Part shown: one piece after another, positions 1 through 64,000 of the stretch
Numbering within the stretch: position 1 is the first letter of the stretch
Layout: each line of letters starts with the position of its first letter
Source of the DNA: Escherichia phage teqskov
Length of the DNA stretch: 64,000 nt
Sequence record: NC_054934.1
Strand: one strand, 5' to 3'
Program-made: the position numbers and the translations under genes
The notes under the pieces: generated by a model
What the model was told of the DNA's origin: nothing
What the model saw: the letters and a program-made list of their open reading frames with translations, nothing else
Database searches by the model: none

Positions 1-2
1 AA

Positions 3-566
3 ATGTTCTATTTCAAGAACTTCGTATCCACATCGCTTAAACCAAATATCTTCGGTGAGCATGGTAAAAACTATATGGCTCTAGATGATTCCGGCGCAGT
101 ATTTTCTGGTGAAGGAGAAGGTTCCGTTGATGCAGAAGATTTGATGCATATGGGTAGTCATTCTACATATGCTAATGAAGATGCTGAAACTAGCATGGGT
201 ATGGTAATTAAAGGAGCTGAGCGAATCAAAGTTATCGTTCCAGGTCATTTATCAGGATTTCCATCAGAAGCTGAAGTTATTCTACCACGTGGAATTTTAC
301 TGAAGATTAATAAAGTGAGCACGTACATGATGAAAGAAACTGCTTATAATAAGTATCTAATCGAAGGCACAATCGTTCCTCCTTCTGAGCAATTAGAAGA
401 ATCAGTATATGATGGCGATCATTTGATGGAAACTGGTGAAGTTCGTCCAATGGCTGGATTTAATCAATTCCTTGTAGAAGAATCAAAAGAAGAGGAAAAC
501 GAAGTTTCTCAAATCTTGGCTTCTTTGGTTAACATCAACGGAATGTCTAAAAAGTTCAAGATGTAG
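3..566 (+). CDS. alt: C-terminal part of a larger protein continuing upstream of the window; probable ADP-ribosyltransferase Alt
   Basis: ORF open to window start; PSEAEVILPRG resembles the E-x-E catalytic motif of ADP-ribosyltransferases; position next to gene 54 matches T4 alt synteny. Confidence 0.45.
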   Translation: MFYFKNFVSTSLKPNIFGEHGKNYMALDDSGAVFSGEGEGSVDAEDLMHMGSHSTYANEDAETSMGMVIKGAERIKVIVPGHLSGFPSEAEVILPRGILLKINKVSTYMMKETAYNKYLIEGTIVPPSEQLEESVYDGDHLMETGEVRPMAGFNQFLVEESKEEENEVSQILASLVNINGMSKKFKM

Positions 567-626
567 TTTACAAGTCCCTCGTGTTGTGTTATAGTAATCT
601 TACTGACATAACATGAGGAACACAAA

Positions 627-917
627 ATGAAATCTTCTTTACGCTTTTTAGGTCAAGAACTTGTAGTTGAAGGCGTTATTCCTGCTGATAACGCTTTTAA
701 TGAAGCAGTTTATGATGAATTTATCAAAATTTTTGGAACAGATAAAAAGTTCGGAATTTTTCCTTCTGAAAATTTTTCAAAGCCACAGCAGACTGAAAGC
801 ATTTTCCAAGGTGTAGTAACAGGTAAATTTGAGTCAGAAGCTCCGGTAAAAATTGAAGTTTATATTGAAGACAGTTTAGTTGCTTCAGTTGCTGCTTTTA
901 TTTCATTCCGTAAATAA
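627..917 (+). CDS. hypothetical small protein (96 aa) between alt and gene 54
   Basis: ATG ORF, followed by a GGGGACC-TTTC-GGTCCCC hairpin; no recognised motif. Confidence 0.5.
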   Translation: MKSSLRFLGQELVVEGVIPADNAFNEAVYDEFIKIFGTDKKFGIFPSENFSKPQQTESIFQGVVTGKFESEAPVKIEVYIEDSLVASVAAFISFRK

Positions 918-923
918 AAATAT

Positions 924-941
924 GGGGACCTTTCGGTCCCC
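924..941. terminator. hairpin GGGGACC-TTTC-GGTCCCC between convergent genes
   Basis: perfect 7-bp GC stem between the 96-aa ORF (+) and gene 54 (-). Confidence 0.6.
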
Positions 942-945
942 ATTG

Positions 946-1911
946 TTATATTGCTCCTAATATTTTACTTTGCGAGTTGACAATTCCCGTCATAGTATTA
1001 ATGTTTGAAATGCTTCCAGCAGTTCCTCCTAATCTACTAAGTCGTGAAAGCGAATTAGATAATCCAGTAACACCTCCACTATTTCCGAGAACACTTTGAA
1101 TGCCATTTATAGCAGCAGATTCAAGCCACTCAAGCGCAGCTTGTCTATCAACCGACCCAGCCTGCATGACTCTATACGCAAAAGTAACATCAAATGTAGT
1201 TATTTGGTTATCTCCATCATATGATAACTCAGGAGCGCTCACTGACACTGGAATGCATCCGGTGAACATCACCGCAGTATGAGGTAATCCATTACGAGCA
1301 TGAAGATTAACCTGAATATCTGCCTCGACATCCTGTGGCAAAGCACGCAGTCCAGTTACTGGGTCTTGAACAGCGTTAACCCAGTCTTGCATCGCACGAT
1401 AGTTACAAGCTTCTGAATCCATTCTAAATGAAATAACCAAAGGGTCCAATTCTCTCCCAGTTATACGAATATTAGGAGAGTTATAATTCCAGTCAGTTTC
1501 ATAGGATAATCTATTCTCTGGCATTTTTACAGAGTATATCATCAATCCAGATGAATTATATGCCATATTAAAGAAGTCAATTAAATATGTACCAACTGTA
1601 AATGAGCCCAATAAACTTTGAACTGTACGTTGACTCATGGCACCAATAAGATATTTACTAACCCCTGATTTTCTTATCAGTTTTTGTGTGCCAGCAGTAA
1701 TTAGCGTGGTAATTCCCTGATTAATATCGCCTTGAGATAATCCTAACCAGTCTGAATTTAGACCCAAGTTATTATAAGAAAAGTTGCTAATTGAACTTAT
1801 CAACGAAGAGCTTTTAGTTGATGGAGTTGTCGCAAAAACGCAGCTAAACATATTATTACGTTGGAAATCTGCGTTTATTGCTTGATTATTAAATTCCTCT
1901 AAAGAATACAT
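946..1911 (-). CDS. 54: baseplate tail-tube initiator gp54
   Basis: 321 aa, synteny 54-48-29; length close to T4 gp54. Confidence 0.8.
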   Translation of the reverse strand: MYSLEEFNNQAINADFQRNNMFSCVFATTPSTKSSSLISSISNFSYNNLGLNSDWLGLSQGDINQGITTLITAGTQKLIRKSGVSKYLIGAMSQRTVQSLLGSFTVGTYLIDFFNMAYNSSGLMIYSVKMPENRLSYETDWNYNSPNIRITGRELDPLVISFRMDSEACNYRAMQDWVNAVQDPVTGLRALPQDVEADIQVNLHARNGLPHTAVMFTGCIPVSVSAPELSYDGDNQITTFDVTFAYRVMQAGSVDRQAALEWLESAAINGIQSVLGNSGGVTGLSNSLSRLSRLGGTAGSISNINTMTGIVNSQSKILGAI

Positions 1912-3005
1912 TAAAAAGTCCCCGCATATAAAGAAGCACGGTTTAACGTGATAATTTCTCTCATAGTAATCTCAAGAGTAAATGTACTAGGGAGGTTTGG
2001 AGCAATAGCTAATCCGTTAAAGTTACCATTAGGTGTTTTATCAAATCTGATGCTCTGTATTTGGCATGGACCAAATATTTCCGTTTTTCCATCAAACTTA
2101 GATGTTGCACCAAAGTTTTTCACCATCCAAATTGTCGGGTTTGAAACTACTAGAACGTTAGTTAAGCTCGATGTCATTTTCTCAAATAGTGTTTTATTTT
2201 TAGCTGCGTCTTCCGGAGATAAAGGTTCAATTAACGTAGAACGATACCAATCATCCAAATACCCCTTTATTTCAGCAGCATATTGAGATTTGCCTGTTTC
2301 ACCATAAGAAAAATAGTTAAAATATTGATAGATATTGATAATAGCCATCAAATCTTCTGTTGAACGTGGAGTCAAATCCCATGTAAACACTTTAGTTCTA
2401 TTCTCAGCACCACCATACATACTTCTGGCTGTCGTATAAATCTGTTCATTATTATCAGCCATTATACCTTGTGTTATACTTTCCAGTGCCCCAAATACTG
2501 CAGTTGAAGCAATATTACTTAACACACCAGTAGCAGTACCTCCGCCTCTGCTGATAAGACTTTCTTGAACATCATTAAATCTATGTGATGATGTATCAAC
2601 GTCAGATTTAGATCTCGGTAAAAGAATGTTTGCGACAGGAGCTTTACTTATTGTTCCTGAATTATTGTTTGATATTAATCCATTTGATAGTTTTGATACT
2701 GTACTACTAATAGTGTTTCTAGCTGTACTTAAAATACTCGAAGATGAAGAAGAGTAGTTAGATCTCATCGATCTAAGACTTCCAGAATCCCTAGATGACA
2801 TATTGTATGCAGTAAATAATAATCCATTCTTATATAGATCTGTTACCTGGAAGTCCCCTGTAGTGTCATTACCACTAGCACGCCCAGTTGGAAACTGGGC
2901 AGTGTATGTTTTAGTTGCTACTTCTGATTTAGTACTCTGTCCGGCTGAAATTTTCTCACCGGACTTTTTAATTAAATCAGCAGTTATTTCTTTAACAATT
3001 GCCAT
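1911..3005 (-). CDS. 48: baseplate tail-tube cap gp48
   Basis: 364 aa, same length as T4 gp48; synteny. Confidence 0.8.
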   Translation of the reverse strand: MAIVKEITADLIKKSGEKISAGQSTKSEVATKTYTAQFPTGRASGNDTTGDFQVTDLYKNGLLFTAYNMSSRDSGSLRSMRSNYSSSSSSILSTARNTISSTVSKLSNGLISNNNSGTISKAPVANILLPRSKSDVDTSSHRFNDVQESLISRGGGTATGVLSNIASTAVFGALESITQGIMADNNEQIYTTARSMYGGAENRTKVFTWDLTPRSTEDLMAIINIYQYFNYFSYGETGKSQYAAEIKGYLDDWYRSTLIEPLSPEDAAKNKTLFEKMTSSLTNVLVVSNPTIWMVKNFGATSKFDGKTEIFGPCQIQSIRFDKTPNGNFNGLAIAPNLPSTFTLEITMREIITLNRASLYAGTF

Positions 3006-3013
3006 ATTATTCC

Positions 3014-4786
3014 TTAATTAACTCCAGTCGCATCAAATACACCAGGAGCAGTCGTGCTCGTTACGGGTGTCATATTATGAACGACAGTATTTTTCTTAAT
3101 AACATTATTAGTATTATTGATCGAAGGAGATGCTTGTTGAACAGGAGCTTGCTGTGCTTTGTTCTTTTCTATTACCTGGACTTGTTTTGCTTCTGGCGAT
3201 TTAGCAGAAGTTTCAGGTTTGGCATTAGGCTGATTTTTCTTGAGCTCTTGATAAGTAGCATCAATTTTAGAAAATCTAGCAGCAAGTTCTTTTTTAACTG
3301 CCGGTGAATTATTTAAATCCGGGTCATCCATCCGTTTTTTAAGGTCTTCATAGGCAGCTTCAACTGATTTAACCGTTGAGTCTTTACTCATATCAGCTGA
3401 ATCAGCATATTTTTCAAAACGAATCATCGCGGCACGGGCTTCATTAGCCTTCATTAAAGCATTTTTTCTTTCTTCAGGTGAAAGTTGCTTTAATTTTTCT
3501 TCTTCTGCTGCGCGTTCTTCATCGGTTGTCAATGCTTCTTTATTATCAACGCCACGAATCCAGTTAGATGCACGAGTTTTCCAATTAGCAATTTTATCTA
3601 ATCCTTTTGCTATCGGACCAAGGTCTCCGTTCATTCGTTTATCTTGATAATTTGCAACTTTTTCCTGGTCTTCTTTATTGAGAGATGCTCCAGTAGAATT
3701 TTGGAAATTTTCTAGTGCTCTTCCTTCTACTTCATCAGCGGTATCCTTCATGCCAGGAATGACTCGAAGAATTGCAGCAGATAATTTAGCCATTCCAAGC
3801 TGAATAAGTTCTCCTAAATTATAAAGAACCTTTCCAAGCCCTTCTACAATAGCTACCGTCAAACCGCCCCAATCTCCCTCTTCCCAGAATTTTTTAATTT
3901 CATCAATAGAACTAAAGATGCTCTGTAATAAAGGACCCCATGTTCCGGTTTCGCTAGAGAATTTAGTAAAGTCTGTACTAAACAAATCCCAAGCCTGCGA
4001 AAATTTATCTGACCAATATTTGAAATGAACCATCAGCAGATCTATTCCAACAACAACAGCCAATATCATTGCAGTCATTTTAGCAGCTTCAATAGCAGCA
4101 CTAACGGTATACTTAAATAGCATGCTTGATATTTTATCAGTAATTGAAATGGATTTCTTAAATCCAAAATCAACAGTCTTTGTTAATTTATCTAAAGCTT
4201 GAGATAATTTTAAGTTAAATGCGTCTTTTTTCTGTTTTTCTTCTGGCGATTCTTGTTTAGGTTCAACTGGCTGAGGGGTAGGGAAAAAATCAGCATCAGG
4301 ATCATTATTAACTGCTTCAGGAGCCGGTAATAAAGGACCCACAGATTCAGCTGTATCGTCCTCAACAACTTTAACAGGAATAGCGCTTTCAACCGTAGCT
4401 AAACTAGTTCCTGTTTGTTGAATTCCAGCTGTCTGAATTTTTTGTTCTAATAAACTCGTTAATTTATCTAATTTGCTTCCGAGTGATTCGCCTATTTCTT
4501 TATTGATATTATTGCCAATTTCAACAGTCTCGGCAATTAACTCAGAACCAGCAGTAGTATCACTCACTGCGCTTTCTACATTGTCAATTGCTCCAATTAT
4601 TTCATTCGATTTTTCTTCGACAGTTTGAGCAATTAATTCAGAAGCAGCTTGAGCATCATCCAATTTCGTAGATATATCGTTAAGTCCAGATAAAGTGTTA
4701 GAAGCGGATTTAGCCGCTTCCTGTGTTGGTTTATTATCTGAAATAACTTTTCTACGCATCGTTTGCATTTCTTGTGGCTTTTTCAT
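3014..4786 (-). CDS. 29: tail tape-measure / baseplate hub protein gp29
   Basis: 590 aa as in T4 gp29; extended low-complexity/coiled regions; synteny. Confidence 0.8.
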   Translation of the reverse strand: MKKPQEMQTMRRKVISDNKPTQEAAKSASNTLSGLNDISTKLDDAQAASELIAQTVEEKSNEIIGAIDNVESAVSDTTAGSELIAETVEIGNNINKEIGESLGSKLDKLTSLLEQKIQTAGIQQTGTSLATVESAIPVKVVEDDTAESVGPLLPAPEAVNNDPDADFFPTPQPVEPKQESPEEKQKKDAFNLKLSQALDKLTKTVDFGFKKSISITDKISSMLFKYTVSAAIEAAKMTAMILAVVVGIDLLMVHFKYWSDKFSQAWDLFSTDFTKFSSETGTWGPLLQSIFSSIDEIKKFWEEGDWGGLTVAIVEGLGKVLYNLGELIQLGMAKLSAAILRVIPGMKDTADEVEGRALENFQNSTGASLNKEDQEKVANYQDKRMNGDLGPIAKGLDKIANWKTRASNWIRGVDNKEALTTDEERAAEEEKLKQLSPEERKNALMKANEARAAMIRFEKYADSADMSKDSTVKSVEAAYEDLKKRMDDPDLNNSPAVKKELAARFSKIDATYQELKKNQPNAKPETSAKSPEAKQVQVIEKNKAQQAPVQQASPSINNTNNVIKKNTVVHNMTPVTSTTAPGVFDATGVN

Positions 4787-5316
4787 TCAAATAATCCAAT
4801 AATATTGCCAATTCCGGTTATTGGACCATTAGGGCCAGGAATTGCTAAAGTTGTAAAAATATCATTTGCCCATTTTAAAACGAATGCTGGCATCTCAAGA
4901 AAATTAATTTCTTTAACTTCATCATTGACCTTAAGCAAGCATTTGGATAACATATCGCTCACCGTTAAAAATTGTTCAAATTTTCCAGGAGGTCTAAAAT
5001 AAAATGTATTTCCTTGGTATTGAAATTCTAATCTTTGGCATACATAAACATCATTAATGTCATAAGTATAACCATCTATTTCTTTACGAGATTTAATCTT
5101 TCCATTAAATTCCAATAAATGAATGGAAACGAAATCAACTTCTGCTGGTGATAAATTCGGGCAAATAGAATCAATAAGAAGTTTTAAATTTTCATCAGGA
5201 CCTTTAACATCTTTTAAAATGTTATAATGTTTAAGACCCATTTTAGGAATAGAAACTTCTTTATTGCTTATTGGAAGAACTACTTTCTTCAGTGGTAGTA
5301 TCAGATTTAAATTCAT
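4783..5316 (-). CDS. 28: baseplate hub protein gp28
   Basis: 177 aa as T4 gp28; overlaps start of gene 27. Confidence 0.75.
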
Positions 5317-6436
5317 TTTTAACCTTAACTGGGTCTATTGTTTCCAGTTTCGTTGCATTAGTGAACATATATAGATGAGTTACTGAATTATTATTAGATA
5401 ATTCGTGGATAACTTCATCAACGTAAAATTCTGTTTTAAATTGGTTTTTACTATCATTAAAAATAATTTTAACGCCAGGAGTCAAGTTAAAATTACCGAC
5501 AGTAGAACATTTAGCATAGCCATCGTATTGTGCCATAGTTTGAAGACGAATAGCTTCTTCATATCCATTCCTATAAGTCATTTCAGAATAAGCACCTGAC
5601 CTTGACACTACAATAGAGTTTTCTCCCTTTCCTGTAGTAATCATTGGCAATGAAGAATCTAAAAATGAATGAGCATAGATAGTAGCGTTTTTCATTGGGT
5701 CGCGTTTATGAGGATTCGATTTAGTCAACCAAACGAAATCATATGCTAATGGATATTTTAATTCTTGGATGAATTGACCTATTAAAGATGGCTCACCGAC
5801 AATCATTGGATACGGTTCTTGATTTATCATCATATCATAGTCCATCATGTTAACTCCCATGATGTCTTGCCACACAAATACAAATTTGTCACTTCCTACA
5901 GCTAGAGCAACTTCTCTTACATAGGATAAATAATTTTCAAATGTACTAGTCCATGGAATATCAGGAACATAAGCATTTATAGCATTTATTGCTGGAGTTA
6001 ATAATGTGCGATCTTGATAAATGACACCAAGCATTTCTTTTATAGATTCACCTGCATCAGGGAAAAATGGTCTACCAAATTTAAGATTTTCTATAGAATG
6101 AATAGTTCCCAATTCAATAGCAATGATGTTATCACCTTTTGAATCTACGGACACAGAAAAATGCTTACATCCATAAATTCGTGTTTTAACATTATTAATA
6201 TCATTTGCATTAGCTACAGAAATCTGAATTATTTCATTTCCATCCATTTTTGTATGGATGTTTTTAGAATCATAAAACTGCAGCATTCCTTCATTTCGTC
6301 CATAAAGAGAATCCCGCATAGTTAATGTGGTAATAGTAGCAGCTAATTCAACAAATCTATTATTACTCCAAGCGTCGTAGCTATCAAATAATTTAACGCT
6401 GAGATTTGGATATCCTGGGCGTTGCAACATACTCAT
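5261..6436 (-). CDS. 27: baseplate hub protein gp27
   Basis: 391 aa as T4 gp27; synteny. Confidence 0.85.
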
Positions 6437-7185
6437 TATTGTTTATCCTTCTCAATCAGTTTTAATACGAATCCGCGCTCAGCAGGAATCATTTTCATTA
6501 TTGAATTTAAGCTATAATTACTTTTTACGAGTGTGTGATTAATTTGATAAAAAGTAAATATCTCATCTGGGTTAACTAATAGCTTAAACACGTCTACTAT
6601 ATCAGTGTATTTTTTAATGTACTTATTACAGCATGACATATGTAGAGTTAAATTAATAGGATTCATTGCATCGAGAATTTTTTCTAATGTTTCTATCTCG
6701 ATGGCATCAACAAGTTCTATTTGGCTTGATTCACTAATTTCCTTCCAATCATACCATATTTCATCTACTTGAACAGAATGAATATTTTCAGTAATCATCT
6801 TTGCTTTATTTTCATAAAACTCAGAAGGAAACTTTAATTTAATTTTAACATTAGCTACATCAAAAACAGGTTCCTTTAATTCTTTTTGATATATTTCAAA
6901 TGGAACTGTCTTTTCTTTTTTACATTTTGGACATACGAATGTGACTGGTACTTTTGTTTTACCTATTGACCCTACAAATACCTGCAAAAATATAAATGGT
7001 TGCCAAGTCTTCGGATAGTCTCCAAAATAATCATCAATTAAATCAGTAATTATTTCTTTTTGTTCTTGTGGTGACCGATGTTCTATATCGTTTCGAACTA
7101 ACAAAAAATCTCGATAATCTTCTACCGTAAATGGTTTAAAACGATGAACACCATCTGGTAATTTACAACGAATAATGTTTGCCAT
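6436..7185 (-). CDS. 51: baseplate hub assembly protein gp51
   Basis: 249 aa as T4 gp51; divergent from gene 26 across a late-promoter palindrome. Confidence 0.8.
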
Positions 7186-7202
7186 AGATGCTCCTTTTAT
7201 TC

Positions 7203-7214
7203 TATTTATAAATA
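7203..7214. promoter_or_regulatory. bidirectional late promoter palindrome TATTTATAAATA (genes 51 and 26)
   Basis: TATAAATA late-promoter consensus present on both strands in one 12-bp palindrome between divergent late genes. Confidence 0.6.
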
Positions 7215-7235
7215 TGATAAATAAAGGAGCTAAAT

Positions 7236-7862
7236 ATGTATGAATACAAATTTGATGTGAGAGTTGGTTCTAAAATAATCAATTGTCGCGCATTCACGCT
7301 TAAAGAATATCTAGAACTTATTACTGCCAAAAATAATGGTTCCGTAGAAGTAATTGTTAAAAAGCTAATCAAAGACTGCACAAATGCAAAAGATTTAAAC
7401 CGCCAAGAATCAGAACTATTGTTGATTCATTTATGGGCACATTCTCTCGGTGAAGTTAATCACGAAAACTCCTGGAAGTGCACCTGTGGAACTGAAATAC
7501 CAACCCATATAAATCTATTACATACACAAATAGATGCACCAGAAGACCTCTGGTATACACTGGGTGACATTAAAATTAAATTCCGATACCCTAAAATTTT
7601 TGATGATAAAAATATAGCCCACATGATAGTATCATGTATAGAAACGATTCATGCTAACGGGGAAAGCATTCCCGTTGAAGACTTAAATGAAAAAGAACTG
7701 GAAGATTTATATTCTATCATCACAGAGTCAGATATTGTAGCTATAAAAGATATGCTTTTAAAGCCTACCGTTTATTTGGCTGTTCCAATTAAGTGTCCAG
7801 AGTGTGGAAAAACTCATGCTCACGTAATAAGAGGCCTCAAAGAGTTCTTTGAGTTACTATAA
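7236..7862 (+). CDS. 26: baseplate hub protein gp26
   Basis: 208 aa as T4 gp26; synteny. Confidence 0.8.
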
Positions 7863-8260
7863 TGGCAAATATTAATAAGCTTTATTCTGATATTGACCCG
7901 GAAATGAAAATGGATTGGAACAAAGACGTTTCCAGATCGCTTGGATTAAGGTCAATTAAAAACAGTCTTTTGGGAATTATTACAACAAGAAAAGGTTCAA
8001 GACCGTTTGACCCTGAATTTGGATGTGATTTATCAGATCAGCTTTTTGAAAATATGACTCCTCTTACTGCTGATACGGTTGAGCGCAATATCGAAAGCGC
8101 AGTAAGAAACTATGAGCCACGTATTGATAAATTATCAGTTAATGTGATACCCGTTTATGATGATTATACTCTGATAGTAGAAATACGCTTTTCGGTCATC
8201 GATAATCCTGATGATATTGAGCAGATAAAACTGCAACTGGCTTCCAGTAATAGAGTATAA
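7862..8260 (+). CDS. 25: baseplate wedge / sheath initiator gp25
   Basis: 132 aa as T4 gp25; N-terminus [19 protein letters not shown] recognised. Confidence 0.85.
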   Translation: MANINKLYSDIDPEMKMDWNKDVSRSLGLRSIKNSLLGIITTRKGSRPFDPEFGCDLSDQLFENMTPLTADTVERNIESAVRNYEPRIDKLSVNVIPVYDDYTLIVEIRFSVIDNPDDIEQIKLQLASSNRV

Positions 8261-8326
8261 TGCTTCACGTATAAACGTGGTATAATGAATCTAAGTCCAT
8301 CCAATAACAATTGAATAGAGAACAAT

Positions 8327-8740
8327 ATGAGATTAGAAGATCTTCAAGAAGAATTGAAGAAAGATGTGTTTATAGATTCGACTAAATTACAGTATGAAGC
8401 AGCTAATAATGTGATGTTATATAGTAAATGGCTTAATAAGCATTCAAGTATTAAAAAGGAAATGCTTAGAATTGATGCACAGAAAAAAGTTGCTCTTAAA
8501 GCTAAATTAGACTACTACTCGGGACGAGGAGATGGTGATGAATTTAGTATGGATCGTTACGAGAAATCAGAAATGAAGACAGTTCTATCAGCTGATAAGG
8601 ATGTTTTAAAGGTTGATACCTCGCTGCAGTATTGGGGGATTTTATTAGATTTCTGTAGCGGAGCTCTTGATGCTATTAAATCACGTGGATTTGCTATTAA
8701 GCATATTCAAGACATGCGAGCATTTGAGGCTGGAAAATAA
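8327..8740 (+). CDS. uvsY: recombination mediator UvsY
   Basis: 137 aa as T4 UvsY; sequence recognised. Confidence 0.85.
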   Translation: MRLEDLQEELKKDVFIDSTKLQYEAANNVMLYSKWLNKHSSIKKEMLRIDAQKKVALKAKLDYYSGRGDGDEFSMDRYEKSEMKTVLSADKDVLKVDTSLQYWGILLDFCSGALDAIKSRGFAIKHIQDMRAFEAGK

Positions 8741-8964
8741 TGAGATATAGCATTGATGATGCTTTTAATTATGAAGAAGAATTTGAAACTGAGATTCAAT
8801 TCTTAATGAAAAAGTATAATCTTAAGCGTCAGGATATTCGTATCCTGGCCGACCACCCGTGTGGTGAAGATGTCCTTTATATTAAAGGAAAATTTGCCGG
8901 ATATCTTGATGAATATTTTTATTCTAAAGATATGGGCATTGATATGCATATGAGAGTTGTATAA
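8740..8964 (+). CDS. hypothetical protein (uvsY.-1-like)
   Basis: 74 aa ORF immediately after uvsY with ATGA stop/start overlap. Confidence 0.6.
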   Translation: MRYSIDDAFNYEEEFETEIQFLMKKYNLKRQDIRILADHPCGEDVLYIKGKFAGYLDEYFYSKDMGIDMHMRVV

Positions 8965-8992
8965 ATAGATATATAATTCAGAGGAGACAATC

Positions 8993-9160
8993 ATGTCAGA
9001 TAAGATTTGTGTTGTCTGTAAAACTCCAATCGATTCTGCATTGGTTGTTGAAACAGACAAAGGTCCTGTACATCCTGGGCCTTGCTATAATTACATTAAA
9101 GAACTACCAGTTTCAGAAAGTTCGGAAGAACAATTAAATGAAACACAACTTTTGCTATAG
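8993..9160 (+). CDS. small Cys-containing ORF (55 aa), possible zinc-ribbon-like protein (uvsY.-2 position)
   Basis: ATG at 8993 preceded by GAGGAG; C-x-x-C ... H-P-G-P-C pattern; below the ORF-track length cutoff. Confidence 0.45.
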   Translation: MSDKICVVCKTPIDSALVVETDKGPVHPGPCYNYIKELPVSESSEEQLNETQLLL

Positions 9161-9183
9161 TGTGACCTTTAGTCTATAGTTTT

Positions 9184-9212
9184 GGCCCTTCCTTTTCGGT
9201 TGGGCCTTTTTT
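9184..9212 (+). terminator. terminator-like hairpin followed by T-run after the uvsY operon
   Basis: GGCCCTTCC...GGTTGGGCC then TTTTTT. Confidence 0.5.
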
Positions 9213-9215
9213 AAT

Positions 9216-9446
9216 TTAAAAGCTTTCTTCTACTTCATCGTCTGAATCTTCTAATTCAGCTCTTTTTCCTGCCAAAGCATCTCTCACAGAGATGTCATCA
9301 GTATCTTTTAATTCAGTTTCTTTAACTCTTTTCTTATAATAAGCTTCAAGTTCTTCTAAACCTTCTAATGTTTGACAAGAGGCAATTTTACCCATAAATT
9401 CATCAATAGAAGCTTCATAAAGAAATTGTTTAAATTCTAGTAACAT
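9216..9446 (-). CDS. uvsW.1: UvsW.1-like small acidic protein
   Basis: ORF-track start is a TTG at 9458; first ATG at 9446 gives about 76 aa; lies directly downstream of uvsW in a different frame. Confidence 0.6.
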   Translation of the reverse strand: MLLEFKQFLYEASIDEFMGKIASCQTLEGLEELEAYYKKRVKETELKDTDDISVRDALAGKRAELEDSDDEVEESF

Positions 9447-9471
9447 CTTTTTCTCCAAAGGGCCGAAGCCC

Positions 9472-10983
9472 TTATAAATTAACTGTTTTCATTACGTAAT
9501 TAAATTTTTCATCTGCGTAGCGCTGAATACGATCAATGCCATGTTTTAAAAGATAGTTCAAATGAACGTATTTCTTTTTCGTATTAGCAGATTTTGGTTT
9601 AACACCGCAATCATCGATGAGGTCCCAGACCGTTGCGATTGTTTTAGAACCATGCTTACGTAATACGCGACCTATTGTTTGCAATACAATAATTTTAGAT
9701 TTAACACCGTGCGCTAAAACAACGTGATGCAGATTTTTAACTGAAATACCAGTAGAAAATACACCATAACTAGCTACTATAATTATTCCTTTACCATTTT
9801 CAGCTAAGGTTTTCATTATATTGCGGGTTTCGGTATCAACTTCCCCTGATACGTAATAAACTTTATCGTATTCATTTTTAATTAAATCGAAAATAGCTTT
9901 ACCATGTGATACATGTTTAAACATGACAAAAGCGTTTTCATCTTTTTGCGCAAGCTTAATAGCTAATTTAGCGATCCATTTATTTCTTTTACTAAGCCCA
10001 GTAATAATTTTTATTTCTTCTTGATAAGTTTTTCCCTTTAATTTAGTAGTGAACTCATCTGGATAGCGAAGAAAAATACTATTAATTTTTAGCTCAGTTA
10101 CTTGTCCATCTTCCATTAATTTAGAAGTCGTTACTGGCTTAAATATTTCACCAAACATTCCAACATACTGCATGATATTAGCTTTGCCATCACGTAATGA
10201 ACCTGATAGACCAAATTTAAACATACAGTTATTTAATCCTGATATGATAGATGAAATACTTTTTCCTGTAGCAAGATGGCATTCATCATTCATCATCATT
10301 CCAAATTGTGAGAACCATTCTTTTGGTTGTTTTACTACAGTTTGCCATGTACCAACAACGACTGGTGCATCATTTTTATATTTATCATCTTTTGATGCTC
10401 CGCCGCCAATTTTCTTTATCATTGCATGGCTGAATAAACGATAGTCGACGAAGTCATCAGCCATCTGAGTTGTTAAGGCAGTTGTTGGAACAATGATAAG
10501 AATTTTACCTTCATAATTTTCCAAATAATATCGCGCAAGCAAAGCTTGAATTAAAGATTTACCTGCAGATGTTGGAAGATTAAGAATTCTACGACGATTA
10601 ACTAATCCTTCGAACACTGCATCTTTTTGATACCAGTGCGGTTCAATTCTTTTATTTCCTGAATAGATTTCTAATTTAGAAAGCCATTCATCAAAATCTT
10701 TTCTTGATAATTCTTCTTTTTCGTTAATTTGCGGGTCAATCCAGGCTTTATAGCCAAAGTTATCACAGAACTTTTTAATTTGCCCGACTAAGCCGAATGG
10801 AAGAAGACGATTATAATCTAAAAGACGGATTCGTCCATCCCAGTGGCCATATTTGTATTTCGGATTAAAACGATACCCATCAGCTTCAAAGCTAAAGAAA
10901 TCACGGAGTTCATGAAATGTACTTTCTTCACAATCAATTCTCACGTGACTAAAATCATAAAAATGTACTTTAATGTCAGTCAT
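9472..10983 (-). CDS. uvsW: UvsW DNA/RNA helicase (SF2)
   Basis: 503 aa; helicase motifs (GKS Walker A, DECH); synteny inh-uvsW. Confidence 0.85.
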   Translation of the reverse strand: MTDIKVHFYDFSHVRIDCEESTFHELRDFFSFEADGYRFNPKYKYGHWDGRIRLLDYNRLLPFGLVGQIKKFCDNFGYKAWIDPQINEKEELSRKDFDEWLSKLEIYSGNKRIEPHWYQKDAVFEGLVNRRRILNLPTSAGKSLIQALLARYYLENYEGKILIIVPTTALTTQMADDFVDYRLFSHAMIKKIGGGASKDDKYKNDAPVVVGTWQTVVKQPKEWFSQFGMMMNDECHLATGKSISSIISGLNNCMFKFGLSGSLRDGKANIMQYVGMFGEIFKPVTTSKLMEDGQVTELKINSIFLRYPDEFTTKLKGKTYQEEIKIITGLSKRNKWIAKLAIKLAQKDENAFVMFKHVSHGKAIFDLIKNEYDKVYYVSGEVDTETRNIMKTLAENGKGIIIVASYGVFSTGISVKNLHHVVLAHGVKSKIIVLQTIGRVLRKHGSKTIATVWDLIDDCGVKPKSANTKKKYVHLNYLLKHGIDRIQRYADEKFNYVMKTVNL

Positions 10984-11033
10984 GTCTAAATACCATGTAA
11001 TAAATATATCTATATTTATACTGAGGAAATATT

Positions 11034-11714
11034 ATGATAGATAAAGATTATATTGCAGAGCTGAAGGCTCTTGATGATAATAAAGAAGCTAAAGCTAAAT
11101 TAGCTGAATACGCTGAACAGTTTGGTATAAAGGTCAAAAAGAATAAATCTTTTGATAATATCGTTGTTGATATTGAAGAAGCCCTCCAGAAGCTCGCTAG
11201 TGAACCTATGCCAGAGACTGATGGGTTATCTATTAAAGACTTAATTGATGCTGCTGATGCCGCAGAGGGATTAAAATATGACGATGGAGAAGTCAATCCA
11301 GAAGCAGCACTTCTGATTGATTCTCCGGTTAAATCTGACATTAAAATTGAAGTAGTAGAAACGGATAAAATTCCTGAAAATACCGATGTTTTGATTGAAG
11401 ATACTCCCTTTGTTGAAGAAAAATTTGAACAGGCTGTAGCTGAGATTATTGAATCTGAAAAGCCGTCTGTATTTACTCTTCCAGAAAACTTTAGTCCGAA
11501 TCTTCAACTGATTGGAAAAAATCCAGGATTCTGTACTGTTCCTTGGTGGATTTATCAATGGATTGCTGAAACTCCTGATTGGAAATCTCACCCAACTAGT
11601 TTTGAACATGCGTCAGCACACCAAACTTTATTTAGTTTAATTTATTACATTAACCGTGACGGATCAGTTTTAATTCGTGAAACACGCAATTCTTCTTTCG
11701 TAACATTAAAATAA
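11034..11714 (+). CDS. inh: inhibitor of prohead protease Inh
   Basis: 226 aa as T4 Inh; synteny next to hoc. Confidence 0.7.
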   Translation: MIDKDYIAELKALDDNKEAKAKLAEYAEQFGIKVKKNKSFDNIVVDIEEALQKLASEPMPETDGLSIKDLIDAADAAEGLKYDDGEVNPEAALLIDSPVKSDIKIEVVETDKIPENTDVLIEDTPFVEEKFEQAVAEIIESEKPSVFTLPENFSPNLQLIGKNPGFCTVPWWIYQWIAETPDWKSHPTSFEHASAHQTLFSLIYYINRDGSVLIRETRNSSFVTLK

Positions 11715-11723
11715 GGATAACTT

Positions 11724-13142
11724 ATGGCTTTTACAGTTGATATAACTCCTAAAACACCTACTGGAGTTATAGATCAGACTCAGCAGTTTACTGCTACACC
11801 CAGTGGTCAAACTGGAGATGGACCTATTACATATGCTTGGACTGTAGATGATGTTCCACAAGATGGAGCTGAAGCAACTTTTAATTATGTATTAAAAGGA
11901 CCTGCCGGTCAAAAGACTATTAAAGTAGTTGCAACAAACCAAGTCCCAGATACTGATGCTGAAACAGCAGAAGCTACTACAACTATCACAGTTCAAAATA
12001 AGACACAAACGACCACCTTAGCTGTAACTCCTAATAGCCCTGACGCTGGAGTAATCGGAACAGCTATTGAATTTACTGCCGCTTTAGCTTCGCAGCCATC
12101 GGGCGCAAACGCTACTTATCAATGGTATGTAGATGATTCTCCTGTGGGCGAAGCAACTAACGCTACGTTCAATTACACTCCTGCCGAAAGCGGGGTAAAA
12201 AGAATTAAGTGTGTGGCTCAAGTAACTGCGACAGATTATGATGCACTAAGCGTTACTTCTAATGAAGTATCACTGACTGTTAATAAAAAGGAGCAGACAA
12301 CTACTTTGGCAGTAACTCCTGATAGTCCTCCAGCAGGAGTAATCGGAACCCCAGTTCAATTTACTGCTGCCTTAGCTTCTCAACCAGTTGGAGCGTCTGC
12401 TACTTATCAGTGGTATGTAGATGATTCACAAGTTGGTGGAGAAACTAACTCTACATTTAGCTATACTCCAACTACAAGTGGAGTAAAAAGAATTAAATGC
12501 GTAGCCCAAGTAACCGCGGCAGATTATGATGCAAAGGAAGTTACTTCTAATGAAGTATCATTAACGGTTAATAAGAAGACAATGAATCCACAGGTTACAT
12601 TGACTCCTCCTTCTATTAACGTTCAGCAAGATGCTTCGGCTACATTTACCGCTAATGTCACTGATGCTCCAGAAGAAGCGCAAATTGAGTATTCATGGAA
12701 GAAAGATTCTTCTCCTGTAGAAGGGTCAACTAATGTATATACCGTTGATACCTCATCTATTGGAAGTCAAACTATTGAAGTTACTGCAACTGTTACTGCT
12801 ACTGATTATGATAGCAAAACTATTACAGCAGAAGGTCAAGTTCAGGTAACTGATAAAGTTGCTCCAGAACCAGAAGGTGAATTACCTTATGTTCATCCTC
12901 TTCCACATCGTAGCTCAGCTTACATCTGGTGTGGTTGGTGGGTTATGGATGAAATCCAAAAAATGACTGAAGAAGGTAAAGATTGGAAAACTGAAGATCC
13001 AGATAGTAAATACTACCTGCATCGTTACACTCTTCAGAAGATGATGAAAGACTATCCAGAAGTTGATGTCCAAGAATCGCGTAATGGATACATCATTCAC
13101 AAAACTGCTTTAGAAACTGGTATCATCTATACCTATCCATAA
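11724..13142 (+). CDS. hoc: Hoc outer capsid decoration protein with an extra Ig-like domain
   Basis: 472 aa; N-terminal Ig-like repeats and C-terminal capsid-binding region (HPLPHRSSAYIWCGWW) recognised; one internal domain is tandemly duplicated. Confidence 0.85.
   Translation: MAFTVDITPKTPTGVIDQTQQFTATPSGQTGDGPITYAWTVDDVPQDGAEATFNYVLKGPAGQKTIKVVATNQVPDTDAETAEATTTITVQNKTQTTTLAVTPNSPDAGVIGTAIEFTAALASQPSGANATYQWYVDDSPVGEATNATFNYTPAESGVKRIKCVAQVTATDYDALSVTSNEVSLTVNKKEQTTTLAVTPDSPPAGVIGTPVQFTAALASQPVGASATYQWYVDDSQVGGETNSTFSYTPTTSGVKRIKCVAQVTAADYDAKEVTSNEVSLTVNKKTMNPQVTLTPPSINVQQDASATFTANVTDAPEEAQIEYSWKKDSSPVEGSTNVYTVDTSSIGSQTIEVTATVTATDYDSKTITAEGQVQVTDKVAPEPEGELPYVHPLPHRSSAYIWCGWWVMDEIQKMTEEGKDWKTEDPDSKYYLHRYTLQKMMKDYPEVDVQESRNGYIIHKTALETGIIYTYP
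12003..12575 (+). repeat. tandem duplication (two units of about 285 bp) inside hoc encoding two consecutive Ig-like domains
   Basis: units TQTTTLAVTPNSPDAGVIG...SLTVNKK (12003-12290) and EQTTTLAVTPDSPPAGVIG...SLTVNKK (12291-12575); diverged at nucleotide level, protein near-identical. Confidence 0.8.
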
Positions 13143-13148
13143 TCATAA

Positions 13149-13168
13149 GGGGCTTCGGCCCCTTTCTT
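13149..13168 (+). terminator. rho-independent terminator after hoc (GGGGC-TTCG-GCCCC then TTTC)
   Basis: UUCG tetraloop hairpin plus T-rich tail. Confidence 0.65.
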
Positions 13169-13231
13169 CATTTTGAAAGCACACAAAACACAATCAGAAA
13201 ATGATGTATATAATTGCACCAACTCGATAAC

Positions 13232-13447
13232 ATGAGATTGATTATGAGAACTGAGGTTGTGGTGTTTACTCTTCATGAGTCTGGAAAGTCATTCATTGAA
13301 ATTGCTCGTGAATTAAACTTACAGGTGAAAGAAGTGGCTGTATTATGGGCTCGAGCTATGACTGCTAAGAATAAATTTGAAACTCGAGAAAAAGTTGTCT
13401 ATAGAAAAAGACATATCAATAAAAAGGTGAAAAATGGAACAGTATGA
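13232..13447 (+). CDS. hypothetical small protein, possible helix-turn-helix
   Basis: ORF-track start is TTG; first ATG at 13232; segment SFIEIARELNLQVKEV is HTH-like. Confidence 0.45.
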   Translation: MRLIMRTEVVVFTLHESGKSFIEIARELNLQVKEVAVLWARAMTAKNKFETREKVVYRKRHINKKVKNGTV

Positions 13448-13712
13448 TCTTTATGAAAATGAATCTTTTGCTAATCAATTACGCGAAAAAGCATTCAAAA
13501 GTAAACAGTTTAAGCTAGAGTGTTTTATTAAAGATTTTTCGGAACTTGCTAATAAAGCAGCTGAACAAGGTAAAACACATTTTAATTATTATTGTATTGC
13601 TCGTGATAAATTGATTACTGAAGAAATTGGTGATTGGCTGAGAAAAGAAGGATTCAGCTTTAAAGTCAATAGTGATCAGCGTGATGGTGATTGGTTAGAA
13701 ATTACATTTTGA
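13434..13712 (+). CDS. hypothetical protein (92 aa)
   Basis: ORF between hoc and rnlB in the position of T4 24.2/24.3. Confidence 0.5.
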   Translation: MEQYDLYENESFANQLREKAFKSKQFKLECFIKDFSELANKAAEQGKTHFNYYCIARDKLITEEIGDWLRKEGFSFKVNSDQRDGDWLEITF

Positions 13713-13721
13713 GGATTAATT

Positions 13722-14726
13722 ATGTTTAAAAAGTATAGCAGTCTTGAAAATCATTACAACTCTAAATTTATTGAAAAACTTTATAGTTTGGGATTGACTG
13801 GTGGGGAATGGGTAGCTCGTGAAAAGATTCACGGCACAAATTTCTCGTTGATTATTGAGCGTGATAAAGTGACTTGCGCTAAACGTACTGGCCCCATTCT
13901 TCCTGCTGAAGATTTCTTTGGGTATGAAATTATTTTAAAGAATTACGCTGATTCCATTAAAGCAGTACAAGATATTATGGAAACCTCAGCGGTTGTATCT
14001 TATCAAGTCTTTGGCGAATTCGCTGGACCTGGCATTCAGAAGAATGTCGATTATGGCGATAAAGATTTTTATGTATTTGACATTATTGTCACTACAGAAA
14101 GCGGCGATGTGACTTATGTCGACGATTATATGATGGAATCATTCTGTAATACATTTAAATTTAAAATGGCTCCACTTTTAGGTCGTGGTAAATTTGAAGA
14201 GCTTATTAAATTGCAAAATGATTTAGATTCTGTCGTCCAAGATTATAATTTTACAGTAGACCATGCTGGATTAGTTGATGCAAATAAATGCGTTTGGAAT
14301 GCCGAAGCAAAAGGCGAAGTATTTACCGCTGAAGGATATGTATTGAAACCTTGTTATCCTTCTTGGCTTCGTAATGGAAATCGTGTAGCAATTAAATGCA
14401 AGAATTCCAAATTTAGTGAAAAGAAAAAGTCCGATAAGCCTATTAAAGCTAAAGTTGAACTATCAGAAGCTGATAACAAATTGGTGGGAATTTTAGCTTG
14501 TTACGTTACACTGAACCGAGTAAATAACGTTATTTCTAAAATTGGCGAAATTGGTCCTAAAGATTTTGGAAAGGTGATGGGGCTAACTGTTCAAGATATT
14601 TTGGAAGAAACTTCTCGTGAAGGTATTACTCTAACTCAAGCAGATAATCCTTCTTTGATTAAGAAGGAATTAGTTAAAATGGTACAAGATGTACTTCGTC
14701 CAGCTTGGATTGAGTTGGTGAGCTAA
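13722..14726 (+). CDS. rnlB: RNA ligase 2 (Rnl2)
   Basis: 334 aa as T4 Rnl2; nucleotidyltransferase lysine motif K-I-H-G-T-N-F. Confidence 0.85.
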
Positions 14727-14733
14727 ATAAAAA

Positions 14734-14749
14734 GGGACCGAAAGGTCCC
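14734..14749. terminator. hairpin GGGACC-GAAA-GGTCCC between convergent rnlB and gene 24
   Basis: GNRA tetraloop hairpin flanked by A/T runs on both sides. Confidence 0.65.
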
Positions 14750-14755
14750 TTTGCT

Positions 14756-16039
14756 TTATTCATCAATAATAATTTTTGGTAATTTAACACCTAATAAAAC
14801 AGACAAATCTGAACGACCAGCCATTTTATCCATGTCTCCACCGTCAATTATTCTTGCTTCTTTTTCATCTTTTGCTACGGTATAAGGATTTGCTGATAAA
14901 GCATATCTAACTAATAAACCGATAGACGGCTGTAAGCTTTCTGGATCAACAACAACTTTAAATGCACCTACATGTTCAGGGTCATCTAAGTCGAGACCTT
15001 CTGTATACGGAGCATAGAAAATTGATCCAACAATTTCTTTTTCACCGATATTTTCTACTACACCAACGATTACATAATCTAATGGGCTGTTAGTATCGCA
15101 ATAAAGCGGTAAACCATTAGCTAAGAACCCGTAGGCATTTTGTGAAAGATATTTATCATCTTCCGGTTTATGTTTTAACCAACCTGATGCAGCAAGAATC
15201 GCAGCAGCACGAGCTGAAGCAACACAAAACGTTGCTGTATAAGTTGATTCTTTTTGGATATGCGAAACCATTTCACATACCATTCGGTATAATGAACGAC
15301 CCGCTTCAGGTGCAGATGCATAACTCAAATCAATGAATCCAGTGTCAGTAATTCCTGTAACTTTATAACGTTTTGATACTGTAATCAAAGACTGCAGAAT
15401 ATCTTTATTGATTTCATCTGCCATTTCAGTTGCAAGCAAATCTTCCAAGAAATTAGGAGCATCGAATCCATTTGCTTCTAAATCTTGTGCTAATTCAACT
15501 GTGATGCCAGTTTTAAGTTTACGAGATTTAACGGCGGTTTGCCATTTATTAATCTGGAATCTAGCATCCGCAATTTCACTATCAGAGCTTTCAAATTTGC
15601 TTGTTGATGCTGCGTCAGAAAATAGACGAACCTTTAAAAGAACAATTGCAATCTGAAGAGCTAATTCTAAATCGCTTTCTTCAATATCAGCAAATGGAGT
15701 ATCTTCTAATACTTTATAAACGATATTATTATATTTGAATAAATCGCCTTTATTGAGAGTTAATTTAGACTCTTCTGTCAATTCTGTGATTTGTTCTCGG
15801 TCTACATATCCAGCTTCGCCAGCGTAAGTAGCACCAGTTTTAAATGTAAATTCATTGTCTGGGTTAAGGTATTTGATACCATAAAAAGCAGCAACAGGTT
15901 GATTAGTTCTTTGCGTTGCTACAATGTCAGAATATATTAATTTAGTGGTAGCGCGAGTCAAAGCAACGAGATTTGGGCGACCGATTGAGTTGCTATTCGT
16001 TGTGGTTGATTCGCGCAGAAGTTCGTTGATTTTAGCCAT
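14756..16039 (-). CDS. 24: head vertex protein gp24
   Basis: 427 aa as T4 gp24; paralogous to gp23. Confidence 0.9.
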   Translation of the reverse strand: MAKINELLRESTTTNSNSIGRPNLVALTRATTKLIYSDIVATQRTNQPVAAFYGIKYLNPDNEFTFKTGATYAGEAGYVDREQITELTEESKLTLNKGDLFKYNNIVYKVLEDTPFADIEESDLELALQIAIVLLKVRLFSDAASTSKFESSDSEIADARFQINKWQTAVKSRKLKTGITVELAQDLEANGFDAPNFLEDLLATEMADEINKDILQSLITVSKRYKVTGITDTGFIDLSYASAPEAGRSLYRMVCEMVSHIQKESTYTATFCVASARAAAILAASGWLKHKPEDDKYLSQNAYGFLANGLPLYCDTNSPLDYVIVGVVENIGEKEIVGSIFYAPYTEGLDLDDPEHVGAFKVVVDPESLQPSIGLLVRYALSANPYTVAKDEKEARIIDGGDMDKMAGRSDLSVLLGVKLPKIIIDE

Positions 16040-16066
16040 TGCGCTTTCCTTTCAGTTTATATGATT

Positions 16067-16074
16067 TATTTATA
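16067..16074 (-). promoter_or_regulatory. late promoter TATAAATA upstream of gene 24
   Basis: octamer 28 nt upstream of start codon on minus strand. Confidence 0.55.
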
Positions 16075-16091
16075 CCATAAAAACAACTAAA

Positions 16092-16107
16092 GGGACCCGA
16101 AGGTCCC
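16092..16107 (-). terminator. hairpin GGGACC-CGAA-GGTCCC between gene 23 and gene 24
   Basis: GC stem with tetraloop immediately 3' of the major capsid gene. Confidence 0.55.
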
Positions 16108-16122
16108 TTAAATCGTCAAAGA

Positions 16123-17688
16123 TTAGATACCTTTAACATATACACGGCGGAAGTAAGCGTTCTTACCAAGGCTGTTCAGGATAGAAGGCATACCACTCTG
16201 AATGCGAGAAGCCGGAGCCTGAGCAGCGGATTCTGCAAATGGGTTGATACCGATACCGTAACGAGTTTTGAATCCCATTACTGGTTGGAAGTTCTTCGGA
16301 TCGGAACCACGCAGCGGAGTCAGAGCTACATATGGAGCATAGTAAATACCAGCATCCATTTCGTTCGGACCTTTATAACCTACAGTGAAATAATCCTGTT
16401 TAGCATACTGGTCGATATATACGCGGTATTTACCACCCAGAACACCAGCAAATACTGACTTGGTAGTATCAGTGTTAAAGCCGGTAGCCAGACCTTGTGC
16501 AGCATAAGAAATGCCAGTATCAACTGAAGCCAGAACGTTAACTACGTTACGGGAAGCGATAATGAAGTTACCTTCACCACGACCGGTCTGACGAGCAATT
16601 TCAACTGCTTCTTTGTCAATCTGGAACAACAGAGCTTTAAAGGATTCACCTGCCCAGCGAGCACCACGAATATCGATTGGGTCCTGGAAGTCAAATACAC
16701 CAGCTTTAGAACCCGGAGTCAGGGTCATACCAGATTTACCAACCTGTGCAGAGTAGTTAATCCAATCAACAACTTCACGGTTGATTTCCAGCATAATTTC
16801 TGTAGCCAGAATACCAGACAGTTCAGCATCAGCATCCATACCGTGAACAGCGCGGAGGTCTTGTGCTAATTCAATAGAGTAAGCAGCTTTCAGCTGACGA
16901 GATTTAGCTTCGATAACTTGCTTATCGATACGGAAGCCCATTTCATTCCATGGGTTATCGGTAGAACCATTGAAACCTTCCTGGAGTTCAGCGATAGAAG
17001 TAGCCATACCTTCAGCGATTTCTACCAGTGTACCAGCTTCCATTTGTTTCTTAATTTCAGCATCTAATTTAGCAGCATCAGTCGCGCCAGCATCGATTGT
17101 TACTTGAACAGAAGCTTGCAGATATACAGTACCAGTTTCCTGGAAGAAGTGAGTATAGATATCACCTACTGTGGTTTGTGTGCTAGCAGCCAGAGCTGGG
17201 AATTTCTTAGCAGCACCCTGACCAGAGAACATTGCATCTGGACCATACATTGGGTGGAATGCTTCTTTAGCGCCGGAAGCGATTGGGTCTTTACCATATA
17301 CCGCACGAAGTGCGAATACCTGACCAGTCGGGCTGTTCATCGGCTGAACACCACAAATATCGAAAGCAATCAGGTTAGGAATAGCACGACGTACCATACC
17401 CATAACAGCTGGGCCAATCTGAGTTACTGCGCCAGAAGTCTGACCTGCAGCGATGTTGGTAGCATTGTAACCGTGGTCACCACCGATTTCAGCTTCTGTT
17501 AAGAAAGAACCAAATGCCTGAGCAATTTTTTCGTCTTTATATTCTGGAGCTGTCTGGAAATCTTTTTCCTGGTTTTCAAAGATTTTAGCGATAATCGCTT
17601 GTTTGCTATTAGCAATTTCCGGTAAACCTTCACCTTCCAGTAATGGCTTCCATTTGTTCAAAAGTTCAGCTTTAGTTTTGATAGTCAT
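16123..17688 (-). CDS. 23: major capsid protein gp23
   Basis: 521 aa as T4 gp23; sequence recognised. Confidence 0.95.
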   Translation of the reverse strand: MTIKTKAELLNKWKPLLEGEGLPEIANSKQAIIAKIFENQEKDFQTAPEYKDEKIAQAFGSFLTEAEIGGDHGYNATNIAAGQTSGAVTQIGPAVMGMVRRAIPNLIAFDICGVQPMNSPTGQVFALRAVYGKDPIASGAKEAFHPMYGPDAMFSGQGAAKKFPALAASTQTTVGDIYTHFFQETGTVYLQASVQVTIDAGATDAAKLDAEIKKQMEAGTLVEIAEGMATSIAELQEGFNGSTDNPWNEMGFRIDKQVIEAKSRQLKAAYSIELAQDLRAVHGMDADAELSGILATEIMLEINREVVDWINYSAQVGKSGMTLTPGSKAGVFDFQDPIDIRGARWAGESFKALLFQIDKEAVEIARQTGRGEGNFIIASRNVVNVLASVDTGISYAAQGLATGFNTDTTKSVFAGVLGGKYRVYIDQYAKQDYFTVGYKGPNEMDAGIYYAPYVALTPLRGSDPKNFQPVMGFKTRYGIGINPFAESAAQAPASRIQSGMPSILNSLGKNAYFRRVYVKGI

Positions 17689-17706
17689 TTGTGTTAACCT
17701 TTAAAA

Positions 17707-18516
17707 TTAGAAACGAGATGCGACTTTCGCATATACACTTACAATATCTTCTGCACCCTGTGCAGCTTTATCTTCTACAGCTTCAGTGACGAAATTCAGT
17801 CCGGCTGCTTCAGTATCAGGAGTATTTATACTCTCAGTAATAGTGCTTTCATCTTTATTAGATTTCTTCACCATTTCTACGATTGCACTCAATTTACTTG
17901 AGAATGCATCTGAATAATCCATACCTTCGACCAGAGCAGAGACTTTTTCTTTTTGAGACTCAGTCAGATCTTTAGTACTTTCGCTCAATGCCACTTCACG
18001 CTGCACATAATTGATATATGCGTCACGCTTATTGAGTTCTTCGAACAGACGAGCTGATTCTTCTTTATGTTCTTGCAGCTCTTCTTCCATTTCAGCTACA
18101 ACATCAACTGATTCTTCTGGAACAACAACGTTGTGTTCAACAAAGAGCTCTTTTAATCCACCAAGCATGGATTCAAACAGTTCGGCTTTGATGCCTTTAT
18201 CAACTGCTAATTTATTTTCAGCGAGCCATTCTTTTGCAAGATGGTCAATGAATTTAGAAGCTTGCTCAGCGATTTTCTTCTCAGCTTTTTCTTCGGCTTC
18301 TTCTTTATTTTTTTCTACTTCTTCTTCTGCTTTTTCAGCAATTTTAGCGATATGAGATTCAGCTAATTTAACGGCGTGCTGCTTGACGGTAGCTTCGAAT
18401 ACAGTGCCGAAAGTTTCTTTTGCTTCCGGAGAAATATTAACTGATTCGAAAATACTATCAAGAGCAACGGAAGCATCAATTTTCTGCGCTTCGGCAATCA
18501 GTTGTTCTTTAAGCAT
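17707..18516 (-). CDS. 22: prohead scaffolding core protein gp22
   Basis: 269 aa; acidic coiled-coil; synteny. Confidence 0.85.
   Translation of the reverse strand: MLKEQLIAEAQKIDASVALDSIFESVNISPEAKETFGTVFEATVKQHAVKLAESHIAKIAEKAEEEVEKNKEEAEEKAEKKIAEQASKFIDHLAKEWLAENKLAVDKGIKAELFESMLGGLKELFVEHNVVVPEESVDVVAEMEEELQEHKEESARLFEELNKRDAYINYVQREVALSESTKDLTESQKEKVSALVEGMDYSDAFSSKLSAIVEMVKKSNKDESTITESINTPDTEAAGLNFVTEAVEDKAAQGAEDIVSVYAKVASRF
17823..17830 (-). promoter_or_regulatory. candidate late promoter TATAAATA inside the 3' end of gene 22, upstream of gene 23
   Basis: octamer about 135 nt upstream of gene 23 start. Confidence 0.4.
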
Positions 18517-18546
18517 TTTGTAGTCCTGTTGTTTAGATAATAATAT

Positions 18547-19185
18547 TTATAACGCTTTTTTCATGGCCTCTGCGAGAGCCATATAGGCGTCATCGGCACT
18601 TGTATCGGCTTCCGCCGTCTGTGATTCGGTAATTTCCTTAGGAGTTACCCATGCATCTGGAGCACTTGGACCCCATACTGCATCAACACCTACAGTTAAT
18701 TTGAATCCTTCGTTTACGATACGATAACCTTTATTTGTGTCAGTCAATGAACCTAATCCACGAGAAGAAACTCCTGGAATCCATCCGGCACGAATATTAG
18801 CTGCTAATTTATCTCCAGGACCATGGTCACCTTCAATAACACGAGCTCGTCCGTATACGTCATTTCCTTTCCACCACATATCTTCTATAATGATAGCGGC
18901 TTGCATCGGGTCAACATTAGCGCGTGGAGGATGATTTAATTCTCCGAGAGCTTGTTTAGTTAAAACTTGCTCATTAATATAGTCTTTTACCGCTTTTTCT
19001 AATATACGTTTTGGATAAAGACGTTTATTTCTATTGACGACTTCCGCTTGCATGAATATTCCTTCGATGTATAAACCCGGTTTTAAACCTAAGTCTTTTC
19101 CATCGTGAGATTCAAGCATTGGCACGCCATCAATAATTTCGCCAGGTTGACCCCAAGTTTCAATTAGTAATTGGGGTTCATTCAT
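18547..19185 (-). CDS. 21: prohead protease gp21
   Basis: 212 aa as T4 gp21; synteny. Confidence 0.9.
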   Translation of the reverse strand: MNEPQLLIETWGQPGEIIDGVPMLESHDGKDLGLKPGLYIEGIFMQAEVVNRNKRLYPKRILEKAVKDYINEQVLTKQALGELNHPPRANVDPMQAAIIIEDMWWKGNDVYGRARVIEGDHGPGDKLAANIRAGWIPGVSSRGLGSLTDTNKGYRIVNEGFKLTVGVDAVWGPSAPDAWVTPKEITESQTAEADTSADDAYMALAEAMKKAL

Positions 19186-19610
19186 TAGCTTAATCCTAAT
19201 GCTTTACGGCGTTTAAGAGCTTTTTTACGCTTACGCTGAGCACGAGATTGACCTGCTGGATTGGCAATCTTCGTTTTGGTAGCTTTACGAGCAATTTGTC
19301 TACGTTTTGCTTTAGACAGCCCAGTGGTTTGAAATGCATTACGTTCACGCGTTTTGCGGTCTTTAGTGCGAGTAATTTCACCACGGGCAGAAACATGTTT
19401 AACGATGAATTCATTTAACGGCATATTTTCATTAATAGAAGCTAATGCAACCGCTAAATCAGTTTCATCATCAAGCATATTCTCGACAATTGTATTTATA
19501 TCGTCTTTATTTAAAGCAGAAGACAATTCGTCAAAGCGACCCTGTGCTTCAGGAATAAGTGCTTCGACATTCTCGAGAACTAATTCATGAGTTTCAGGGA
19601 TCAGAAGCAT
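19185..19610 (-). CDS. 68: prohead core protein gp68
   Basis: 141 aa; basic C-terminus; synteny. Confidence 0.7.
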
Positions 19611-19848
19611 TATTCATCATCCTCGTCTTCGTCAGAGTCTTTGTCTTTTTTGTCGTCTTTATCATCACTATCTTCGTCTTCGTCATCATCCTCATCATCA
19701 GGTTCTTCACCTTCGATTAAGAAATTGCGAGCGATAGCGATTTTTTCTTCTTTAATTAAATCAATCGTTCTTGCAGCCATGGCTTCAGCAAAGAATTTAC
19801 GAGCGGCTACGAGGTCGTTTGATTTAATAGCTTCAATTAAACCTTCCA

Positions 19849-19849
<1 letters not shown>
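19610..19849 (-). CDS. 67: prohead core protein gp67
   Basis: 79 aa with poly-Asp/Glu C-terminus; synteny. Confidence 0.7.
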
Positions 19850-21474
<1,625 letters not shown>

Positions 21475-21506
21475 TTAAGCAGGATGGGGATTTCTCCCCA
21501 TTCATT

Positions 21507-21998
21507 TTATTCCCAATAATCGAGAGCAAGAGTTACTTCAAAGGTTTGGATTTCATTGTTTGAATCCCAATCTAATTGAAGTTCACCCACGTTAGTAGGC
21601 CACAGACCTTTAATTTCAATTTCTTTTGTTACTGTTTTAGCGTCACGAGCATATTGACGAACGATAGCGCTCTTTTTATACTCTGCAGGTTTTCCACCAG
21701 TAATTTCGTTTCCTTGACCAGCAGCAATGCTTTGCCAATCAACGAACTTCTGGCGAGCATCATGTGCCTCATCGTTCATTACTGTAACAGTCCAGTCATC
21801 GAATGTACGATCACCTGCTACGTTAATTTTACGGTTCATAAATCCGACTGGAATTTTTTCTACAATACCAGCTGGTAAAGCAGTGGCTTTACATTGGAAC
21901 GTGAAATTTTGTCCAAGATAAGAAATTTCTACTTGGAATAAGTTAGGTCGAGCAAAATCACCAGATTCAAACGCTCGTGTTACATCATCTACAAACAT
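21507..21998 (-). CDS. 19: tail tube protein gp19
   Basis: 163 aa as T4 gp19. Confidence 0.9.
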   Translation of the reverse strand: MFVDDVTRAFESGDFARPNLFQVEISYLGQNFTFQCKATALPAGIVEKIPVGFMNRKINVAGDRTFDDWTVTVMNDEAHDARQKFVDWQSIAAGQGNEITGGKPAEYKKSAIVRQYARDAKTVTKEIEIKGLWPTNVGELQLDWDSNNEIQTFEVTLALDYWE

Positions 21999-22012
21999 AT
22001 TAGCCTCTGTAG

Positions 22013-22020
22013 TATTTATA
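22013..22020 (-). promoter_or_regulatory. late promoter TATAAATA upstream of gene 19
   Basis: octamer 15 nt upstream of gene 19 start; a second copy at 22072-22079. Confidence 0.55.
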
Positions 22021-22114
22021 TCCCTATGTTTAACCTAGGGCATATAGAATTAAAGAATTAAGGATATAGTGTATTTATATGGCCTGCCGAAACAGGCCTT
22101 TAGAATGCACCGTA

Positions 22115-24094
22115 TTAACCTGCAAGACCAGTTAACTCATCGAAATCTGCACCGGTAGCAGTTGCTACGAAGTTTAAGGTAATGTAGTTAATGCTTCTAG
22201 CCGGTTGGATGTAGAATGTTGCAACAAACTCATTTCTATCAATTACTGACGGAGTGTTATTTGTTGTATCGCAAACTACACGATATTCATAAATTCCACC
22301 GAGAGCTTTAATTCCCTGTAAGTACTGGGCAGTTTCTGTGCGGAATGATGAACGAGTAAACGCATTGTTTAATTCGAACAAACGATATTTTGAACTACGT
22401 CCGATATTCGTTTTCAACATATTAAACAGACGACGAACGTTAATACGATCAAACGGAGAAGGAACAGAAGTAGCTGTTTTATCACCATACAATACGTAAC
22501 CATCACCACCTGTACCAGTTACTGGGTTGATAGCTTCTTGGTATAAACGGTCGCGCTGCGCCTGACGAGTTTCAATAGCAAGTTTAATAACGTTAAGAAT
22601 CTGGCCACGATTATAACCAGCTGGAGACATCCAAGTCTGAGAAACGTTATCAGTTCTTGCGCATAAACCAGCAATATCAGCTGCTAATGGAACCCAACGA
22701 TTCACATCATTATATTTGTCGTACTGATACTTGTAGTTACCATCAATTGCTGCGTAGGTTGAACTGATATTAAAGTTATTATCAGTGTATGAACCTGCTG
22801 CGGTTCTCCAATTGACTAAGTTATCAACAGCACGAGTTACAGGAATTCCAACTACAGTTTCACGCGGTGGTGAGCACAGTACTAAGCAATCTTGGCGAGC
22901 ATCCCCAATTGAAACGACGTGTTTTTGGACAGTAGATGCTGTTTCTAAAGATTCACCGGCACAAGAACCCGCAATAAACAACTGAACGTCAACAGATTCA
23001 CGGTCAGCAAAGAAGTCCCAAGCTTCCATCAAATCTCCTGCTGTTACTTCAGCATTTGATGATAAACCACCAGACAGAGTTAAAATTCCAGAGAAGCCTT
23101 CTGGCCAGTTTTGTGCAGTTGCGAAAATATATTCTGAACCACCTTTTGCGAAAAAGTCATCAATATAGATGTTACTATCGTAAATATCTTTTTCACCACG
23201 CTTCGTTGAAAGAACAACGCTTTGAACAATAGCATCATTGCGACGAACTATAATAGCGTATTGTGAATCAGTTTGTGGTCCATATCCAAACACTGCTTTG
23301 GCAGTAGATGCGCGTGTTCCGCCACCTGGATAAATTGGGAGTAATGCAGAAGCACCTTTTGCGTAGTCAGCTTTAGATACGATTTCAATTTCGATTTTAT
23401 CGCCCAACTCGCCTGGATAAAGAGCTACTACTCCTGGAATTCCATATTTTTCGAGATTTGCTTGAAAGTCAACAGCTGTCATAGCAGCTTCGGCATTTTC
23501 AATTTCAGCTAATAAAATACCAGAATCAGTAATAATTTTTCCAAGAGTTATTACTGCAGCTAAACCAGAGGAAGACGAAGAAATTTCCGCAGTCCAGTTA
23601 GAACCTAATGCTGGATATTCGCCTACTTCTTTCGCTTTAGCGATAATTTTTGCGGTAGGAATATTAATTTTCTTAATTTTTCCATCAGCATCTACTTCAG
23701 TAATTTTACCTTCTGTTTCAACATCTTCTGAAACATACTTAACAGTGATTTTATCTCCAACCGCGTAGTTACTACCTGGGGTAGAAATAGTGTATTCAAT
23801 ATTACCGGCAATCGGAGATGAGTTTTTAGCGGTATCTCTATCGACAGCACGCACAACTCGCAAATCATTTCCGTATTGTAAGAAATTCATTGCAGACATA
23901 AAATAGTCAGCAGTTTCAGCTGTAGGTTGACCAAAAGTATTAACTAAATCTACTTCATTTGTAACCTGTTTAATTTGAAAAGCAGGACCCCACTGGAATT
24001 TACCGGCCAAAGCTGCTGTACCAGTAGAGTTATTAACCACGGTGCTTTGAACCGTAGTTTCTTTGAGCTCAATGCCCGGAGATAATAAAGTCAT
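22115..24094 (-). CDS. 18: tail sheath protein gp18
   Basis: 659 aa as T4 gp18. Confidence 0.9.
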   Translation of the reverse strand: MTLLSPGIELKETTVQSTVVNNSTGTAALAGKFQWGPAFQIKQVTNEVDLVNTFGQPTAETADYFMSAMNFLQYGNDLRVVRAVDRDTAKNSSPIAGNIEYTISTPGSNYAVGDKITVKYVSEDVETEGKITEVDADGKIKKINIPTAKIIAKAKEVGEYPALGSNWTAEISSSSSGLAAVITLGKIITDSGILLAEIENAEAAMTAVDFQANLEKYGIPGVVALYPGELGDKIEIEIVSKADYAKGASALLPIYPGGGTRASTAKAVFGYGPQTDSQYAIIVRRNDAIVQSVVLSTKRGEKDIYDSNIYIDDFFAKGGSEYIFATAQNWPEGFSGILTLSGGLSSNAEVTAGDLMEAWDFFADRESVDVQLFIAGSCAGESLETASTVQKHVVSIGDARQDCLVLCSPPRETVVGIPVTRAVDNLVNWRTAAGSYTDNNFNISSTYAAIDGNYKYQYDKYNDVNRWVPLAADIAGLCARTDNVSQTWMSPAGYNRGQILNVIKLAIETRQAQRDRLYQEAINPVTGTGGDGYVLYGDKTATSVPSPFDRINVRRLFNMLKTNIGRSSKYRLFELNNAFTRSSFRTETAQYLQGIKALGGIYEYRVVCDTTNNTPSVIDRNEFVATFYIQPARSINYITLNFVATATGADFDELTGLAG

Positions 24095-24122
24095 TTTTAA
24101 TCCTCTTTAATATGCTTTAATA

Positions 24123-27263
<3,141 letters not shown>

Positions 27264-27304
27264 GATTTCTCCTAATCTGGGCTTTAATTAGTTTATAATA
27301 TTTA

Positions 27305-29006
<1,702 letters not shown>

Positions 29007-29019
29007 TTAAAAATCCTTT

Positions 29020-29035
29020 GGGGCCTTGCGGCCCC
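29020..29035 (-). terminator. hairpin GGGGCC-TTGC-GGCCCC between wac and gene 13
   Basis: perfect 6-bp GC stem. Confidence 0.5.
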
Positions 29036-29038
29036 ATG

Positions 29039-30490
29039 TTATGCTGGTGATAAAAAGGTAGAAAGCAATACCCATTCGCTGTCTTTACGAACGTAAGCTT
29101 GGCCATCTTTTGGAGCTTCAGGAATATAACCGGCTTCTTGGAGAGCTTGAACATCGTCTTGTAAAGAAGATATATTGCCTTTAGCTGTATTCACTTCTTG
29201 TGTAACTGATGCAATGTTAGTTTCGTTAGCTTTTATTGAATTGGTTAATCCGCGTTCTTCAACAGTTGAACCGTTTGGATTAGTTCCATTTACTAAAGTA
29301 TTTAACGCTACAACTTGCCCTTTAATTCCTGTGCTGTTATTACCAATCTCTACTTGTAGGTTTTGAACATCGTTATTCAAGCCTGAAACAGAAGTTTCAA
29401 TTGTAGAAACTCGGTTTAAAAGAGACCCAGGAGGAGAAGGTTGTCCACCGCTAGAATCAGTTCCAACAATTTGGTTTAACCACGAAACATTCGCTCTTAA
29501 ACCAGATGAAGTGTTTTCACCGACGATTCCATTTAAAGATTCGATTGAAGTTGTATTATCTTTGATTTGGCCTTTAATACTCGAAGGAATATCATCTGAA
29601 CCAATAGAAGTTTCAATAACGGTTAAACGCTGTTTAATACCACCACTTTGATTTAGCTCTAAATTAATAGATGCAATATTATCAGTGTTTGTATTAATCG
29701 AATTATTTCCTGGATATCCTATTGAGGTCTTAATAGCACTAATATCAGACTCAACTGTTGTCTGTTTAGTGTCAATTTCATTTAAGCGGCTGTAAATGTT
29801 TTGTGAAAAAGACGGTGGTTTCGGTCCAAGCTCTTCGCGAAGATTGCCAACTTCAATGGTCAAAGAACCTACATCAGATTCAATAAATTTTGTTTCTAAT
29901 TCACTTAAACGTATTCCCTGTGAAGTAATGACATCAGTATTATTAATAATGCGATGCTTCATTCCACTACTAGGATTTCCTACAACAGGAAGACCATTAA
30001 TATCTTGACCAGTGTATTGTCCAAGTTCACGCTTTATCCACAGTAAATCATTTCTGATCGTTCTGTATACAGAGTTGGCCTCGGAGTTAAATGGACCAAT
30101 ATCAGCAAGAATGTTGTCAACTGTACTATTAGTTCCATTTAATATTTCTGTATGTTCACTGGTTAGCGTTTTGAGGTCAGAAATATCCTTTTTATTGATA
30201 CTTATTTGTGCTAAAGCTTCTATATCACCAGATACATCTAAGATGCCCTGGATGGTTTTAATATCACTATTTGCGGTTTCTAAAGATGTTTTAAGTATTC
30301 CAATGTTTTTATCAAGAACTTCAACATTTCTTAGTACAGAAACTGTAGGTCTATTCATTGAACCTTCGCTTCCATACTGTGTGTCAGCTCCTAATATTTC
30401 TTCGCCGTTTTTAATCCAGGAAATGCGGCTCTGGCCCTCCTGCGGAGGGCCGTCAACGAATGGTAAGTCATTCAGTACAATATCTGTCAT
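29039..30490 (-). CDS. wac: fibritin (whisker) with C-terminal foldon
   Basis: 483 aa; C-terminal [27 protein letters not shown] is a foldon; coiled-coil repeats. Confidence 0.9.
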
Positions 30491-32070
30491 TCTTTTACCT
30501 TAATTATGTAGTTTAAAGAAATGTTCCATGGACGTGTTTCATTTCCAATTAATTCAGGACGATTTAATGTATATTTGGAATTTCGTTGTGATGCCGGGTC
30601 AATTTCATATCCGTCATTGGTGAAGTATGAACGGTTATCCCAGTCAAGTCCTTTACGTGTACCAACAAAATTTGATCTACGGGTATTACCGAATGCTCCA
30701 GAATCATCATGCTCACCAAATCCGCCCGCATGTTTATGATAAGACATCTGTTGTTTCTGTACTTCACCAACATATCCACCAGTACAACCTACACCTAATC
30801 TAGGTTTACCAAACTGGTCATTACCATTAACATTTGGATTTGTTAAGTGAGAGCCACGACCAGAGCCACGAACAAAAAGACCACGCATATCAGGTAATCC
30901 AGGATTTGATGAGCTTCCGCCATATCTTGTTCCAATTCTAGAAGCATATAATGGACAATCTGACGCTGAAACGGTTCCACCATGGCAAAAACGCCAAGCA
31001 TCACTAGGAAGACTATCAGCGGCCCACATCATAATAGCTCCGACAGGAATAGTTCTATCAATTTCATTTTGTGTTACGACACGCTTACCTTGAATATAAC
31101 CACCGGTCATGTTAACTGTTCCGGTAATATTTGCTCCACCTGAGGCTATTGTAAGCGTGTTATTAATGCGGAGTGTTCCATTAATAGTTTGACCGCCTCT
31201 TTGATGGATAACGTCAGCATTCCAAGCTAGTGCTGATGAAGCATCACCTCCACTCTGTGAGCCGGCAGTTGTAGTTAATTTAACTACACCTCTCATTGAC
31301 GTTGTAGAACCACGACCATTAAGAGTTGCACCAGTAACAGCAACAGAAGCATTATTCGAGTTAACTTCTGATTGTGTTCCTAATTTAATTACGCCTTTAT
31401 ATTCTTCAGTAGCAGATGAATTCATAAACGTATAAGGAGAAATTGCATAGCCTTCTCTTAAAGTTCCCTGACGAACCTGCGCTACTGTTGCTAATTGAAC
31501 AACACCTTGGTCCGATTCGGTAGCTGTGGTTTCAGAAGGAGCAATTTGCGCAATTAATTTAATAGCTAACTGCTGCGTTTTTAATGGAGTCATTGCAGTA
31601 GTATCATCTGCACCAGCTAATGCTTGCGGTAGAGATGATAACTTAATAACGCCAAGTGAACTTTCAGAAGAAATTCGTGTATCAAAAATGTGATTAATTG
31701 CTGTAGTAAATTTAGCCGGAGTTATAGATGATTCATTATTAACACCAGCTACAGCTTCATCGTCTGTTGAATAACGTGTAAGTCCATAAACTTCTTCGGT
31801 AGCATTTGGATATGATAATCTTGTTGCCAACGTTGCCGGTGTAACTGCTTTGGTATTATTAGTTCCATCTATAACTTCCTGTTCAGTGGCAAGAAATAAA
31901 ATTCCCTTTGTTGTTGACGATGCATCAGGAACTCCATTTACGCCAGCAGGAGAAATGGCTGCTATAGCAGCCTGAACATCAGTAATCTCTGGTGGAAAAT
32001 TCGTATCGGTAGGATCAAATTTTACATAACGAGATTCATTAGAAACGTGTTGATATGTATTATTACTCAT
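30487..32070 (-). CDS. 12: short tail fibre gp12
   Basis: 527 aa as T4 gp12. Confidence 0.9.
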
Positions 32071-32726
32071 GCTGTTCTCTCAAAATGATAAAGTACTGTA
32101 GGAGTCTGCTGATTATCTAAAGTTACAGTTTGTGCGCCTAATAAATTCCATGTACCATAGCCAGGTTTAGACTCAGAAATAATTTCCTGCGAAATAGTTA
32201 TTCCATATGTAGAATATGTGCTTAATACATGTTTTTGATTGTCTAAATAAGTAACTTCTAATTTACTACCATCTGTTGGATGGTCTTTATATGAATTGAT
32301 AGCAGTAAATGACGCAATAGCTTCTTGTAGTGCAACACGAACTTTGGCAACAAACTCGATAGCTGTCATTCCGGTTGTTGCTGAAACTGGAAGACCAAAT
32401 ACTAATACAGTAACAGGAGAACCAGGAGGAAGCGAATCATCTGTCACAGTTCCTGAAAATGCCCAATAATCAGTTTGAGAAACGCCCTCAGGAGAAACAC
32501 CAGTTTTATTAGTAATAATTGTACCAACGTCTTTTATAGAAAAATTATGAACGTCATTAATAGCTGATTCTACGTTTGGTTCATAAAATCCTTTCGCTAA
32601 TTGAGAAATTGTCACTGACCCAACTGATTGACGATTCATTACATCTATATTACCAGCTTTAGGTCTAAAACCAAGAAAATCGGCTAAGCGGGAAATAACT
32701 CCCGCTTTATTATTAAGTAAACTCAT
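32067..32726 (-). CDS. 11: baseplate wedge protein gp11
   Basis: ORF-track start 32744; ATG at 32726 gives 219 aa as in T4 gp11. Confidence 0.8.
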
Positions 32727-34534
32727 TATGCAATCCTTATCCAACGATAAACTGTAATATATGGTTGAATGTTAGTTATTGATGTTGGCGGAGTGTGAGT
32801 AGAGTTAGTAGATGCTTTAGCTTCACGGTATTTAGTGTAGATTGGACCGGATTCATCTGGATCGTATTGACACCCACCAACAATGACTGATCCATTTTCA
32901 TCAACTATTAGAACTTCTTCATCTGTTTCAGTTGCAGGAAGATTAGCATTTTCCAATGTAACAGAAGTAGAACCACCTGTTCCACCTGCAGTATGTGAAG
33001 GATTTCCACCCGAATCTAAATCGTTGTTATTTAGAGCAAAGTTAGGGTCCGAAATATCTTCATTCCATCCAACTAAAACTTTTCCTTGCCCAAATAATTT
33101 CCATGAGCCGAATCCCATATATGTAACAGGGTTATTTGGATTAACAGCGTTTTCATATATAGTTCCAATAGGATAAATCGTATCAAAGATATTTGAAACA
33201 GCATTAAATTCGCGTTGGTAAGATTGAACTGCTTCTACATTTGGCCAACCAATTTTATCGAAGTCTGTTAAATTTACATCACCAGAAATATCTACTCCCG
33301 GTCCTTGCGATACATAAAGATTATCAGTTTCATCAATAATCTCATCTTTTGTTAATAATGTACCCAAATCATTATTAAACCAGGTGATATTGATAATGTC
33401 ACCATGCTCAAATACTCTATCGAAATGTAAAATTTCCGGTATGCCGTTTTCATCAGTTTCAACTGAATAATCGGTATGAGATTGTTCCCAAGTTCCACCT
33501 AAAACAGAGCATTCTACTTCATCGTCTGAATCGGCACCAACACAATGAAATAATGGCATTCCAACTGTTCCAGCCAATTCCTGCAAAATCCCGTTAAAAC
33601 GAACCTCAAGAGAATTAGGATTAATAGGTTCTCCTGGAATTAATCCAAAAGCAGAAAATGGAATTGATTTCATTGTTGATAAATCAGTAACGTAAATACT
33701 TCCTTCTAAAGAAGTTTTTGACGTTAATTTTGAATCTAACAATCTAATTTGACGTCTTGTATATGAACTTCTCCACTGCGATACACCATCCATAAATGTT
33801 TCAATTTGAACAGTGTCACCAATATTACAAGGCTGTCTTAATCGAATATTAAATCCATCAAGAGGAACTAGTTCTCCTTCATTTTCGCCCGGAGAGCCAA
33901 AATCGCTGTTTTCGCTAAACACATCGCCGTAATACAATTCGTTACCACGATGTTTTACTCTGATGTTATTTACATTATAACTGGTTCCACGGAAAACATC
34001 TAAAAAGTCTGTTTGTCCTTGGACTTCGACTAAAAATTCTTTACGAGCTACATTACTAATGTCTGAACTGGTAATTTTGTCAATTTGTTTATTTTTGACA
34101 TATTCCCAACGTCCTGGGGCACAATACACTAGTTCTAAATCGCTGAATTGAACATTAATTTCAACTGGTACTGCAGACCCTTTAATCGTATCGCCGGAAG
34201 CAGCTACTAGTGTAACTGGGTTGACGTTCCATGTAGCAAATACGTCTCTAGCTCTAATTACCTTGTTGTAATCATTAACTGTACCCTTTGGAAGATTTAT
34301 AGTCACTCTTCCAGAAGATGTATTAATAGCGTACGATTTTCCCCATTCTGCTGTTAATGTTTGTCCTGATGAAGCATTATAAGTTTTCCAGGCACCGGCT
34401 GAATATGGAACATCACCATCACCGAGTTCATAATAAAGCTCATCAAAGTTTTCATTTATTTTTATACCACCTTTACGCAGGTAGTCACCGGTACCATCAT
34501 CTACAACATTACCGATATTAATATTTTGTTTCAT
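32726..34534 (-). CDS. 10: baseplate wedge protein gp10
   Basis: 602 aa as T4 gp10. Confidence 0.85.
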
Positions 34535-35400
34535 TATTGAGCCACCCCGATTTTCTGCGTAGCGATAACTTTAACTGCTGCTCTCATACCGACAGTTGAA
34601 GAACTTATAGTCGCCGTTACGTAATTTTCTTTAATACTAAATGCAATATTAGCGATTTCGTCTTCTTCGGTTTCATTCCCAACTTGCATGACAGCATATT
34701 CAGAAGAAATTACCTCTGAATTGACAGTATCCACAAGAATATTTATTTCTGCTGTTTTAATTTTTCTTCCATCTACCGATTGGCATGTAACTAGTAATTT
34801 AGCCATATTGTATTCAGTGCGATGAAATAGTGGAATATCAACTGATCCAGATGTAGAAATATTCCATGTACCTTCAGCTGGTGATTCCTTTTGTCCAAAC
34901 ATACTTTCAATAGAATAATTCCAAACCGACGTAGAATTATCAGATGAAATACAGCGTAAAGTAACTTTACTATATGGGCTAGTTACTACTAAATTACCTG
35001 AAACACCTTTAATTGAATCAATAGCTTGAATTGTCAAAGGATTAGTAACTGATATTGATCCGTTAGAATTAATGAATTCAACACAATCGCCGAGTTCGCC
35101 TCTTTCAATGATAACTTTAACACCTACAGTAGAGGTATCAATATCATGCCTAGTGCCAACTTTTACTGGAGTTGCATACTCTGCAATAGAGTGTTTTTGA
35201 TAATATCCAGTAGCATGGATAATTTGACCATCTGCTCCGGTGCCATTTGCTACTGCCATTTTACGTTGATCGCCAAACGCATTATAAATTGCGTTAAAAT
35301 CACTATTAATTTTATTACCACCGTCGAATAAGATATCACCAGTAGAAGCGTTACCAATTTCGCCGGTATCAATCAATTTCTTTGGTTCTTGAATGAACAT
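34534..35400 (-). CDS. 9: baseplate wedge protein gp9 (long tail fibre socket)
   Basis: 288 aa as T4 gp9. Confidence 0.85.
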   Translation of the reverse strand: MFIQEPKKLIDTGEIGNASTGDILFDGGNKINSDFNAIYNAFGDQRKMAVANGTGADGQIIHATGYYQKHSIAEYATPVKVGTRHDIDTSTVGVKVIIERGELGDCVEFINSNGSISVTNPLTIQAIDSIKGVSGNLVVTSPYSKVTLRCISSDNSTSVWNYSIESMFGQKESPAEGTWNISTSGSVDIPLFHRTEYNMAKLLVTCQSVDGRKIKTAEINILVDTVNSEVISSEYAVMQVGNETEEDEIANIAFSIKENYVTATISSSTVGMRAAVKVIATQKIGVAQ

Positions 35401-35424
35401 AGCGGTTTCCTTATGAGTTTATAG

Positions 35425-35432
35425 TATTTATA
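35425..35432 (-). promoter_or_regulatory. late promoter TATAAATA upstream of gene 9
   Basis: octamer about 25 nt upstream of gene 9 start; next to palindrome GGGAGCC-CATG-GGCTCCC at 35441-35458. Confidence 0.5.
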
Positions 35433-35463
35433 AAGAAAAAGGGAGCCCATGGGCTCCCTTAAT

Positions 35464-36468
35464 TTAAAATGTAAACAGAATATTGATTTCTTCTGTCTGA
35501 TCCATTGCCATAATAATAGGTGGCCTATTTTCCATATAAATCATTTCGCCCGAATGCCTCATTAAATCTTCCGGATCATAATAATCCTTTTCAGCTTTAA
35601 CGTTTGGGTCATTTGGATGAGCTTTAGCTTCAAGAGGATTCGTGATTATTGATATTTGTCTAAATCCTTTATTTCCTGGCAATGCAGCTTCAGGAAAATA
35701 AACTGAATCTAAATATGCTTTAAAACGGATAGTATTTGCCTTAACACGGTAAATTAATCCAAAATCATCTTGCTGCCAAGTGAGATTATCTTCATACCCC
35801 CATCTAGTCGGGTCTTCTTTTAATTCCTCAGGCCAAGGAACCACGATATATTCATTCGTGCATCTATTTATAGATACATCAGGCGGAATCTCAAATAGAT
35901 ATTCCCACACATACCCGTCCCCAGGTTCAATTGTTCCTTCAGCATCTCCTCGACCTTCAGGAGGAGTCATTGACCTAGCAGAAGGAGTCCATTTTCCACC
36001 TAACTTAAGGCATTCATCCTTATCAGTTAAAGATGCGATTGAACACATTCCGGTATCAGGAACATCTAAACAACGATATACTAACCAGCCTGCGCCTGAT
36101 TCAGTAGCGTTGTAAGGAGCTGAGTTACACACTACAATATCGTTAATTCTAAATGTGTATGGATCCGGATATCTAGTATCTCCCCAATCTCTGCGAGGAA
36201 TAACAGCATCAAGCATTGATGGAAGAACTTTTACTGTTCCCATCATATGAGTCCACATGTCAGTTACACCTAATACAGAATCGGTAGGATAAGGTGGGGC
36301 AAAGCCCACCTCATTTTCATTTGATGACCACGGTTCTGATCTTCCAAATGTGATAAAGATAGTGTTTTTATCCGGACCACTTCCAATTGAATTATAAAAA
36401 TTCAACATTTTTTCTGTTCTAAATTTTGAAGTAACTATCGCACGATAGATAACACTTGAATCATTCAT
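35464..36468 (-). CDS. 8: baseplate wedge protein gp8
   Basis: 334 aa as T4 gp8. Confidence 0.85.
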   Translation of the reverse strand: MNDSSVIYRAIVTSKFRTEKMLNFYNSIGSGPDKNTIFITFGRSEPWSSNENEVGFAPPYPTDSVLGVTDMWTHMMGTVKVLPSMLDAVIPRRDWGDTRYPDPYTFRINDIVVCNSAPYNATESGAGWLVYRCLDVPDTGMCSIASLTDKDECLKLGGKWTPSARSMTPPEGRGDAEGTIEPGDGYVWEYLFEIPPDVSINRCTNEYIVVPWPEELKEDPTRWGYEDNLTWQQDDFGLIYRVKANTIRFKAYLDSVYFPEAALPGNKGFRQISIITNPLEAKAHPNDPNVKAEKDYYDPEDLMRHSGEMIYMENRPPIIMAMDQTEEINILFTF

Positions 36469-39400
36469 CTATTTTAACCTGTGTTGGATTTTCAGGGTCT
36501 CTTGGATTTCCTATATTATCTTTTAGACGTTTATTAACTAAATCTCTAAATTGCGCAAATGTTGTTCCAGATGCATCAAATAAAGGACTCATTAATTTAC
36601 GTCGTTCAGACGGCAATTGACCTTGAAATATTGAATTATTATTTTCAGCATTATAGTCATCAGGAAGAGGATATTCTACACCAGCCATTGGGCCAGGCTC
36701 ATAAATTGCTTCGCCTGTTACCGAATCATGCTCAATTTCACCAGTTGGAGTCAATTTAGCTACTCTATCAGCATATTCAGTAGGCAATCCAGAATCCCAT
36801 TTATAGTTTTTGTATTTATTAATTATAGTCTCTGTGTGTTTAAGAGTTAAACCAACATTAATAAACATCGTTAAAAGGGTAATTGCTATAAATCCAAATC
36901 CTACTGGATGAACAAAACGAATAACGTCAGATTTCCAACGAGAAGAAGGTAAATTGGATTTAATTTTCATTACATAATATGATCGACTTCTATTAATATA
37001 GTCTATATTATTTTGAAGCAAATCCTTTCCTTTAACCCCACGAATAATTTCGCCTTCAAAACTAGGAAGTCTTTCTGCTTTAACTTCTTGGCCAGCAATT
37101 AATCGTCCCAAAAGATTATGAATAGTTACGGTCCATTGCAATTTACCATTAGAATAGCTTCTTTCTATATAAGTAACATTACATCTTCCTGTAGCTGTAT
37201 AAATCGTTTGTCCTACTAAGTCTTCAGTCAAAGAATCAGATTGAACGATTATATCATATTCAGTACCAGCCCCAGATTCAATTTCAATTTCAACCTCTTC
37301 ATTATAAAGAACTTTAAAAAGAAATTTGTATGATGCTTCAATTCCTTTAGTAGAATAAAAATCATAGCTACGTGATTCGAAAAATCTTGCAACAGCATCA
37401 CGTTTGTCAGCATTTAAATAAATGTTTCTTTTATATATCTCTGACCACAAATATTCCCATGCATGCTCTTCTCGTGGATATTTGTTACGAATTAAATTTC
37501 GTAAATTGTTATACTGAGTTCCATATCCATCAGAAAGATACTGAATATATGCTTCGCAAAATGCCTCAAAATTCGAATCCTGCAACAAATAAGAATCAGG
37601 CATCATTGTGCCAATCAATGGTCTTAAATCAGGGTCAGCCAATCCACGCTCTTCTTCAGGCGACCAAGGAGTTTCATGCTCTTGGTTTTGTAAAAATGCT
37701 TTTAAAAATACTTCAGTTGGCTTCCAAATAATTTCTACTGTATCTCTCACGCGATAGTTAAAATCATAGTAAGAAATTATTTCACCAGAGGCTTTATAGA
37801 AAAGCATCCCAGATGCATATTTTTTAAATCCAGTGAATTTAACATTTGGCATTACTATAGTGCAATCGCCATCATCCCAGTATTCATGAACTAATCTATC
37901 TGGTGATGTTTCCGGAATATTTTCTATAACTTTAGTGTATTTTAAATCAGCATAAACTACTACAACCCTATCAGAGTTGTTTATCCAACAACGTGTGTTA
38001 GATTTTTTAGACCAGTTAAAGAATGGTTCTGCATAGTATTTCATCGGCTGAGGAGTAAAAGTTTCCCAATCAGACTTTTCATCTGCTATAAATGCCATCA
38101 TATGATAATGCTTATCAGCTAACCATTCACGAGGAAATTCATATTTAACAGCACCGATTAACTGATATTTTGCTGCAGTTTCAGGGTCATTAACAACATT
38201 ATCACTTAAAAATTTAAAATTACTCGAAGACAGAGAAACTAATTTACCGTCAGTTGACATATTCGCATATCCGGGTTGAATACGTCTTCTTTCTTCTTCG
38301 GTATTACCAAAAACTCTTTTCCATGTTTTTTCGTCATGATTTAAAACATATATTCCTTTATCAGCGGAATCAATTATTTTTGATGTTCTAGGATTAGCAT
38401 TTAATGTTTCAACTTCACCAATAATAAGAGCAAAAACTTTATCACCGATAGAATCCATTTTATAGCATACTGCTTTAGGATTTCCGGTTATAGTCATTGT
38501 ATCAGGCTCAAAAAGCCTTTCCGAATATGTTGGAGATAATGGATCAGAATCTATAGGTGCATTACTCGTTTTTATGTATCTAACTTTGTCTCTGGCGACA
38601 ACGTAAATGTAATCATCGGTGCAAGTAATAGCTTCTGCAATGCGATATACATTCGCTGGCAAAGTTGCGTAAGTTGCAAAAATTTCTACATCAAATCCTA
38701 AATGTAATTGGTCGCCAAGTTTAGCGAATGTTATATCCTGAGAACTAAATCTGACATCGTCAGCTGACCATCTAACATCAGTCGATTTGCGGCCATAGAA
38801 AATCTTGTCGTATCCTAGAACGTATGTTGTGTTCGCAGATTGGTAATATACTGTCTTAGATAAAGGATATCCTACGCGGTCATTGAAGAGCTTTACAGCT
38901 TTCCAAGTTTGTCCTTTATCATTGGATACTTTAACTACAGGTTGATAACGCTCAAAAAGATATAGAATTCCTTCTGATTCCATCAAATAAACTCGGTTAA
39001 TATCCTTACATACTTGCTGAATAGAACCTTGTATTTCATGATACTCATTTTCACCAATAATAAAATTACTTATTGATGAAACATCAACATATGATGGGCT
39101 GAATTGAAATGATTCATTCATCAATGCAGCCATTATAGTGTCATTATTAAAATTAACATAATCAGAATTATTAAGAGTAAATTTTTCCTGAATGAATTTA
39201 TTGGCTAATTGCATTTCAATCATGTTTTGAAATGTATAAGCATTTGTAGCAAAAGTTTCAAACTCTTCGGTATAAATCCAATCAGACTGCTCAAAATCTT
39301 GTGCAGCTGTAGCTACTCTAATAACGTATGATGTCAATGGGTCAGCATCATCAAAAAAGAAGCTGTTATTTGCAGTATATCCTAAGTTAATCCATCTGTA

Positions 39401-39559
39401 TTGATTACTCGGGAGATTTTCCCCCGAGTTTGTTTTTGTCTCAGCGATTTCTACAAAATAGTAGAAATTAGCACCAACGTCATCCCAGCGTACTTGCACC
39501 TGATTTGCGGATAACTTGGAAATTCTGAGACTAGTGACTGAAGGTGCTTTTACTGTCAT
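36461..39559 (-). CDS. 7: baseplate wedge protein gp7
   Basis: 1032 aa as T4 gp7. Confidence 0.85.
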   Translation of the reverse strand: MTVKAPSVTSLRISKLSANQVQVRWDDVGANFYYFVEIAETKTNSGENLPSNQYRWINLGYTANNSFFFDDADPLTSYVIRVATAAQDFEQSDWIYTEEFETFATNAYTFQNMIEMQLANKFIQEKFTLNNSDYVNFNNDTIMAALMNESFQFSPSYVDVSSISNFIIGENEYHEIQGSIQQVCKDINRVYLMESEGILYLFERYQPVVKVSNDKGQTWKAVKLFNDRVGYPLSKTVYYQSANTTYVLGYDKIFYGRKSTDVRWSADDVRFSSQDITFAKLGDQLHLGFDVEIFATYATLPANVYRIAEAITCTDDYIYVVARDKVRYIKTSNAPIDSDPLSPTYSERLFEPDTMTITGNPKAVCYKMDSIGDKVFALIIGEVETLNANPRTSKIIDSADKGIYVLNHDEKTWKRVFGNTEEERRRIQPGYANMSTDGKLVSLSSSNFKFLSDNVVNDPETAAKYQLIGAVKYEFPREWLADKHYHMMAFIADEKSDWETFTPQPMKYYAEPFFNWSKKSNTRCWINNSDRVVVVYADLKYTKVIENIPETSPDRLVHEYWDDGDCTIVMPNVKFTGFKKYASGMLFYKASGEIISYYDFNYRVRDTVEIIWKPTEVFLKAFLQNQEHETPWSPEEERGLADPDLRPLIGTMMPDSYLLQDSNFEAFCEAYIQYLSDGYGTQYNNLRNLIRNKYPREEHAWEYLWSEIYKRNIYLNADKRDAVARFFESRSYDFYSTKGIEASYKFLFKVLYNEEVEIEIESGAGTEYDIIVQSDSLTEDLVGQTIYTATGRCNVTYIERSYSNGKLQWTVTIHNLLGRLIAGQEVKAERLPSFEGEIIRGVKGKDLLQNNIDYINRSRSYYVMKIKSNLPSSRWKSDVIRFVHPVGFGFIAITLLTMFINVGLTLKHTETIINKYKNYKWDSGLPTEYADRVAKLTPTGEIEHDSVTGEAIYEPGPMAGVEYPLPDDYNAENNNSIFQGQLPSERRKLMSPLFDASGTTFAQFRDLVNKRLKDNIGNPRDPENPTQVKIDE

Positions 39560-41538
39560 TGTGATATAGGCTCCAAATCGATAGTTAAGTATTGTGGACG
39601 TAAGTCATTTTCAAATACAATCAGTGAACCGTCGCGAGTAAAGATAACATCATCGGTTGGGTCAGAATATAATTCGATGGTCTGAACTTCAAATTTTTCA
39701 GATGTTAAATTAATTTTAGCGATATTCCAATAAATCACATCAGCTGGATAATTTATTTCACCGATAACATAGTATTTGTCGCGTCCATCAGAATTTGCTA
39801 ATTTGTTAAAATCGTTGCCTGTATACGGCTGAATGTTTTCATTTTCTGTAACATCGCCAGAAGCAAATGGACCAATAATAACTTTACCAATTCCTTTAGA
39901 ATCTCGGTCTGTTGATACTATACGAACGTCATATAATACATCTTCTTCTAAACCAGTATCAGGATTTACAACCTTTCGTCCAGAATTAAATGAAAACGTA
40001 TTAGATTCCATAGAACGATCTTTTATTTGATTATTGTATTTAATACCTGCTTCAGGTGTTTTATAGAAGTTTTGTACTTCACGAACAATTTGAATTGTCG
40101 CTGATGAACCAATGATAGAATGATCTGCATCATCTACATATGTCAACATCTTAGACTTGGCAAAAGACGAGTTAAAAATTTCTACATCTTCGGTATAATA
40201 ACGATCAATTTTATCAATTATTTGACCTTCGAGCCACTGTTCGGATTCTTGCAGCTTATTTAAAGCATATGTGACTTTTAAATTAGTCTTAATAAAAAGA
40301 TAATTAGGAGAAATAATTGATGGCGTAATAGGAGCTAAATTATAGTCTTTGAGATAATTTTTAATATCTTCACGTTGCACAGTAGTTAAATACAATCCTG
40401 ATTTAGGTTTAGCAGCAATAAATGCATACCCAGGTTTAGTAGAATCAGTGAAAGTCTGAACAGCTTGAATAATAGAACCAAATCTCTCTGAAACGAATGT
40501 ATCGTAGTCAGTCGCAGTTACGCAGCGTTGCTGGGTTTCGCGTTTAATAGTACCCAATTCGCGAATACGCTCAATATCTTCTGGATCACCGCCGCCATCT
40601 GCTCCGACAAAATCTGGGTCGTCGTTTGGATTTTCATTAATATTGATGACAGTTATATTTGTTAATGTATCTGCATATGAAAATCCGACTGCGCCATTCG
40701 CATCTGCACCGTTAGTACTGATGTACTCAATAACAATCGTAGAGTTCTGGGTAGGTTTAAGACCTCCGATATAATTAGCGGTCAAAGCTCCTTCAGAAGC
40801 ATTAACAGAAATTTCACCTTCGCCAAAATAGAATTCAGTGTTTCCATCAATAGTTTCACGCATATAGTAAATCGTTGATGTTGAACCAGCATGAACCATT
40901 GACTTTCTTGTCCAGTTAATCCATTCCGCTCCATCAACATATAATTTAACCTGGTTTCTATCAATATTTTTATCATAAATGATAATAGGTGTTAATTTAT
41001 CATAAATGATTTCAGTTCTTACTATACGTCCCTGGGCCAATTTTAAACGTGGAAAATATTGGTTATTTTTATCACGAATAGCAATAACGTCTTCGGTAGA
41101 AACGAAGTTATATGGATTAACAGAAGTATCTTTTGCATATGCTAAAAAGCGAGTTCCGCGAGGAATTGTAATGTAATTCCTATTCAATGCGTCGGTGCAT
41201 GTTAACATAATTTCGGTCTGCGCAGCGGATTTTGAAGTAGGTAAATATCCGTTATCTTGTGCAGCTTGAACAACTGAACTTCGTAAGTTAGCAGTACGCA
41301 TAAAGCTTTCATACACAGCAGCATTACCAAACTGTTGAATGTACAACGTATTATAAGCCAAAAGGTCACACAGAACGTTTAATCTTGAGCCTTCAAAATC
41401 ATAATCCAAAAATTCATTTTGGCCATTAAGCCATTCAATGAGGTTTTGTTTTATTTCAGCAAACGTACCCCCGACGAATATCTCGGGAATAGCATTTGCT
41501 GTTCTTGTTAATTGATAATTTACAGGGGTATTTGCCAT
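39556..41538 (-). CDS. 6: baseplate wedge protein gp6
   Basis: 660 aa as T4 gp6. Confidence 0.85.
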   Translation of the reverse strand: MANTPVNYQLTRTANAIPEIFVGGTFAEIKQNLIEWLNGQNEFLDYDFEGSRLNVLCDLLAYNTLYIQQFGNAAVYESFMRTANLRSSVVQAAQDNGYLPTSKSAAQTEIMLTCTDALNRNYITIPRGTRFLAYAKDTSVNPYNFVSTEDVIAIRDKNNQYFPRLKLAQGRIVRTEIIYDKLTPIIIYDKNIDRNQVKLYVDGAEWINWTRKSMVHAGSTSTIYYMRETIDGNTEFYFGEGEISVNASEGALTANYIGGLKPTQNSTIVIEYISTNGADANGAVGFSYADTLTNITVININENPNDDPDFVGADGGGDPEDIERIRELGTIKRETQQRCVTATDYDTFVSERFGSIIQAVQTFTDSTKPGYAFIAAKPKSGLYLTTVQREDIKNYLKDYNLAPITPSIISPNYLFIKTNLKVTYALNKLQESEQWLEGQIIDKIDRYYTEDVEIFNSSFAKSKMLTYVDDADHSIIGSSATIQIVREVQNFYKTPEAGIKYNNQIKDRSMESNTFSFNSGRKVVNPDTGLEEDVLYDVRIVSTDRDSKGIGKVIIGPFASGDVTENENIQPYTGNDFNKLANSDGRDKYYVIGEINYPADVIYWNIAKINLTSEKFEVQTIELYSDPTDDVIFTRDGSLIVFENDLRPQYLTIDLEPISQ

Positions 41539-41546
41539 TTTAAATC

Positions 41547-41840
41547 CTATTTAATGAATACTTTAGATGATGCCTGAGCCACAGTATCACCGCATGATAT
41601 TGGATCAGCCATTTGAACAGCTTTCTTTCCAGTGACATATACCTTAGAAGTTCTGGGTTGTGTCACTCCGCCATGTGTTTCATATGGCTTTTTAATTTCT
41701 GTATGTTCTGTAATTGGATCGCCTGCTACTAGAACAGCAATTCCTCCAGTGAATACTTTGCTTTGTGTAGCATTCACAACTGTTGGAGGCCACGCTTCAT
41801 GGCCAGCAGTAACACACTTATCATAACTTAATCCTGACAT
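41547..41840 (-). CDS. 5.4: PAAR-repeat spike-tip protein gp5.4
   Basis: 97 aa as T4 gp5.4; PAAR-like beta-rich sequence. Confidence 0.85.
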
Positions 41841-42398
41841 TTATGGCCTCTCATACACATAGCTTCTCAATTTATTAGCCCAACGACTCCAATTTCCAAC
41901 TATAGTTTTAGTATAATTTTTAACGAGAGTTTTTCTTACTGGAGCAGGAGGATCCGTCGGTTCAGTAGTATCAGAAGATGACCTAGAATTACTGCCAGAA
42001 CCTCCAGATTCACTTTGTTCTTGGTAGTCATATATTAATGTTACTTCGTAAGTGAATGTCTTCTGGAGATTTTGAGGAGCTTTCCACAAATACAACTGAG
42101 TATCAGAATCAGTAGGAAGTTCTTCCCATGAAGCAGCAGTTTTAAATTCATCGCCTAAACGATATTTCAACGCGTCATTTCCGAAACCAAATACAGATTC
42201 ATATGTTCCATATAAGCGATTTTCTTCTACTAAAACCCCAGGAGTTTCTTCGTAACTAGTTATATTTATAGATACTAACGTTTCACCTGTTTCTAATTGA
42301 GCGGTAAAGGTGACGTCGATAGAAGAACCTTCCATGGATTCTCCTAAATCAGCGCTCATTGGAAGTATATTAGCCAATGTCAATCCTCGATCCATCAA
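41841..42398 (-). CDS. hypothetical protein gp5.1-like
   Basis: 185 aa ORF between gene 5 and 5.4; ORF-track start overlaps gene 5 by 29 nt, so true start may be internal. Confidence 0.55.
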
Positions 42399-44097
42399 TT
42401 GTGTATTGACCAGATGAAATAGAACTCATAGATGCAATTTTTTCTGTCCAATCACCACCAACGTCCCAATCAACTGTCCCAGCAACTTTCCAAGAAAGAT
42501 TTCCATTTACTGTATTAGTCTGATTTCCTTCAACTAAAGTGGTAGCATCTCCTTTAACTGTAATGTCAGCATTACCTTCAACTACAATAGTAACATTACC
42601 TTTAACTAGGATAGTTCCATTACCTTCAACCGTCTTAGTTTCATCGCCTCGAACAAATATCGTATTGCTTCCATCTATTTGGTGAAGACGATTATCCATG
42701 TTGTAATAAATTTCTGATCCACCGACGTTAGTCTTTTTATCACCGGCTACCAAAAAATTACCATCAGCGTTGGTTATATCATACAAATTATCAACAGTTT
42801 TTCTTGTTCTTCTCCCTGACGGTGATACTTCTTCATAAGTTCCAGTTGGATGAACTAATCTATATCGTTCTTGCCCAGGGGTATCATCAAATTCCTGAAT
42901 ATGTCCACTTTCAGTTTCCATTGTATGCACATAAGGATATTCGCCTTTATATGAAGAAACTGGTTCTTTGAATAAAATTCTCGAGTCATTTGGAATAGGA
43001 GGGTCAGCAGGGTCAGAAGATTTAGTTACAGTCGCAGCCATTGCCGATAAAGACCTAGCTGGAGTTTTCACTTCAACACCATATGATTCCAAATTCCCCG
43101 TAAGAATAATCATGGTAACACGGGATGCACGGCCTTTTGTTTGTTGATACCACAATGAATCACGACCGGCTTTATATGCTTTTTCCCAATCTCCTGCTAA
43201 CATAGCAGTTAACATTGTGTTAAATTTAGCTACACCGCCAACCCCCATCTGAAATGCCATATTTTCTAATGCCATTTGACGAGAACGGTTGACAGCTTGC
43301 CAGACTGGTCCTACTTTAGAATGCGATTTAATGTCACGTTGCATATCAGCCAAATCACGCTCAAATAAAGTCGTCGCCTCTTCCATTGTAATAGAACCTG
43401 GATTTCCTGTAATTTCACGACCAACTTGTTTTGATAAAACTTTATTAATTTGAGCCATATCACGAACTGGCTGCTTCATGATAAGATGACCAATACCAAT
43501 TGTCGGATATCCTTCGGTATCCCAATAAACTTTTAATCTTAATCCTTCATCACGGCGAAGCATTTCAGCCATTGACATATTTGGATTATCATCAGTTGGA
43601 ATCTCTGATAGTGGTCTATCATCGGGATTTATTGCGGTGTCTAAGTTACTATCTTGAATAACATTAGAAGAGGAATCATATCCTACTTCTCCGCCTTGGT
43701 TTAATACGTTAGTATCATTTCCTAAACGTCTAGGATACTGCCCAGTTGGGTCAGAAAATCCTTCAAGTCTATTCGGTTTTTCGCGAACTATTCCACCATA
43801 CGTGCCAAGGACAATTCCGTTAGTTTTCCATTTGTCTAAAAAATGACCGTAAACTCTAGTTCCTTCTACCGGTCCAGTAACAGAACCTCCAATTCCTGAC
43901 ATTGCTGCAGAAGTTATAGGTTGAATAACTGACATCCATGGTAATTTTTCAGTTGGAATACCCATTACATCACCTTGTGCTCTTTGAGGTGGATGCAGAC
44001 CAACAACACGAACACGAACACGACCTAATTTTAATGGGTCCATTCTATCTTCAACAACACCAACAAACCAATTAAGGTTATTACTTATCATTTCCAT
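42370..44097 (-). CDS. 5: baseplate central spike / cell-puncturing lysozyme gp5
   Basis: 575 aa as T4 gp5; lysozyme motif GLRLKVYWDTEGYPTIGIGHLI; C-terminal beta-helix repeats (VEGN..). Confidence 0.9.
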   Translation of the reverse strand: MEMISNNLNWFVGVVEDRMDPLKLGRVRVRVVGLHPPQRAQGDVMGIPTEKLPWMSVIQPITSAAMSGIGGSVTGPVEGTRVYGHFLDKWKTNGIVLGTYGGIVREKPNRLEGFSDPTGQYPRRLGNDTNVLNQGGEVGYDSSSNVIQDSNLDTAINPDDRPLSEIPTDDNPNMSMAEMLRRDEGLRLKVYWDTEGYPTIGIGHLIMKQPVRDMAQINKVLSKQVGREITGNPGSITMEEATTLFERDLADMQRDIKSHSKVGPVWQAVNRSRQMALENMAFQMGVGGVAKFNTMLTAMLAGDWEKAYKAGRDSLWYQQTKGRASRVTMIILTGNLESYGVEVKTPARSLSAMAATVTKSSDPADPPIPNDSRILFKEPVSSYKGEYPYVHTMETESGHIQEFDDTPGQERYRLVHPTGTYEEVSPSGRRTRKTVDNLYDITNADGNFLVAGDKKTNVGGSEIYYNMDNRLHQIDGSNTIFVRGDETKTVEGNGTILVKGNVTIVVEGNADITVKGDATTLVEGNQTNTVNGNLSWKVAGTVDWDVGGDWTEKIASMSSISSGQYTIDGSRIDIG

Positions 44098-44671
44098 AAG
44101 ATTTCTCCATTATACGTATAAGGTCGTTCATAAATGAATTAATGTCTGATTTTGCTATTATTTTTATTTGACGAAGTTTTTCATTTTCAAGAACAGCCGC
44201 TTCATACGTATCGACCGCAGCAAGTGCTCCTTCATATTGAGGATATTTTCTAGCTTTATCGCCTTTGTCATACCAAACATATGGATTATCATCGTATGAT
44301 ATTAAATTATAAAATTTTTCACCGTTCTCATTCACATGATATACTATCTGGTCTCCACCCACATTTTTGTATTTTTGTATAGATGCTTGATAAGCAGCTT
44401 CTTGTGAAGTAATCCATCCATAATACGGATCATAATTATCATTACACATCAATAAAACCCAATACAACTGTGGATTTCCGTATATAGTATTTGCTAATTC
44501 TTCCGGGCGTGGTGAACCTTTAATATAATAAGTACGTAAGCGGTATCCCGCAAGAGCACGTTTGAAATAGTCTTTATAGTTTCTAAAAATATCTGTCATA
44601 GGAATAGTCGGCGCGTTTTTATTCACCGTTTTGGCCGCATATTCAATCGGATCAAAAAATGTAAAGAGCAT
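44081..44671 (-). CDS. 53: baseplate wedge protein gp53
   Basis: 196 aa as T4 gp53. Confidence 0.85.
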   Translation of the reverse strand: MLFTFFDPIEYAAKTVNKNAPTIPMTDIFRNYKDYFKRALAGYRLRTYYIKGSPRPEELANTIYGNPQLYWVLLMCNDNYDPYYGWITSQEAAYQASIQKYKNVGGDQIVYHVNENGEKFYNLISYDDNPYVWYDKGDKARKYPQYEGALAAVDTYEAAVLENEKLRQIKIIAKSDINSFMNDLIRIMEKSYGNDK

Positions 44672-44684
44672 GGGCCCTCCTGTT

Positions 44685-44707
44685 TATAAATATATTATCT
44701 ATTTATA
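44685..44707. promoter_or_regulatory. divergent late promoters: TATAAATA (plus, gene 4) at 44685 and TATTTATA (minus, gene 53) at 44700
   Basis: late-promoter octamers upstream of both divergent late genes. Confidence 0.6.
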
Positions 44708-44718
44708 AGGAGAATCCA

Positions 44719-45171
44719 ATGGCATATTCTGGAAAATGGGTTCCTAAAAATATATCAAAATATAGAGGTGACCCTAAAAAAATTACGTATAGATCAAATT
44801 GGGAAAAATTCTTTTTTGAATGGTTAGATAAAAATCCAGAAATTATTGCATGGGGTAGTGAAACAGCAGTAATTCCTTATTTTTGTAATGCAGAAGGGAA
44901 AAAACGTAGATACTTCATGGATATTTGGATGAAAGATTCTTCTGGACAAGAATTTTTTATTGAAATAAAACCTAAAAAAGAAACACAACCACCAGTTAAA
45001 CCAGCACATCTAACAACTGCAGCGAAGAAAAGATTTATGAATGAAATTTATACATATTCCGTTAATACCGACAAATGGAAAGCAGCGCAAGCTTTAGCTG
45101 AAAAGCGTGGAATAAAATTTAGAATTCTAACAGAAGATGGATTACGAGCTCTTGGCTTTAAGGGGGCATAA
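44719..45171 (+). CDS. 4: head completion protein gp4
   Basis: 150 aa as T4 gp4; divergent from gene 53 across late promoters. Confidence 0.8.
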
Positions 45172-45995
45172 TGGCTATTTTTCAAATAATTAATGAAAGC
45201 ACTCCCCAAGTTCCAAAGGTTAAGCAATCATTAAACGAAAAGAAATGGATTCAAATAGGTCTTGAATATAAAAAGGCCAAAGCAAAAGGAATGACAGGAA
45301 AGCAATTTGCTGAAGAAAGAGGAATCAAATACTCTACGTTTACTTCAGCAATGTCAAAATATGCTTCAGGAATTAAAACAGCTGAAAAGATTCAAAAGCT
45401 TGAATCAAAACCAATGAATAAACTCAATAAGCAAGAAAGACAACTGCTTATGATAAATTCATTCAGACAAACATTGCGCGATAAAATTCGTAATGAAGGT
45501 GCAGCAATTAATAATAAAACCAGAAAATGGTTTGCTGAAACTATTAAGCAAGTAAAAGGACATAAAGTTGTTCGCCCGCAGCCGGGACGAATATATGCTT
45601 TTGCTTATGACGCTAAACACAAGGAAACTCTTCCTTACTGGGATAAATTTCCTTTGATAATTTATCTTGGTTTAGGTAAGCATAACTTAATGTACGGATT
45701 AAACTTGCACTATATTCCACCTAAAGCTCGTCAGCAATTCCTAGAAGAGCTTTTAAAGCAATATGCAAATACACCTACTATTACTAATAAAACGAAATTA
45801 AAAATTGATTGGAGTCAAGTGAAAGGATTTAGGGGTGCAGACCAAATGATTAAGGCATATATACCTGGTAATATTATGGGTAGCCTTGTTGAAATCGCCC
45901 CGAAAGACTGGGCGAACGTTGTGTTGATGCCACTTCAGCAGTTCGTTTCAAAAGGAAAACGTTTCTCTGCAAACAAAGTCTGGTCAAATATCTAA
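45171..45995 (+). CDS. 2: DNA end-protector protein gp2
   Basis: 274 aa as T4 gp2. Confidence 0.8.
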
Positions 45996-46101
45996 TTCTA
46001 TTATCTTCCATTCTTTTCTGTTGTTTGTTCTAAATGGAATTGAATGGAAGGAACTTAGACCCATTATACCACCAACAGTTATAAAGCATTATGAGGAATA
46101 T

Positions 46102-46632
46102 ATGTCGCAAGCTCTGCAGCAAATTTTTAACCAAGCAAATACAACTAATTTTGTAGTATCAATACCACATAGTAATACTACATCTGCTTTTACTTTAAAT
46201 GCTCAGTCAGTTCCTATTCCAGGAATTAGAATACCTGTTACTGATACCGTGACTGGGCCGTTTGGACTAGGCCGAGCACAACGTCCAGGTGTTACATTTG
46301 AGTACGACCCACTCATCGTGAGATTTATAGTTGATGAAGAGCTTAAGTCATGGATAGGAATGTATGAATGGATGCTAGGAACTAGTAACTATCTTACAGG
46401 CGAAAATACTGCCCAAAAAACAGGTCCTGAGTACATTACGCTTTACATTTTAGATAATAGCAAAACTGAAATCGTGATGTCAATAAATTTTTATAAGCCT
46501 TGGGTTTCTGACCTGTCTGAAGTAGAATTTAGCTACACAGAAGATTCAGACCCAGCCTTAGTATGCACAGCAACGATTCCTTATACGTATTTTCAAGTAG
46601 AAAAAGATGGAAAAATTATAGCAGAAGTTTAA
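46102..46632 (+). CDS. 3: tail tube terminator / sheath stabiliser gp3
   Basis: ORF-track start 46021 is non-ATG; ATG at 46102 (MSQALQQ) with GAGGAA upstream gives 176 aa as T4 gp3. Confidence 0.8.
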   Translation: MSQALQQIFNQANTTNFVVSIPHSNTTSAFTLNAQSVPIPGIRIPVTDTVTGPFGLGRAQRPGVTFEYDPLIVRFIVDEELKSWIGMYEWMLGTSNYLTGENTAQKTGPEYITLYILDNSKTEIVMSINFYKPWVSDLSEVEFSYTEDSDPALVCTATIPYTYFQVEKDGKIIAEV

Positions 46633-46681
46633 TGCTTCAGTTTCATGTGTTATAATCTTAACTAAATTTGAGGAGAAACAT

Positions 46682-47406
46682 ATGAAACTAATCTTTTTAA
46701 GTGGTGTAAAGCGTAGTGGAAAAGATACTACTGCAGATTTTATTATGAATAATTATTCTGCAGTTAAATATCAACTTGCTGGTCCTATTAAGGATGCATT
46801 GGCTTATGCATGGGGTGTATTTGCAGCAAACACTGACTATCCTTGTTTAACTCGTAAAGAGTTTGAAGGAATTGACTATGATCGTGAAACTAATTTAAAT
46901 CTGACTAAATTAGAAGTAATTACGATTATGGAACAAGCATTTTGCTATCTTAATAGTAAAAGCCCAATTAAAGGTGTGTTTGTTTTTGATGACGAAGGAA
47001 AAGAATCAGTTACTTTCGTAGCATTTAATAAGATTGCTGACGTTATAAATAATATTGAAGATCAATGGTCAGTCCGTCGTCTGATGCAAGCCCTAGGTAC
47101 GGATTTGATTGTTAATAACTTCGACCGCATGTATTGGGTAAAATTATTTGCTTTAGATTATCTTGATAAATTTAACTCAGGTTATGATTATTATATCGTT
47201 CCTGATACTCGTCAAGATCATGAAATGGATGCGGCTAGGGCGATGGGTGCTACAGTAATTCATGTAGTTCGTCCTGGTCAAAAATCCAATGATACACATA
47301 TTACAGAAGCTGGATTGCCAATTCGTGATGGCGATTTAGTAATTACAAACGATGGTTCTCTTGAAGAACTTTTTTCTAAAATTAAAAATACACTAAAGGT
47401 ACTATA

Positions 47407-47407
<1 letters not shown>
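46682..47407 (+). CDS. 1: deoxynucleoside monophosphate kinase gp1
   Basis: 241 aa as T4 gp1; P-loop GVKRSGKDT. Confidence 0.85.
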
Positions 47408-48104
<697 letters not shown>

Positions 48105-48116
48105 CTTCATAAAGTT

Positions 48117-48146
48117 GTTTACACGCTGATGAGGTAGTGATACTAT
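48117..48146 (+). promoter_or_regulatory. T4-type early promoter (GTTTAC-N18-TACTAT), ip cassette 1
   Basis: -35 at 48117, extended -10 TG-a-TACTAT at 48141; ATG at 48177. Confidence 0.65.
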
Positions 48147-48176
48147 TACCTCATCAAAATTAATTAGGAAAATAAA

Positions 48177-48434
48177 ATGAAAACTTATAAAGAGTTTGCT
48201 ACAGAAACTATTATCACTGAATCTTCTCATGGTATGGAAGTAAAGCTTGGAATGGCTTTAGCTGAAGCTGAGCGTCTTTTTTCTCGTATTAAAGAACTTG
48301 CTGCTGCAGTCGATCCTTCATCTTTTAAAGGAGACCAAACTAAAGTTAAAGCACTTTTAGCATTATGCTCTGATGCAGGAGAAATCGCTAAGAACGGTTC
48401 TAAGATGAAGAAACGATTAGAAGATTTAAAATAA
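48177..48434 (+). CDS. internal-protein-like small protein with capsid targeting signal (CTS)
   Basis: N-terminus MKTYKEFATE matches the CTS consensus of T4 internal proteins; own early promoter. Confidence 0.6.
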   Translation: MKTYKEFATETIITESSHGMEVKLGMALAEAERLFSRIKELAAAVDPSSFKGDQTKVKALLALCSDAGEIAKNGSKMKKRLEDLK

Positions 48435-48446
48435 TTTCACAAAGTT

Positions 48447-48476
48447 GTTTACACGGGGTTTTAGTAGTGATACTAT
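48447..48476 (+). promoter_or_regulatory. T4-type early promoter (GTTTAC-N18-TACTAT), ip cassette 2
   Basis: -35 at 48447, -10 at 48471; ATG at 48513. Confidence 0.65.
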
Positions 48477-48512
48477 TACCCTATCAAAACAAATGTGAAA
48501 TTGGAGAATAAA

Positions 48513-48746
48513 ATGAAAACGTATCAAGAATTTATTGCTGAAGCTGCTGATGTAAAAGTTGAGTTTATTTACATTGGCAAGAAAGATAAAATGGGCGAAA
48601 TGCCTCATGGAGTTCTTCGTGATGCATTAGATAATTTCGGTCAACTCGGTGGTGAAGAGTTTGGTGATTATTTTGTTATCTATGGACCAGAAAAAGTCAT
48701 CGAGAAATGGGCTGATAAATATAAATCAATTTTTCGTAAAAAATAA
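48513..48746 (+). CDS. internal-protein-like small protein with CTS (IPI-family candidate)
   Basis: ORF-track start 48495 is GTG; ATG at 48513 with GGAGAA upstream gives MKTYQEFIAEA... (77 aa); own early promoter. Confidence 0.6.
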   Translation: MKTYQEFIAEAADVKVEFIYIGKKDKMGEMPHGVLRDALDNFGQLGGEEFGDYFVIYGPEKVIEKWADKYKSIFRKK

Positions 48747-48776
48747 GTTTACTTTTAGATAGGGTAGTGATACTAT
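48747..48776 (+). promoter_or_regulatory. T4-type early promoter (GTTTAC-N18-TACTAT), cassette 3
   Basis: -35 at 48747, -10 at 48771; ATG at 48805. Confidence 0.65.
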
Positions 48777-48804
48777 TACCCTATCTACTACTGAGGAGAA
48801 TAAA

Positions 48805-48990
48805 ATGAAACGTTGTGAATTAATTCGAAATGTTGCTATTGCAATTTCTGCTTCCGCTTTTAGTTTTTCAATGTTTGTTGGATTTATATGCGGATTATTA
48901 ACTACAGCAGAAAATGTGTTTTCACTTGTAGTAGCATTTTTAATTGGTTTAATCGCTATCGTTATGGATAAAATTTCTAAAGGTGAATAG
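48805..48990 (+). CDS. small hydrophobic membrane protein (61 aa, two predicted TM helices)
   Basis: own early promoter; GAGGAG upstream of ATG; hydrophobic composition. Confidence 0.5.
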   Translation: MKRCELIRNVAIAISASAFSFSMFVGFICGLLTTAENVFSLVVAFLIGLIAIVMDKISKGE

Positions 48991-49401
48991 ATGAGTATTA
49001 ACGAATATTATGTTTATGCCGGGGATTATGCAAATCCTTCTCATTTTGAAGGTAATTTAATACCTGATAAAGTTTTTAATACTCCTTTTGAAGCGTGGAG
49101 TTGGATTGAAAGTAAAAATGGATTTTCTTACCGTTATGTTGAAGTAACTGATTGGAGAGGAACTAAATATCCTAAAGACCATTATTACGTAAATCCATCT
49201 AAGGTAAATTTTCTTTTATTCGCAGGTGATAATTATTATCCTTGTGGCGGATATGATGATTTAATTGCGTATGCTGAAACAGAAGATAAACTGCGTGATA
49301 TCATTAAAGAAAATGAAAATAAACCAGATTATGGTTCCAATCGTTTCGACTGGTGGCAAATCGTAAATGCCCATACTCATGCTATCGTTGATAGAGGCTG
49401 A
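48991..49401 (+). CDS. hypothetical protein (136 aa)
   Basis: ORF with phage-like composition; coupled to downstream ORF. Confidence 0.5.
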   Translation: MSINEYYVYAGDYANPSHFEGNLIPDKVFNTPFEAWSWIESKNGFSYRYVEVTDWRGTKYPKDHYYVNPSKVNFLLFAGDNYYPCGGYDDLIAYAETEDKLRDIIKENENKPDYGSNRFDWWQIVNAHTHAIVDRG

Positions 49402-49403
49402 TA

Positions 49404-49697
49404 ATGATTCTTTATGCTAAAGTATCATCCATTGAAAATGGATATAAATATGATCAAGAAGCAGCTAAAGCCTTGATTGATGATTATGGCATTTTAACAT
49501 GTTTTGAAGTTGAAAAGGTTTACATTGACCGTTCATCTTCTCAGGTTAAATTAGTGAAGGAAGACCGTAAATTTAATACAGTAAATTTTGATTTCTTTAT
49601 TGAAACGGAAAAAGGTCCTCTTGAATATGATATTTTCAAGAATCCTTTGGGTCTTGAATGTATTGAATATACTTACATTAATATGGTGAGCAAATGA
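49404..49697 (+). CDS. hypothetical protein (97 aa)
   Basis: ORF 2 nt after previous stop. Confidence 0.5.
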   Translation: MILYAKVSSIENGYKYDQEAAKALIDDYGILTCFEVEKVYIDRSSSQVKLVKEDRKFNTVNFDFFIETEKGPLEYDIFKNPLGLECIEYTYINMVSK

Positions 49698-50209
49698 ATA
49701 TTTGTTTAGGTACTACAATTCCACAGGGTTACGTAATTGATGTCACTACCTGGGAAAATGATGGTGACAACTATAAAACTAAAACACTGTTTGGCGTAGA
49801 AGAGCATGAAATCTTACAATTCCAATATCTTTTAAAGAAGTTTAAAAGCAGACATTCTAGTACTAAAGCTGAACGTTATTGTGGTAATGGCTTGTTCAGC
49901 GAGCAATCGCTTTTTATTTATGAATACTTGGTTGAAGGACTGTTCTCAGAACAACTTTATCCAGAATTCATTAAAAAGGTCTTTGATATAGAAGTTGACC
50001 TTGGTAATAAATCCGAAGAAGACGAAGAACGCATATTTGACTTATTCTTTGTGAATGGTAATAAAGTGCTTGAAGGACTTATTAATATTTTAGGTAATGC
50101 TTCTGAGTATTATGATTATGATTTTTTGCGTGTAGTTGAGAGTGTTAAATACTCTTATATAGAAGAAGAAATTGTTTTGCCGACCGTTAAAATGTTTAAT
50201 TTGCTTTAA
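49694..50209 (+). CDS. hypothetical protein (171 aa)
   Basis: ATGA overlap with previous ORF. Confidence 0.5.
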   Translation: MNICLGTTIPQGYVIDVTTWENDGDNYKTKTLFGVEEHEILQFQYLLKKFKSRHSSTKAERYCGNGLFSEQSLFIYEYLVEGLFSEQLYPEFIKKVFDIEVDLGNKSEEDEERIFDLFFVNGNKVLEGLINILGNASEYYDYDFLRVVESVKYSYIEEEIVLPTVKMFNLL

Positions 50210-50295
50210 GAATTATTTGTTATTATTAACTCATACCGCACTGATTAATACCCTCTATCATCAAGGGTTCTTGTTTGAGAGCCTTTGTTAATAAT

Positions 50296-50368
50296 TGGGA
50301 ATTAGCCAAGTTGGTAAGGCATAGCACTTTGACTGCTAGATGCAAAGGTTCGAGTCCTTTATTCCCAG
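50296..50368 (+). tRNA. tRNA-Gln (anticodon TTG)
   Basis: cloverleaf folded by hand: acceptor TGGGAAT/ATTCCCA, anticodon stem TAGCA/TGCTA, loop CTTTGAC, T-loop TTCGAGT. Confidence 0.85.
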
Positions 50369-50369
50369 C

Positions 50370-50456
50370 GCGAGAATGGTCAAATTGGTAAAGGCACAGC
50401 ACTTAAAATGCTGCGGAATGATTTCCTTGTGGGTTCGAGTCCCACTTCTCGCACCA
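50370..50456 (+). tRNA. tRNA-Leu (anticodon TAA), long variable arm, encoded CCA
   Basis: acceptor GCGAGAA/TTCTCGC; anticodon stem CAGCA/TGCTG, loop CTTAAAA. Confidence 0.85.
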
Positions 50457-50461
50457 AATTT

Positions 50462-50536
<75 letters not shown>

Positions 50537-50545
50537 TTTAATTTA

Positions 50546-50619
50546 CTCCGTGTAGCTCAGTTTGGTAGAGCGTCTGCTTTGGGAGCAGAATGTCGTAGGT
50601 TCAAATCCTGCCGCGGAGA
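50546..50619 (+). tRNA. tRNA-Pro (anticodon TGG)
   Basis: acceptor CTCCGTG/CGCGGAG (one G-T pair); anticodon stem TCTGC/GCAGA, loop TTTGGGA; T-loop TTCAAAT. Confidence 0.85.
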
Positions 50620-50621
50620 CT

Positions 50622-50711
50622 GGAGGCGTGGCAGAGTGGTTTAATGCACCGGTCTTGAAAACCGGCAGTCGCTCCGGCGACTCATAGGTTCAAATCCTAT
50701 CGCCTCCGCCA
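50622..50711 (+). tRNA. tRNA-Ser (anticodon TGA), long variable arm, encoded CCA
   Basis: acceptor GGAGGCG/CGCCTCC; anticodon stem CCGGT/ACCGG, loop CTTGAAA. Confidence 0.85.
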
Positions 50712-50716
50712 GTTTT

Positions 50717-50792
50717 GCTGATTTAGCTCAGTAGGTAGAGCAGTTGACTGTTAATCAATTGGTCCATGGTTCGAATCCATGCATGTCCGCCA
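50717..50792 (+). tRNA. aberrant tRNA-like gene (Asn-type anticodon GTT) with non-pairing acceptor stem; probable chimeric or pseudo-tRNA
   Basis: D-arm, anticodon arm (GTTGA-CTGTTAA-TCAAT) and T-arm (CATGG-TTCGAAT-CCATG) fold, but 5' acceptor GCTGATT cannot pair with 3' CATGTCC (3 of 7 pairs); ends in GCCA. Confidence 0.5.
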
Positions 50793-50918
50793 AACTTGTG
50801 ACAGTTGTCACATTAATATCTACTTGACGCGATTATAGGGGTTGAACTGATCACACTTCTCTTAATTTCGTGTGAAGACATCTTGATTGTTGGAGTAGGT
50901 ATTGCTGTGAACTAATTA

Positions 50919-50995
50919 CGGGGTGTAACTCAATTGTATAGAGTAGCGGTCCTCTAAACCGCAGGTTAAAGGTTAGAATCCTTTCACCCTGACCA
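50919..50995 (+). tRNA. tRNA-Arg (anticodon TCT), encoded CCA
   Basis: acceptor CGGGGTG/CACCCTG (one G-T pair); anticodon stem GCGGT/ACCGC, loop CCTCTAA; T-loop TTAGAAT. Confidence 0.85.
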
Positions 50996-51016
50996 AATTA
51001 TTGAGAGAATAATATT

Positions 51017-51571
51017 ATGAGAAGTGATGTAGACTGGGACCAAATTAATTTGGCTATAAAAGCTGGATTAATATACCATGGTAATTTTGAAATAACACAA
51101 GAACTAATTGAAAATGTTGCTTTTCTTAAAATAACAGATAAGAAAAAATTCTTTTCTATGACTGAAGCCAAACGCTTGTCAAAATGGAAAGTATTTTGTA
51201 GGACTGCCGCCCTAAATCTTTTGAAATTTAAAGATGAATTTGATATAGAAAAAAGCTATCGACAGGCTTTCGTATACATAATGGTAGATACTACAAATCC
51301 TAATTATTATAAAATAGGAAGAAGTATAGAACCTGATGTTAGAGTTATAACAGCAAATACATTTTCACCGTTTAAAAGTTTTAAAATAGTATCATTTAGA
51401 TATTCCCAGGATGCAGTAGAACTTGAAAAATATATGCACAGCATTTATAATCAGGACCATATAAATGGTGAATGGTTTTTCTTTCATGACATAAGTTCCA
51501 TAGTTAAAAAATTAGATACTAAATCTACACAATTTGAAATACCAAATGAGAAACCGGGTCGCTACCGGTAA
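51017..51571 (+). CDS. T5orf172 / GIY-YIG-like domain protein (184 aa)
   Basis: C-terminal half has VYIMVD...YYKIGRS...R......ELEKYMHSIY...GEWF, matching the T5orf172 (GIY-YIG superfamily) pattern; lies directly after tRNA-Arg. Confidence 0.55.
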   Translation: MRSDVDWDQINLAIKAGLIYHGNFEITQELIENVAFLKITDKKKFFSMTEAKRLSKWKVFCRTAALNLLKFKDEFDIEKSYRQAFVYIMVDTTNPNYYKIGRSIEPDVRVITANTFSPFKSFKIVSFRYSQDAVELEKYMHSIYNQDHINGEWFFFHDISSIVKKLDTKSTQFEIPNEKPGRYR

Positions 51572-51589
51572 GTCGTCGGACTGATGTTC

Positions 51590-51859
51590 CCTGAGTAAGG
51601 AATTGCGTTAATAATCTTTGCGTTTATTGATGCCCTCTTACATCACAGCAGAAACGGCGCACCGAATTATCGATTCGAGGAAATATCTTTGCCGTAAGCC
51701 GAGTAGCGTTTTTGACGGAACGTTCGGATATGGTCGAGATATGGCCTTTTAAAAATATTGAGTAGCGTCAACTACTTAATAACCGGGTTCAAGTCCCGGC
51801 GTTTCGTACAAACACTTGCCTTAGCAGGTGGAACCCCGACAAGGTTGCCGCAAGGCTTA
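51590..51859 (+). ncRNA. structured non-coding region, possible small stable RNA(s) as at the distal end of the T4 tRNA cluster
   Basis: no ORF; tRNA-like T-arm hairpin CCGGG-TTCAAGT-CCCGG and several inverted repeats; ends at a rho-independent terminator. Confidence 0.25.
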
Positions 51860-51886
51860 GCCCCGACCGAAAGGTTGGGGCTTTTT
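51860..51886 (+). terminator. rho-independent terminator (CCCCGACC-GAAA-GGTTGGGG then CTTTTT)
   Basis: 8-bp GC-rich stem, GAAA loop, T-run. Confidence 0.7.
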
Positions 51887-51932
51887 AGTATAAATAAGTA
51901 TATTAAAACCACGAATTAAAACAGGAAATAAG

Positions 51933-52406
51933 ATGAAATCATATGCTCAATTTTTAAATGAAGCGGTGTTAAATGAAGCATCTAGCACTGAAATTCAAGC
52001 TGTTGCAAAAGCTGCCATTGCCGCGGGTAAATATTCCTATAAAGATGCTTCCGATGAATCACGATTCCAATTTGCTCGTGATATGAAAGCCGAAGGATTT
52101 ACAGGGAATGCAGTTAGTATGGCTTGGAAAAGTTTAGTTGCTACTGGAGCTGCTTTTGCAAAGGCTTCAGGTAAACCTGCTCCTAAGGCTGATCCTAAAG
52201 CAGCACAAGAAAAAAATATTGCTAAAGGAATTATCTCTAGGTATGAAGCAATTCTTAAAGAACTTTTGATAATCAAAACTGAAGGCCAAAAGCTAGCTCG
52301 TGCTTATAGTTTCAAAGATAACCCACATGTTCACTCTCTTGAATATGTTGAAGACATCCAAAAAATTATTAAAGACCGCATTTGGTCTGCTAAACAAATC
52401 AAATAA
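51933..52406 (+). CDS. CTS-bearing putative internal (head-packaged) protein, 157 aa, Lys/Ala-rich
   Basis: N-terminus MKSYAQFLNEAVLNEA resembles the CTS with L-x-E cleavage motifs; followed by a terminator. Confidence 0.5.
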   Translation: MKSYAQFLNEAVLNEASSTEIQAVAKAAIAAGKYSYKDASDESRFQFARDMKAEGFTGNAVSMAWKSLVATGAAFAKASGKPAPKADPKAAQEKNIAKGIISRYEAILKELLIIKTEGQKLARAYSFKDNPHVHSLEYVEDIQKIIKDRIWSAKQIK

Positions 52407-52414
52407 CATTCTTA

Positions 52415-52442
52415 GCCCCAGCCGAAAGGTTGGGGCTTTTTG
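52415..52442 (+). terminator. rho-independent terminator (CCCCAGCC-GAAA-GGTTGGGG then CTTTTT), near-duplicate of the one at 51860
   Basis: stem-loop plus T-run. Confidence 0.7.
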
Positions 52443-52575
52443 GTATCTAGGCCTTTCCGGGCCTCTCTGGGCATCATTTAGTTTATACCCTTTATAATAT
52501 ATTATCCTACCTTTTAATTGTCCCTCCTGACCCTAGAATTCCCTAAAACTTTTTAAAAAATTTTTTCACAAAACT

Positions 52576-52605
52576 GTTTACATCCCTGTTCTTCCATGGT
52601 ACTAT
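52576..52605 (+). promoter_or_regulatory. T4-type early promoter (GTTTAC-N18-TACTAT)
   Basis: -35 GTTTAC at 52576, TG-n-TACTAT -10 at 52600; 30 nt upstream of ORF 52637. Confidence 0.6.
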
Positions 52606-52636
52606 ACAACTATCAACTACTGATACAGAAAACAAT

Positions 52637-52912
52637 TTGGAGAATGAAATGGATAATTACGGCGAACTGTTCAACTTCTTTATGAAATGTGTTTCAGAAG
52701 ATTTCGGTCGTACAGTGAATGATATTAAAGTTATCGGTCCTGATCATCCGATGTTTGAAACTTACGCAGTAATGGGTAATGAAGACGGTCAGTGGTATAC
52801 TGTAAAGGTTGTGATTAACATGTTCACGGCAGAAGGTTATGTTAAACTGTCTTCTAAAGTTTACCATGATAACGACGAAATCGCAGAAGAATATTTCAAT
52901 AATATGAAATAA
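52637..52912 (+). CDS. hypothetical protein (91 aa, e.8-position)
   Basis: ORF downstream of early promoter. Confidence 0.5.
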   Translation: MENEMDNYGELFNFFMKCVSEDFGRTVNDIKVIGPDHPMFETYAVMGNEDGQWYTVKVVINMFTAEGYVKLSSKVYHDNDEIAEEYFNNMK

Positions 52913-52981
52913 TTGTGTACAAACACCAAGGACGGTGTTATTATAGACTTATCAAAAACAAATACAGAAACGGAGAAATAA

Positions 52982-53194
52982 ATGACTACTTTAATTATTT
53001 GGTTCGACGAAAATGAAGAAACATACTGCGTGAACATTGGCGAAAGCCCAATGCCAGAATTTGAATCTTCAGATAAAAACTCGGTTGTATCTTGGGCTGA
53101 AGGTTATAAAGCAGCAAAAGGCGATGTTGAAATAGTTTACAAACTCTTGGGAGTAGAGTATAATACTCCCACGGATTATAAAACCCTTAATTAA
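52982..53194 (+). CDS. hypothetical protein (70 aa)
   Basis: ORF with GGAGAA upstream. Confidence 0.5.
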
Positions 53195-53208
53195 CTAAAG
53201 GAAATGCT

Positions 53209-53802
53209 ATGAACATGCTGAAGAAAATTGTTGAGTTTATTCGCACTAAACTTGGTTCTGCTATGGCTAAAAATTTATCTGTTGAAGAACAGTATACTGC
53301 TGCGGCAGCAAAACTACTTGATAAGATTAAAGATCTAAAAACTGCTTCTGTTAAATCTATTAATGAAGAAAAACGTATTCGTGAACTTATTGTCGAAAAG
53401 AATCGACAGGCCGAATCAAAAGAGCGTGAAATTCGCAAGCTTCTTTCTGAAGGTCAAGATGTAACAATGCATGCTAAACTCGGCTTGCTATATCGTCGAA
53501 CAGCTGAACAGTTGACTACTAAAGCTGATGGTTATGCTGAAATGCGAATTGAAATCGCCAAGAAAGTAGTTGAATTGGATGATGCTCGCCAAGAACTTGC
53601 AGTTAAATTGGAATATATCCGTGAAACTCGTGCAGCAAATGCCCTTGGAATTAGTACTGCTGATGATGTAGTTGAAATTGCAGCGCTAACTAAAGTTGAT
53701 ATTGAAGATACTCTCGCCCGAGTTGAAACCTTTAATGGTAATATTTCTGGGGTTGAAACTACCTCTGCCGATGTTCAGGAATATATTAATTCTCTGAAAT
53801 AA
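53209..53802 (+). CDS. hypothetical coiled-coil protein (197 aa)
   Basis: charged, helical composition; followed by GGGGC-TTCG-GCCCC hairpin. Confidence 0.55.
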
Positions 53803-53843
53803 TGATAAGGGGCTTCGGCCCCTATTACTTGGAGTAAGTAGGA

Positions 53844-54449
53844 ATGAAAATGCAAAGTGATTTCAATTCAATGTTTGAAGAGTTCCAAAGACAGGTTGAT
53901 GTTCCAGACCAATTACTAAATGCTCTTAAACGCATGGCAGAAGGACGTAATTACTATTGGGGGTCTTCATATGAAACTGATGAAAGTCTTTCTGGATTTT
54001 ATAAAGGTAAAAAGTCTTTAATACGTCCTGGAATACTTATTAACAGTATTGAATCAATTCATTTATTAACATGCGATTTTGACGTTGAATTTACTGATTT
54101 TGTTTCTCCTGAATGGACGGTCTGTTATTTAAACGACGATTATGATTATCTTGGCGTTTATAGTTTAAGTGATGCATGGTTTAAACGTAATTTACAAAAG
54201 TCAAATTTATTCTATATTGATACTACTGTAAAATTTCAGGGCAAGAAATATTTCTTTACTCTTATAGTTGATTCTGAAACGAAGCATGAAAATAAACGTA
54301 TTCTTAGTAAAAAGAATATCTTAACTATTGTCGATGTTCTTTTTGATAAATTCGTAGAAAATCCTAATTTTGAAAGCGATTTATTATTAGAAAAATTTGT
54401 TAAGGAATGTAGAGAATATGTCAAAGCCATCACTATACCTTCCAAGTAA
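53844..54449 (+). CDS. hypothetical protein (201 aa) with C-terminal FVKECR motif
   Basis: ATG ORF; C-terminus shares motif and nucleotide repeat with the next three genes. Confidence 0.55.
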   Translation: MKMQSDFNSMFEEFQRQVDVPDQLLNALKRMAEGRNYYWGSSYETDESLSGFYKGKKSLIRPGILINSIESIHLLTCDFDVEFTDFVSPEWTVCYLNDDYDYLGVYSLSDAWFKRNLQKSNLFYIDTTVKFQGKKYFFTLIVDSETKHENKRILSKKNILTIVDVLFDKFVENPNFESDLLLEKFVKECREYVKAITIPSK

Positions 54450-54810
54450 ACCCTTAAAGTATGAATTAAAGCGTCAGATAATTTCTACTGATGTGTTAAT
54501 AGGTCCTGTGGTAGCTGTATCATTTGTGATTCTGCTGATTGCTGGAATGGTTATAGACGTTATGACTGATATTGAATCTGGTGCAATATTTGGAGCAACA
54601 CTAATTCTTCCATTGGTAGTTCCGCTTTTATTAGTACCTATAAATTGGATAGGATATTGGTATCAAGGAAGACACTATCGTAAACGTGTACGTGATTGGA
54701 AAGCTCAGTGTAAAAAGATTAAAAAGGAACATCAGCTTAAACTTGCTGCGCATGAATTTGATGAAATTATGAAATTTGTTAAGGAATCACGATGCAAAAG
54801 CCAAAACTAA
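54418..54810 (+). CDS. small membrane protein, paralogue family member (C-terminus KFVKESRCK)
   Basis: ORF-track start 54397 is TTG; ATG at 54418; two hydrophobic helices then a basic segment. Confidence 0.55.
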   Translation: MSKPSLYLPSKPLKYELKRQIISTDVLIGPVVAVSFVILLIAGMVIDVMTDIESGAIFGATLILPLVVPLLLVPINWIGYWYQGRHYRKRVRDWKAQCKKIKKEHQLKLAAHEFDEIMKFVKESRCKSQN

Positions 54811-55154
54811 ATAAAGTCAAATATTCTCTTCCTGAGGCACTATTAATTCTTGCCGTATCAGCATTTGCAGCTCTTGCAGGTAGTCTTATTGGATTGTTAA
54901 TTGACTGTTTTATTTTAAACATCGACGGCACAGTAATTATAACAGAGGTTTGGAGTGAACTTCGTTTTACTATAGCGATTTCATTATTTTCATTCTTTGG
55001 TACAATGTTATATTTTCATTATGATAATTTTAAAATAAATTGGCAAAGAAAAAAGGATTACAAAATACAATTAAAGGAATATAATAGCTACATGTCTTAT
55101 ATTGAAAAAGAATCAATGGAAGAGTTTGTGAGTGATTGTAGGAAAATTAAATGA
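54792..55154 (+). CDS. small membrane protein, paralogue family member (C-terminus EFVSDCRKIK)
   Basis: two hydrophobic helices, basic segment, conserved tail. Confidence 0.55.
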   Translation: MQKPKLNKVKYSLPEALLILAVSAFAALAGSLIGLLIDCFILNIDGTVIITEVWSELRFTIAISLFSFFGTMLYFHYDNFKINWQRKKDYKIQLKEYNSYMSYIEKESMEEFVSDCRKIK

Positions 55155-55639
55155 TTTTAAAAACTCGCTGGTATGATTTAGATGATGGGGACGATGGCAT
55201 TTCAGTTGATAGAGTTGATTGGAGTGGCTGTTCTGAAGATACAAAGAAACGATTAATTAGGGAGTTTAGAATGGGATATCAAGCAGCTAAGCCATCTACT
55301 GTAACAGATGATAAATTCGTGTGTATTCAAAATGGTCGTGCTAAGTTAACGAACGCTGATTGGTTCACAGATAAGAAGGTTATTCTGTGGTATATTATTA
55401 GTTTTCCTGTGACATCATTTGTATTTTGCTTCTTTGGAGAAAGTCCAGTAGGCAGAACGGAAGATTGGATTCTTTTAATTATACTTGTTAATATTTTTAC
55501 AGCAACAGTACTATCAGGAATATGGTGCGTGTTCATTGAAATGCCATGGCGGTTACGTAGGCAGCAAAAGATTTTTGATGAAAAGAAATATACTCAAAAT
55601 TTAAATAATTTTATCACTGAATGCAGGAAATTAAAATGA
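55151..55639 (+). CDS. small membrane protein, paralogue family member (C-terminus NFITECRKLK)
   Basis: two hydrophobic helices, basic segment, conserved tail. Confidence 0.55.
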   Translation: MILKTRWYDLDDGDDGISVDRVDWSGCSEDTKKRLIREFRMGYQAAKPSTVTDDKFVCIQNGRAKLTNADWFTDKKVILWYIISFPVTSFVFCFFGESPVGRTEDWILLIILVNIFTATVLSGIWCVFIEMPWRLRRQQKIFDEKKYTQNLNNFITECRKLK

Positions 55640-56076
55640 AAACATTATCAGCTGGTATTATCTTTATGACAGAAGATAAAGATTTATTTATGGGACGAGT
55701 TACTGGTTCTCGTAAGCCTGGAATGATGGCACATCGCTGGGATATTCCAAAGGGGCGTGTAGAAAATTCTGATTTAAGCGCATTAGATGCAGCACGAAGA
55801 GAATGCTCAGAAGAGACTGGTTTTAACAATTATAATCCAGACCTTCTAGAAGACCTAGGTGTATTTAAATATTCTAGTAATAAAGACTTACAGTTATTTT
55901 ATTATACGATTCCAGTAGAGCATGAGATGTTCAGAAATTGCCATTGCGAGTCTTATTTTGAAAATAAAGATGGTGTTATGATTCCAGAGATGGATGCTTT
56001 TGCCCTTATTCCTCGTACTCAGTGGCAATATGTGATGGGTCCTTCACTTTACCGAATAATGAACAGCCTCTTTTAA
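55621..56076 (+). CDS. nudE: Nudix hydrolase NudE
   Basis: Nudix box G-x5-E-x7-R-E-C-S-E-E-T-G (KGRVENSDLSALDAARRECSEETGF); 151 aa; alternative start at 55636 is translationally coupled to the upstream gene. Confidence 0.85.
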   Translation: MQEIKMKTLSAGIIFMTEDKDLFMGRVTGSRKPGMMAHRWDIPKGRVENSDLSALDAARRECSEETGFNNYNPDLLEDLGVFKYSSNKDLQLFYYTIPVEHEMFRNCHCESYFENKDGVMIPEMDAFALIPRTQWQYVMGPSLYRIMNSLF

Positions 56077-56607
<531 letters not shown>

Positions 56608-56666
56608 AGTTGTTTACTTTCTCCTAGAATTGTGATAGTATATTCACAGTTACTTGGAGGGATAAA

Positions 56667-57083
56667 ATGACTCGTATTAATTTGACTTTAGTATCTGAAC
56701 TTGCTGATCAACATTTAATCGCAGAATACCGTGAATTGCCACGTGTTTTTGGTATAGTTCGTAAGCATGTGGCAAACGGTAAGCGCGTTAAAGATTTTAA
56801 AATATCTTCCGAGTTTATTTTAGGTTCTGGTCATGTTACGTTCTTTTACGATAAGTTAGAATTTTTGCGAAAGCGTCAATTAGACATTATAACGGAATGC
56901 TTAAAACGAGGGTTCAGTATAAAAGATACTGAAGTTCCTGACATCAGCGATATTCCAGTAGAATGGAAAAATGATTATAATCCATGCAAATCAGCTATTA
57001 AATTGAGTCAACAACGACTTGATGAAAAAATTTTAATGAAACCACATTGGTATAAGTATTACGGTAAAAATATTTACATTTAA
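56667..57083 (+). CDS. denV: endonuclease V (pyrimidine-dimer DNA glycosylase) DenV
   Basis: 138 aa; [17 protein letters not shown]... recognised. Confidence 0.9.
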
Positions 57084-57092
57084 AGGAAACAT

Positions 57093-57566
57093 ATGAAAAC
57101 ATATCAAGAATTTATCACTGAAGCAGCTATTAATTCTCAAATTATTGCTGAATCTTTTACCGATCTTTTGAAATTTAAAAAAGGTCAAAAAATCACTGCT
57201 GTATTGGATGATGGTACAGAAGTTGAGATGGATGTACAGGGATATAATTATGCAGTAGATGGAAAACTGTATAATAAATCTCATGCTAAATTTGATTCAT
57301 TTGACGACTTTGTTAATACAGTTGAAGATGAAAAAACTCGTAGATCCATTGCAACTGGTGATGCTAAGGTTCTTATGGCACATGGTCATGAACGCATTCG
57401 CGCTAAACAGAATAAAATGGGTGAAGATAATTTTGCATTAGTTGGTTATCAATCTGGTAAACAAACTTATGGCTATCAACGTACTGCTACCATGTATAAT
57501 AAAAATGGTAAAATCGCTTTCGTGAATAGTAAAGGTTCTATTCAGTACGTTAAATCGTTCAAATAA
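57093..57566 (+). CDS. CTS-bearing internal protein (ipII/ipIII locus), 157 aa
   Basis: N-terminus MKTYQEFITEAAINSQIIAE; position after denV corresponds to T4 ipII/ipIII. Confidence 0.6.
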   Translation: MKTYQEFITEAAINSQIIAESFTDLLKFKKGQKITAVLDDGTEVEMDVQGYNYAVDGKLYNKSHAKFDSFDDFVNTVEDEKTRRSIATGDAKVLMAHGHERIRAKQNKMGEDNFALVGYQSGKQTYGYQRTATMYNKNGKIAFVNSKGSIQYVKSFK

Positions 57567-57707
57567 TATGGGAACAACCTGGACCTCATGATTCTATGAG
57601 GGATTCCCGCCAACCTGTAATAAGGTCGAGCCTGAGTGCGGTAATGGGTAAATACAGAAATGGACAATTCATGCGCCACGGAATGGCCCAAATTTAGAGA
57701 GAATAAA

Positions 57708-58247
57708 ATGAGAACATTTTTAACTGGTCCTTATCTATCCCTGATGAATGCTTTTACACACCATTCTGACGCTAGAGTAGAAGAAATTTGTAAAAACGAA
57801 TATATCCCGCCATTTGAAGAATTACTTAAACAGTACTGCACACTTCGACTAGATGGTGGACGTCAATCTGGTAAATCAACTGCAGTAACTAATTTTGCCG
57901 CTAATTGGTTGTATGACGGTGGAACAGTTATTGTTCTTTCTAATACTTCAGCTTACGCTAAAATTTCTGCAAATAACATTAAAAAGGAATTTTCGCGTTA
58001 TTCTAATGATGATATACGTTTTCGTTTATTTACTGATTCTGTACGCAGTTTTATTGGTAATAAAGGAAGTAAGTTCAGAGGTTTATCGCTTTCGCGAATT
58101 TTGTATATAATTGACGAGCCTGTCAAATCTCCTGATATGGATAAGATTTATAGTGTCCATATTGACACTGTACACTGCTGCTGTAATATTAAATGTTGTA
58201 TTGGTGGTATTACTCGTCCACAGTTTTTCGTAATCGGAATGCAATGA
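57708..58247 (+). CDS. small P-loop NTPase (Walker A GGRQSGKST, Walker B ILYIIDEP)
   Basis: ATG at 57708 with GAGAGAA upstream (the ORF track extends to an ATG at 57660); Walker motifs read directly. Confidence 0.55.
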   Translation: MRTFLTGPYLSLMNAFTHHSDARVEEICKNEYIPPFEELLKQYCTLRLDGGRQSGKSTAVTNFAANWLYDGGTVIVLSNTSAYAKISANNIKKEFSRYSNDDIRFRLFTDSVRSFIGNKGSKFRGLSLSRILYIIDEPVKSPDMDKIYSVHIDTVHCCCNIKCCIGGITRPQFFVIGMQ

Positions 58248-58573
58248 TGACAGACACTCAGCTTTTCGAATATCTTTATTTTTCGCCAAAAACTATTAAA
58301 AATAAATTGGTGAATCATTTTGAAATTTTGGCAAATAATAACACTTTGAGCGAATTTTATCCCAAGCAATACAAATTACAAAAAGGTATATTCAAAGGAT
58401 GCAGAGTTTTGTGCACTGCTCCTAATGCACGGCTAATGAATAAAATTCCATATTTTACCATGGAATTTATTGATGGACCTTTTAAAGGATTAATTACCCA
58501 AAGTTTAATGGCATATGATTCTGAGCCATTTTTAATTAAAGAACAATCTTGGATAAATTTATTTTCTAATTGA
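58244..58573 (+). CDS. hypothetical protein (109 aa) translationally coupled to the P-loop NTPase
   Basis: ATGATGA start/stop overlap at 58244-58250. Confidence 0.5.
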
Positions 58574-58580
58574 GGTTTAT

Positions 58581-58943
58581 ATGAAAGCATATCAAATTCT
58601 TGAAGGCACACATAAAGGCACTATTTATTTTGAAGATGGTATTCAAGCACGAATTATTGTCTCTAAAACCTTTAAAGAGGACTCTTTTGTAGACCCAGAA
58701 ATTTTCTACGGTTTGCATGCCCGTGAAATTGAAATTGAGCCACAGCCTACAGTTAAAATTGAAGGTGGTCAACACCTGAACGTTAACGTTCTGCGTCGTG
58801 AAACTCTGGAAGATGCAGTTAAGCATCCGGAAAAATATCCGCAGCTGACCATCCGTGTATCCGGTTATGCAGTTCGCTTTAACTCTCTGACTCCGGAACA
58901 GCAGCGCGACGTTATCGCTCGTACCTTCACCGAGAGTTTGTAA
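58581..58943 (+). CDS. autonomous glycyl-radical cofactor (GrcA/YfiD-like)
   Basis: C-terminal [29 protein letters not shown] contains the glycyl-radical motif RVSGY; 3' half has host-like GC and codon usage. Confidence 0.8.
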
Positions 58944-59164
58944 TGGCAAAGATAATTATTGAAGGTTCTAAAGATGTGCTAAATGCTTTCGCCGAGTGGT
59001 TTAGTAATTCAGGCGAACAGCAATTTAACGAAGCGTGGAATATGGGTGATATTGATGGAATTTATCCTACTACAGAAATTTCTGTTCAGGGATATGGCAT
59101 TCATGAACCTATTCGTTTAGTTGAATACGATTTATGTACTGGTGAGGAAGTCAAATATGATTGA
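58943..59164 (+). CDS. hypothetical protein (73 aa)
   Basis: ATG overlapping previous stop. Confidence 0.5.
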   Translation: MAKIIIEGSKDVLNAFAEWFSNSGEQQFNEAWNMGDIDGIYPTTEISVQGYGIHEPIRLVEYDLCTGEEVKYD

Positions 59165-59453
59165 AGATATTAAAGGTTATAAGCCACATACCGACGAAAA
59201 AATCGGTAAAGTAAATGCTATTAAAGACGCTGAAGTTCGTTTAGGACTTATCTTTGATGCTTTATACGATGAATTTTGGGAAGCATTTGATAGCTGTGAA
59301 GATGATGAACTCGCGAAGAATTACGCCGAAAGCCTCGATCAGTTAACTATTGCTAAACGAAACTCAAAGAAGCCAGTATGTGGGCTTGTCGTGCAGTGTT
59401 CCAACCAGAGGAAAAATACTAATGGCTCAATTAAGTGCAGGGTTTGGTTATGA
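59157..59453 (+). CDS. hypothetical protein (about 98 aa)
   Basis: ATG at 59157 overlapping previous stop (ATGA); ORF-track start 59121. Confidence 0.45.
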
Positions 59454-59700
59454 GTATTATACTGCCCCTCGTCGTGTATCTGTCGCTCCTAAGAAAATTC
59501 AAAGTCTTGATGACTTCCAGGAAGTAGTCCGTAAAGCTTTCCAGGACTATGCACGTTATCTTAAAGAAGATTCACAGGACTGTCTCGAAGAAGATGAAAT
59601 TGCTTACTATGAGCAGCGTCTTGAACAGCTTAAAAACTTACATGAGGTTCGTGCAGAAGTTTCAAAGTCTATGAATAAATTGATTAGATTTAAAGAATAA
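59422..59700 (+). CDS. hypothetical protein (about 92 aa)
   Basis: ATG at 59422 with GAGG upstream; overlaps 3' end of previous ORF in another frame. Confidence 0.45.
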
Positions 59701-59702
59701 CT

Positions 59703-59732
59703 GTTTACTTTTCCTCTTGACTGTGGTATAAT
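59703..59732 (+). promoter_or_regulatory. T4-type early promoter (GTTTAC-N18-TATAAT) for regB
   Basis: -35 GTTTAC at 59703, -10 TATAAT at 59727, ATG at 59760. Confidence 0.7.
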
Positions 59733-59759
59733 TTTTCTATCAGTTAAGAGGAGAATAAC

Positions 59760-60221
59760 ATGACTATCAATACAGAAGTTTTTATCCGTCGAAATAAGCT
59801 TCGTCGTCACTTTGAGTCGGAGTTTCGTCAAATTAACAATGAGATTCGTGAGGCATCAAAAGCAGCAGGAGTCTCATCGTTTCATCTAAAATATTCTCAA
59901 CATCTTCTTGATCGTGCAATTCAACGGGAGATTGATGAGACATATGTTTTTGAATTATTCCATAAAATAAAAGACCATGTTTTAGAAGTTAATGAATTCC
60001 TGAGTATGCCTCCGCGTCCTGACATTGACGAGGATTTTATTGATGGGGTTGAATATCGTCCTGGACGTTTAGAAATCACAGATGGAAATCTTTGGCTTGG
60101 ATTTACGGTTTGTAAGCCTAATGAGAAGTTCAAAAACCCGTCACTTCAATGCAGGATGGCAATTATCAACAGTCGTCGTTTACCAGGAAAGGCTTCTAAA
60201 GCAGTAATTAAAACTCAATGA
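59760..60221 (+). CDS. regB: RegB endoribonuclease
   Basis: 153 aa; MTINTEVFIRRNKLRRHFESEF recognised; own early promoter. Confidence 0.8.
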   Translation: MTINTEVFIRRNKLRRHFESEFRQINNEIREASKAAGVSSFHLKYSQHLLDRAIQREIDETYVFELFHKIKDHVLEVNEFLSMPPRPDIDEDFIDGVEYRPGRLEITDGNLWLGFTVCKPNEKFKNPSLQCRMAIINSRRLPGKASKAVIKTQ

Positions 60222-60228
60222 GGTAAGC

Positions 60229-60774
60229 ATGAGAAAAGCACTACTCGCTGGTCTATTGGCCATTTCAATGATGGCACATAGCTCCGAGCATACTTTCAGT
60301 AATGTCCAACTCGATAACATGCGTTACGCGTATCAATTCGGGGAACAATTTTCTAAGGATGGAAAATATAAAACACACAAAAATATCCACAAGAGCGGAT
60401 TAGGTCATATAATGGCTGCTATTTTATGGCAAGAAAGCTCTGGCGGAGTTAATTTAAAATCTAAACCAAAGCATCACGCCTACGGAATGTTCCAAAATTA
60501 TTTGCCTACTATGCGAGCAAGAGTTAAGGAACTTGGTTATAATATGACCGATGCTGAAATAAAAAGAATGTTGAATAAACGGTCCAATTCAGCTTCCTGG
60601 GCGTACATTGAACTTTCTTATTGGTTAAATATACATAAGGGCGATATAAGAAAAGCAATATCCTCTTATAATTCGGGATGGAATGTTAAAGCAGGTTCTA
60701 AATATGCTTCTGAAGTCCTAGAAAAGGCTAATTACCTTAAAAATAATAAACTTTTGGAAATAGTAAATGACTAA
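60229..60774 (+). CDS. secreted lytic-transglycosylase-like protein (vs.1 position)
   Basis: N-terminal signal peptide; ILWQESSGG resembles the SLT catalytic-Glu motif. Confidence 0.5.
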   Translation: MRKALLAGLLAISMMAHSSEHTFSNVQLDNMRYAYQFGEQFSKDGKYKTHKNIHKSGLGHIMAAILWQESSGGVNLKSKPKHHAYGMFQNYLPTMRARVKELGYNMTDAEIKRMLNKRSNSASWAYIELSYWLNIHKGDIRKAISSYNSGWNVKAGSKYASEVLEKANYLKNNKLLEIVND

Positions 60775-61108
60775 AATTTTGGTTTTATGTATAGGATTAA
60801 TTTCATTTTCTGCGTTAGCAGATACATCATATACTGAAATTAGAGAGTATGTAAACCGTACTGCCGCGGATTATTGTGGGAAAAATAAAGCATGCCAAGC
60901 TGAATTTGCGCAGAAATTAATATATGCATATAAAGACGGAGAAAGAGATAAATCAAGCAGATACAAAAATGATACATTGTTAAAACGATATGCTAAAAAG
61001 TGGAATACCTTAGAATGTTCAGTTGCGGAGGAGAAAGATAAAGCCGCTTGTCATTCAATGGTTGACCGTTTAGTAGATTCTTATAATCGAGGATTGAGTA
61101 CTAGATGA
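60767..61108 (+). CDS. small secreted Cys-containing protein (vs position)
   Basis: signal peptide MTKILVLCIGLISFSALA; synteny between regB and tk. Confidence 0.45.
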   Translation: MTKILVLCIGLISFSALADTSYTEIREYVNRTAADYCGKNKACQAEFAQKLIYAYKDGERDKSSRYKNDTLLKRYAKKWNTLECSVAEEKDKAACHSMVDRLVDSYNRGLSTR

Positions 61109-61584
61109 TTGTAAAATATATCAAGGGCGATATTGTCGCCCTATTTCTTCAAGGTAATATTATTGCGCATGGGTGCAATTGCTTCCACACAATGGACTCT
61201 GGCGTAGCAGGTCAATTAGCAAGAGCCTATCCTAAAATTTTGGAAATAGATAAAACCACTACCGAGTACGGTTCTCGTGATAAATTAGGCGATATGTCTA
61301 TTGTTTTTAAACATAATCCTACAGGATTTGGTATATGCTATAACCTGTATACGCAATATGAACCGGGTCCTAATCTTGATTATGGTGCTTTAGTAAACTG
61401 CATGATAGAATTAAATCTACAGGCAGAAACCCTTTTGTTTAAACCAGTAATTTACATTCCACGCATAGGTTGCGGTATTGCTGGCGGCGATTGGGATAAG
61501 GTTTCTAAATTAATCGACATGTTTACTCCTGATATTGATTTAATAGTGGTGGATTATGAAAGTACATTACCCGCATCCGTTTGA
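61105..61584 (+). CDS. macro-domain-like protein (putative ADP-ribose binding/processing)
   Basis: KGDIV...IIAHGCNC...MDSGVAGQLA and IPRIGCGIAGGDW resemble macro-domain motifs (GDIT..VNAAN..GGGV.. and P-x-IS-TG-x-x-G). Confidence 0.5.
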   Translation: MIVKYIKGDIVALFLQGNIIAHGCNCFHTMDSGVAGQLARAYPKILEIDKTTTEYGSRDKLGDMSIVFKHNPTGFGICYNLYTQYEPGPNLDYGALVNCMIELNLQAETLLFKPVIYIPRIGCGIAGGDWDKVSKLIDMFTPDIDLIVVDYESTLPASV

Positions 61585-61768
61585 TCCTAAAAACAAAGTG
61601 GAAATTATTCGTCAATGGGAACGCATTTGCCGTACTAAATGTCCAATTAATAGTCCGCATGATGTAGATAAAGACTATATTGGAACATTCGTTGAATATA
61701 CCTTTATTGATAAGAAAGGTCGTAAACAGCACGTAGAAGAATATTGCTTAAAGGTTACATGGTTATGA
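61556..61768 (+). CDS. hypothetical protein (70 aa)
   Basis: ORF overlapping end of previous gene. Confidence 0.4.
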   Translation: MKVHYPHPFDPKNKVEIIRQWERICRTKCPINSPHDVDKDYIGTFVEYTFIDKKGRKQHVEEYCLKVTWL

Positions 61769-61971
61769 GCCAAACAAGTATTCTTAAAAATGCCCACTGC
61801 GAAAAGTGTGAATGGCCGGTTGTTTTTGCTTTATGTAATGATGAAATGGCTTGTGATTTCGATTATTGGTGCTATTGTTCTAATAAAGGATGCATCAATC
61901 ATAAAGGTGAAGGATTTTATTCAGGATTTTATCCTTATCCTGATTTCGTTAAAGAAGGTAAACCAAAATGA
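61765..61971 (+). CDS. small Cys-rich protein (about 68 aa; C-x-x-C plus additional Cys/His)
   Basis: ATG at 61765 overlapping previous stop; ORF-track start is TTG at 61744. Confidence 0.4.
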   Translation: MSQTSILKNAHCEKCEWPVVFALCNDEMACDFDYWCYCSNKGCINHKGEGFYSGFYPYPDFVKEGKPK

Positions 61972-62137
61972 ATAGTTTTGAGTTACAATATGAAGTGTTA
62001 CGTGAGCTTGATAATTTAATTGAACTCGCTGTCAATAAAGGTTTTGCCATTGGAATCGGTCAAAAAGATACTGGTCATTTAACCATGGAAATATTTAAGC
62101 AAAAGCGAATTATTTTAAAACTCCTGGAAATTAATAT

Positions 62138-62323
62138 ATGAGTCTGAGTAAAGAACAAAAAGATAAATTGTTTGAGCTTATCCATGAACTTCTAGATGAG
62201 CATACAGAAGCAAACACCTTTTATGATGAATACGGCCCGCTATCTCCCGAACAACAGGAAGAATTTGCTGATCGGTTTGATAAGAAAGAAAACGAATTAA
62301 TAGCTTATGTGAATACGCTTTAA
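62138..62323 (+). CDS. hypothetical acidic protein (61 aa)
   Basis: ATG ORF upstream of tk. Confidence 0.45.
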   Translation: MSLSKEQKDKLFELIHELLDEHTEANTFYDEYGPLSPEQQEEFADRFDKKENELIAYVNTL

Positions 62324-62332
62324 GAAGGTGAT

Positions 62333-62914
62333 ATGGCGAGTTTAATTTTTACTTATGCAGCAATGAATGCTGGAAAATCTGCTTCTCTTTTGACTGCTGC
62401 GCATAATTATAAAGAACGCGGAATGGGTGTATTAGTTCTTAAGCCTGCTATTGATACTCGCGATTCTGTCTGTGAAGTCGTTTCTCGCATTGGAATTAAA
62501 CAGGAAGCGAATATTATTACGGATGATATGGATATTTTTGAGTTCTATAAATGGGCTGAAGCACAAAAAGATATTCATTGCGTATTTGTAGATGAAGCCC
62601 AATTTTTAAAAACTGAACAAGTGCATCAATTGAGCCGAATTGTTGATACATATAATGTTCCTGTTATGGCTTATGGATTAAGGACTGATTTCGCTGGAAA
62701 ATTGTTTGAAGGTTCTAAAGAACTTTTAGCGATTGCAGATAAACTTATTGAACTAAAAGCAGTTTGTCATTGTGGTAAAAAAGCGATTATGACAGCTCGA
62801 TTAATGGAAGATGGAACACCAGTTAAAGAAGGTAATCAAATCTGTATTGGTGATGAAATTTATGTTTCTTTGTGTAGAAAACACTGGAATGAATTAACTA
62901 AAAAGCTCGGTTAG
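62333..62914 (+). CDS. tk: thymidine kinase
   Basis: 193 aa; P-loop AMNAGKS; C-terminal Cys cluster C-H-C-G ... C-R-K-H. Confidence 0.9.
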   Translation: MASLIFTYAAMNAGKSASLLTAAHNYKERGMGVLVLKPAIDTRDSVCEVVSRIGIKQEANIITDDMDIFEFYKWAEAQKDIHCVFVDEAQFLKTEQVHQLSRIVDTYNVPVMAYGLRTDFAGKLFEGSKELLAIADKLIELKAVCHCGKKAIMTARLMEDGTPVKEGNQICIGDEIYVSLCRKHWNELTKKLG

Positions 62915-62956
62915 TGCAAAAGTTATAAATAGGTTTATCTAACTAAAGGGGTATAT

Positions 62957-63169
62957 ATGCTACAATTAACTGAAAAGCAACTTCGCAATCTTACTGTTCT
63001 TCAATTAGATGAAATTCGTAGGGAAGTTGGAAATGTTATTTCAGCTTTGCGTCGAGAAGTATCACTCAACCAATCTCCGGCAGACTATACTAGATTGCGA
63101 AATTTTGAAAAATACCTTGATAAAGTTAAGGCCGTGCATCGGCATAAAGTAAATACAGGACAAAAATGA
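62957..63169 (+). CDS. hypothetical protein (70 aa, rI.-1 position)
   Basis: ORF between tk and rI. Confidence 0.5.
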
Positions 63170-63181
63170 TAGGAGGCCTTT

Positions 63182-63475
63182 ATGGCCTTAAAAGCAACGG
63201 CACTATTTGCCATGCTAGGATTGTCATTTGTTTTATCTCCATCGATTGAAGCGAATGTCGATCCTCATTTTGATAAATTTATGGAATCTGGTATTAGGCA
63301 CGTTTATATGCTTTTTGAAAATAAAAGCGTAGAATCGTCTGAACAATTCTATAGTTTTATGAGAACGACCTATAAAAATGACCCGTGCTCTTCTGATTTT
63401 GAATGTATAGAACGAGGCGCGGAGATGGCACAATCATACGCTAGAATTATGAACATTAAATTGGAGACTGAATGA
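63182..63475 (+). CDS. rI: lysis-inhibition antiholin RI
   Basis: 97 aa; N-terminal signal-anchor MALKATALFAMLGLSFVLSP; sequence recognised. Confidence 0.8.
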   Translation: MALKATALFAMLGLSFVLSPSIEANVDPHFDKFMESGIRHVYMLFENKSVESSEQFYSFMRTTYKNDPCSSDFECIERGAEMAQSYARIMNIKLETE

Positions 63476-63858
63476 AATTCAGCGACTTTTCACAAAGTGG
63501 AAAACCTTCAAAGGCAGATGAATACTTAGGTTTATTAATGGCTGCACAAGCTTATTTTCATTCTGCACATTTTGAAACTAAAAGTTATGCTAGACACAAA
63601 GCATACGATTTTATTTTCTCCGAGTTGCCAGATTTGATTGATAAATTTGGTGAGCAATATTTGGGGTATTCTGGTAGAAAATACACACCTTCAATTCCAG
63701 ATGCCAGTAAACTTCCTACCGACACAATTAAAATGATTGATCGCATACTAGACCAATCTAACAGCATTTATAAAGAAATGCCTCCAGCCATTCAAAGCAC
63801 GATAGATGATATTACTGGAATGTTTTACCAGAGTAAGTATCTTCTTTCCCTCGAATAA
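63472..63858 (+). CDS. hypothetical protein (128 aa, rI.1 position)
   Basis: ATGA overlap with rI; followed by terminator. Confidence 0.55.
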   Translation: MKFSDFSQSGKPSKADEYLGLLMAAQAYFHSAHFETKSYARHKAYDFIFSELPDLIDKFGEQYLGYSGRKYTPSIPDASKLPTDTIKMIDRILDQSNSIYKEMPPAIQSTIDDITGMFYQSKYLLSLE

Positions 63859-63862
63859 CATT

Positions 63863-63886
63863 AGTCTCCTTCGGGAGACTTTTTTC
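63863..63886 (+). terminator. rho-independent terminator (AGTCTCC-TTCG-GGAGACT then TTTTT)
   Basis: stem-loop with UUCG loop and T-run. Confidence 0.75.
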
Positions 63887-63895
63887 ATTTTACCG

Positions 63896-63925
63896 GTTTA
63901 CTTTCCGTTTGAGCTGTGGTACTAT
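63896..63925 (+). promoter_or_regulatory. T4-type early promoter (GTTTAC-N18-TACTAT)
   Basis: -35 GTTTAC at 63896, TG-n-TACTAT at 63920; ATG at 63954. Confidence 0.6.
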
Positions 63926-63953
63926 ACAACCATCGGATAAAGAGGAGAACATC

Positions 63954-64000
63954 ATGAAAATTGAAGCACTCAATCAAGAAGGAAATATCTACGTCATCAT
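63954..64000 (+). CDS. 5' end of an ORF running off the window (MKIEALNQEGNIYVI...)
   Basis: ATG with GAGGAG upstream, downstream of early promoter. Confidence 0.4.
   Translation, partial: MKIEALNQEGNIYVI

Follow-up and report, generated by a model that had tools for sequence, protein, structure and literature searches.

What kind of gene occupies the junction between tRNA-Arg and the stable RNA genes in a minority of T-even phages, and could it have reached this position by homing? The question arose from a sequence-only reading of a 64,000-nucleotide stretch of Escherichia phage teqskov (NC_054934.1; referred to here as the window), which had proposed that a 184-aa ORF at this junction is either a homing-endonuclease-like mobile gene or a DNA-binding regulator. 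The window derives from a T-even phage; over the region concerned it shares 99.9% identity with Tequatrovirus BCH953P2 and 98.7% with phage LF82-9. The features discussed below are listed in Table 1.

Table 1. Features at the tRNA-Arg/rnaD junction of the window (positions are those of the window)
Feature	Positions	Strand	Remarks
tRNA-Arg(UCU), ORF-linked allele, T2-type lineage	50919..50995	+	ARAGORN, Rfam; anticodon loop CCTCTAA, T-loop TTAGAAT
Left ACCAAAT of the 7-nt direct repeat	50992..50998	+	tRNA 3' end ACCA plus AAT; read from the sequence
Leader, 21 nt	50996..51016	+	Shine-Dalgarno-like GAGAG at 51003-51007, 9 nt before the ATG
ORF, T5p067-like (PHROG 5032)	51017..51571	+	184 aa; ATG start; TAA stop counted in
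N-terminal all-helical domain	51017..51241	+	aa 1-75; helices 7-15, 28-37, 42-47 and 50-73
C-terminal T5orf172/MUG113 nuclease-type domain	51266..51526	+	aa 84-170
Right ACCAAAT copy	51541..51547	+	T4 homology restarts at 51539
rnaD (species 2 stable RNA)	51546..51663	+	mapped from the T4 annotation; first 26 nt form the ORF end
rnaC (species 1 stable RNA)	51670..51808	+	mapped from the T4 annotation
Intrinsic-terminator hairpin closing the tRNA/stable-RNA transcription unit	51859..51882	+	

The ORF lies within a classical T-even tRNA locus

The 184-aa ORF and the motifs quoted for its product (FVYIMVD, NYYKIGRS, R109, ELEKYMHSIY and GEWFFF) were verified in the translated sequence, as was its position directly after tRNA-Arg, with 21 nt separating the 3' end of the tRNA gene from the ATG. 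The structured RNA region that had been noted on its 3' side was identified as rnaD and rnaC, followed by a terminator hairpin. The GC content of the ORF is 29.9%, compared with 36% for the window.

In T4, the corresponding gene order is tRNA-Ile, segB, tRNA-Arg, rnaD and rnaC, with a single nucleotide between tRNA-Arg and rnaD and with the ORF absent. The ORF had been placed where T4 carries a seg-type homing endonuclease gene, and segB was indeed shown to adjoin tRNA-Arg. However, segB is located on the other, upstream side of tRNA-Arg, so that the ORF, on the downstream side, occupies the neighbouring tRNA-Arg/rnaD slot, and the two genes are unrelated.

Homology between the window and T4 breaks off at 50778 and restarts at 51539, first with the last 6 nt of T4 tRNA-Arg and then with rnaD. 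Formally, 549 bp are inserted at the exact tRNA-Arg/rnaD junction with ACCAAAT at both ends, whereas the T4 junction contains a single ACCAAAT. The T4 sequence reads ...GGGATACCA A ATGAGAAACCGGG, representing the tRNA-Arg end, one A and the rnaD start, and that of the window reads ...CTGACCA AAT-(leader, ORF)-GAAATACCA A ATGAGAAACCGGG. In the empty T2-type sites of phages BF15 and EP01, GACCA is followed by AACAAGAA(A/G)CCGGG (i.e. GACCA AAC AAGAA(A/G)CCGGG), while the filled site in VR7 reads ...GAAATACCA AAC AAGAAACCGGG.

The tRNA-Arg/rnaD slot is a general hot spot for ORF exchange. Across phages it was found to hold the ORF studied here (PHROG 5032), orfX (T2L 'trna.2', PHROG 3355) or VR20_146 (PHROG 33509), which are mutually unrelated, and it is empty in T4. 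Leaders resembling the 21-nt leader of the window precede the ORF in all T4-like carriers, yet related leaders also precede the unrelated ORFs of this slot in VR20 and SG1, showing that the leader is not gene-specific. The possibility that this conserved leader represents the left end of a mobile cassette was thereby weakened. Adjoining the locus, a cassette at 51892-52411 is bracketed by 36-nt terminator repeats, indicative of repeat-mediated shuffling.

The ORF product combines a nuclease-type domain with a helical N-terminal domain

Searches against Pfam returned matches above cut-off to MUG113 (PF13455; E=2.6e-9, 38.0 bits, cut-off 22.3, aa 98-155) and T5orf172 (PF10544; E=3.4e-6, 27.9 bits, cut-off 20, aa 85-155), while the generic GIY-YIG model remained sub-threshold (13.1 versus 22.6 bits). 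The match to T5orf172 and the GIY-YIG superfamily, previously suggested from motifs, was thus borne out by profile searches, and both domains are also present in the precomputed annotations of 12/12 close homologues. A full-length match was obtained to PHROG 5032, a family of unknown function (E=3e-59, aa 1-176). The protein had no match in NCBIfam, a profile of the family retrieved nothing at E<=10 from all PDB chains, and a PADLOC search produced weak matches only, all via the nuclease domain, so that there is no case for assigning the ORF to a defence system. The assignment of a T5orf172/GIY-YIG-superfamily domain is considered near certain.

AlphaFold modelling yielded a confident prediction (pLDDT 90.3, pTM 0.85) in which four helices (aa 7-73) are followed by a β-β-α-β-α-β-α domain (aa 84-169), the latter representing, as modelled, a GIY-YIG-type α/β fold. 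A full-length alignment of ten T4-like family members showed that Y87 (at the 'GIY' position), Y98, G101 and R102 (at the 'YIG' position), R109, E137, H141 and E152 (within 'GEWF') are invariant in the C-terminal half; among these, Y87, Y98/G101, R109 and E152 are also retained in T5-like members. Judging from motif order and secondary structure, we infer that the motif residues of the ORF product are equivalent to R27 and E75 of I-TevI and E180 of Odn. Helix 1 of the nuclease-type domain contains no His or Tyr, as is also the case for Odn (PMC8263062). Pairwise dN/dS values of 0.07-0.22 indicate that the protein is under purifying selection.

The N-terminal half, which had been described as unrelated, has no Pfam match and no recognisable DNA-binding fold; it is nevertheless conserved throughout the family, including T5p067, rather than being an arbitrary addition. 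W57 and the segment C61-R-T-A-A-L-N-x-L-K-x-K (61-72) are invariant among the ten T4-like members. The domain is presumed to bind the target. With respect to the Zn-finger modules CapR, DUF723 and DUF4397, the protein showed no Pfam match and no CxxC, and C61 is its only conserved Cys.

These residue patterns bear on the second proposal of the sequence-only reading, namely a regulator. Here, the protein would be a domesticated DNA-binding protein that no longer cuts DNA, comparable to the reuse of a homing endonuclease DNA-binding domain by CapR. The original prediction for T5orf172 was a DNA-binding domain (cited in PMC8096241), I-TevI doubles as a repressor (PMC8096241), and a small, conserved protein under purifying selection would suit such a role. 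However, the satellite protein CapR comprises the Zn-finger DNA-binding part only, without a T5orf172 domain (PMC10448857, PMC8096241), and the sporadic distribution of the ORF is ill-suited to the regulation of conserved phage functions. Furthermore, pure binding would not call for the observed invariance of residues at the GIY, YIG, Arg and Glu motif positions, which extends from T4-like into T5-like members. Since all motif residues of the nuclease domain are held invariant under purifying selection, a regulator is regarded as highly improbable.

T5p067-like genes reside at RNA gene boundaries in T4-like and T5-like phages

A tblastn search against 50,697 phage records retrieved 339 records, almost all from T4-like or T5-like phages, with matches in T5-like phages covering aa 6-184 at 39-40% identity. 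Profile comparison (hhalign) with T5p067 (172 aa) gave a probability of 98.4% (E 5.8e-15, aa 11-173) at 29% identity, and the VR7 copy is annotated as similar to 'BF23 ORF172c'; these matches make the ORF a relative of T5p067 along its full length, and T5p067 itself is the likely source of the Pfam name T5orf172. An IMG/VR search for related loci returned three loci only, all from phages already known.

To describe the genomic habit of the family, 17 contexts were examined by hand. These comprised 12 from T4-like phages (the window, LF82-9, 236Ecol005PP, VR7, ESCO10, ESh27, AV110, KpV477, X20, Muldoon, a metagenomic contig and 44RR2.8t) and five from T5-like phages (RN29, My1, slur09, BF23 and T5). 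The ORF was found to start 15-22 nt 3' of a tRNA gene in 11 of the 17 contexts. At the other end, 13 of the 17 ORFs extend 10-39 nt into the RNA gene that comes next: into rnaD by 26 nt in the window, VR7 and other window-type carriers; into tRNA-Thr by 10 nt in KpV477 and X20; into tRNA-Arg by 39 nt in RN29 and 33 nt in My1; into tRNA-Lys by 10 nt in BF23, 27 nt in 44RR2.8t and, as an estimate, about 34 nt in slur09; and into tRNA-Asn by 24 nt in T5. In several contexts the stop codon is the TAG of a tRNA D-arm. The four contexts without such an overlap, namely ESh27, AV110, Muldoon and the metagenomic contig, have a protein-coding gene next, a few to ~11 nt away.

Such a constant place in tRNA clusters, beside tRNA-Arg(UCU), would be explained if the protein acted on RNA or tRNA biology, for example on a tRNA precursor or a damaged tRNA. 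Of the 12 T4-like contexts, 9 have tRNA-Arg(UCU) as the preceding tRNA, despite an identity of only 56-64% between these tRNAs of different lineages, and the closest T5-like relatives are located directly upstream of tRNA-Arg(UCU). More distant family members, however, adjoin tRNA-Lys, Asn, Cys, Tyr or Met instead, and we know of no RNA-acting enzyme in the GIY-YIG superfamily. Residence in a tRNA cluster can, moreover, follow from recognition of tRNA gene DNA, as demonstrated by SegB (PMC2330249). Little credence is accordingly given to an RNA-directed role.

The ORF borrows its stop codon from rnaD

Both the TAA that closes the ORF and its last eight codons (NEKPGRYR) are located within rnaD, so that the stop codon is not the ORF's own. 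In the alignment of ten T4-like members these eight residues are unconserved, and the segment 180-182 is modelled with a pLDDT below 50. A borrowed stop codon and an unconserved, disordered end could be taken to mean that the ORF is a non-functional remnant or a chance ORF. This is scarcely credible in view of the full-length conservation that extends to T5p067, the confidently predicted fold and dN/dS values far below 1; among the copies examined, no decayed ORF was found.

Directly 5' of the ORF, promoter matches were no commoner than in shuffled sequence. At the ORF start, a hairpin hiding the ribosome-binding site, as for segB and I-TevI, was not detected beyond a weak AU stem (z of -0.66 and -1.05 compared with shuffles).

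The distribution and allele linkage of the ORF resemble those of a homing gene

Among T-even phages, 803 records matched the region, of which seven cover at least 80% of it. The ORF was found in about 17 E. coli/Shigella T-even records of about 800 (14 at >=91% and three at 78% identity). The carriers belong to the genera Tequatrovirus, Mosigvirus, Gaprivervirus and Dhakavirus, across which the ORF is 91-100% identical.

The presence of the ORF was shown to be associated with a specific tRNA-Arg allele. The set of phage records with window-type tRNA-Arg (>=98.8% identity) coincides fully with the 14 that encode the ORF at >=91% aa identity (14/14), as expected from co-conversion. This tRNA gene is only 64% identical to T4 tRNA-Arg, and has C in position 33 of the anticodon loop, where U is nearly universal, a substitution seen only in carriers. 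A search of IMG/VR with exact patterns had little bearing on T-even phages: eight of the nine matches to the C33 tRNA were unrelated sequences, while the U33 matches (80 listed of 119) were mostly distant tRNA-Arg genes, with the ORF present in none of the 75 that had enough downstream sequence. The notion that the tRNA-Arg was acquired as cargo from a T5-like phage was rejected, as it is of the T2-type T-even lineage, sharing 83% identity with that of SG1, compared with 60-68% for RN29 and My1.

Comparison of individual genomes revealed a similar pattern. Between the window and VR7, tRNA-Arg and the ORF are 98.7% and 94.5% identical, respectively, whereas the flanking genes are only 78-81% identical. 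Conversely, VR7 and its congener VR20 share flanks of 94-100% identity, but their tRNA-Met/Arg segments are 76% identical and VR20 encodes an unrelated 79-aa ORF in place of the T5p067-like ORF of VR7. Aplg8 and T4, with flanks 94-98% identical to those of the window, lack the ORF. On the basis of these genome comparisons, identity and linkage follow the pattern predicted for a homing gene with co-conversion of its flanks. The suggestion of a homing-endonuclease-like mobile gene thereby gains support from the absence of the ORF in T4 and most T-even phages, its exact insertion and its near-identity in four genera.

Ordinary recombination at the hot spot could, however, give rise to the same identity and linkage pattern. 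Because the slot is prone to ORF exchange, it could also yield the same patchy distribution, and the three unrelated slot ORFs with their similar leaders make it a live alternative for how the gene moved. Under this explanation, the ORF would encode a nuclease that is kept because it benefits the phage, by cutting competing phages, satellites or host DNA, and that was spread by ordinary homologous or microhomology recombination in a hyperplastic slot. Different phages having unrelated ORFs in one slot, behind leaders that are alike whichever ORF comes next, would fit such a history, as would the shuffling indicated by the terminator repeats of the adjoining cassette. There is precedent in Odn of phage ICP1, which cuts the satellite of that phage (PMC8263062), and the weak PADLOC matches, limited to the nuclease domain, are in keeping with it. 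Low dN/dS and intact copies fit a phage-benefiting gene as well as a purely selfish one. Perfect linkage to tRNA-Arg and high identity over four genera are nonetheless what co-conversion predicts, and a habit of residing at tRNA boundaries in two unrelated phage families is hard to explain if the targets lie elsewhere. We regard this explanation as unlikely, though deserving of serious consideration.

A proposed homing mechanism

The comparative evidence moderately favours the interpretation that the ORF is a free-standing T5orf172-type homing endonuclease gene of the GIY-YIG superfamily, which serves as an alternative occupant of the segB hot spot. T5orf172 genes are treated as homing endonuclease genes (HEGs) and are abundant in T5-like phages, although experiments have yet to demonstrate homing by any of them (PMC10448857). 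Homing enzymes that reside in tRNA clusters and target tRNA genes are represented by SegB and the F-Tfl enzymes of T5 (PMC2330249). One point against a homing endonuclease is the N-terminal domain, which is without a recognisable DNA-binding fold or Zn-finger; since 13% of T5orf172 HEGs do not possess a Zn-finger module, such a module is not strictly defining.

By analogy with the T4 literature, the ORF would be transcribed within the tRNA/stable-RNA precursor, from the upstream cluster promoters to the terminator after rnaC; in T4, the species I RNA gene is reportedly the last gene of the cluster before transcription stops (PMC2330249). As the stop and the last eight codons lie within rnaD, 5' maturation of rnaD would sever the stop codon from the message, presumably leaving little full-length protein. 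The same control has been proposed for segB, the stop codon of which is cut off in tRNA-Arg maturation, and expression of the T5 F-Tfl enzymes is likewise thought to be limited by tRNA processing (PMC2330249).

Based on fold and motifs, the N-terminal helical domain may bind a DNA site in or beside tRNA-Arg/rnaD of phages without the ORF, following which the C-terminal GIY-YIG-type domain would cut the ORF-less allele near the bound site. In a mixed infection, repair of the break from the carrier would copy the ORF together with its tRNA-Arg allele and adjacent RNA genes, as the comparative patterns suggest.

A more far-reaching version of the homing interpretation would view T5p067-like genes as a homing lineage specialised on tRNA gene boundaries that jointly moves tRNA cargo, protects its own genome and is dosed through its overlaps. 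Within this version, the closest members may be specialised on tRNA-Arg(UCU); tRNA alleles may travel as cargo among T4-like phages, among T5-like phages and from one group to the other; the genome of the carrier may be protected by an altered tRNA allele, exemplified by C33 in tRNA-Arg; and dosage may be set by translation versus maturation of the overlapped RNA gene. In its entirety, this version is considered quite doubtful.

Comparison with related and analogous systems

Full-length homologues with both domains and of the same size are represented by T5p067, BF23 ORF trn 2.12.1, 44RR2.8t ORF121c and VR7ORF148c. Like the ORF, T5p067 is situated between RNA genes, as it starts 21 nt after tRNA-Cys and overlaps tRNA-Asn, while ORF121c of Aeromonas phage 44RR2.8t overlaps tRNA-Lys. 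The ORF differs from the T5-like members, to which it is only 27-40% identical, in being located in a T-even phage beside tRNA-Arg and rnaD. T4 itself has been stated to have no T5orf172 gene (PMC10448857); some of its relatives do carry one, as evidenced by the carriers described above.

The arrangement of an N-terminal part that binds, or in the ORF product would bind, the target and a C-terminal T5orf172 domain is shared with T5orf172 candidates of ICP1 and other phages, including Odn (Gp88). Their catalytic Arg and Glu, putatively represented by R109 and E152 in the ORF product, are conserved, and they vary in presence between close relatives (PMC10448857, PMC8263062). The proposed mechanism draws support by analogy from Odn, which cleaves DNA in vitro and loses its activity on E180A substitution (PMC8263062). 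The DNA-binding parts differ, in that 87% of T5orf172 HEGs encode a Zn-finger (CapR, DUF723 or DUF4397) and Odn a RepA_N domain (PMC10448857), whereas the ORF family possesses a 75-residue helical domain. Moreover, the ICP1-type T5orf172 genes cluster near essential protein-coding genes, while the ORF is found among RNA genes.

The catalytic domain of SegB is presumably N-terminal, like those of other Seg proteins and I-TevI; domain order would therefore be opposite in the ORF product, where the nuclease domain is C-terminal. In addition, alignment of the ORF family with T4 SegB gave an hhalign probability of 0.08%, representing no detectable similarity, and by these sequence criteria the ORF product is not a member of the Seg family (SegA-G). 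The locus is nevertheless the same: SegB is encoded by a free-standing gene within the tRNA transcription unit, the stop codon of which is separated by tRNA processing (PMC2330249), as proposed here for the ORF. In T4 x T2L crosses, SegB, which recognises the T-psi-C motif in tRNA genes, passes to 99.6% of the progeny, and it drives this inheritance as well as that of the flanking tRNA genes (PMC2330249). No genome with both segB and the ORF was seen. The T5 enzymes F-TflI, F-TflII and F-TflIV are also encoded by free-standing ORFs in a tRNA cluster, but belong to the HNH superfamily (PMC2330249). By analogy, the lifestyle of the ORF is probably like that of SegB and of the T5orf172 HEG candidates of ICP1 and T5-like phages.

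No support for a link between the neighbouring tRNA deletion and the ORF

A link between the ORF and a tRNA rearrangement next to it had also been suggested. At 50717-50791, the window contains a hybrid in which the 5' part of tRNA-Thr is joined to tRNA-Asn within their common D-arm sequence; its acceptor strands are unpaired, it was missed by ARAGORN and its Rfam match is limited to model positions 8-63. Compared with LF82-9 and BCH953P2, the rearrangement represents a 249-bp deletion that arose when the D-arms of tRNA-Thr and tRNA-Asn recombined; it removed tRNA-Met and tRNA-Tyr and destroyed tRNA-Thr and tRNA-Asn. Annotations of the carriers LF82-9 and 236Ecol005PP list the full tRNA array, and in five further full-coverage carriers the match spans ~2,550 bp, compared with 2,301 bp for the window; the deletion is thus not a consequence of carrying the ORF, and the suggested link was not upheld. 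SegB promotes rearrangements of the T4 tRNA region (PMC13096335), and by analogy a nuclease may have provoked the deletion, although the present comparison gives no pointer to such an event.

Implications

The ORF is a new example of the known T5orf172/T5p067-like kind rather than a new kind of system. Its value lies in testability: T5orf172 genes are widely assumed to be HEGs, with homing shown for none (PMC10448857), and a member in a classical T-even tRNA locus renders T5orf172 homing amenable to SegB-type crosses and cleavage assays, for which empty-site partners (T4, T2-type phages and VR20) are already available. Furthermore, segB and the ORF would represent two unrelated GIY-YIG-type genes that act as alternative alleles on either side of tRNA-Arg, an alternation that helps to explain the highly variable tRNA content of T-even phages. 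This variability is of practical weight, since phage tRNAs counter tRNA-cleaving defences (PMC13096335). With regard to annotation, 'hypothetical protein' may be replaced by 'T5orf172-type putative homing endonuclease'; the copy in ESCO10 is wrongly labelled 'head vertex protein'.

tRNA genes at the T5orf172-type ORF

Compared with LF82-9 and BCH953P2, the window lacks 249 bp, a deletion through which tRNA-Met and tRNA-Tyr were lost and tRNA-Thr and tRNA-Asn were destroyed. At the deletion site, the 5' part of tRNA-Thr is joined within the D-arm to tRNA-Asn (anticodon GTT), via the common sequence GGTAGAGCA. The acceptor strands of this hybrid tRNA lack complementarity, and the gene is apparently dead. 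The 127-nt spacer that separates it from tRNA-Arg includes a perfect inverted repeat (see table); Aplg8, which lacks the T5orf172-type ORF, keeps this spacer at about 84-85%, with tRNA-His coming next.

The ORF-linked tRNA-Arg(UCU) of the window was shown to possess C at position 33, as opposed to the near-universal U. C33 was found in ORF-linked alleles of both the window/VR7 type and the AV110 type, and was absent from all five ORF-less T2-type alleles read (SG1, BF15, EP01, VR20 and TH41), a small sample; tRNA-Arg of KpV477-type carriers has U33. The C33 of ORF-linked alleles could represent a hitch-hiker or a self-protection change.

T2-type phage tRNA-Arg genes share the T-loop TTAGAAT, in which position 56 is A rather than C, accompanied by the D-loop AATTGTATA, in which position 19 is T rather than G. 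Judged from these sequences, positions 19 and 56 look like a covarying tertiary pair. Their T-arm, GGTTAGAATCC, deviates from the GGTTCRANTCC element reported to be essential to recognition by SegB (PMC2330249).

Neighbouring ORFs and their annotation

In many T-even phages, rnaD lies immediately 3' of a PHROG 3355 ORF, which was left unannotated in the Aplg8 record and which, going by primer #24, is the T2L 'trna.2 ORF' of the SegB paper (PMC2330249). ESh27 and AV110 display the order tRNA, T5orf172-type ORF and PHROG 3355 ORF.

Within the window, two copies of a terminator hairpin flank an ORF of PHROG 2280 (unknown function); T4 possesses a single copy of the hairpin and lacks this ORF, which is a second cassette, apparently acquired or lost via the 36-nt repeat.

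In ESCO10, the homologue of the T5orf172-type ORF is labelled 'head vertex protein' and its neighbours are labelled prohead or RNA ligase proteins, in what seems to be a register error affecting the annotation of this record.

Coordinates of features at and around the T5orf172-type ORF
Feature	Sequence	Coordinates	Remarks
Hybrid tRNA-Thr/tRNA-Asn	Window	50717-50791	Fusion in D-arm
Inverted repeat	Window	50797-50810	GTGACA-GT-TGTCAC
tRNA-Arg(UCU), ORF-linked, T2-type	Window	50919-50995	Anticodon loop CCTCTAA
T2-type tRNA-Arg	SG1 (L013)	1807-1883	
T2-type tRNA-Arg	L023	1501-1577	
Direct repeat, 36 nt	Window	51856-51891; 52411-52446	92% identical
PHROG 2280 ORF	Window	51933-52406	157 aa
PHROG 3355 ORF	Aplg8 (L002)	2635-2985	114-116 aa, begins MKGNVYLVVHDL
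PHROG 3355 ORF	SG1 (L013)	1902-2252	As above
PHROG 3355 ORF	ESh27 (L009)	2542-2886	As above
T5orf172-type ORF homologue	ESCO10 (L021)	1501-2055	OM386655.1

Follow-up and report, generated by a model that had tools for sequence, protein, structure and literature searches.

The tRNA cluster of bacteriophage T4 ends with the genes of two small stable RNAs, species 2 RNA (rnaD) and species 1 RNA (rnaC, about 140 nt), and RNase P, RNase III, and RNase E participate in the processing of the T4 species RNAs. RNAC and RNAD have been classed as late RNAs of infection, and a northern assay with an RNAC riboprobe is reported to support this classification (PMC9697503). In a T4-like phage, three lines that adapted to a new host, ECOR34, are reported to have converged on a SNP in rnaD (PMC12685909). 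Beyond the statement "function unknown," nothing on the role of rnaC or rnaD was found in the literature from 2010 to 2025 (reviews and omics papers). Partial tRNA mimics are known, in particular the tRNA-like domain of tmRNA and the bacterial Y-RNA-like YrlA, in which an acceptor/T-arm "top half" is grafted onto a non-tRNA body, the same working principle as in rnaC. The PeSLs of T4-like phages combine a conserved stem-loop terminator with a promoter, flank variably present small ORFs, and provide possible sites for recombination (Arbiol 2010, PMC2839356; Comeau 2014, PMC4122927).

We analyzed a stretch of 64,000 nt from Escherichia phage teqskov (in the following, the window), which represents the tRNA region of a Tequatrovirus. 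An earlier note had flagged a structured non-coding interval starting at position 51572 and had offered two readings of it, namely, a counterpart of the two small stable RNAs of T4 or a different structured RNA. The alignment with the T4 rnaC/rnaD region that it had proposed as a check decided in favor of the former. Both RNAs were aligned over their full length: positions 51546–51663 correspond to rnaD (118 of 119 positions aligned, one 1-nt deletion, no substitutions) and positions 51670–51808 to rnaC (136 of 139 positions identical, no gaps, 3 substitutions), so that a different structured RNA need not be invoked. Thus, the flagged interval very probably corresponds to rnaD and rnaC of a T4-like phage, two small stable RNAs encoded at the far end of the tRNA cluster and on its strand, with a trailer and the intrinsic terminator that closes the unit behind them. 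Because the two RNAs are, by alignment, homologues of the long-known rnaD and rnaC of T4, the locus itself is already known. The locus matches T4 in gene order (rnaD before rnaC), strand, trailer, terminator, and distal position in the tRNA cluster: rnaC lies on the tRNA strand, 3' of rnaD and 5' of the cluster terminator, and rnaD, which has the same orientation, precedes it immediately, with a 6-nt spacer between the two. The 345-nt core (51546–51890) matched 810 phage records, 678 of which cover at least 80% of it, and the identity of the interval over hundreds of phages is 90–99%. With 138 further copies from Jiaodavirus, the number of phage copies comes to roughly 950. The same DNA is annotated as rnaC/rnaD or as species 1/2 in T4, Aplg8, RB33, and RB3.

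All sequence elements named in the earlier note were found, at most 2 nt from where it had placed them. The start at 51572 had to be corrected, as the structured RNA begins at 51546, inside the upstream ORF. That the interval contains no ORF holds for ORFs of at least 60 aa, and only ORFs of 31–53 aa with TTG or GTG starts overlap it. The folding z-scores were −4.5 for rnaC on the plus strand (−1.5 on the minus strand) and −4.1 for the trailer plus terminator.

The rnaD homologue (118 nt, plus strand) was delimited by the T4 rnaD alignment and by annotations of related phages. Its elements are a hairpin at the 5' end (51553–51569), the basal stem GUCGUCG/CGGCG(C)AC, an internal helix, an apical hairpin that varies, an unpaired UCCCUG that is conserved, and a tail ending in GCGC-ACC at the 3' end; the unpaired motifs are conserved across genera. 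The folding energy of rnaD by itself was not significant (z = −1.4). In an alignment of 21 sequences (A2), 97.9% of the cells were paired, and seven pairs showed compensatory changes, compared to 2.6 in shuffled alignments and 0–2 in slid controls. The proposed structure of rnaD is, therefore, supported by covariation. The Karamvirus and Jiaodavirus sequences were left out of these statistics because the MAFFT alignment with the T4 type was off register in P1.

Two differences from T4 were observed at the ends of rnaD. The 3' end reads ACC-A in T4 and ACC-G in the window. Furthermore, rnaD directly adjoins tRNA-Arg in T4, with no ORF in between, whereas a 184-aa ORF (51017–51571, plus strand) intervenes in the window, which retains only the junction TACCAAATGAG of the T4 adjacency. 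The encoded protein has a MUG113/T5orf172 domain (GIY-YIG-related; PF13455, 2.6e-9; PF10544, 3.4e-6) and matches phrog_5032 (3e-59). rnaD shares its first 26 nt, and with them most of the 5' hairpin, with the end of this ORF (the last codons and the stop codon); this start within the upstream gene had not been seen in the earlier note. Several other interpretations of rnaD were considered and discarded. The segment CUGAUG...GAAA resembles a hammerhead or K-turn motif, but the base that would match the unpaired N7 co-varies (U:A/A:U) with the opposite strand, and in Karamvirus and Jiaodavirus the same segment is an ordinary A-U helix throughout. A likeness to P4 of RNase P was dropped since no Rfam match was obtained, and a pairing of the P1 loop with UAGCG motifs of rnaC was dropped since the loop is not kept in W70.

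The rnaC homologue (139 nt, plus strand, with the ends as annotated in NC_000866) is predicted to fold into a tRNA-shaped four-way junction, on the basis of the T4 alignment, the covariance model R1, and covariation. R1 yielded a single match in the window, namely rnaC, with 158.6 bits. In an alignment of 24 sequences, 33 of the 52 pairs were compensatory, compared to 15.5 in shuffled alignments and 7–13 in slid controls. Thus, at the sequence level, covariation supports a cloverleaf with an acceptor-like stem and a canonical T arm that is devoid of a D arm and an anticodon loop. The conservation of stems in related phages, which the earlier note had made a touchstone, was borne out by the compensatory changes in both RNAs.

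The 5' strand of the acceptor-like stem, CGAUUCG (51671–51677), pairs with CGUUUCG (51800–51806) and includes a tandem U.U at positions 4 and 5. Its third pair (51673:51804) is either G-C or A-U (15 and nine sequences, respectively), and the sixth pair (51676:51801) is C-G in 23 sequences and U-A in one; in Jiaodavirus, the U.U pairs are replaced by U-A and A-U, which results in a fully Watson-Crick stem of 7 bp. The place of the D arm is taken by a long arm (51678–51747, helices 2–4 of the alignment), which is closed by AGG/CCU and has the apical loop UUGACG. The body of this arm occurs in at least two unrelated sequence types; it differs in KaAlpha, PEi20, and Klebsiella phages, with the loop retained. 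At the position of the anticodon/variable arm there is a 10-bp arm (51756–51781) with a 6-nt loop, CGUCAA (L2, 51766–51771), and nine of its ten pairs are compensatory. The inverted repeat AGTAG..CTACT that had been noticed earlier (51761–51776) is the inner part of this arm. Likewise, the tRNA-like T-arm hairpin proved to be the T arm of rnaC, CCGGG-UUCAAGU-CCCGG (51783–51799), the loop of which retains U54, U55, C56, R57, and A58 of the tRNA T loop; it reads UUCAAGU in the window and UUCGAAU in T4. The middle pair of the T stem is G-C in 11 sequences, U-A in another 11, and A-U and C-G in one each.

The apical loop of the long arm, UUGACG (L1, 51712–51717), is the proposed kissing partner of L2, with which it could form 6 bp. 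In all 24 distinct aligned rnaC sequences, L1 and L2 are exact 6-nt complements, and three states were observed: UUGACG/CGUCAA, UUGGCG/CGCCAA, and UUGCAG/CUGCAA. The L1-L2 helix is thus 100% paired, with compensatory changes in two of the six pairs; the pseudoknot was left out of the model used for the rnaC alignment. The co-varying complementary hexamer loops therefore indicate a kissing loop between the long arm and the 10-bp arm, with the covariation tracing back to only two or three independent substitution events.

In part, rnaC resembles a canonical tRNA (RF00005). The acceptor-type stem of 7 bp stacks on the T arm and runs on into its stem of 5 bp, which has a T loop of 7 nt of the U-U-C-R-A type; both helices show compensatory changes, and the acceptor-type stem is followed by a discriminator-like U, after which CCA is encoded in some lineages. 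In contrast, rnaC has no D arm but, instead, a variable arm of about 70 nt followed by a linker of 8–10 nt, and the anticodon arm is replaced by the 10-bp stem with the 6-nt loop that pairs with the loop of the other arm. In the interval 51546–51900, RF00005 gave no match at the gathering score (29 bits) or at E ≤ 10, and ARAGORN made no call. Neither did any other Rfam family match the interval at its gathering threshold or at E ≤ 10; the sole match, to anti-hemB over the terminator, was at chance level (14 bits). ARAGORN found no tmRNA, that is, no tRNA-like domain combined with a tag-peptide frame, in the window, and YrlA (RF02553) gave only a weak match (24 bits, with a gathering score of 69) at 50481–50602, on true tRNAs outside the interval. 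Unlike tmRNA and YrlA, rnaC lacks a tag ORF and a Ro-binding stem. The tRNA predictors of annotators have nevertheless sometimes called rnaC a tRNA, for example, a 95-nt "tRNA-Met" in PG7 and "tRNA-OTHER" in G9062.

The annotated ends of the T4 RNAs are also tRNA-like. In X03016, species 1 corresponds to 51671–51807 of the window, with the 5' end at the first acceptor base and the 3' end 1 nt past the stem, and species 2 has its 3' end at CACCA; the T4 annotations in NC_000866 and X03016 differ by 1–2 nt at each RNA end. The T4 type of rnaC has U-ACA after the acceptor stem, whereas U-CCA is encoded there in two lineages of Klebsiella phages, the kv_tblp5-type phages and Jiaodavirus. It appears likely that both RNAs are generated by tRNA-processing enzymes. 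Like a tRNA, rnaC would be matured by RNase P cleavage at the first acceptor base (51671), trimming of the 3' end as far as the discriminator U (51807), and addition of CCA. rnaD would likewise end in a stem followed by A-CC(A), and this tRNA-like packaging may be the reason why both RNAs accumulate as stable species. For the 5' end of rnaD, the ORF of 184 aa that takes the place of a directly preceding tRNA in the window speaks against this route. Since rnaC fails the tRNA models (RF00005 and ARAGORN), the proposed RNase P cleavage and CCA addition rest on geometry and on the old annotation.

Downstream of rnaC, a 49-nt trailer (51809–51857, plus strand) with two predicted small hairpins (51813–51830 and 51832–51846) leads to the terminator. 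It is conserved in T4, Aplg8, and RB33, is retained in Dhakaviruses despite the absence of rnaC, and is presumably removed in maturation. The earlier note had proposed an inverted repeat GCCTT..AAGGC. Both strings exist (51818–51822 and 51852–51856), but they do not form a well-supported helix: the arms are only 5 nt long, the helix would compete with the local minimum-free-energy hairpin CACUUGC-CUUA-GCAGGUG (51813–51830), and T4 has AACGG or AACGC instead of AAGGC. A Dhakavirus variant, GCCUAG/CUAGGU, could pair. In view of the competing hairpin and the T4 sequences, this pairing is therefore not established.

The unit of tRNAs, rnaD, and rnaC ends in an intrinsic terminator (51859–51887, plus strand; stem 51859–51882) that was identified in a terminator scan and is annotated in X03016 and Aplg8. 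The same scan identified a second terminator (52414–52441, plus strand; stem 52414–52437), in which GA is replaced by AG compared to the first copy; both copies maintain the pairing with one G.U pair. Both have 10-bp stems with seven G-C pairs, GAAA loops, and T5 tracts, as expected for intrinsic terminators. The near-identity of the two, already noticed from the letters, stands: the 28-mer occurs twice in the window (with 0 and 2 mismatches), compared to 0.00 occurrences expected from shuffled sequences. The terminators and their flanks form a 36-nt direct repeat on the plus strand (51856–51891 and 52411–52446) that is 92% identical and has a spacing of 555 nt.

The repeat brackets two features. 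Directly at the first copy lies TATAAATA (51889–51896, plus strand), which matches the consensus of T4 late promoters and precedes an ATG (51933) by 37 nt. In the window, the motif as such is about as frequent as expected by chance (9 copies on one strand and 14 on the other), so that the support for a late promoter comes from positional conservation: the junction of terminator and TATAAATA is also present in Aplg8, RB33, two Dhakaviruses, and two T4-like contigs of IMG/VR. The ATG opens a 157-aa ORF (51933–52406, plus strand; phrog_2280) that corresponds to RB33_134 and is missing from T4. Because a 36-nt repeat encloses a late-promoter-like motif and an ORF without T4 counterpart, this arrangement is a terminator/promoter cassette of the PeSL kind. 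As in PeSLs, the repeat flanks the ORF on both sides, and the unit is present or absent between close relatives. However, PeSLs have an early promoter by definition, whereas the cassette has the late consensus TATAAATA beside the stem-loop, and a sigma-70 scan revealed no early (sigma-70-type) promoter between 51887 and 51933. A further difference is that the upstream stem-loop copy also terminates the tRNA/rnaC unit. T4 lacks the additional late promoter, ORF, and terminator, and its single copy of the repeat is a hybrid in which the stem corresponds to copy 1 and the downstream flank to copy 2. The cassette (late promoter, 157-aa ORF, and terminator) was probably inserted by recombination at the terminator. 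The second terminator lies outside of the RNA locus and is the distal flank of the cassette; that the twin terminators flank an insertion missing from T4 had escaped the first reading.

The distribution of rnaD over the tRNA clusters of several phage genera is independent of that of rnaC. The Vequintavirinae, too, contain rnaD, and Dhakaviruses have cleanly lost rnaC. In Karamvirus, Winklervirus, Moonvirus, and Klebsiella phages, rnaC is located between tRNA genes and has spacers like those of tRNAs, with 5–6 nt between the preceding CCA and rnaC. In many of the phage records listed, the two genes are unannotated or mis-annotated, as hypothetical proteins, "tRNA-Met," or "tRNA-OTHER." An origin from the E. 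coli host or its prophages received no support, as blastn found no match in 5,426 complete E. coli genomes, and the rnaC 3' pattern had no match in one genome per species from 185,579 species. A metagenome scan with the rnaC pattern yielded 10 loci, most of them on contigs of about 130–174 kb and all with rnaC types known from T4-like phages. The scan of IMG/VR with a 17-mer of rnaD yielded 35 loci, about 20 of which were chance matches in unrelated contigs without the 5' motif; chance matches also affected the gapped rnaC scan and were filtered out there by requiring the T arm.

With regard to function, we tentatively propose that rnaC may be a non-decoding tRNA mimic that would occupy or titrate a tRNA-recognising factor of the host or the phage. 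A broader proposal, which we regard as rather doubtful, is that rnaC is no relic but the first example of a separate class of tRNA mimics in phages. In this view, a co-varying kissing loop of 6 bp locks the body that bears the CCA-ended acceptor/T-arm "top half," and the module is mobile among the tRNA clusters of Tevenvirinae and acts in trans by occupying a tRNA-recognising factor. Candidates for this factor would be RNase P, the CCA-adding enzyme, a defence nuclease of the host that attacks tRNAs, or some other protein that binds the elbow or the acceptor. As another module, mobile in its own right and with a tRNA-like 3' end, rnaD would affect host-specific fitness. Instead of a mimic, rnaD and/or rnaC could be base-pairing regulatory sRNAs that act on host or phage mRNAs via conserved single-stranded segments, such as the UCCCUG of rnaD. 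The literature loosely speaks of "small regulatory RNAs," and the conservation of unpaired rnaD motifs points in this direction, but the conserved loops of rnaC are complementary to each other and not free, and we consider this explanation unlikely. A purely cis-acting role, as a structured 3' end through which the upstream tRNA transcript is processed, stabilized, or terminated, agrees with the location at the 3' end of the operon in T4-type phages, just before the conserved trailer and the terminator. It is, however, quite improbable in view of Karamvirus, Winklervirus, and Jiaodavirus, in which rnaC and rnaD-like elements reside in the middle of the cluster, far from the operon ends and apart from each other. 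Moreover, an ORF lies between the tRNAs and both RNAs in the window, and RNAC and RNAD are reported to be discrete late RNAs (PMC9697503).

The same comparisons bear on the idea that decayed tRNA genes, or spacer pieces from the processing of the tRNA operon, account for both RNAs, which would be functionless and stable by chance. Their location in a tRNA cluster, the acceptor stem and T arm retained in rnaC, and the clean loss of rnaC in Dhakaviruses would fit, and 900 nt upstream there is a genuine case of decay, a pseudo-tRNA-Asn whose acceptor stem is broken. Yet decay is very improbable given the 90–99% identity over hundreds of phages and the compensatory changes, which hold the stems in every helix, with hexaloops that are invariant or co-varying. 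Independent retention of rnaC and rnaD in different genera, with rnaD even in Vequintavirinae, and the convergent rnaD SNP in three adapting lines of T4-like phage (PMC12685909) also argue against it. Hardly credible is the notion that the interval encodes small proteins. ORFs of 44 aa (51618–51752) and 53 aa (51758–51919) do exist, and some GenBank records contain "hypothetical protein" features there, but both start with TTG, the former crosses the rnaD/rnaC boundary, and the latter runs through the terminator. In addition, rnaC is deleted as a whole in Dhakaviruses and has different flanks in other genera, and the substitutions come in pairs that compensate each other within RNA helices.

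Because the genes re-identified here were already sequenced in the 1970s–80s and belong to the annotation of the T4 reference genome, the locus carries little weight as a finding of a sequence scan. It is a reminder that T4-like phages have two abundant RNAs that are without a known function according to the reviews and omics papers of 2010–2025 and without an Rfam family. The comparative model, with the kissing-loop cloverleaf, the U-CCA in two lineages, and the modular spread of rnaC and rnaD, provides handles for experiments and for building RNA families.

The window carries a tRNA cluster on the + strand at 50296–50995, in which ARAGORN and Rfam identified, in this order, tRNAs for Gln, Leu, Gly, Pro and Ser, a partial tRNA hit, and then tRNA-Arg. 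A blastn search of 50,697 phage records with the region 51500–51950 returned 800 matching records, almost all from T4-like phages of Escherichia, Shigella, Yersinia and their relatives, with the Tequatrovirus phages BCH953P2, REP2, REP3 and LF82-9 as top matches (99.3–99.6%). Taken together, the cluster and these matches identify the window as the tRNA region of a Tequatrovirus. A tRNA-Asn-like sequence at 50716–50790 (anticodon GUU), 85% identical to the tRNA-Asn region of Aplg8, was not called by ARAGORN; its 5′ acceptor strand does not pair with the 3′ strand, and its Rfam match is limited to model positions 8–63. It probably derives from a tRNA gene that has decayed. The tRNA-Asn gene is the site that SegB prefers to cleave in T2L, RB1 and RB3 (PMC2330249).

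In T4 (NC_000866), tRNA-Arg is directly followed by rnaD (species 2 RNA) and rnaC (species 1 RNA), and both are annotated likewise in Aplg8, RB33 and RB3, on DNA that is 94–99% identical to the window. Pairwise alignment with T4 placed the rnaD homologue at 51546–51663 (+ strand; one 1-nt deletion) and the rnaC homologue at 51670–51808 (+ strand; three substitutions, including two in the T loop), and in a four-way alignment the sequences hardly differ between the first base of rnaD and the end of the terminator. The earlier note had proposed this alignment and had guessed that a structured interval, 51572–51900, may be the counterpart of the T4 small stable RNAs, with a different structured RNA as the alternative. 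The annotations and the alignments bear this out; therefore, the favoured reading, like the observation itself, is correct, and the locus is one already known. Every element listed in the note is indeed present, with no ORF of at least 60 aa in the interval, but the start of the structured region has to be moved from 51572 to 51546, where rnaD begins. In many of the approximately 800 listed matching records, the rnaC/rnaD interval either lacks annotation or lies under "hypothetical protein" features. For the covariance search that had also been suggested, Rfam 15 holds no family for rnaC or rnaD.

The + strand of rnaC folds with an energy of z = −4.5 relative to shuffles (reverse complement, −1.5). 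GenBank phages, IMG/VR and metagenomes supplied 27 distinct sequences of rnaC; a divergent Jiaodavirus copy was detected with a covariance model (L151, 102–244; 66.5 bits, E 6.6e-17), and this type is present in 138 Klebsiella-phage records. RNAalifold predicts a four-way junction on the + strand, composed of an acceptor-like stem (51671–51677 with 51800–51806), a long arm (51678–51747) closed by a three-pair AGG/CCU helix, a 10-bp arm (51756–51781) and a T arm (51783–51799). The last of these is the tRNA-like hairpin that the earlier note had recognized, and the AGTAG..CTACT repeat of that note is found at 51761–51776, in the 10-bp arm. When covariation was tested on a model-based alignment of 24 sequences, 91% of the cells were paired, and compensatory changes occurred in 33 of the 52 pairs, compared with 15.5 for column shuffles and 7–13 with slid partners; on no measure was the observed value attained in any of 500 shuffles. 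The long arm has a body of at least two unrelated sequence types, whereas conservation extends to the junction, the T arm and both apical loops.

The long arm ends in an apical loop, UUGACG (51712–51717), whose exact reverse complement, CGUCAA (51766–51771), forms the loop of the 10-bp arm. No variation occurs in either loop among the T4-, Karamvirus-, Winklervirus-, Kanagawavirus- and Moonvirus-type sequences, in contrast to the stems beneath them. Klebsiella phages of the kv_tblp5/Clarke lineage have UUGGCG and CGCCAA instead, and Jiaodavirus has UUGCAG and CUGCAA. Altogether, all six pairs of the loop-loop pseudoknot helix are standard in 24 of 24 sequences, with compensatory double changes at two pairs that reflect only two or three independent events. 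Because the covariance model behind the alignment did not contain the loop-loop pairs, the alignment is not biased toward them. We count the kissing loop formed by the two apical loops among the features demonstrated here. The searchable literature, with the originals of the 1970s outside its scope, yielded no description of this contact, and we claim no priority.

Both ends of rnaC resemble those of a tRNA. In the older T4 record X03016, species 1 RNA spans 137 nt: its 5′ end coincides with that of the acceptor-like stem, and its 3′ end lies one base past the stem. A length of about 140 nt for the mature RNA would fit 137 nt plus CCA. Past the acceptor stem, U-ACA is encoded in T4-type phages and U-CCA in the kv_tblp5-type and Jiaodavirus lineages; in Jiaodavirus, U-A and A-U stand in place of the two U.U oppositions of the T4-type acceptor stem, which makes the 7-bp stem paired throughout. 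In Karamvirus, Winklervirus, Moonvirus and Klebsiella phages, rnaC lies between tRNA genes, 5–6 nt past the preceding CCA and a few nucleotides before the next tRNA. The tRNA finders of some annotators label it, wrongly, as a 95-nt "tRNA-Met" (Karamvirus PG7, L008, 1554–1648) or as "tRNA-OTHER" (NC_054920.1, 69607–69676). In our searches rnaC did not pass the Rfam tRNA covariance model and was not called by ARAGORN. Unlike a canonical tRNA, it has neither a D arm nor a 7-nt anticodon loop and is, therefore, a tRNA mimic, not a tRNA. From the geometry of the acceptor stem and the ends, we infer that RNase P would cleave at the 5′ end, and that the 3′ end would be produced by exonucleolytic trimming and the CCA-adding enzyme.

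The fold of rnaD alone is less marked in energy (z = −1.4 relative to shuffles). In 21 distinct sequences of T4-type, Dhakavirus, Providencia-phage and Vequintavirinae origin, rnaD has a hairpin at the 5′ end and a basal stem, in which GUCGUCG pairs with CGGCG(C)AC; its other elements are an inner helix, an internal loop that contains a conserved UCCCUG, and an apical hairpin that occurs in at least four unrelated versions. Pairing was observed in 97.9% of the cells and compensatory change at seven pairs, compared with 2.6 in shuffles and 0–2 in slid controls; one such pair is U:A in 12 sequences, A:U in eight and U.U in one. Remoter rnaD-like elements, with a plain A-U inner helix, are present in Karamvirus (L008, ~412–504) and Jiaodavirus (L069 and L070, ~1199–1296). 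Species 2 RNA is annotated in X03016 with the end ...GCGCACCA, and the 3′ tail reads A-CC and then A in T4 and the Providencia phage, G in the window or another base elsewhere, and so resembles a discriminator with a partial CCA.

The two RNAs are separable modules. In the Dhakaviruses (L005 and L006, ~1617–1625), rnaD is fused straight to the trailer, the 49 nt between rnaC and the terminator (51809–51857), and rnaC is precisely absent. This clean absence shows rnaC to be dispensable in some lineages and the trailer to be retained independently of it. Conversely, rnaC occurs without adjacent rnaD in Karamvirus, Winklervirus, Kanagawavirus, Moonvirus and Klebsiella phages, and in Providencia phage PSTCR6, where rnaC is lacking, two tRNAs flank rnaD. 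Outside the T4-like phages, a short form of rnaD comes after a tRNA gene in a few Vequintavirinae: W70 (L013, 996–1092), A73 and UPEC06 (L071, 1184–1280), with a partial match in LTH01. Its apical loop, AGUUCNCUCAACGAUAAC, is that of the Karamvirus/Jiaodavirus type and not of the T4 type, which suggests that the rnaD module was transferred horizontally between phage groups. Searches of E. coli genomes and of one genome for each of 185,579 prokaryotic species, the latter with an rnaC 3′ pattern, turned up no copy. The trailer is almost invariant in T4-type phages and Dhakaviruses and can adopt two mutually exclusive folds, a local hairpin (51813–51830) or long-range GCCUU/AAGGC pairing between the repeats noticed earlier (51818–51822 and 51852–51856). 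Trailer and terminator together fold with z = −4.1 relative to shuffles. The trailer could serve as a signal for processing or in some other capacity.

The twin terminators (51859–51887 and 52414–52441) recur as had been described: the 28-mer has exactly two copies in 64 kb (0.00 expected) and is part of a 36-nt direct repeat with 92% identity. The single T4 terminator combines the stem of the first copy with the downstream flank of the second. Relative to T4, the window, RB33 and many others contain an insertion of TATAAATA (51889–51896), a late-promoter-like motif matching the T4 late-promoter consensus, a 157-aa ORF absent from T4 (phrog_2280, unknown function) and the second terminator copy. 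Other phages share the terminator-TATAAATA junction, and the downstream ORFs of two Dhakaviruses are likewise followed by copies of the terminator. Repeated cassettes of TATAAATA, a small ORF and a common terminator sequence span 51889–52446 in the window, 1674–2817 in L005 and 1674–2297 in L006. The layout follows the same logic as the PeSL terminator/promoter cassettes of T4-like phages (PMC2839356, PMC4122927), although PeSLs carry an early promoter and the window cassette a late promoter motif. Hence the second terminator does not belong to the RNA locus but arose as a by-product when cassettes were shuffled.

Upstream, a 184-aa ORF (51017–51571) with a MUG113/T5orf172 (GIY-YIG-related) domain separates tRNA-Arg from rnaD; nothing lies at this place in T4, whose segB is on the opposite side of tRNA-Arg. 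The last 26 nt of the ORF lie within rnaD, and its stop codon stands just past the 5′ hairpin of rnaD. The 11 nt TACCAAATGAG found at its junction are those that in T4 form the 3′ end of tRNA-Arg together with the rnaD start, which suggests an inserted, putatively mobile nuclease gene. Inside its 3′ part, about 95 nt upstream of rnaD, is a strong sigma-70-like site (51423–51451; TTGAAA, 17-nt spacer, TATAAT; 11 of 12 matches). It could provide a promoter of their own for rnaD and rnaC, which the ORF now separates from the tRNAs; promoter-like sites in the region are, in total, at chance level.

The comparisons establish the identity and folds of rnaD and rnaC, the terminator and the structure of the cassette. 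Both RNAs would be transcribed together with the tRNA operon, or else from promoters nearby, with transcription ending at 51859–51887. Enzymes of tRNA processing, recognising rnaC by its acceptor/T-arm minihelix and rnaD by its stem-ACC end, would then excise them, and their stability would result from this excision.

What the RNAs do has been given as unknown in a 2010 review (PMC3014915), in a 2022 time-resolved omics study that classed both as late, with a northern assay with an RNAC riboprobe reported in support (PMC9697503), and, for rnaD, in a 2025 study of experimental evolution (PMC12685909). The 2010 review adds that T4 had no characterised trans-acting regulatory RNA, and in the 2025 study one convergent SNP, located in rnaD, arose in 3 of 3 lines when a T4-like phage adapted to strain ECOR34. 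We tentatively consider, as a speculative possibility, a role in trans, in which a non-decoding tRNA mimic occupies a tRNA-binding factor. Base-pairing regulation by rnaD or rnaC appears improbable. That the RNAs have no function, or one only in cis, is, for both options together, likewise improbable. The remaining value of this known locus lies in the unsolved function of the two RNAs and in the structural model obtained here.

Follow-up and report, generated by a model that had tools for sequence, protein, structure and literature searches.

A candidate family of internal head proteins encoded by a terminator-flanked cassette of T4-type phages

Organization of the locus and its cassette

The stretch of DNA analysed here (64,000 nucleotides, referred to below as the window) is from a Tequatrovirus, and the region of interest is 99.6% identical to phage BCH953P2. 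An ATG-initiated open reading frame (ORF) for a protein of 157 residues was located at 51933–52406 on the + strand of the window sequence, in the following setting.

51856–51891, + strand: upstream copy of a 36-nt direct repeat (hairpin 51859–51882, T-run to 51887), the intrinsic terminator of the tRNA/rnaD/rnaC unit
51889–51896, + strand: TATAAATA, a T4-type late promoter motif, 37 nt upstream of the ATG and after the T-run of the upstream terminator
51923–51926, + strand: Shine–Dalgarno sequence AGGA, 6 nt upstream of the ATG, as seen in the sequence itself
51933–52406, + strand: the ORF including its stop codon (157 residues; RB32ORF132c/PHROG 2280 family)
52411–52446, + strand: downstream copy of the 36-nt direct repeat (hairpin 52414–52437, T-run to 52442), the gene's own terminator

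An earlier note on this DNA had described the product as Lys/Ala-rich, in agreement with the composition obtained here (17.8% Ala, 12.7% Lys); the calculated pI is 9.5 and the net charge is +7. Because dN/dS against orthologs is 0.04–0.10, a spurious ORF was rejected and we conclude that the gene is real and constrained. The protein is 100% identical to its counterpart in Shigella phage Sf21. On the + strand, the gene is preceded in order by 57B, an Ip5-like gene (48177, 85 residues), an Ip6-like gene (48513, 77 residues), the trna.x ORFs, six tRNAs, an ORF with a MUG113/T5orf172 domain, rnaD (51546–51663) and rnaC (51670–51808), and is followed by an early promoter, e.8 and further genes up to nudE, e, denV and an Ip4-like gene (57093). 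An Rfam search of 50000–52700 returned tRNAs only, with rnaC and rnaD matching no Rfam family.

The tRNA set of the phage consists of Gln, Leu, Gly, Pro, Ser and Arg, without intact Thr and Ile/Met tRNAs. A truncated tRNA-like remnant at 50717–50781 (+ strand) matches Rfam tRNA positions 8–63 with 51 bits and is 77% identical to T4 tRNA-Thr over 62 nt; ARAGORN makes no call there. Between trna.2 and tRNA-Gln lies a 171-residue ORF (49694–50209, + strand) that T4 does not have and for which no Pfam match was found; its position and length correspond to a PhAPEC2 gene annotated as RB69ORF151c-like. The MUG113/T5orf172 ORF (51017–51571, + strand, 184 residues) is inserted between tRNA-Arg and rnaD, overlaps the start of rnaD (51546) with its final 26 nt and is probably a homing-endonuclease-like element; segB, which occupies another position in T4, gave no blastn match in the window. 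Two further + strand ORFs, 51618–51752 (44 residues) and 51758–51919 (53 residues), are named as hypothetical proteins in some relatives (e.g. SA20RB_135/134), but are probably spurious gene calls since they are positioned on rnaD/rnaC and the terminator. Within the 157-residue ORF itself, a 19-nt inverted repeat (51997–52015/52149–52167, 84% complementary) probably reflects Ala/Lys codon runs (GCTGCTTTTGCAAAGGC) and suggests no function.

The two flanking terminators, which had been called near-identical, are copies of a single repeat, with 33 of 36 nucleotides identical and a spacing of exactly 555 bp. Both hairpins consist of a 10-bp stem, a GAAA tetraloop and a U5 tail, with folding energies of −20.3 kcal/mol upstream and −20.6 kcal/mol downstream (z = −3.9 and −4.5, respectively). 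None of 200 shuffles folded as well as either, and the pair are the strongest two terminator-like sites in the 6.5-kb region scanned. The annotation of RB32ORF132c in phage RB51 notes a flanking '34 bp imperfect direct repeat' and leaves the gene hypothetical.

TATAAATA is the sole promoter-like motif in the 50-nt spacer, where an early-promoter-like site was sought and none was found, and the SA20RB annotation marks the motif as a late promoter. In the AT-rich window the motif occurs nine times on the + strand and 14 times on the − strand, compared with about eight expected, so that on its own it is about as frequent as chance and takes its weight only from its position and its conservation across genera. 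Tequatrovirus, Tegunavirus and Jiaodavirus share the order terminator–TATAAATA–gene: the motif comes immediately after the terminator T-run in RB51 and in Klebsiella phage KP1 (whose junction, CTTTTTAGTATAAATA, is identical to that of the window), and closely follows a terminator in fHe-Yen9-01, at the head of a two-gene gp154–gp153 unit. PhAPEC2 (Mosigvirus) has the one-mismatch variant AATAAATA. In contrast, the Ip5-like and Ip6-like genes have TTTACA-17-TACTAT early-promoter-like sites. With a late promoter motif and a terminator on each side, the gene forms its own unit, as had been proposed, and the late expression predicted from this arrangement fits a prohead component. Late transcription would begin at TATAAATA, just past the terminator of the tRNA operon, and end at the gene's own terminator, yielding a monocistronic mRNA of about 0.5 kb.

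In T4, the rnaC–e.8 interval is only 285 bp and contains one terminator copy between the upstream and downstream flanks and no gene. The gene is likewise absent from T2, T6 and PST, each of which has a single terminator copy at this site as in T4, and from Klebsiella phage ValerieMcCarty03. The empty site in T4 with its one terminator copy leads us to regard the unit as a 555-bp cassette composed of the late promoter, the ORF and the second terminator copy. The cassette is dispensable and could be gained or lost through recombination between the two terminator repeats. In ValerieMcCarty03 (about 19410–19770 of the DNA examined), the cassette is cleanly missing by comparison with KP1, with the upstream terminator, the remnant 'TAGTATA/CGATAAT' and the downstream terminator being kept; these two terminators, however, are not copies of each other. 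In Jiaodavirus too, then, the gene comes and goes as one unit, and the presence/absence polymorphism recurs.

Leader, predicted processing and domain architecture

The N-terminus of the protein reads MKSYAQFLNEAVLNEASS, with L-N-E at residues 8–10 and 13–15. The precursor is predicted to be divided as follows.

51933–51977, + strand: predicted propeptide (residues 1–15), the CTS-like leader MKSYAQFLNE followed by a duplicated cleavage box AVLNE
51978–52160, + strand: domain 1 (residues 16–76; 18–75 in the model), a predicted three-helix domain
52161–52217, + strand: Lys/Ala/Pro-rich linker (residues 77–95; about 76–87 in the model), net charge +3, low pLDDT
52218–52403, + strand: domain 2 (residues 96–157; 88–154 in the model), a predicted long helical hairpin

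The capsid targeting signal (CTS) of T4 is MKTYQEFIAE in both IPII and IPIII. Amber-suppressor work on IPIII (Mullaney & Black, 1996) assigned targeting mainly to residues 4 and 7 and processing to residues 8 and 10, and the prohead protease gp21 cuts after L/I-x-E (PMC9026906). All four positions reported to be critical are kept in MKSYAQFLNE (Y4, F7, L/I8 and E10), with Q at position 6 instead of the E of T4 and most homologs and S rather than T at position 3. The six frames of the window contain 575 ATG-initiated ORFs with 40 residues or more, and an MK[ST]Y start is found only in the Ip5-like, Ip6-like and Ip4-like proteins and the protein described here, and the pattern [YF]4-F7-[LIV]8-E10 only in the last three of these. 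In an alignment of 12 diverse sequences, with identities down to 26%, M1 and F7 are among the invariant columns, L8 is nearly invariant and only Y or F occurs at position 4, and each homolog has an [LIMF]-x-E box directly ahead of the conserved domain. The leader is as conserved as the core of domain 1. The second LNE box derives from a 15-nt tandem duplication (TTTTTAAATGAAGCG/GTGTTAAATGAAGCA) visible in the DNA; in alleles without it the first box runs straight into the domain, e.g. MKSYAEFLTE/QSSS in PhAPEC2.

The claim that the N-terminus is a CTS variant with two L-x-E motifs holds up against these comparisons, and the leader is a genuine variant of the T4 CTS. Recent gene conversion of the leader was rejected, as its DNA is identical to that of the other ip genes in the window at just 19–24 of 33 positions. 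One could still read the protein as an ordinary accessory protein that is not packaged and whose leader is a functionless relic of cassette recombination with ip genes. This would suit the database records, nearly all of which say hypothetical protein, and the non-specific nature of the proteomic evidence from phage fD1 (see below), but it is hard to reconcile with leader features retained in homologs of 26–37% identity from Mosigvirus, Tegunavirus, Jiaodavirus, Serratia and Cronobacter phages, in which F7, L8, the aromatic residue at position 4 and the x-E box are kept while the remainder diverges. Moreover, because the leader DNA has itself diverged, the similarity is held at the level of the protein. 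We regard this reading as the least probable of those considered.

If the leader is a CTS, gp21 is predicted to cleave after E10 (L8-N9-E10/A) and after E15 (L13-N14-E15/A). Because an [LIMF]-x-E box immediately precedes the domain in every homolog, the mature N-terminus is predicted to be A16, which would give a product of 142 residues with a molecular weight of 15.5 kDa and a pI of 9.6. The predicted neo-N-terminal peptides are ASSTEIQAVAK after E15 and AVLNEASSTEIQAVAK after E10, and those of an uncleaved N-terminus are SYAQFLNEAVLNEASSTEIQAVAK and SYTQFLNEAVLNEASSTEIQAVAK.

The AlphaFold2 model (mean pLDDT 76.8) consists of a floppy leader, a three-helix domain, a low-confidence linker and a long helical hairpin. 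Domain 1, which is nearly neutral in charge, shows the highest conservation in the family (AGKYSYKD..ESRFQFARDMKAEGF...AWKS). The sequence and length of the linker vary among homologs while its composition is kept, and two C-terminal variants (...DRIWSAKQIK and ...VGDVGRHYKKL) are present in the family. The homology search that the earlier note had proposed revealed a multi-genus family with a conserved leader, and profile searches of Pfam, NCBIfam and PDB sequences returned nothing significant. The only PHROGs match is PHROG 2280, of 'unknown function', and an informative fold match for the two helical domains was sought and none was found.

The body of the protein had also been called histone-like, a description that the analysis does not support. 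The segment on which it was based, AKASGKPAPKADPKAAQEKN, is a short low-confidence linker (19 residues) between the two helical domains, and a search for a histone, HU or other DNA-binding fold or family detected none. No recognisable HU/IHF, H-NS or histone fold or H1-like extended basic tail was found that would point to a histone-like or nucleoid-associated protein. In a weakened form of the same idea, the product would be a packaged, basic, DNA-associated protein with a capsid-internal or ejection role (charge neutralisation, condensation or protection) and not a specific defence inhibitor. In T4, the internal proteins lie within the packaged DNA (PMC3012670), and the pI of 9.5, the net charge of +7 and a Lys/Ala/Pro linker of conserved composition are in keeping with such a role, as is the occurrence in many genera with low dN/dS, which suggests an unvarying target such as DNA. 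However, the search for a DNA-binding fold or family was negative, the basic linker is just 19 residues long with a net charge of +3 beside a nearly neutral domain 1, the gene is dispensable and missing from about half of the related genomes, and all three tested T4 internal proteins are specific GmrSD inhibitors (PMC12373910). We consider this reading to be unlikely.

Family distribution and proposed function

A tblastn search located the protein in 510 phage records, which represent several genera of Tevenvirinae. About half of the T-even-type genomes carry the cassette, since 381 of the 770 records that match the query-flanking region cover at least 80%. Family members occur in Tequatrovirus, Mosigvirus (PhAPEC2 gp134), Tegunavirus (fHe-Yen9-01 gp153) and Jiaodavirus (KP1_122), with more distant members in Serratia, Cronobacter, Kosakonia, Enterobacter and Erwinia phages. 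In all four loci inspected, from four genera, the gene lies within the tRNA-to-e.8 interval of the ipI–tRNA–e hyperplastic region; in fHe-Yen9-01 three more ORFs whose N-termini are CTS-like lie next to the ortholog. When 1.84 billion representative proteins were searched with a profile, only 13 relatives were obtained, all apparent family members with the same leader and layout; those that were traced come from T4-like phages, and a functional link was not found among them. Nearly all of the database names sampled are 'hypothetical protein', with one UniRef entry (Klebsiella phage KPKp) reading 'Internal head protein'. A literature search for 'RB32ORF132c' retrieved no papers, no paper discussing the family was found, and the sequence is not among the supplements of PMC12373910. 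The family has probably stayed hypothetical because T2, T4 and T6 lack the gene.

The RB69ORF149c-like proteins (PhAPEC2 gp133 and fHe-Yen9-01 gp154) adjoin the ortholog in their genomes and, like it, match PHROG 2280 over their full length, sharing the leader and the layout of helical domain, PAK-rich linker and helical domain. They differ in that BLASTP within one genome matches just the 10-residue leader. These proteins are diverged tandem paralogs of the ortholog, and the window contains none. The paired leaders are MKSYAEFLTE and MKTYAEFLTE in PhAPEC2 (4925–6185 of the DNA examined) and MLEYSEFLKE and MLQYNEFLKE in fHe-Yen9-01 (4422–5537 of the DNA examined), so that in both phages the leaders match more closely within the genome than between orthologs, which suggests either co-evolution with the core or protease of each phage or intragenomic exchange. 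The PhAPEC2 paralogs form separate cassettes stacked at one site, each bounded by terminators.

Proteomic data from a relative bear on packaging. Yersinia phage fD1 (HE956711) encodes a 157-residue protein, g140, with few residue differences from that of the window. Table S3 of PMC8309999 classes Gp140 as PPAP, a label for proteins that LC-MS/MS identified in virions purified by ultracentrifugation when the authors' strict threshold was applied. The table is a permissive list, with 113 of 277 phage proteins (41%) together with 672 host proteins, and it gives no T4 counterpart for Gp140. The fD1 homologs of Ip4 (g129) and of IpI (g146, IpI-like) are PPAP as well, as are DenV, lysozyme and NudE. 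Because the list is permissive, the detection of Gp140 raises the odds of packaging only modestly and is supportive, not decisive. The proteome of CsCl-purified virions of Klebsiella phage ValerieMcCarty03/04 was set aside as uninformative on packaging, that phage being without the gene.

The detection in fD1 also touches on a third alternative, in which the protein is a late morphogenetic or prohead-core accessory that is degraded or expelled at maturation like gp22, gp67 and gp68 and is not delivered to the next host. The entirely helical model with its long hairpin recalls scaffold proteins, an extra internal L-K-E site is present at residues 108–110, and a late promoter and strong purifying selection are in keeping with such a protein. 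Against it, the ortholog was detected in mature virion preparations of fD1 (with the permissive list in mind), and the gene is dispensable in many relatives. To our knowledge, MKTYxEF-type leaders occur on internal proteins and not on the T4 core proteins. We judge a role confined to the prohead core to be rather improbable.

These three alternatives are ranked below the reading that we favour with moderate confidence, namely that the protein represents a new family of CTS-bearing internal head proteins, expressed late, targeted to the core, processed by gp21, packaged and injected. The protein is probably packaged in the head. According to this proposal, the 157-residue precursor would be brought to the prohead scaffolding core by its N-terminal CTS, with Y4 and F7 as key residues, and gp21 would remove the leader at L-N-E10/A and L-N-E15/A. 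The remaining basic protein of about 15.5 kDa (pI 9.6), in which a flexible Lys/Ala/Pro linker connects two helical domains, would stay in the DNA-filled head and be ejected into the host with the DNA. In the cell, its most likely task would be to counter a host defence that acts early, in the way that Ip1, Ip2 and Ip3 each do for a distinct GmrSD enzyme. CTS-dependent packaging, cleavage and injection, as well as the anti-defence role, are what we infer for the protein, the last by analogy with Ip1–Ip3 only. The breadth of the family and its low dN/dS are unusual for an arms-race protein and suit a role in structure or DNA handling no less well than one as a specific inhibitor; together with strong purifying selection, this breadth leaves room for a general role, either on DNA or against a conserved defence.

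Work published between 2022 and 2025 showed or implied that each of the three T4 internal proteins disarms a GmrSD type IV restriction enzyme of its own (PMC12373910; bioRxiv 10.1101/2022.04.14.488369), and injected proteins have therefore come to be regarded as a front line of counter-defence by phages. A family with the same predicted delivery signal is present in roughly half of the sequenced T-even-type genomes, as well as in related phages of Klebsiella, Yersinia, Serratia and Cronobacter. If the family is packaged, it is itself a candidate for a new anti-defence activity, with a bearing on the host range of therapeutic T4-like phages, and its leader would offer protein-delivery engineering a second natural variant of the CTS. 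The presence/absence polymorphism provides natural isogenic-like comparisons, e.g. KP1 versus ValerieMcCarty03 and RB51 versus T4.

The target of the family need not be GmrSD, since the family occurs in Mosigvirus and RB69, of this genus, carries arabinosyl-hmC and not glucosyl-hmC (PMC6024577). Possibly, although we hold it doubtful, this is the first Ip family conserved across many Tevenvirinae genera, including phages with different DNA hypermodifications, that acts on a conserved non-GmrSD target. That target would be a widespread early Enterobacterales defence or the injected DNA itself, and the gene would belong to a mobile late-promoter/terminator cassette, shifted by recombination between the copies of the terminator. 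If this is correct, the locus is the third for ip genes and its product belongs to a new type of injected effector, one that by chance is missing from the three laboratory T-even phages.

Relation to known internal proteins and gene cassettes

The T-even Ip series comprises T4 IPI, IPII and IPIII plus Ip4–Ip7 (Repoila et al., 1994; Mullaney & Black, 1996). The leader of the protein described here fits the pattern MK(T/S)(Y/F)x(E/Q)F(I/L)xE ending in an L/I-x-E/A gp21 site, and the protein is small and basic with a body unrelated to other Ips. Its pI of 9.5 and its content of Ala (18%) and Lys (13%) resemble those of T4 IPII and IPIII. The gene is also located in the ipI–tRNA–e–ipII/III variable region and is dispensable, some close relatives having it and others not. 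Comparison by hhalign with T4 IPII, T4 IPIII and the Ip4 of the window aligned at most the 10-residue leader, and paralogy with these proteins beyond the leader was rejected; the protein is distinct from the classical internal proteins, as the earlier note had it. With IPI, only the leader-like N-terminus is held in common. A common leader on unrelated bodies is the classic Ip pattern (PMC12373910).

Differences from the Ip series are also evident. The protein belongs to a separate family (PHROG 2280), which is unnamed as an Ip in the sampled genome annotations apart from the one UniRef entry, and its gene occupies a third locus, which lies between the rnaC terminator and e.8. The only promoter motif of the gene is of the late type, whereas the Ip5 and Ip6 genes of the window have early-promoter-like sites. 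The protein has two domains joined by a Pro/Ala/Lys linker, and its family extends across several genera as opposed to close T-even relatives only.

The window contains classical internal protein genes of its own. Two are at the ipI locus on the + strand, one Ip5-like (48177–48434, 85 residues, MKTYKEFATE...ITE) and one Ip6-like (48513–48746, 77 residues, MKTYQEFIAEA), each following a TTTACA-17-TACTAT early-promoter-like site that overlaps a stem-loop in a PeSL-like manner. The automatic start of the Ip6-like ORF is GTG 48495, and the CTS indicates ATG 48513 as the true start. An Ip4-type gene (57093–57566, + strand, 157 residues; DUF7412, PHROG 3155) directly follows denV, in place of the ipII/ipIII of T4; its product has I-x-E at residues 8–10 and 18–20 and equals the present protein in length by coincidence.

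Bair and Black are said to be a source, from 2007, on the internal proteins that inhibit GmrSD. Each of Ip1, Ip2 and Ip3 blocks a distinct GmrSD type IV restriction enzyme (PMC12373910; bioRxiv 10.1101/2022.04.14.488369). The present protein would resemble these inhibitors in its predicted route of delivery (packaged and co-injected) and does so in its genomic neighbourhood, which would make it a plausible addition to the anti-restriction proteins that are injected. It differs from them in having no sequence similarity or detectable structural similarity, and homology to the characterised inhibitors IPII and IPIII was sought and none was found.

The arrangement of the unit invites comparison with PeSL cassettes. 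Arbiol, in 2010, is said to share the credit for these with Comeau in 2014. PeSL promoter/stem-loop cassettes shuffle genes in the hyperplastic regions of T4-like phages (Comeau, 2014; PMC4122927). The repeats of the present unit are terminator hairpins with a late promoter, which differs from the composite of early promoter and stem-loop that defines PeSLs. No sigma-70-like site was found in either 36-nt repeat copy when searched for by the PeSL criterion of an early promoter overlapping a stem-loop, the nearest early-type promoter being at 52577–52605, 135 nt past the downstream copy. The likeness lies in the layout: a single gene is bracketed by near-identical stem-loop repeats, the empty site of relatives holds one copy, and cassettes are stacked at the same site in PhAPEC2.

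Follow-up and report, generated by a model that had tools for sequence, protein, structure and literature searches.

A short C-terminal motif recurs on BLAST-unrelated proteins encoded downstream of e.6 in T4-type phages

Results

Gene layout of the e.6–nudE region

The window, by which we mean the whole 64,000-nucleotide stretch of Escherichia phage teqskov DNA analysed here (NC_054934.1), is from a Tequatrovirus and shares 99.3% DNA identity with phage AndreasVesalius and 91% with T4. Four of its consecutive open reading frames are the T4 genes e.5, e.4, e.3 and e.2 (annotated in T4 as e.5/e.4/e.3/e.2/nudE; GenBank AF158101), and each matches a PHROG family over its full length, namely 2607 for e.5 (E=3.8e-107), 2604 for e.4 (E=5.2e-70), 2330 for e.3 (E=5.4e-58) and 2203 for e.2 (E=1.3e-77). 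These T4-type genes are already known and are uncharacterised. The gene order e.6-e.5-e.4-e.3-e.2-nudE-e, all on a single strand, is identical in T4 and in annotated relatives (Table 1). A sequence-only reading of this DNA had described four consecutive genes that end in a common F-[VI]-x-x-C-R motif, and we confirm the starts and ends of the genes as well as the motif.

A longer e.4 reading frame that opens with TTG at 54397 does not use the annotated start. The e.2 gene is intact here, whereas the T4 reference copy has two frameshifts that compensate each other and an annotated length of 102 aa. Neighboring genes overlap by 32 nt (e.5/e.4), 19 nt (e.4/e.3) and 4 nt each (e.3/e.2 and e.2/nudE, both ATGA), and from these overlaps translational coupling is plausible. 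The candidate promoter in front of e.6 is a consensus match only, and promoter-like sites are as frequent in the region as shuffles predict.

Precomputed Pfam assignments place PF26873 on e.4 and PF26896 on e.2, and our searches with e.5, e.4, e.3 and e.2 gave nothing above noise in Pfam, NCBIfam and PADLOC; e.5 and e.2 had no match in a PDB sequence search. Public annotation describes the e-gene families only as 'conserved hypothetical, predicted membrane protein'. Public records also call e.3 and e.4 'sulfurtransferase', e.3 'DNA primase' and e.6 'host specificity protein'; we rejected these names, as no model supported them.

Table 1. Features of the e.6–nudE region of phage teqskov (positions in the window)
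Feature	Position	Strand	Remarks
Candidate early promoter of the e.6-e.5-e.4-e.3-e.2-nudE unit	53136..53164	+	sigma-70-like TTTACA-17-TATAAT, 11/12, best upstream of e.6
e.6, 197-aa coiled-coil protein	53209..53802	+	conserved across Straboviridae
GGGGCUUCGGCCCC hairpin, UUCG tetraloop	53808..53823	+	between e.6 and e.5
e.5, 201 aa	53844..54449	+	no TM segment; F-V-K-E-C-R 11 residues before C-terminus
Direct repeat A left	54393..54435	+	e.5/e.4 junction
e.5 tail motif codons TTT GTT AAG GAA TGT AGA	54396..54413	+	AAGGA = Shine-Dalgarno (SD) for e.4, ATG at 54418
e.4, 130 aa	54418..54810	+	ATG start; predicted N-in/C-in 2-TM hairpin, TM aa 28-49 and 57-76
Direct repeat A right	54772..54809	+	e.4/e.3 junction; contains e.4 tail codons 54775-54792
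e.3, 120 aa	54792..55154	+	predicted 2-TM hairpin, aa 17-40 and 59-76; basic cytoplasmic tail
Direct repeat B left	55125..55185	+	e.3/e.2 junction; e.3 tail codons 55125-55142, AGGAAA SD, ATGA overlap
e.2, 162 aa	55151..55639	+	N-terminal soluble ~75 aa; predicted 2-TM hairpin, aa 77-95 and 106-128
Direct repeat B right	55610..55669	+	e.2/nudE junction; contains e.2 tail codons 55610-55627
nudE (Nudix hydrolase)	55636..56076	+	closes the array; ATG overlaps e.2 stop codon

Three of the four products are predicted membrane hairpins

Hydropathy analysis gave two hydrophobic segments each for e.4, e.3 and e.2, followed by a basic, Y/W-rich stretch, and none for e.5. Lysine and arginine are concentrated in the N- and C-terminal parts of e.4, e.3 and e.2 and the loops are acidic, which by the positive-inside rule predicts inner-membrane hairpins with both ends in the cytoplasm. 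The two hydrophobic helices that the earlier reading saw in each of the last three genes are thus borne out; e.5 is predicted to be soluble.

Across the 37–88 homologues collected per family, the variable part is TM1-loop-TM2 and the cytoplasmic tail is invariant or nearly so; few residues make up the predicted periplasmic loop, which varies, and basic residues mark the C-terminal part in the cytoplasm. AlphaFold2 models of e.5 (pLDDT 38, single sequence) and e.2 (pLDDT 52, 39 close homologues) were too poor to judge how the tail packs.

A C-terminal motif is shared by unrelated proteins

The C-terminal sequences are ..KFVKECREYVKAITIPSK for e.5, ..KFVKESRCKSQN for e.4 (a basic cytoplasmic tail with the motif variant F-V-K-E-S-R-C), ..EFVSDCRKIK for e.3 (F-V-S-D-C-R-K-I-K) and ..NFITECRKLK for e.2 (F-I-T-E-C-R-K-L-K). 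Extended to other phages, the motif reads Φ-x-x-[FY]-[IV]-x-x-C-R-(basic), with a hydrophobic residue at -3 and [F/Y]-[I/V] followed by C-R-(K/R/G/E). We scanned 15 loci from about 12 Straboviridae genera (454 ORFs, 60,695 aa) and found 45 matches, every one of them no more than 26 residues from a C-terminus; shuffled sequences gave 0.5 on average and never more than 3. About 38 of the matches lie in the e.6–nudE array and 5 in thymidine kinase; the remaining 2, in Morganella phage MP1, are probably unrelated.

When the tails were removed, 44 carriers fell into 26 BLASTP clusters comprising soluble and membrane proteins, 11 of these BLAST-unrelated bodies being soluble. As judged by sequence comparison, the tail is therefore portable, occurring on at least 26 sequence-unrelated proteins whose genes come after e.6 in some twelve genera of Straboviridae, with roughly 2–8 tail-bearing genes per genome. 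The e.6 gene always stands ahead of the array of tail genes. The gene immediately after it bears the tail in Tequatro-, Mosig-, Dhaka-, Gapriver-, Kanagawa-, Jiaoda-, Gualtar-, Tulane-, Ishiguro- and Pseudotevenvirus; in Karamvirus PG7, two tail-less genes stand between e.6 and the carriers. Not every carrier has the canonical form: in e.5-type proteins the motif is internal, 9–26 residues from the end, and in the e.4 lineage S, I or V replaces the Cys, which shows that a Cys there is dispensable. No description of the shared tail was found in the literature searched.

Codon usage was examined in 33 tails from 8 phages. The Arg of the motif is encoded by AGA (13), CGT (7), CGA (4), AGG (3), CGC (2) and CGG (2), the Cys by TGT (16) and TGC (11), and the Phe by TTT (23) and TTC (7). 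Since every synonymous codon for Arg, Cys and Phe occurs, the codon pattern argues that the tail is selected as an amino acid sequence.

One function for such a peptide would be to bind the cytoplasmic leaflet directly as a membrane-targeting amphipathic helix, recruiting the soluble carriers and laying the hairpin ends on the membrane, in the manner of the C-terminal helices of MinD and FtsA, which bind membrane. The hydrophobic residues at -3, 0, +1 and +4 fall on one face with basic residues after them, the tail is predicted to be helical (in low-confidence models), and both soluble and membrane proteins carry it. We nevertheless find this explanation improbable, because the hydrophobic face extends over two turns only, an acidic residue commonly precedes the Cys, and lipid-binding helices keep their amphipathicity rather than an exact Cys-Arg pair.

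The four genes do not form a single detectable family

The sequence-only reading had taken the four genes for paralogues. For e.4 and e.3 this probably holds, in that they look like old duplicates on weak collinear profile similarity: hhalign gave a collinear but weak alignment over 112 columns (P=1.2e-4, 55% probability), the Smith-Waterman score had a z of 5.1, which shared transmembrane composition may inflate, hmmsearch gave E=0.11–0.14 in a database of 253 ORFs, and both proteins have an M-x-K-P-x-L N-terminus. The claim did not extend to the others, which share the tail only. All four genes fall into separate PHROGs. The match between e.3 and e.2 was confined to the last 13 residues (hmmsearch E>1), e.4 and e.2 did not match by profile alignment (hmmsearch E>1), and e.5 scored z<1 against each of the other three, a 10-residue tail being the only stretch that aligned.

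More distant relatives were not recovered: an e.3 profile run against 1.84 billion representatives returned e.3 orthologues and fragments only, and word-indexed searches returned nothing beyond Tequatrovirus-level relatives and one hybrid. A scan of viral contigs gave 5 loci. The hybrid type, an in-frame e.4::e.2 fusion that retains hairpin and tail in phages UFV05 and UFV11, was rejected as evidence of e.4–e.2 homology; the two genes are joined at a microhomology of 7 nt (TCCTGTG), and all that the hybrid shows is that hairpins can be swapped in frame.

The carriers could still be ordinary tandem paralogues that have diverged, with the tail as the slowest-evolving ancestral remnant (a structural helix, for instance) and without any docking or address role. 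The likeness of e.4 and e.3 in length and topology, in addition to the N-terminus and the profile alignment, fits this, as do HMM searches in which the best non-self matches of e.3 and e.2 are other tail carriers (E 0.003 to 0.1), the spacing of direct repeats one gene length apart, as tandem duplication leaves, and the presence of the tail on 6 of the 7 consecutive genes that follow e.6 in Morganella phage MP1. Common descent would, however, have to account for carriers that range from soluble proteins of 80–326 aa to proteins with 2–4 TM segments, have no detectable similarity and form 26 clusters without the tail, and for the internal position of the e.5-type motif; a remnant kept so strictly while the rest diverges would itself still imply a specific function. 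We regard common descent without such a function as unlikely. Since the 26 bodies are BLAST-unrelated and 11 are soluble, what unites these genes is not simply a membrane-protein family but a shared tail.

Junction repeats carry the next gene's ribosome-binding site

The junctions between the genes repeat at the nucleotide level. There are 2 exact copies of AAATTTGTTAAGGAAT in the 64-kb window, at 54393 and 54772, and allowing up to 2 mismatches still gave only these 2 matches against 0.32 expected; TG(T/C)AGGAAA(A)TTAAA(A)TGA occurs at 55137 and 55622. The repeats reported earlier are thus real, with three of their positions displaced by 1–3 nt (54773, 55138 and 55625 instead of 54772, 55137 and 55622). 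Both also extend further than had been described, over about 40–60 nt approximately and 16 nt exactly. Pair A flanks e.4 and was equalled by 2 of 2000 shuffles; pair B flanks e.2 and was equalled by 0 of 2000. The two pairs have no nucleotide similarity to one another.

Each upstream gene has an SD-like AAGGA or AGGAA within its tail codons; together with the start/stop overlaps, this bears out the proposal that the C-terminal codons supply the SD of the following gene. Among the carriers, this SD is AAGGA or GAGGA in the x-x codons or AGGAA or AGAGG in the R+1 codons, and the distance from the R codon to the following ATG is -1 to 10 nt in most of them. The e.5-type genes of Dhaka-, Gapriver- and Kanagawavirus differ: their motif ends 22–37 nt short of the following ATG, and this ATG is served by an SD of its own. 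Conservation of the codons for the sake of the SD can account for the variable positions of the motif, but at F, I/V, C and R the codons change synonymously and the residues stay.

These data bear on whether the constraint acts on the nucleotides, the peptide motif being a by-product of a next-gene initiation region (SD, coupling) or of a recombination linker. An SD that is always embedded, a motif that mostly ends just before the next ATG, the exact and approximate junction repeats and a deletion breakpoint in T2 that falls in a repeat would all be in keeping with that. Yet the variation has codon periodicity and uses every Arg, Cys and Phe codon, F, I/V and C add nothing to an SD, the Dhaka-, Gapriver- and Kanagawavirus motifs stand well away from an ATG that has its own SD, and pairs A and B are dissimilar. 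Junction RNAs folded no better than shuffles and had no Rfam match. Nucleotide constraint as the whole explanation is thus highly improbable.

No promoter-like site was found at the four junctions. A reading of AAAUUUGUUAAGGAAU as similar to a RegA operator was dropped, as the conservation follows codons.

The e.2 gene is absent from T2-type phages; in T2 exactly this gene is missing, with the deletion breakpoint inside the repeat. Such natural gain and loss variants suggest that cassettes are gained or lost between junction repeats of 40–60 nt that persist.

The neighboring gene e.6 has marginal similarity to Vipp1/PspA

Profile searches of the PDB with e.6 placed Vipp1/IM30 chains on top (sll0617, E=0.0023, collinear over 1–137 versus 1–139), 9 of the 16 matches being Vipp1/PspA proteins, and hhalign against residues 1–139 of Vipp1 gave P=2.8e-5. 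With a broader e.6 profile the Vipp1/PspA result was weaker (E=0.04), and generic coiled-coil models such as SMC scored similarly. The Pfam family PspA_IM30 (PF04012) did not match e.6, nor did E. coli PspA, for which an approximate query sequence was used. The product of e.6 may be weakly Vipp1/PspA-like; given its position, it is our best candidate for a partner of the tail.

Expression and dispensability

The sequence-only reading had proposed that this is a superinfection-exclusion, immunity or holin-like module. In T4, the Imm and Sp proteins are expressed early and are dispensable, and lysis requires the holin t. The products of e.4, e.3 and e.2 resemble class II holins and Imm/Sp in being small, in crossing the membrane twice with both ends in the cytoplasm and in having a charged C-terminus, a topology that is here a prediction only; their genes lie 0.5–1.7 kb upstream of the endolysin gene e, and they vary mainly in the periplasmic loop and TM region.

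Published genome-wide data show that the T4 e.2–e.5 RNAs are early and that the proteins are detected (PMC9697503, supplement files 4 and 6). All four T4 genes are non-essential by transposon mapping (10.1101/2025.11.20.689424, supplement file 7), and their knock-down has no fitness effect (PMC11879866, supplement file 15). A full-text search on the gene names with T4 found such genome-wide tables only and no functional study. Any function of e.5–e.2 would be conditional, because there is no laboratory phenotype.

Early expression and dispensability are shared with Imm and Sp, but for holins the timing is wrong, transcripts being early and not late, and lysis does not need these genes. Neither a holin nor an immunity or defence-related family was matched by e.5–e.2 (PHROG, Pfam, NCBIfam, PADLOC), there is no family-level sequence similarity to Imm or Sp, and none of these proteins has a shared tail. 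Moreover, e.5 and many other carriers are soluble, and a lysis or exclusion role leaves both the common tail and the link with e.6 unexplained. The proposal thus found no support in family matches or expression data, and we consider it rather improbable.

T4 e-gene proteins accumulate at different times although they share an early transcript. This would suit a tail that acts as a turnover or modification tag, its basic Cys-Arg end being a degron or a covalent modification site that sets the lifetime or activity of early proteins, and the tail is a basic, exposed C-terminus on the cytoplasmic side in which the Cys-Arg is invariant. We hold such a tag to be very unlikely, since the e.5-type motif is not terminal and a whole lineage, that of e.4, does without the Cys; to our knowledge, the tail has no similarity to known C-terminal degrons.

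Discussion

A proposed docking peptide for a common partner

From its conservation, portability and synteny with e.6, we infer, tentatively and with somewhat less than even confidence, that the tail is a docking peptide for one shared partner, possibly the product of e.6. The unifying element would be a two-turn amphipathic helix at or near the C-terminus, through which changeable accessory proteins could all engage this partner where the inner membrane faces the cytoplasm. The e.6 product would suit this role, being encoded by an adjacent gene that would be co-transcribed, and being perhaps a membrane-binding coiled-coil protein of the Vipp1/PspA type. The variable bodies (TM hairpins, loops and soluble domains) would supply host- or strain-specific activity. 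A second, separate layer is written into the same nucleotides: at x-x and at the residue following R, where the tail is free to vary, the codons form the Shine-Dalgarno of the gene behind it, and the genes would thereby be read as one tightly packed unit.

A more specific version of the docking proposal, which we put forward as speculative and doubtful, is that the tail is an address label that plugs interchangeable, fast-evolving early effectors into e.6, and that e.6 is an ESCRT-III-type membrane remodeller related to Vipp1 and PspA.

Comparison with known systems

The Psp system (PspA with PspB and PspC) and Vipp1 offer a parallel in layout: the gene for a coiled-coil protein that has an amphipathic helix at its N-terminus stands directly before genes whose products are small inner-membrane proteins with tails in the cytoplasm. 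The e genes differ in that the similarity of e.6 is marginal and many tail carriers are soluble; we know of no similarity of e.4, e.3 or e.2 to PspB or PspC.

A short terminal peptide on otherwise unrelated proteins of one phage, with one destination, is also found in the T4 internal proteins, late virion proteins whose N-terminal capsid targeting sequence MKTYQEFIAE is cleaved after Glu by the prohead protease. That sequence is N-terminal, whereas the e-gene tail is C-terminal, has a Cys-Arg core and is carried by early proteins, many of them in the membrane. The window encodes two capsid-targeted internal proteins, at 51933 and 57093, the latter beginning MKTYQEFITE. The 'FITE' of this sequence recurs in the e.2 tail. 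We rejected F-I-x-E as a capsid-targeting signal or prohead protease site because Glu stands at the corresponding tail position in only 17 of 33 cases and so lacks conservation, the position is C-terminal and the proteins are early membrane proteins.

The junction repeats recall PeSL elements, each consisting of an intergenic early promoter and a stem-loop, in T4-type phages (PMC2839356, PMC4122927). In both cases repeats lie at gene boundaries of plastic T4-type regions, with genes inserted, deleted or swapped between them. The e-gene repeats differ from PeSLs in lying inside coding sequence, in having neither a promoter match nor structure, and in coding for a peptide under selection.

Implications for T4-like phages

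The locus is a case of dual coding, in which a selected peptide carries the next gene's ribosome-binding site in its free positions, and it illustrates how cassettes may be gained and lost between junction repeats. About half of the T4 genes are without a function, and many of these encode small early membrane proteins of plastic regions. A shared, transferable tag would give a handle on one such block, uniting its genes into a single candidate system and naming e.6 as the candidate partner. If e.6 is related to Vipp1/PspA, the locus would be a module for membrane maintenance, encoded by the phage, in which the effectors diversify and the docking interface stays constant. A Psp-like membrane module of their own, with adaptors that can be exchanged, would in that case be part of T4-like phages, and in certain hosts it may serve to shield or remodel the inner membrane or to oppose defences that act on membranes.

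Locus and gene identity

The window is a segment of a Tequatrovirus genome. Over the 1,796 bases at 53844-55639, identity is 99.3% to Escherichia phage AndreasVesalius and about 91% to T4. The T4 annotation calls these ORFs e.5, e.4, e.3 and e.2 and places nudE and then the lysozyme gene e after them; the genes themselves are already known. All four proteins match PHROG families end to end (2607, 2604, 2330 and 2203, respectively), none of which carries a function annotation, and scans with Pfam, NCBIfam and PADLOC gave no match above noise. The Pfam and NCBIfam scans gave no support to several names in public records: 'sulfurtransferase' for e.3 and e.4, 'DNA primase' for e.3, 'putative phosphoserine phosphatase' for e.5 and 'host specificity protein' for e.6. 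The records with such names include proteins P0001, P0013, P0051 and P0058 and search matches H288, H292 and H216.

The interval between e.6 and e.5 contains a GGGGCUUCGGCCCC hairpin, stable and capped by a UUCG tetraloop; after it, a leader containing GGAG precedes the e.5 ATG. The same hairpin type was seen 5' of the e.5-like gene in KP179, VR26 and MP1.

Coordinates of the features discussed (positions without an L-number are those of the window; L-numbers are fetched comparison loci, with L002 = UFV11, L012 = VR26, L014 = KP179, L016 = MP1, L023 = T4 reference)
Feature	Position	Remark
e.6	53209-53802	
GGGGCUUCGGCCCC hairpin	53808-53823	
e.5	53844-54449	201 aa
e.4	54418-54810	130 aa
e.3	54792-55154	120 aa
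e.2	55151-55639	162 aa
nudE	55636-56076	
e	56113-56607	
denV	56667-57083	
Repeat pair A	54393-54435 / 54772-54809	flanks e.4; observed score reached by 2/2000 shuffles
Repeat pair B	55125-55185 / 55610-55669	flanks e.2; observed score reached by 0/2000 shuffles
e.4::e.2 hybrid	L002 3075-3395	same protein, P0143, in UFV05
T4 reference e.2	L023 1911-2400	compared with window 55151-55639
e.6 orthologues	L004 3116-3709; L010 3716-4309; L016 3053-3649; L017 5995-6582; L022 4001-4591	
Thymidine kinase	window 62333-62914; L012 13145-13717; L013 13175-13753; L014 13865-14434; L016 13059-13637	false positives
Second tandem family	L004 5060-5854; L010 5165-6204; L011 729-1803 and 2143-2343; L012 2271-3539; L013 2158-3236; L018 7302-7828	
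Acidic protein	L010 9629-9865; L012 6754-6990; L014 6768-7004; L016 6541-6765; L018 10932-11162	about 75-78 aa
MNSSKVFNSQARAVGGF...EFPMEGW protein	L004 7788-8474; L010 8353-9039; L011 4243-4929; L012 5496-6182; L013 5476-6189	228 aa

Topology and relatedness of the four proteins

The four C-termini read as they had been quoted in the sequence-only reading, and a TM check found in each of e.4, e.3 and e.2 the two hydrophobic segments claimed there; e.5 has none. In these three proteins Lys and Arg cluster before segment 1 and after segment 2 and the short loop is acidic, which predicts a hairpin with both termini in the cytoplasm (N-in/C-in) and 35-55 residues of cytoplasmic C-terminal sequence. 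Among the Tequatrovirus homologues (37-88 per family), differences cluster in TM1, TM2 and the loop between them, and the cytoplasmic C-terminal part is almost invariant.

The proposal that the four form one paralogous family found partial support in e.4 and e.3, which are collinear over their whole length (hhalign P=1.2e-4, 55% probability, from shallow profiles; Smith-Waterman z=5.1, a shuffle statistic of the kind that exaggerates similarity between membrane-protein pairs) and share an M-x-K-P-x-L start, length and topology; hmmsearch gave an E of only about 0.1, and an old duplication is probable. It failed for e.2 and e.5, which resemble the others at most in the tail: alignment of e.3 with e.2 is confined to the last 13 residues, e.4 and e.2 gave no match at all, and the likeness of e.5 to the other three is confined to 10 residues. 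A search of 1.84 billion representative proteins with an e.3 profile returned e.3 orthologues only. The common element of the array is the tail, a protein feature.

A C-terminal tail under amino-acid selection

We compared loci from Mosigvirus APCEc01, Dhakavirus QL01, Kanagawavirus PEi20 and Q7622, Gaprivervirus VR26, Jiaodavirus KP179, Gualtarvirus MP1, Karamvirus PG7, Tulanevirus Aes012, Ishigurovirus ZPAH1 and Pseudotevenvirus EBPL, Xman and RB43. At every fetched locus, genes 3' of e.6 terminate in the consensus of a hydrophobic residue at -3, [F/Y]-[I/V]-x-x-C-R, then K, R, G, N or E; in the e.4 lineage Ser, Ile or Val replaces Cys. Across 33 aligned tails the Arg codons were AGA (13), CGT (7), CGA (4), AGG (3), CGC (2) and CGG (2), the Cys codons TGT (16) and TGC (11), and the Phe codons TTT (23) and TTC (7). 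Since this variation is limited to synonymous positions, the tail is selected for its amino acids; the codon usage contradicts a purely nucleotide-level constraint, which we regard as highly improbable.

The strict pattern [FYW][IV]xxC[RK] was then counted in 454 plus-strand ORFs (60,695 residues, 15 loci): 45 matches lay within 26 residues of the C-terminus and none elsewhere, and residue shuffles gave a mean of 0.5 matches and a maximum of 3. About 38 of the 45 fall in the e.6-to-nudE array, five belong to the thymidine kinase zinc ribbon, and two in MP1 are apparently unrelated. The kinase motif, Y-[V/I]-S-L-C-R-K-H near the C-terminus, contains a zinc-ribbon cysteine and matches by chance; it should be excluded from genome-wide tail scans.

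When the tails were removed, BLASTP sorted 44 carriers from 13 phages into 26 clusters, of which 15 have TM segments and 11 have none; the proteins are 80 to 326 residues long. The tail is therefore portable. Either it was transferred between bodies, or it alone, in paralogues of great age, has been kept constant by selection. Plain diverged paralogy, with the tail as a structural remnant, is an unlikely account of the array.

Junction repeats and cassette borders

Both repeats noticed at the junctions are longer than had been stated. The 16-mer AAATTTGTTAAGGAAT does occur exactly twice in the 64 kb, at 54393 and at 54772 rather than 54773, and TG(T/C)AGGAAA(A)TTAAA(A)TGA is present twice, at 55137 and 55622 instead of 55138 and 55625. 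Alignment revealed no nucleotide similarity between pairs A and B. Pair B continues past the ATG into the coding sequences of e.2 and nudE, where the two copies are read in different frames; this part is therefore a DNA-level rather than a protein-level repeat.

The spacing from the end of the Arg codon to the next ATG is -1 to 10 nt in most carriers. Where the distance is short, the two free positions hold Lys/Glu-Glu/Gly codons spelling AAGGA, GAGGA or AAAGGA; at 8-10 nt, Arg and the next codon spell AGGAA, AGAGG or CGGAG. The suggestion that the C-terminal codons supply the Shine-Dalgarno sequence (SD) is hence right for the variable positions only, and leaves F, I/V, C and R unexplained. 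For e.5-type genes in three genera, 22-37 nt separate the motif from the next ATG, and that ATG is served by an SD of its own. The four junction RNAs folded no better than shuffles (z = +1.4, +0.6, -0.85 and +0.2) and had no match in Rfam. Start/stop overlaps measure 32, 19, 4 and 4 nt, and translational coupling through them is plausible but unproven.

The repeats behave like the borders of cassettes. In T2-type phages precisely e.2 is missing, with a breakpoint within the TGYAGGAAA repeat, and e.3 leads straight into nudE. In UFV05 and UFV11 a hybrid gene fuses e.4 to e.2 in frame: a 7-nt microhomology, TCCTGTG, joins the e.4 N-terminus within TM1 to the rest of e.2; hairpin and tail are retained, e.3 is deleted, and the phage is viable with only e.5 and the hybrid. 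In the T4 reference, a 1-nt deletion in an A-run of e.2 is compensated by a 1-nt insertion 77 nt 3', so that a 102-aa stump is annotated and the distal part, tail included, returns to the original frame; the cause is either a lesion of the laboratory strain or an artefact of sequencing. PeSL elements are known gene-shuffling junction repeats of T4-type genomes (PMC2839356, PMC4122927); unlike these, the repeats described here are not intergenic promoter-terminator units.

The neighbour e.6 and other nearby genes

Conservation of e.6 (1,105 phage records by tblastn) is far above that of the carriers. A tail-bearing gene lies immediately 3' of it in ten genera; Karamvirus PG7 has two other small genes in between. 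The 197-residue coiled-coil protein has a conserved N-terminal amphipathic helix. Against all PDB sequences, a nine-orthologue profile placed Vipp1/IM30 (sll0617) first (E=0.0023, residues 1-137 on 1-139), with Vipp1 or PspA making up 9 of the 16 listed matches, and hhalign against the sll0617 segment gave P=2.8e-5 (74% probability). A broader profile weakened the Vipp1 matches to E=0.04, generic coiled-coil models score about as well, the Pfam PspA_IM30 model did not match, and neither did a provisional E. coli PspA sequence. We found no report of such a relationship in the literature searched. e.6 may be a phage-encoded PspA/Vipp1 relative, a lead to which we give roughly even odds or less.

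Related genera carry further genes here. Outside Tequatrovirus, and absent from the window, a second tandem family lies directly 3' of the e.3-like gene. Its 3-5 members are small and soluble, with lengths of 65-106 aa; these end in G-x-W-[V/I]-S-S-S-x-x-C-stop or a near variant such as W-x-P-S-S-C, the stop and next SD usually being written TGC/TGT TAA GGA A. In several genera a conserved acidic protein (MSIAIYIKSES...SWERDDE type) is encoded after the last tail-bearing gene and before nudE; Tequatrovirus lacks it, and its e.2 adjoins nudE. Mosig-, Dhaka-, Kanagawa- and Gaprivervirus encode a very conserved protein (MNSSKVFNSQARAVGGF...EFPMEGW) directly 5' of their e.2-like gene; it is not at the corresponding position in the window.

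A possible docking peptide

The tail is a short, helix-compatible peptide, predicted to be cytoplasmic, that is strongly selected, portable and confined to a co-transcribed array 3' of e.6. We tentatively propose a docking role for this peptide: a changeable set of accessory proteins would use it to bind a single partner on the cytoplasmic side of the inner membrane, e.6 being the obvious candidate. The variable bodies would supply an activity specific to particular hosts, and this would account for the lack of any effect on laboratory K-12 or B strains. This explanation as a whole is possible, if short of probable. That the tail is instead a helix binding lipid directly is decidedly unlikely, and that it is a degron or modification site very improbable.

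Supplementary tables of published T4 studies place the e.2 to e.6 RNAs in the early class and record all five proteins, e.4 and e.5 as early, e.2 and e.6 as middle and e.3 as late (PMC9697503). Transposon mapping scored e.2, e.3, e.4 and e.5 as non-essential (10.1101/2025.11.20.689424), and dCas13d knock-down had no fitness effect (PMC11879866). Our search of the literature found no functional study of these T4 genes. The holin or exclusion role suggested by the sequence-only reading would be compatible with docking; it is unsupported, a holin is contradicted by early timing and dispensability, and we consider such a role quite improbable.

The nearest analogue in principle is the capsid targeting sequence of T4 internal proteins, likewise a short terminal peptide that brings unrelated bodies to one destination. 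Unlike the tail, it is N-terminal and cleaved, and directs late proteins to the virion. Two 157-aa products of the window (51933-52406 and 57093-57566), starting MKSYAQFLNE/A and MKTYQEFITE/A, are of this internal head protein type; the second shares its FITE with the e.2 tail (NNFITECRK), probably by coincidence.

We would therefore class the tail as a putative shared targeting or docking peptide on variable cargo. Its importance would be greater if the link of e.6 to Vipp1 and the docking role prove true.

Follow-up and report, generated by a model that had tools for sequence, protein, structure and literature searches.

The ip4 gene downstream of denV

The window, by which we mean the whole stretch of 64,000 nt from Escherichia phage teqskov (NC_054934.1) that was analysed, carries a single ORF of 157 codons right after denV, as an earlier note on this DNA had claimed, and its translation starts as described there. 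The genes at this position are:

56113..56607, + strand: e, the lysozyme gene, upstream of denV, as is nudE
56667..57083, + strand: denV, endonuclease V (Pfam Pyr_excise), directly upstream of ip4
57093..57566, + strand: ip4 (ipIV), 157 aa plus stop codon, ATG start, translation starting MKTYQEFITEAAINSQIIAE

According to the ORF list, the ip4 start codon lies 9 nt past the denV stop codon; an AGGAA Shine-Dalgarno sequence is found 5 nt upstream of the start. This is clearly a real gene and not a chance ORF, because the product matches the Pfam family DUF7412 (PF24183) over its full length (319.4 bits against a cut-off of 27; 5.7e-96), because it is matched in 469 phage records (tblastn), and because dN/dS relative to the orthologues from Klebsiella and Salmonella phages is about 0.10, a rough value as dS is saturated. 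Even on this rough estimate, comparison of the coding sequences shows that purifying selection acts on ip4. Residues 1-157 align to positions 1-158 of the DUF7412 profile, and a further full-length match is to PHROG 3155, “internal virion protein” (339 bits; 6e-102).

The protein is 100% identical to the “ipIV internal virion protein” of phage T2 (YP_010073775), and it is at least 99% identical in 289 of the matching records, including those of RB-series phages, PP01, wV7, Shfl2 and several BASEL phages. In the viral structure library, only one match is meaningful, namely that to UniProt Q38388, “Ip4 [Enterobacteria phage K3]”, with 99% identity. Labels in GenBank are inconsistent and include ipIV, Ip4 (the name of the entries in phages RB32 and RB51), “internal head protein II”, “IpIII internal head protein” and “hypothetical protein”. 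The numbering Ip1-Ip10 is credited to Repoila et al. 1994 in a passage of Silas et al. 2025 (PMC12373910). Judged by sequence identity, the ORF is the known and named internal head protein Ip4 (ipIV) of T-even phages, and is ordinary rather than new. The proteins of T2, K3 and the RB phages agree with it over all 157 residues (99-100% identity) and are encoded at the same locus downstream of e; the difference lies in the neighbours only, as T2 and Bas44 are without denV while Bas41 has an extra ORF of 105 aa. The 5-kb surroundings of ip4 are 98.4% identical to phage AndreasVesalius (Bas42), with the same gene order. The window is from a T2-like Tequatrovirus, where Ip4 is ordinary, and the identification itself adds little, as the gene already has a name and an annotation in T2, K3, the RB phages and hundreds of other genomes.

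A mosaic locus between e and vs.8

In the direction of transcription, the gene orders compared are:

T4: nudE-e-ipIII-ipII-denV-vs.8
teqskov window and Bas42: nudE-e-denV-ip4-vs.8
T2 and Bas44: e-ip4-vs.8, no denV
Bas41: denV-(105-aa targeted ORF)-ip4
Klebsiella phage Kpn6N: e-ip4-ipIII
Klebsiella phage W2-7: ip4, ipII and ipIII in a row
Salmonella phage STML-198: e-ip4-(87-aa “internal head protein”)

The earlier note had placed the ORF where T4 carries ipII and ipIII. This has to be corrected, as the T4 pair lies upstream of denV while ip4 lies downstream of it, so that the variable locus is the same but the slot is another. The gene was found inside the e-to-vs.8 locus in every phage examined (T2, Bas41, Bas42, Bas44, Kpn6N and STML-198), and in the Klebsiella phages it adjoins ipII and/or ipIII rather than replacing them. 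Because the gene orders vary across the phages compared, ip4 is best described, at the level of gene arrangement, as one cassette of a mix-and-match array between e and vs.8 and not as a substitute in the ipII/ipIII slot. Nor is it an unusual cassette: Ip4 is matched in 469 phage records, IpIII in 261 and IpII in 198, so that by matching records it is the commoner one.

The borders of the exchanged DNA follow from comparison with T4. Identity is 94.6% at window positions 55005-56656, through e and 49 nt beyond, and 96.2% at 57566-60000, from the last 4 nt of T4 denV on. Between these flanks, a 1.5-kb ipIII-ipII-denV segment of T4 corresponds to a 0.9-kb denV-ip4 segment in teqskov. By sequence comparison, denV and ip4 together (window 56657-57565) are one mosaic block of different ancestry, because DenV shares only 107 of 138 residues with its T4 counterpart, whereas nucleotide identity to T4 reaches 95-96% in the flanks.

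Nucleotide identity of denV to T4 drops along the gene from about 85% to about 55%, and T2 lacks exactly the teqskov denV segment.

Two short elements may bear on how such cassettes are exchanged:

56612..56645, + strand: between e and denV, an element resembling T4 early promoters (GTTTAC ... TAGTAT), accompanied by a weak inverted repeat
57065..57124, + strand: conserved ip 5' DNA, made up of the propeptide codons and some 28 nt before them with the ribosome binding site; the final codons of denV fall within it

The first is homologous to the T4 e-ipIII intergenic sequence, and elements of this kind at internal-protein loci have been described (PMC2839356). The second is 95% identical to the 5' region of T4 ipII and 94% identical to that of ipIII, the remaining part of ip4 being unrelated, and it is the only stretch within the denV-ip4 segment that matches T4 well. 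T-even internal-protein genes have been known since 1994 to be shuffled at two loci. These variable loci are located next to 57B or downstream of e, and it has been proposed that short conserved sequences confine the shuffling to them (PMC2839356). The position of ip4 is the latter of the two, and the shared 5' DNA together with the intergenic promoter and stem-loop elements fits the published idea.

In phage FriedrichZschokke (Bas41), the 105-aa ORF between denV and ip4 (excerpt 267-584) is annotated as hypothetical and has a propeptide of its own, MKTYQEFIAE.

The internal-protein set of the phage

Two further internal-protein genes are found at the second locus:

48177..48434, + strand: ip5 (85 aa, MKTYKEFATE...), next to 57B; PHROG 3499
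48513..48746, + strand: ip6-like gene (77 aa, MKTYQEFIAE...); PHROG 8111

The ip5 product is 100% identical to the “internal head protein IP5” of wV7 and 95% identical to T2 ip5, and that of the ip6-like gene is 84% identical to VR7 ip6. The two genes stand in place of T4 ipI at the 57B locus. The earlier note was right that the internal-protein repertoire is unlike that of T4: Ip4, Ip5 and an Ip6-like protein (the latter two at 48.2-48.7 kb) are encoded, as against IPI, IPII and IPIII in T4. The correct label is a T2-like set of Ip4, Ip5 and Ip6-like, without Ip2 and Ip3 within the window. On the basis of published work, the phage is therefore predicted to be sensitive to GmrSD from ECOR17 and from ECOR21. 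At the same 57B/ipI locus in phage Bas37, one of the two genes encodes an inhibitor of McrBC (bioRxiv 10.1101/2025.11.20.689424).

Propeptide, predicted processing and the mature protein

The product of ip4 can be divided into three parts:

57093..57122, + strand: capsid targeting sequence (propeptide, aa 1-10, MKTYQEFITE), with the gp21 motif I-T-E ending at E10
57123..57152, + strand: aa 11-20 (AAINSQIIAE), probably a second part of the propeptide, with the L/I-X-E motif I-A-E20 at its end
57153..57563, + strand: predicted mature Ip4 (aa 21-157), 137 aa, 15.5 kDa, computed pI 9.3

The targeting sequence differs from the MKTYQEFIAE of T4 IPII and IPIII only at position 9, which is the X of L/I-X-E. 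In T4, residues 4 and 7 serve targeting and residues 8 and 10 processing (Mullaney and Black, reviewed in PMC9026906), and the corresponding Y4, F7, I8 and E10 are all kept, as is characteristic of internal-protein propeptides. The first ten residues of IPIII suffice in T4 to bring a foreign protein into the prohead core (PMC9026906). The motif of the prohead protease gp21 (L/I-X-E) occurs twice, as I8-T9-E10 and as I18-A19-E20. Two cuts are indicated because E10 and E20, each following [ILM]-x, are invariant in 14 of 14 aligned homologues down to 61% identity, while the residues between them diverge; on this pattern, a second cut by gp21 after E20 is probable. The AlphaFold model is disordered at residues 10-20 (pLDDT below 50). 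IPI is also cut twice. Neither virion proteomics nor N-terminal sequencing of Ip4 turned up in a search of the literature.

In the 14 homologues the core of the protein is conserved, with many invariant residues. AlphaFold2 predicts an alpha/beta fold with fair confidence (pLDDT 78.8, pTM 0.73), for which Foldseek found no match in the PDB at E <= 0.001, and profile searches of PDB sequences and NCBIfam also gave no match. The fold, as modelled, is without known relative.

Comparison with T4 IPII and IPIII

The sizes of T4 IPII and IPIII had been given correctly in the earlier note (100 and 193 aa), and the difference of the ORF from both, which it had postulated from size, stands now that alignments have been run: neither protein shows high full-length identity to Ip4. 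With the complete sequences, BLASTP gives an alignment of 77 aa with IPII (31% identity, E 7e-7), and the one with IPIII is confined to residues 1-13. When the propeptides are removed and the mature parts compared, no similarity is left (E 0.61 against IPII and 4.5 against IPIII). That the ORF is a diverged orthologue of IPII or IPIII, as the full-length score against IPII and the GenBank records labelled “internal head protein II” or “IpIII” might be taken to indicate, is ruled out for practical purposes by the propeptide-free BLASTP, as the score stems from the common propeptide; moreover, Ip4 belongs to other Pfam and PHROG families, and in Klebsiella phage W2-7 the three genes occur side by side.

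What the three proteins have in common is the near-identical 10-residue targeting sequence with the upstream ribosome-binding DNA, the variable e-to-vs.8 locus, and a basic mature protein, with a pI of 9.3 for Ip4 that is close to those of IPII (9.6) and IPIII (9.7). They differ in length, in mature sequence and in place, the T4 genes being upstream of denV. Furthermore, the targets of IPII and IPIII are established as the GmrSD of ECOR21 (Ip2) and of ECOR17 (Ip3) (PMC12373910), whereas none is assigned to Ip4.

Distribution and distant homologues

The Ip4 family is narrow. A word-indexed search among 5.8 billion proteins identified 14 clusters, with at least 61% identity, and when 1.84 billion representatives were searched exhaustively with an HMM, three more distant homologues, all full-length, came to light. 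One of the distant homologues is encoded on a 381-kb IMG/VR contig (IMGVR_UViG_3300011242_000001) and is about 35% identical (tblastn); it starts with MNFEQFLNES, a propeptide-like N-terminus that ends in L-N-E. This suggests, from the sequence, that the DUF7412 cargo domain has been joined to the propeptide of another lineage. Another distant homologue had no match among sequenced phages.

On an excerpt of the same contig (1005-4474), four ORFs within 3.5 kb, including the Ip4 homologue, share the N-terminus M-[NKS]-F-x-x-F-L-N-E. Judged by sequence, a very large phage seems to have an analogous propeptide system here.

Expression signals

Late-promoter sequences are located upstream of e:

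56079..56099, + strand: two T4 late-promoter boxes TATAAATA (at 56079 and 56092), exact motif matches

T4 has the same pair of TATAAATA boxes at the same place, and these are the only exact late boxes in its e-ipIII-ipII-denV block. No exact late promoter for ip4 was found inside denV, where there are only TATAAATA sites with one mismatch (TATAAGTA at 57051 and TAAAAATA at 57065), and no terminator-like site was found on the + strand between the boxes and ip4. Late transcripts of e-denV-ip4 probably start at the boxes upstream of e, and would reach ip4 by read-through.

Function and alternative explanations

Of several explanations for this gene, we favour with good confidence one where Ip4 is an interchangeable head protein that is packaged, processed and injected, and that most likely disables one host defence. 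The steps are all inferred from established T4 biology. The precursor would be made late in infection, probably on transcripts that start at the late promoters before e and read through, and would be bound to the scaffolding core of the prohead through its N-terminal ten residues. The prohead protease gp21 would then cut it after E10, and probably again after E20, so that the basic mature protein (about 15.5 kDa) would stay in the head with the DNA and be injected into the next host. There, by analogy only, it would bind and disable one specific host defence that attacks incoming glucosyl-hydroxymethylcytosine DNA.

The analogy is with proteins of the same kind. Ip1, Ip2 and Ip3 inhibit one GmrSD type IV restriction enzyme each, a different one in every case, and do not protect against one another's targets (PMC12373910), and IPIII still works from a plasmid without its targeting sequence, and so acts in the cytoplasm (PMC9391042). 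T4 IPI*, which inhibits the GmrSD of E. coli CT596, and the McrBC inhibitor Bas37_0260 (bioRxiv 10.1101/2025.11.20.689424) are both capsid-targeted and injected with the DNA and may serve as a model for Ip4, although they are encoded at the other locus, next to 57B, and Ip4 at e-to-vs.8. Outside the propeptide, IPI is reportedly without homology to IPII and IPIII (bioRxiv 10.1101/2025.11.20.689424); no IPI* structure is among the PDB fold matches listed for Ip4. The earlier note had called the internal-protein repertoire relevant to anti-restriction, and for Ip4 the likeness to Ip1-3 (PMC12373910) makes this a reasonable analogy; by the same comparison, Ip4 probably blocks some host defence against incoming modified DNA.

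As to which defence this might be, ip4-10 gave no reproducible inhibition when tried against a panel of GmrSD systems (PMC12373910, Supplementary Fig. 9), a result that applies to the teqskov protein in so far as the common nomenclature equates it with the “ip4” of that study. T2 is restricted by the GmrSD of both ECOR17 and ECOR21 (PMC12373910), and these two are not Ip4 targets, because T2 encodes an identical Ip4 and is restricted nevertheless. A more specific proposal, which we put forward tentatively and rate at somewhat below an even chance, is that Ip4 is a specific injected inhibitor of a defence not yet tied to internal proteins, such as a type IV system outside the screened GmrSD variants or a non-restriction sensor of incoming DNA, and that DUF7412 is an old portable cargo which each lineage has provided with its own head-targeting signal. 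The idea of a portable cargo is put forward because the homologue on the 381-kb contig sits among four genes that share an M-x-F-x-x-F-L-N-E N-terminus. The question of the target is already recognised in the literature, and the window makes the target no more tractable; once found, it would explain part of T-even host range, because Ip4 is matched in more records than IpIII and IpII (469 vs 261 and 198).

The first alternative is that Ip4 is a general basic head filler, which neutralises the charge of the DNA or acts in its condensation or ejection, and has no specific host target. Such a role would agree with the basic mature protein (pI 9.3, like IPII and IPIII), with the many copies of internal proteins per head (PMC9026906) and with a GmrSD screen that gave no target for Ip4. 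However, the many invariant non-basic residues in the core and a dN/dS of about 0.1 indicate more constraint than a role in charge alone would need, and the presence or absence of ip4 and the shuffling of its cassette are typical of accessory counter-defence genes. Furthermore, the three internal proteins of T4 were once viewed in this way and have all proved to be specific inhibitors. We thus regard a filler as unlikely.

It is less probable still that Ip4 is an injected enzyme that modifies a host component, like the ADP-ribosyltransferase Alt, rather than a protein that binds a nuclease. The invariant polar residues D47, H64, H99, R101, E111 and D112 could form an active site, and the domain is conserved as far as the 381-kb metagenomic phage contig, but mature Ip4 is small, with only 137 aa, and no enzyme family resembling it was found in Pfam, in NCBIfam, or among the sequences and structures of the PDB.

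It is very improbable that the targeting sequence is only left over from recombination at the conserved ip 5' DNA, and that Ip4 stays unpackaged and acts only in the infected cell. The propeptide codons do lie within the first 60 nt, a recombination-prone conserved segment common to unrelated ip genes; however, both cleavage motifs have been kept in the protein where the DNA and the intervening residues have diverged (61-70% identity), the distant homologue has a different propeptide-like N-terminus that likewise ends in L-N-E, and ten residues alone suffice in T4 to package foreign proteins (PMC9026906).

Other observations on the surrounding genes

In the T2 RefSeq record NC_054931, the “nudE” CDS (excerpt 2942-3913, 972 nt) runs through e and ends with it, which looks like an annotation error. 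The e.2 gene (window 55151-55639) is a 162-aa ORF with predicted hydrophobic segments; the T4 annotation has 102 aa owing to a 1-nt difference at 55439.

The G+C-richer stretch downstream of ip4 (57567-57707) was considered as a candidate for a structured RNA and rejected, since its folding is no better than that of shuffled sequences (z = -0.19). A search of Rfam gave only a sub-threshold snoRNA match, which lies inside the ip4 ORF. What lies there is just the beginning of vs.8 as in T4, but with an 8-bp deletion. This deletion in the vs.8 homologue (57596-58247), corresponding to T4 nt 111-118 of the gene, splits it into a 33-aa ORF (57596..57697) and one of 179 aa (57708..58247), whose first residue corresponds to Met41 of T4. 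In T2 and Bas42, the reading frame is broken by other indels, again within the first ~120 nt of vs.8. The annotated start of T4 vs.8 may be too early, or the N-terminus of the gene product may be decaying.
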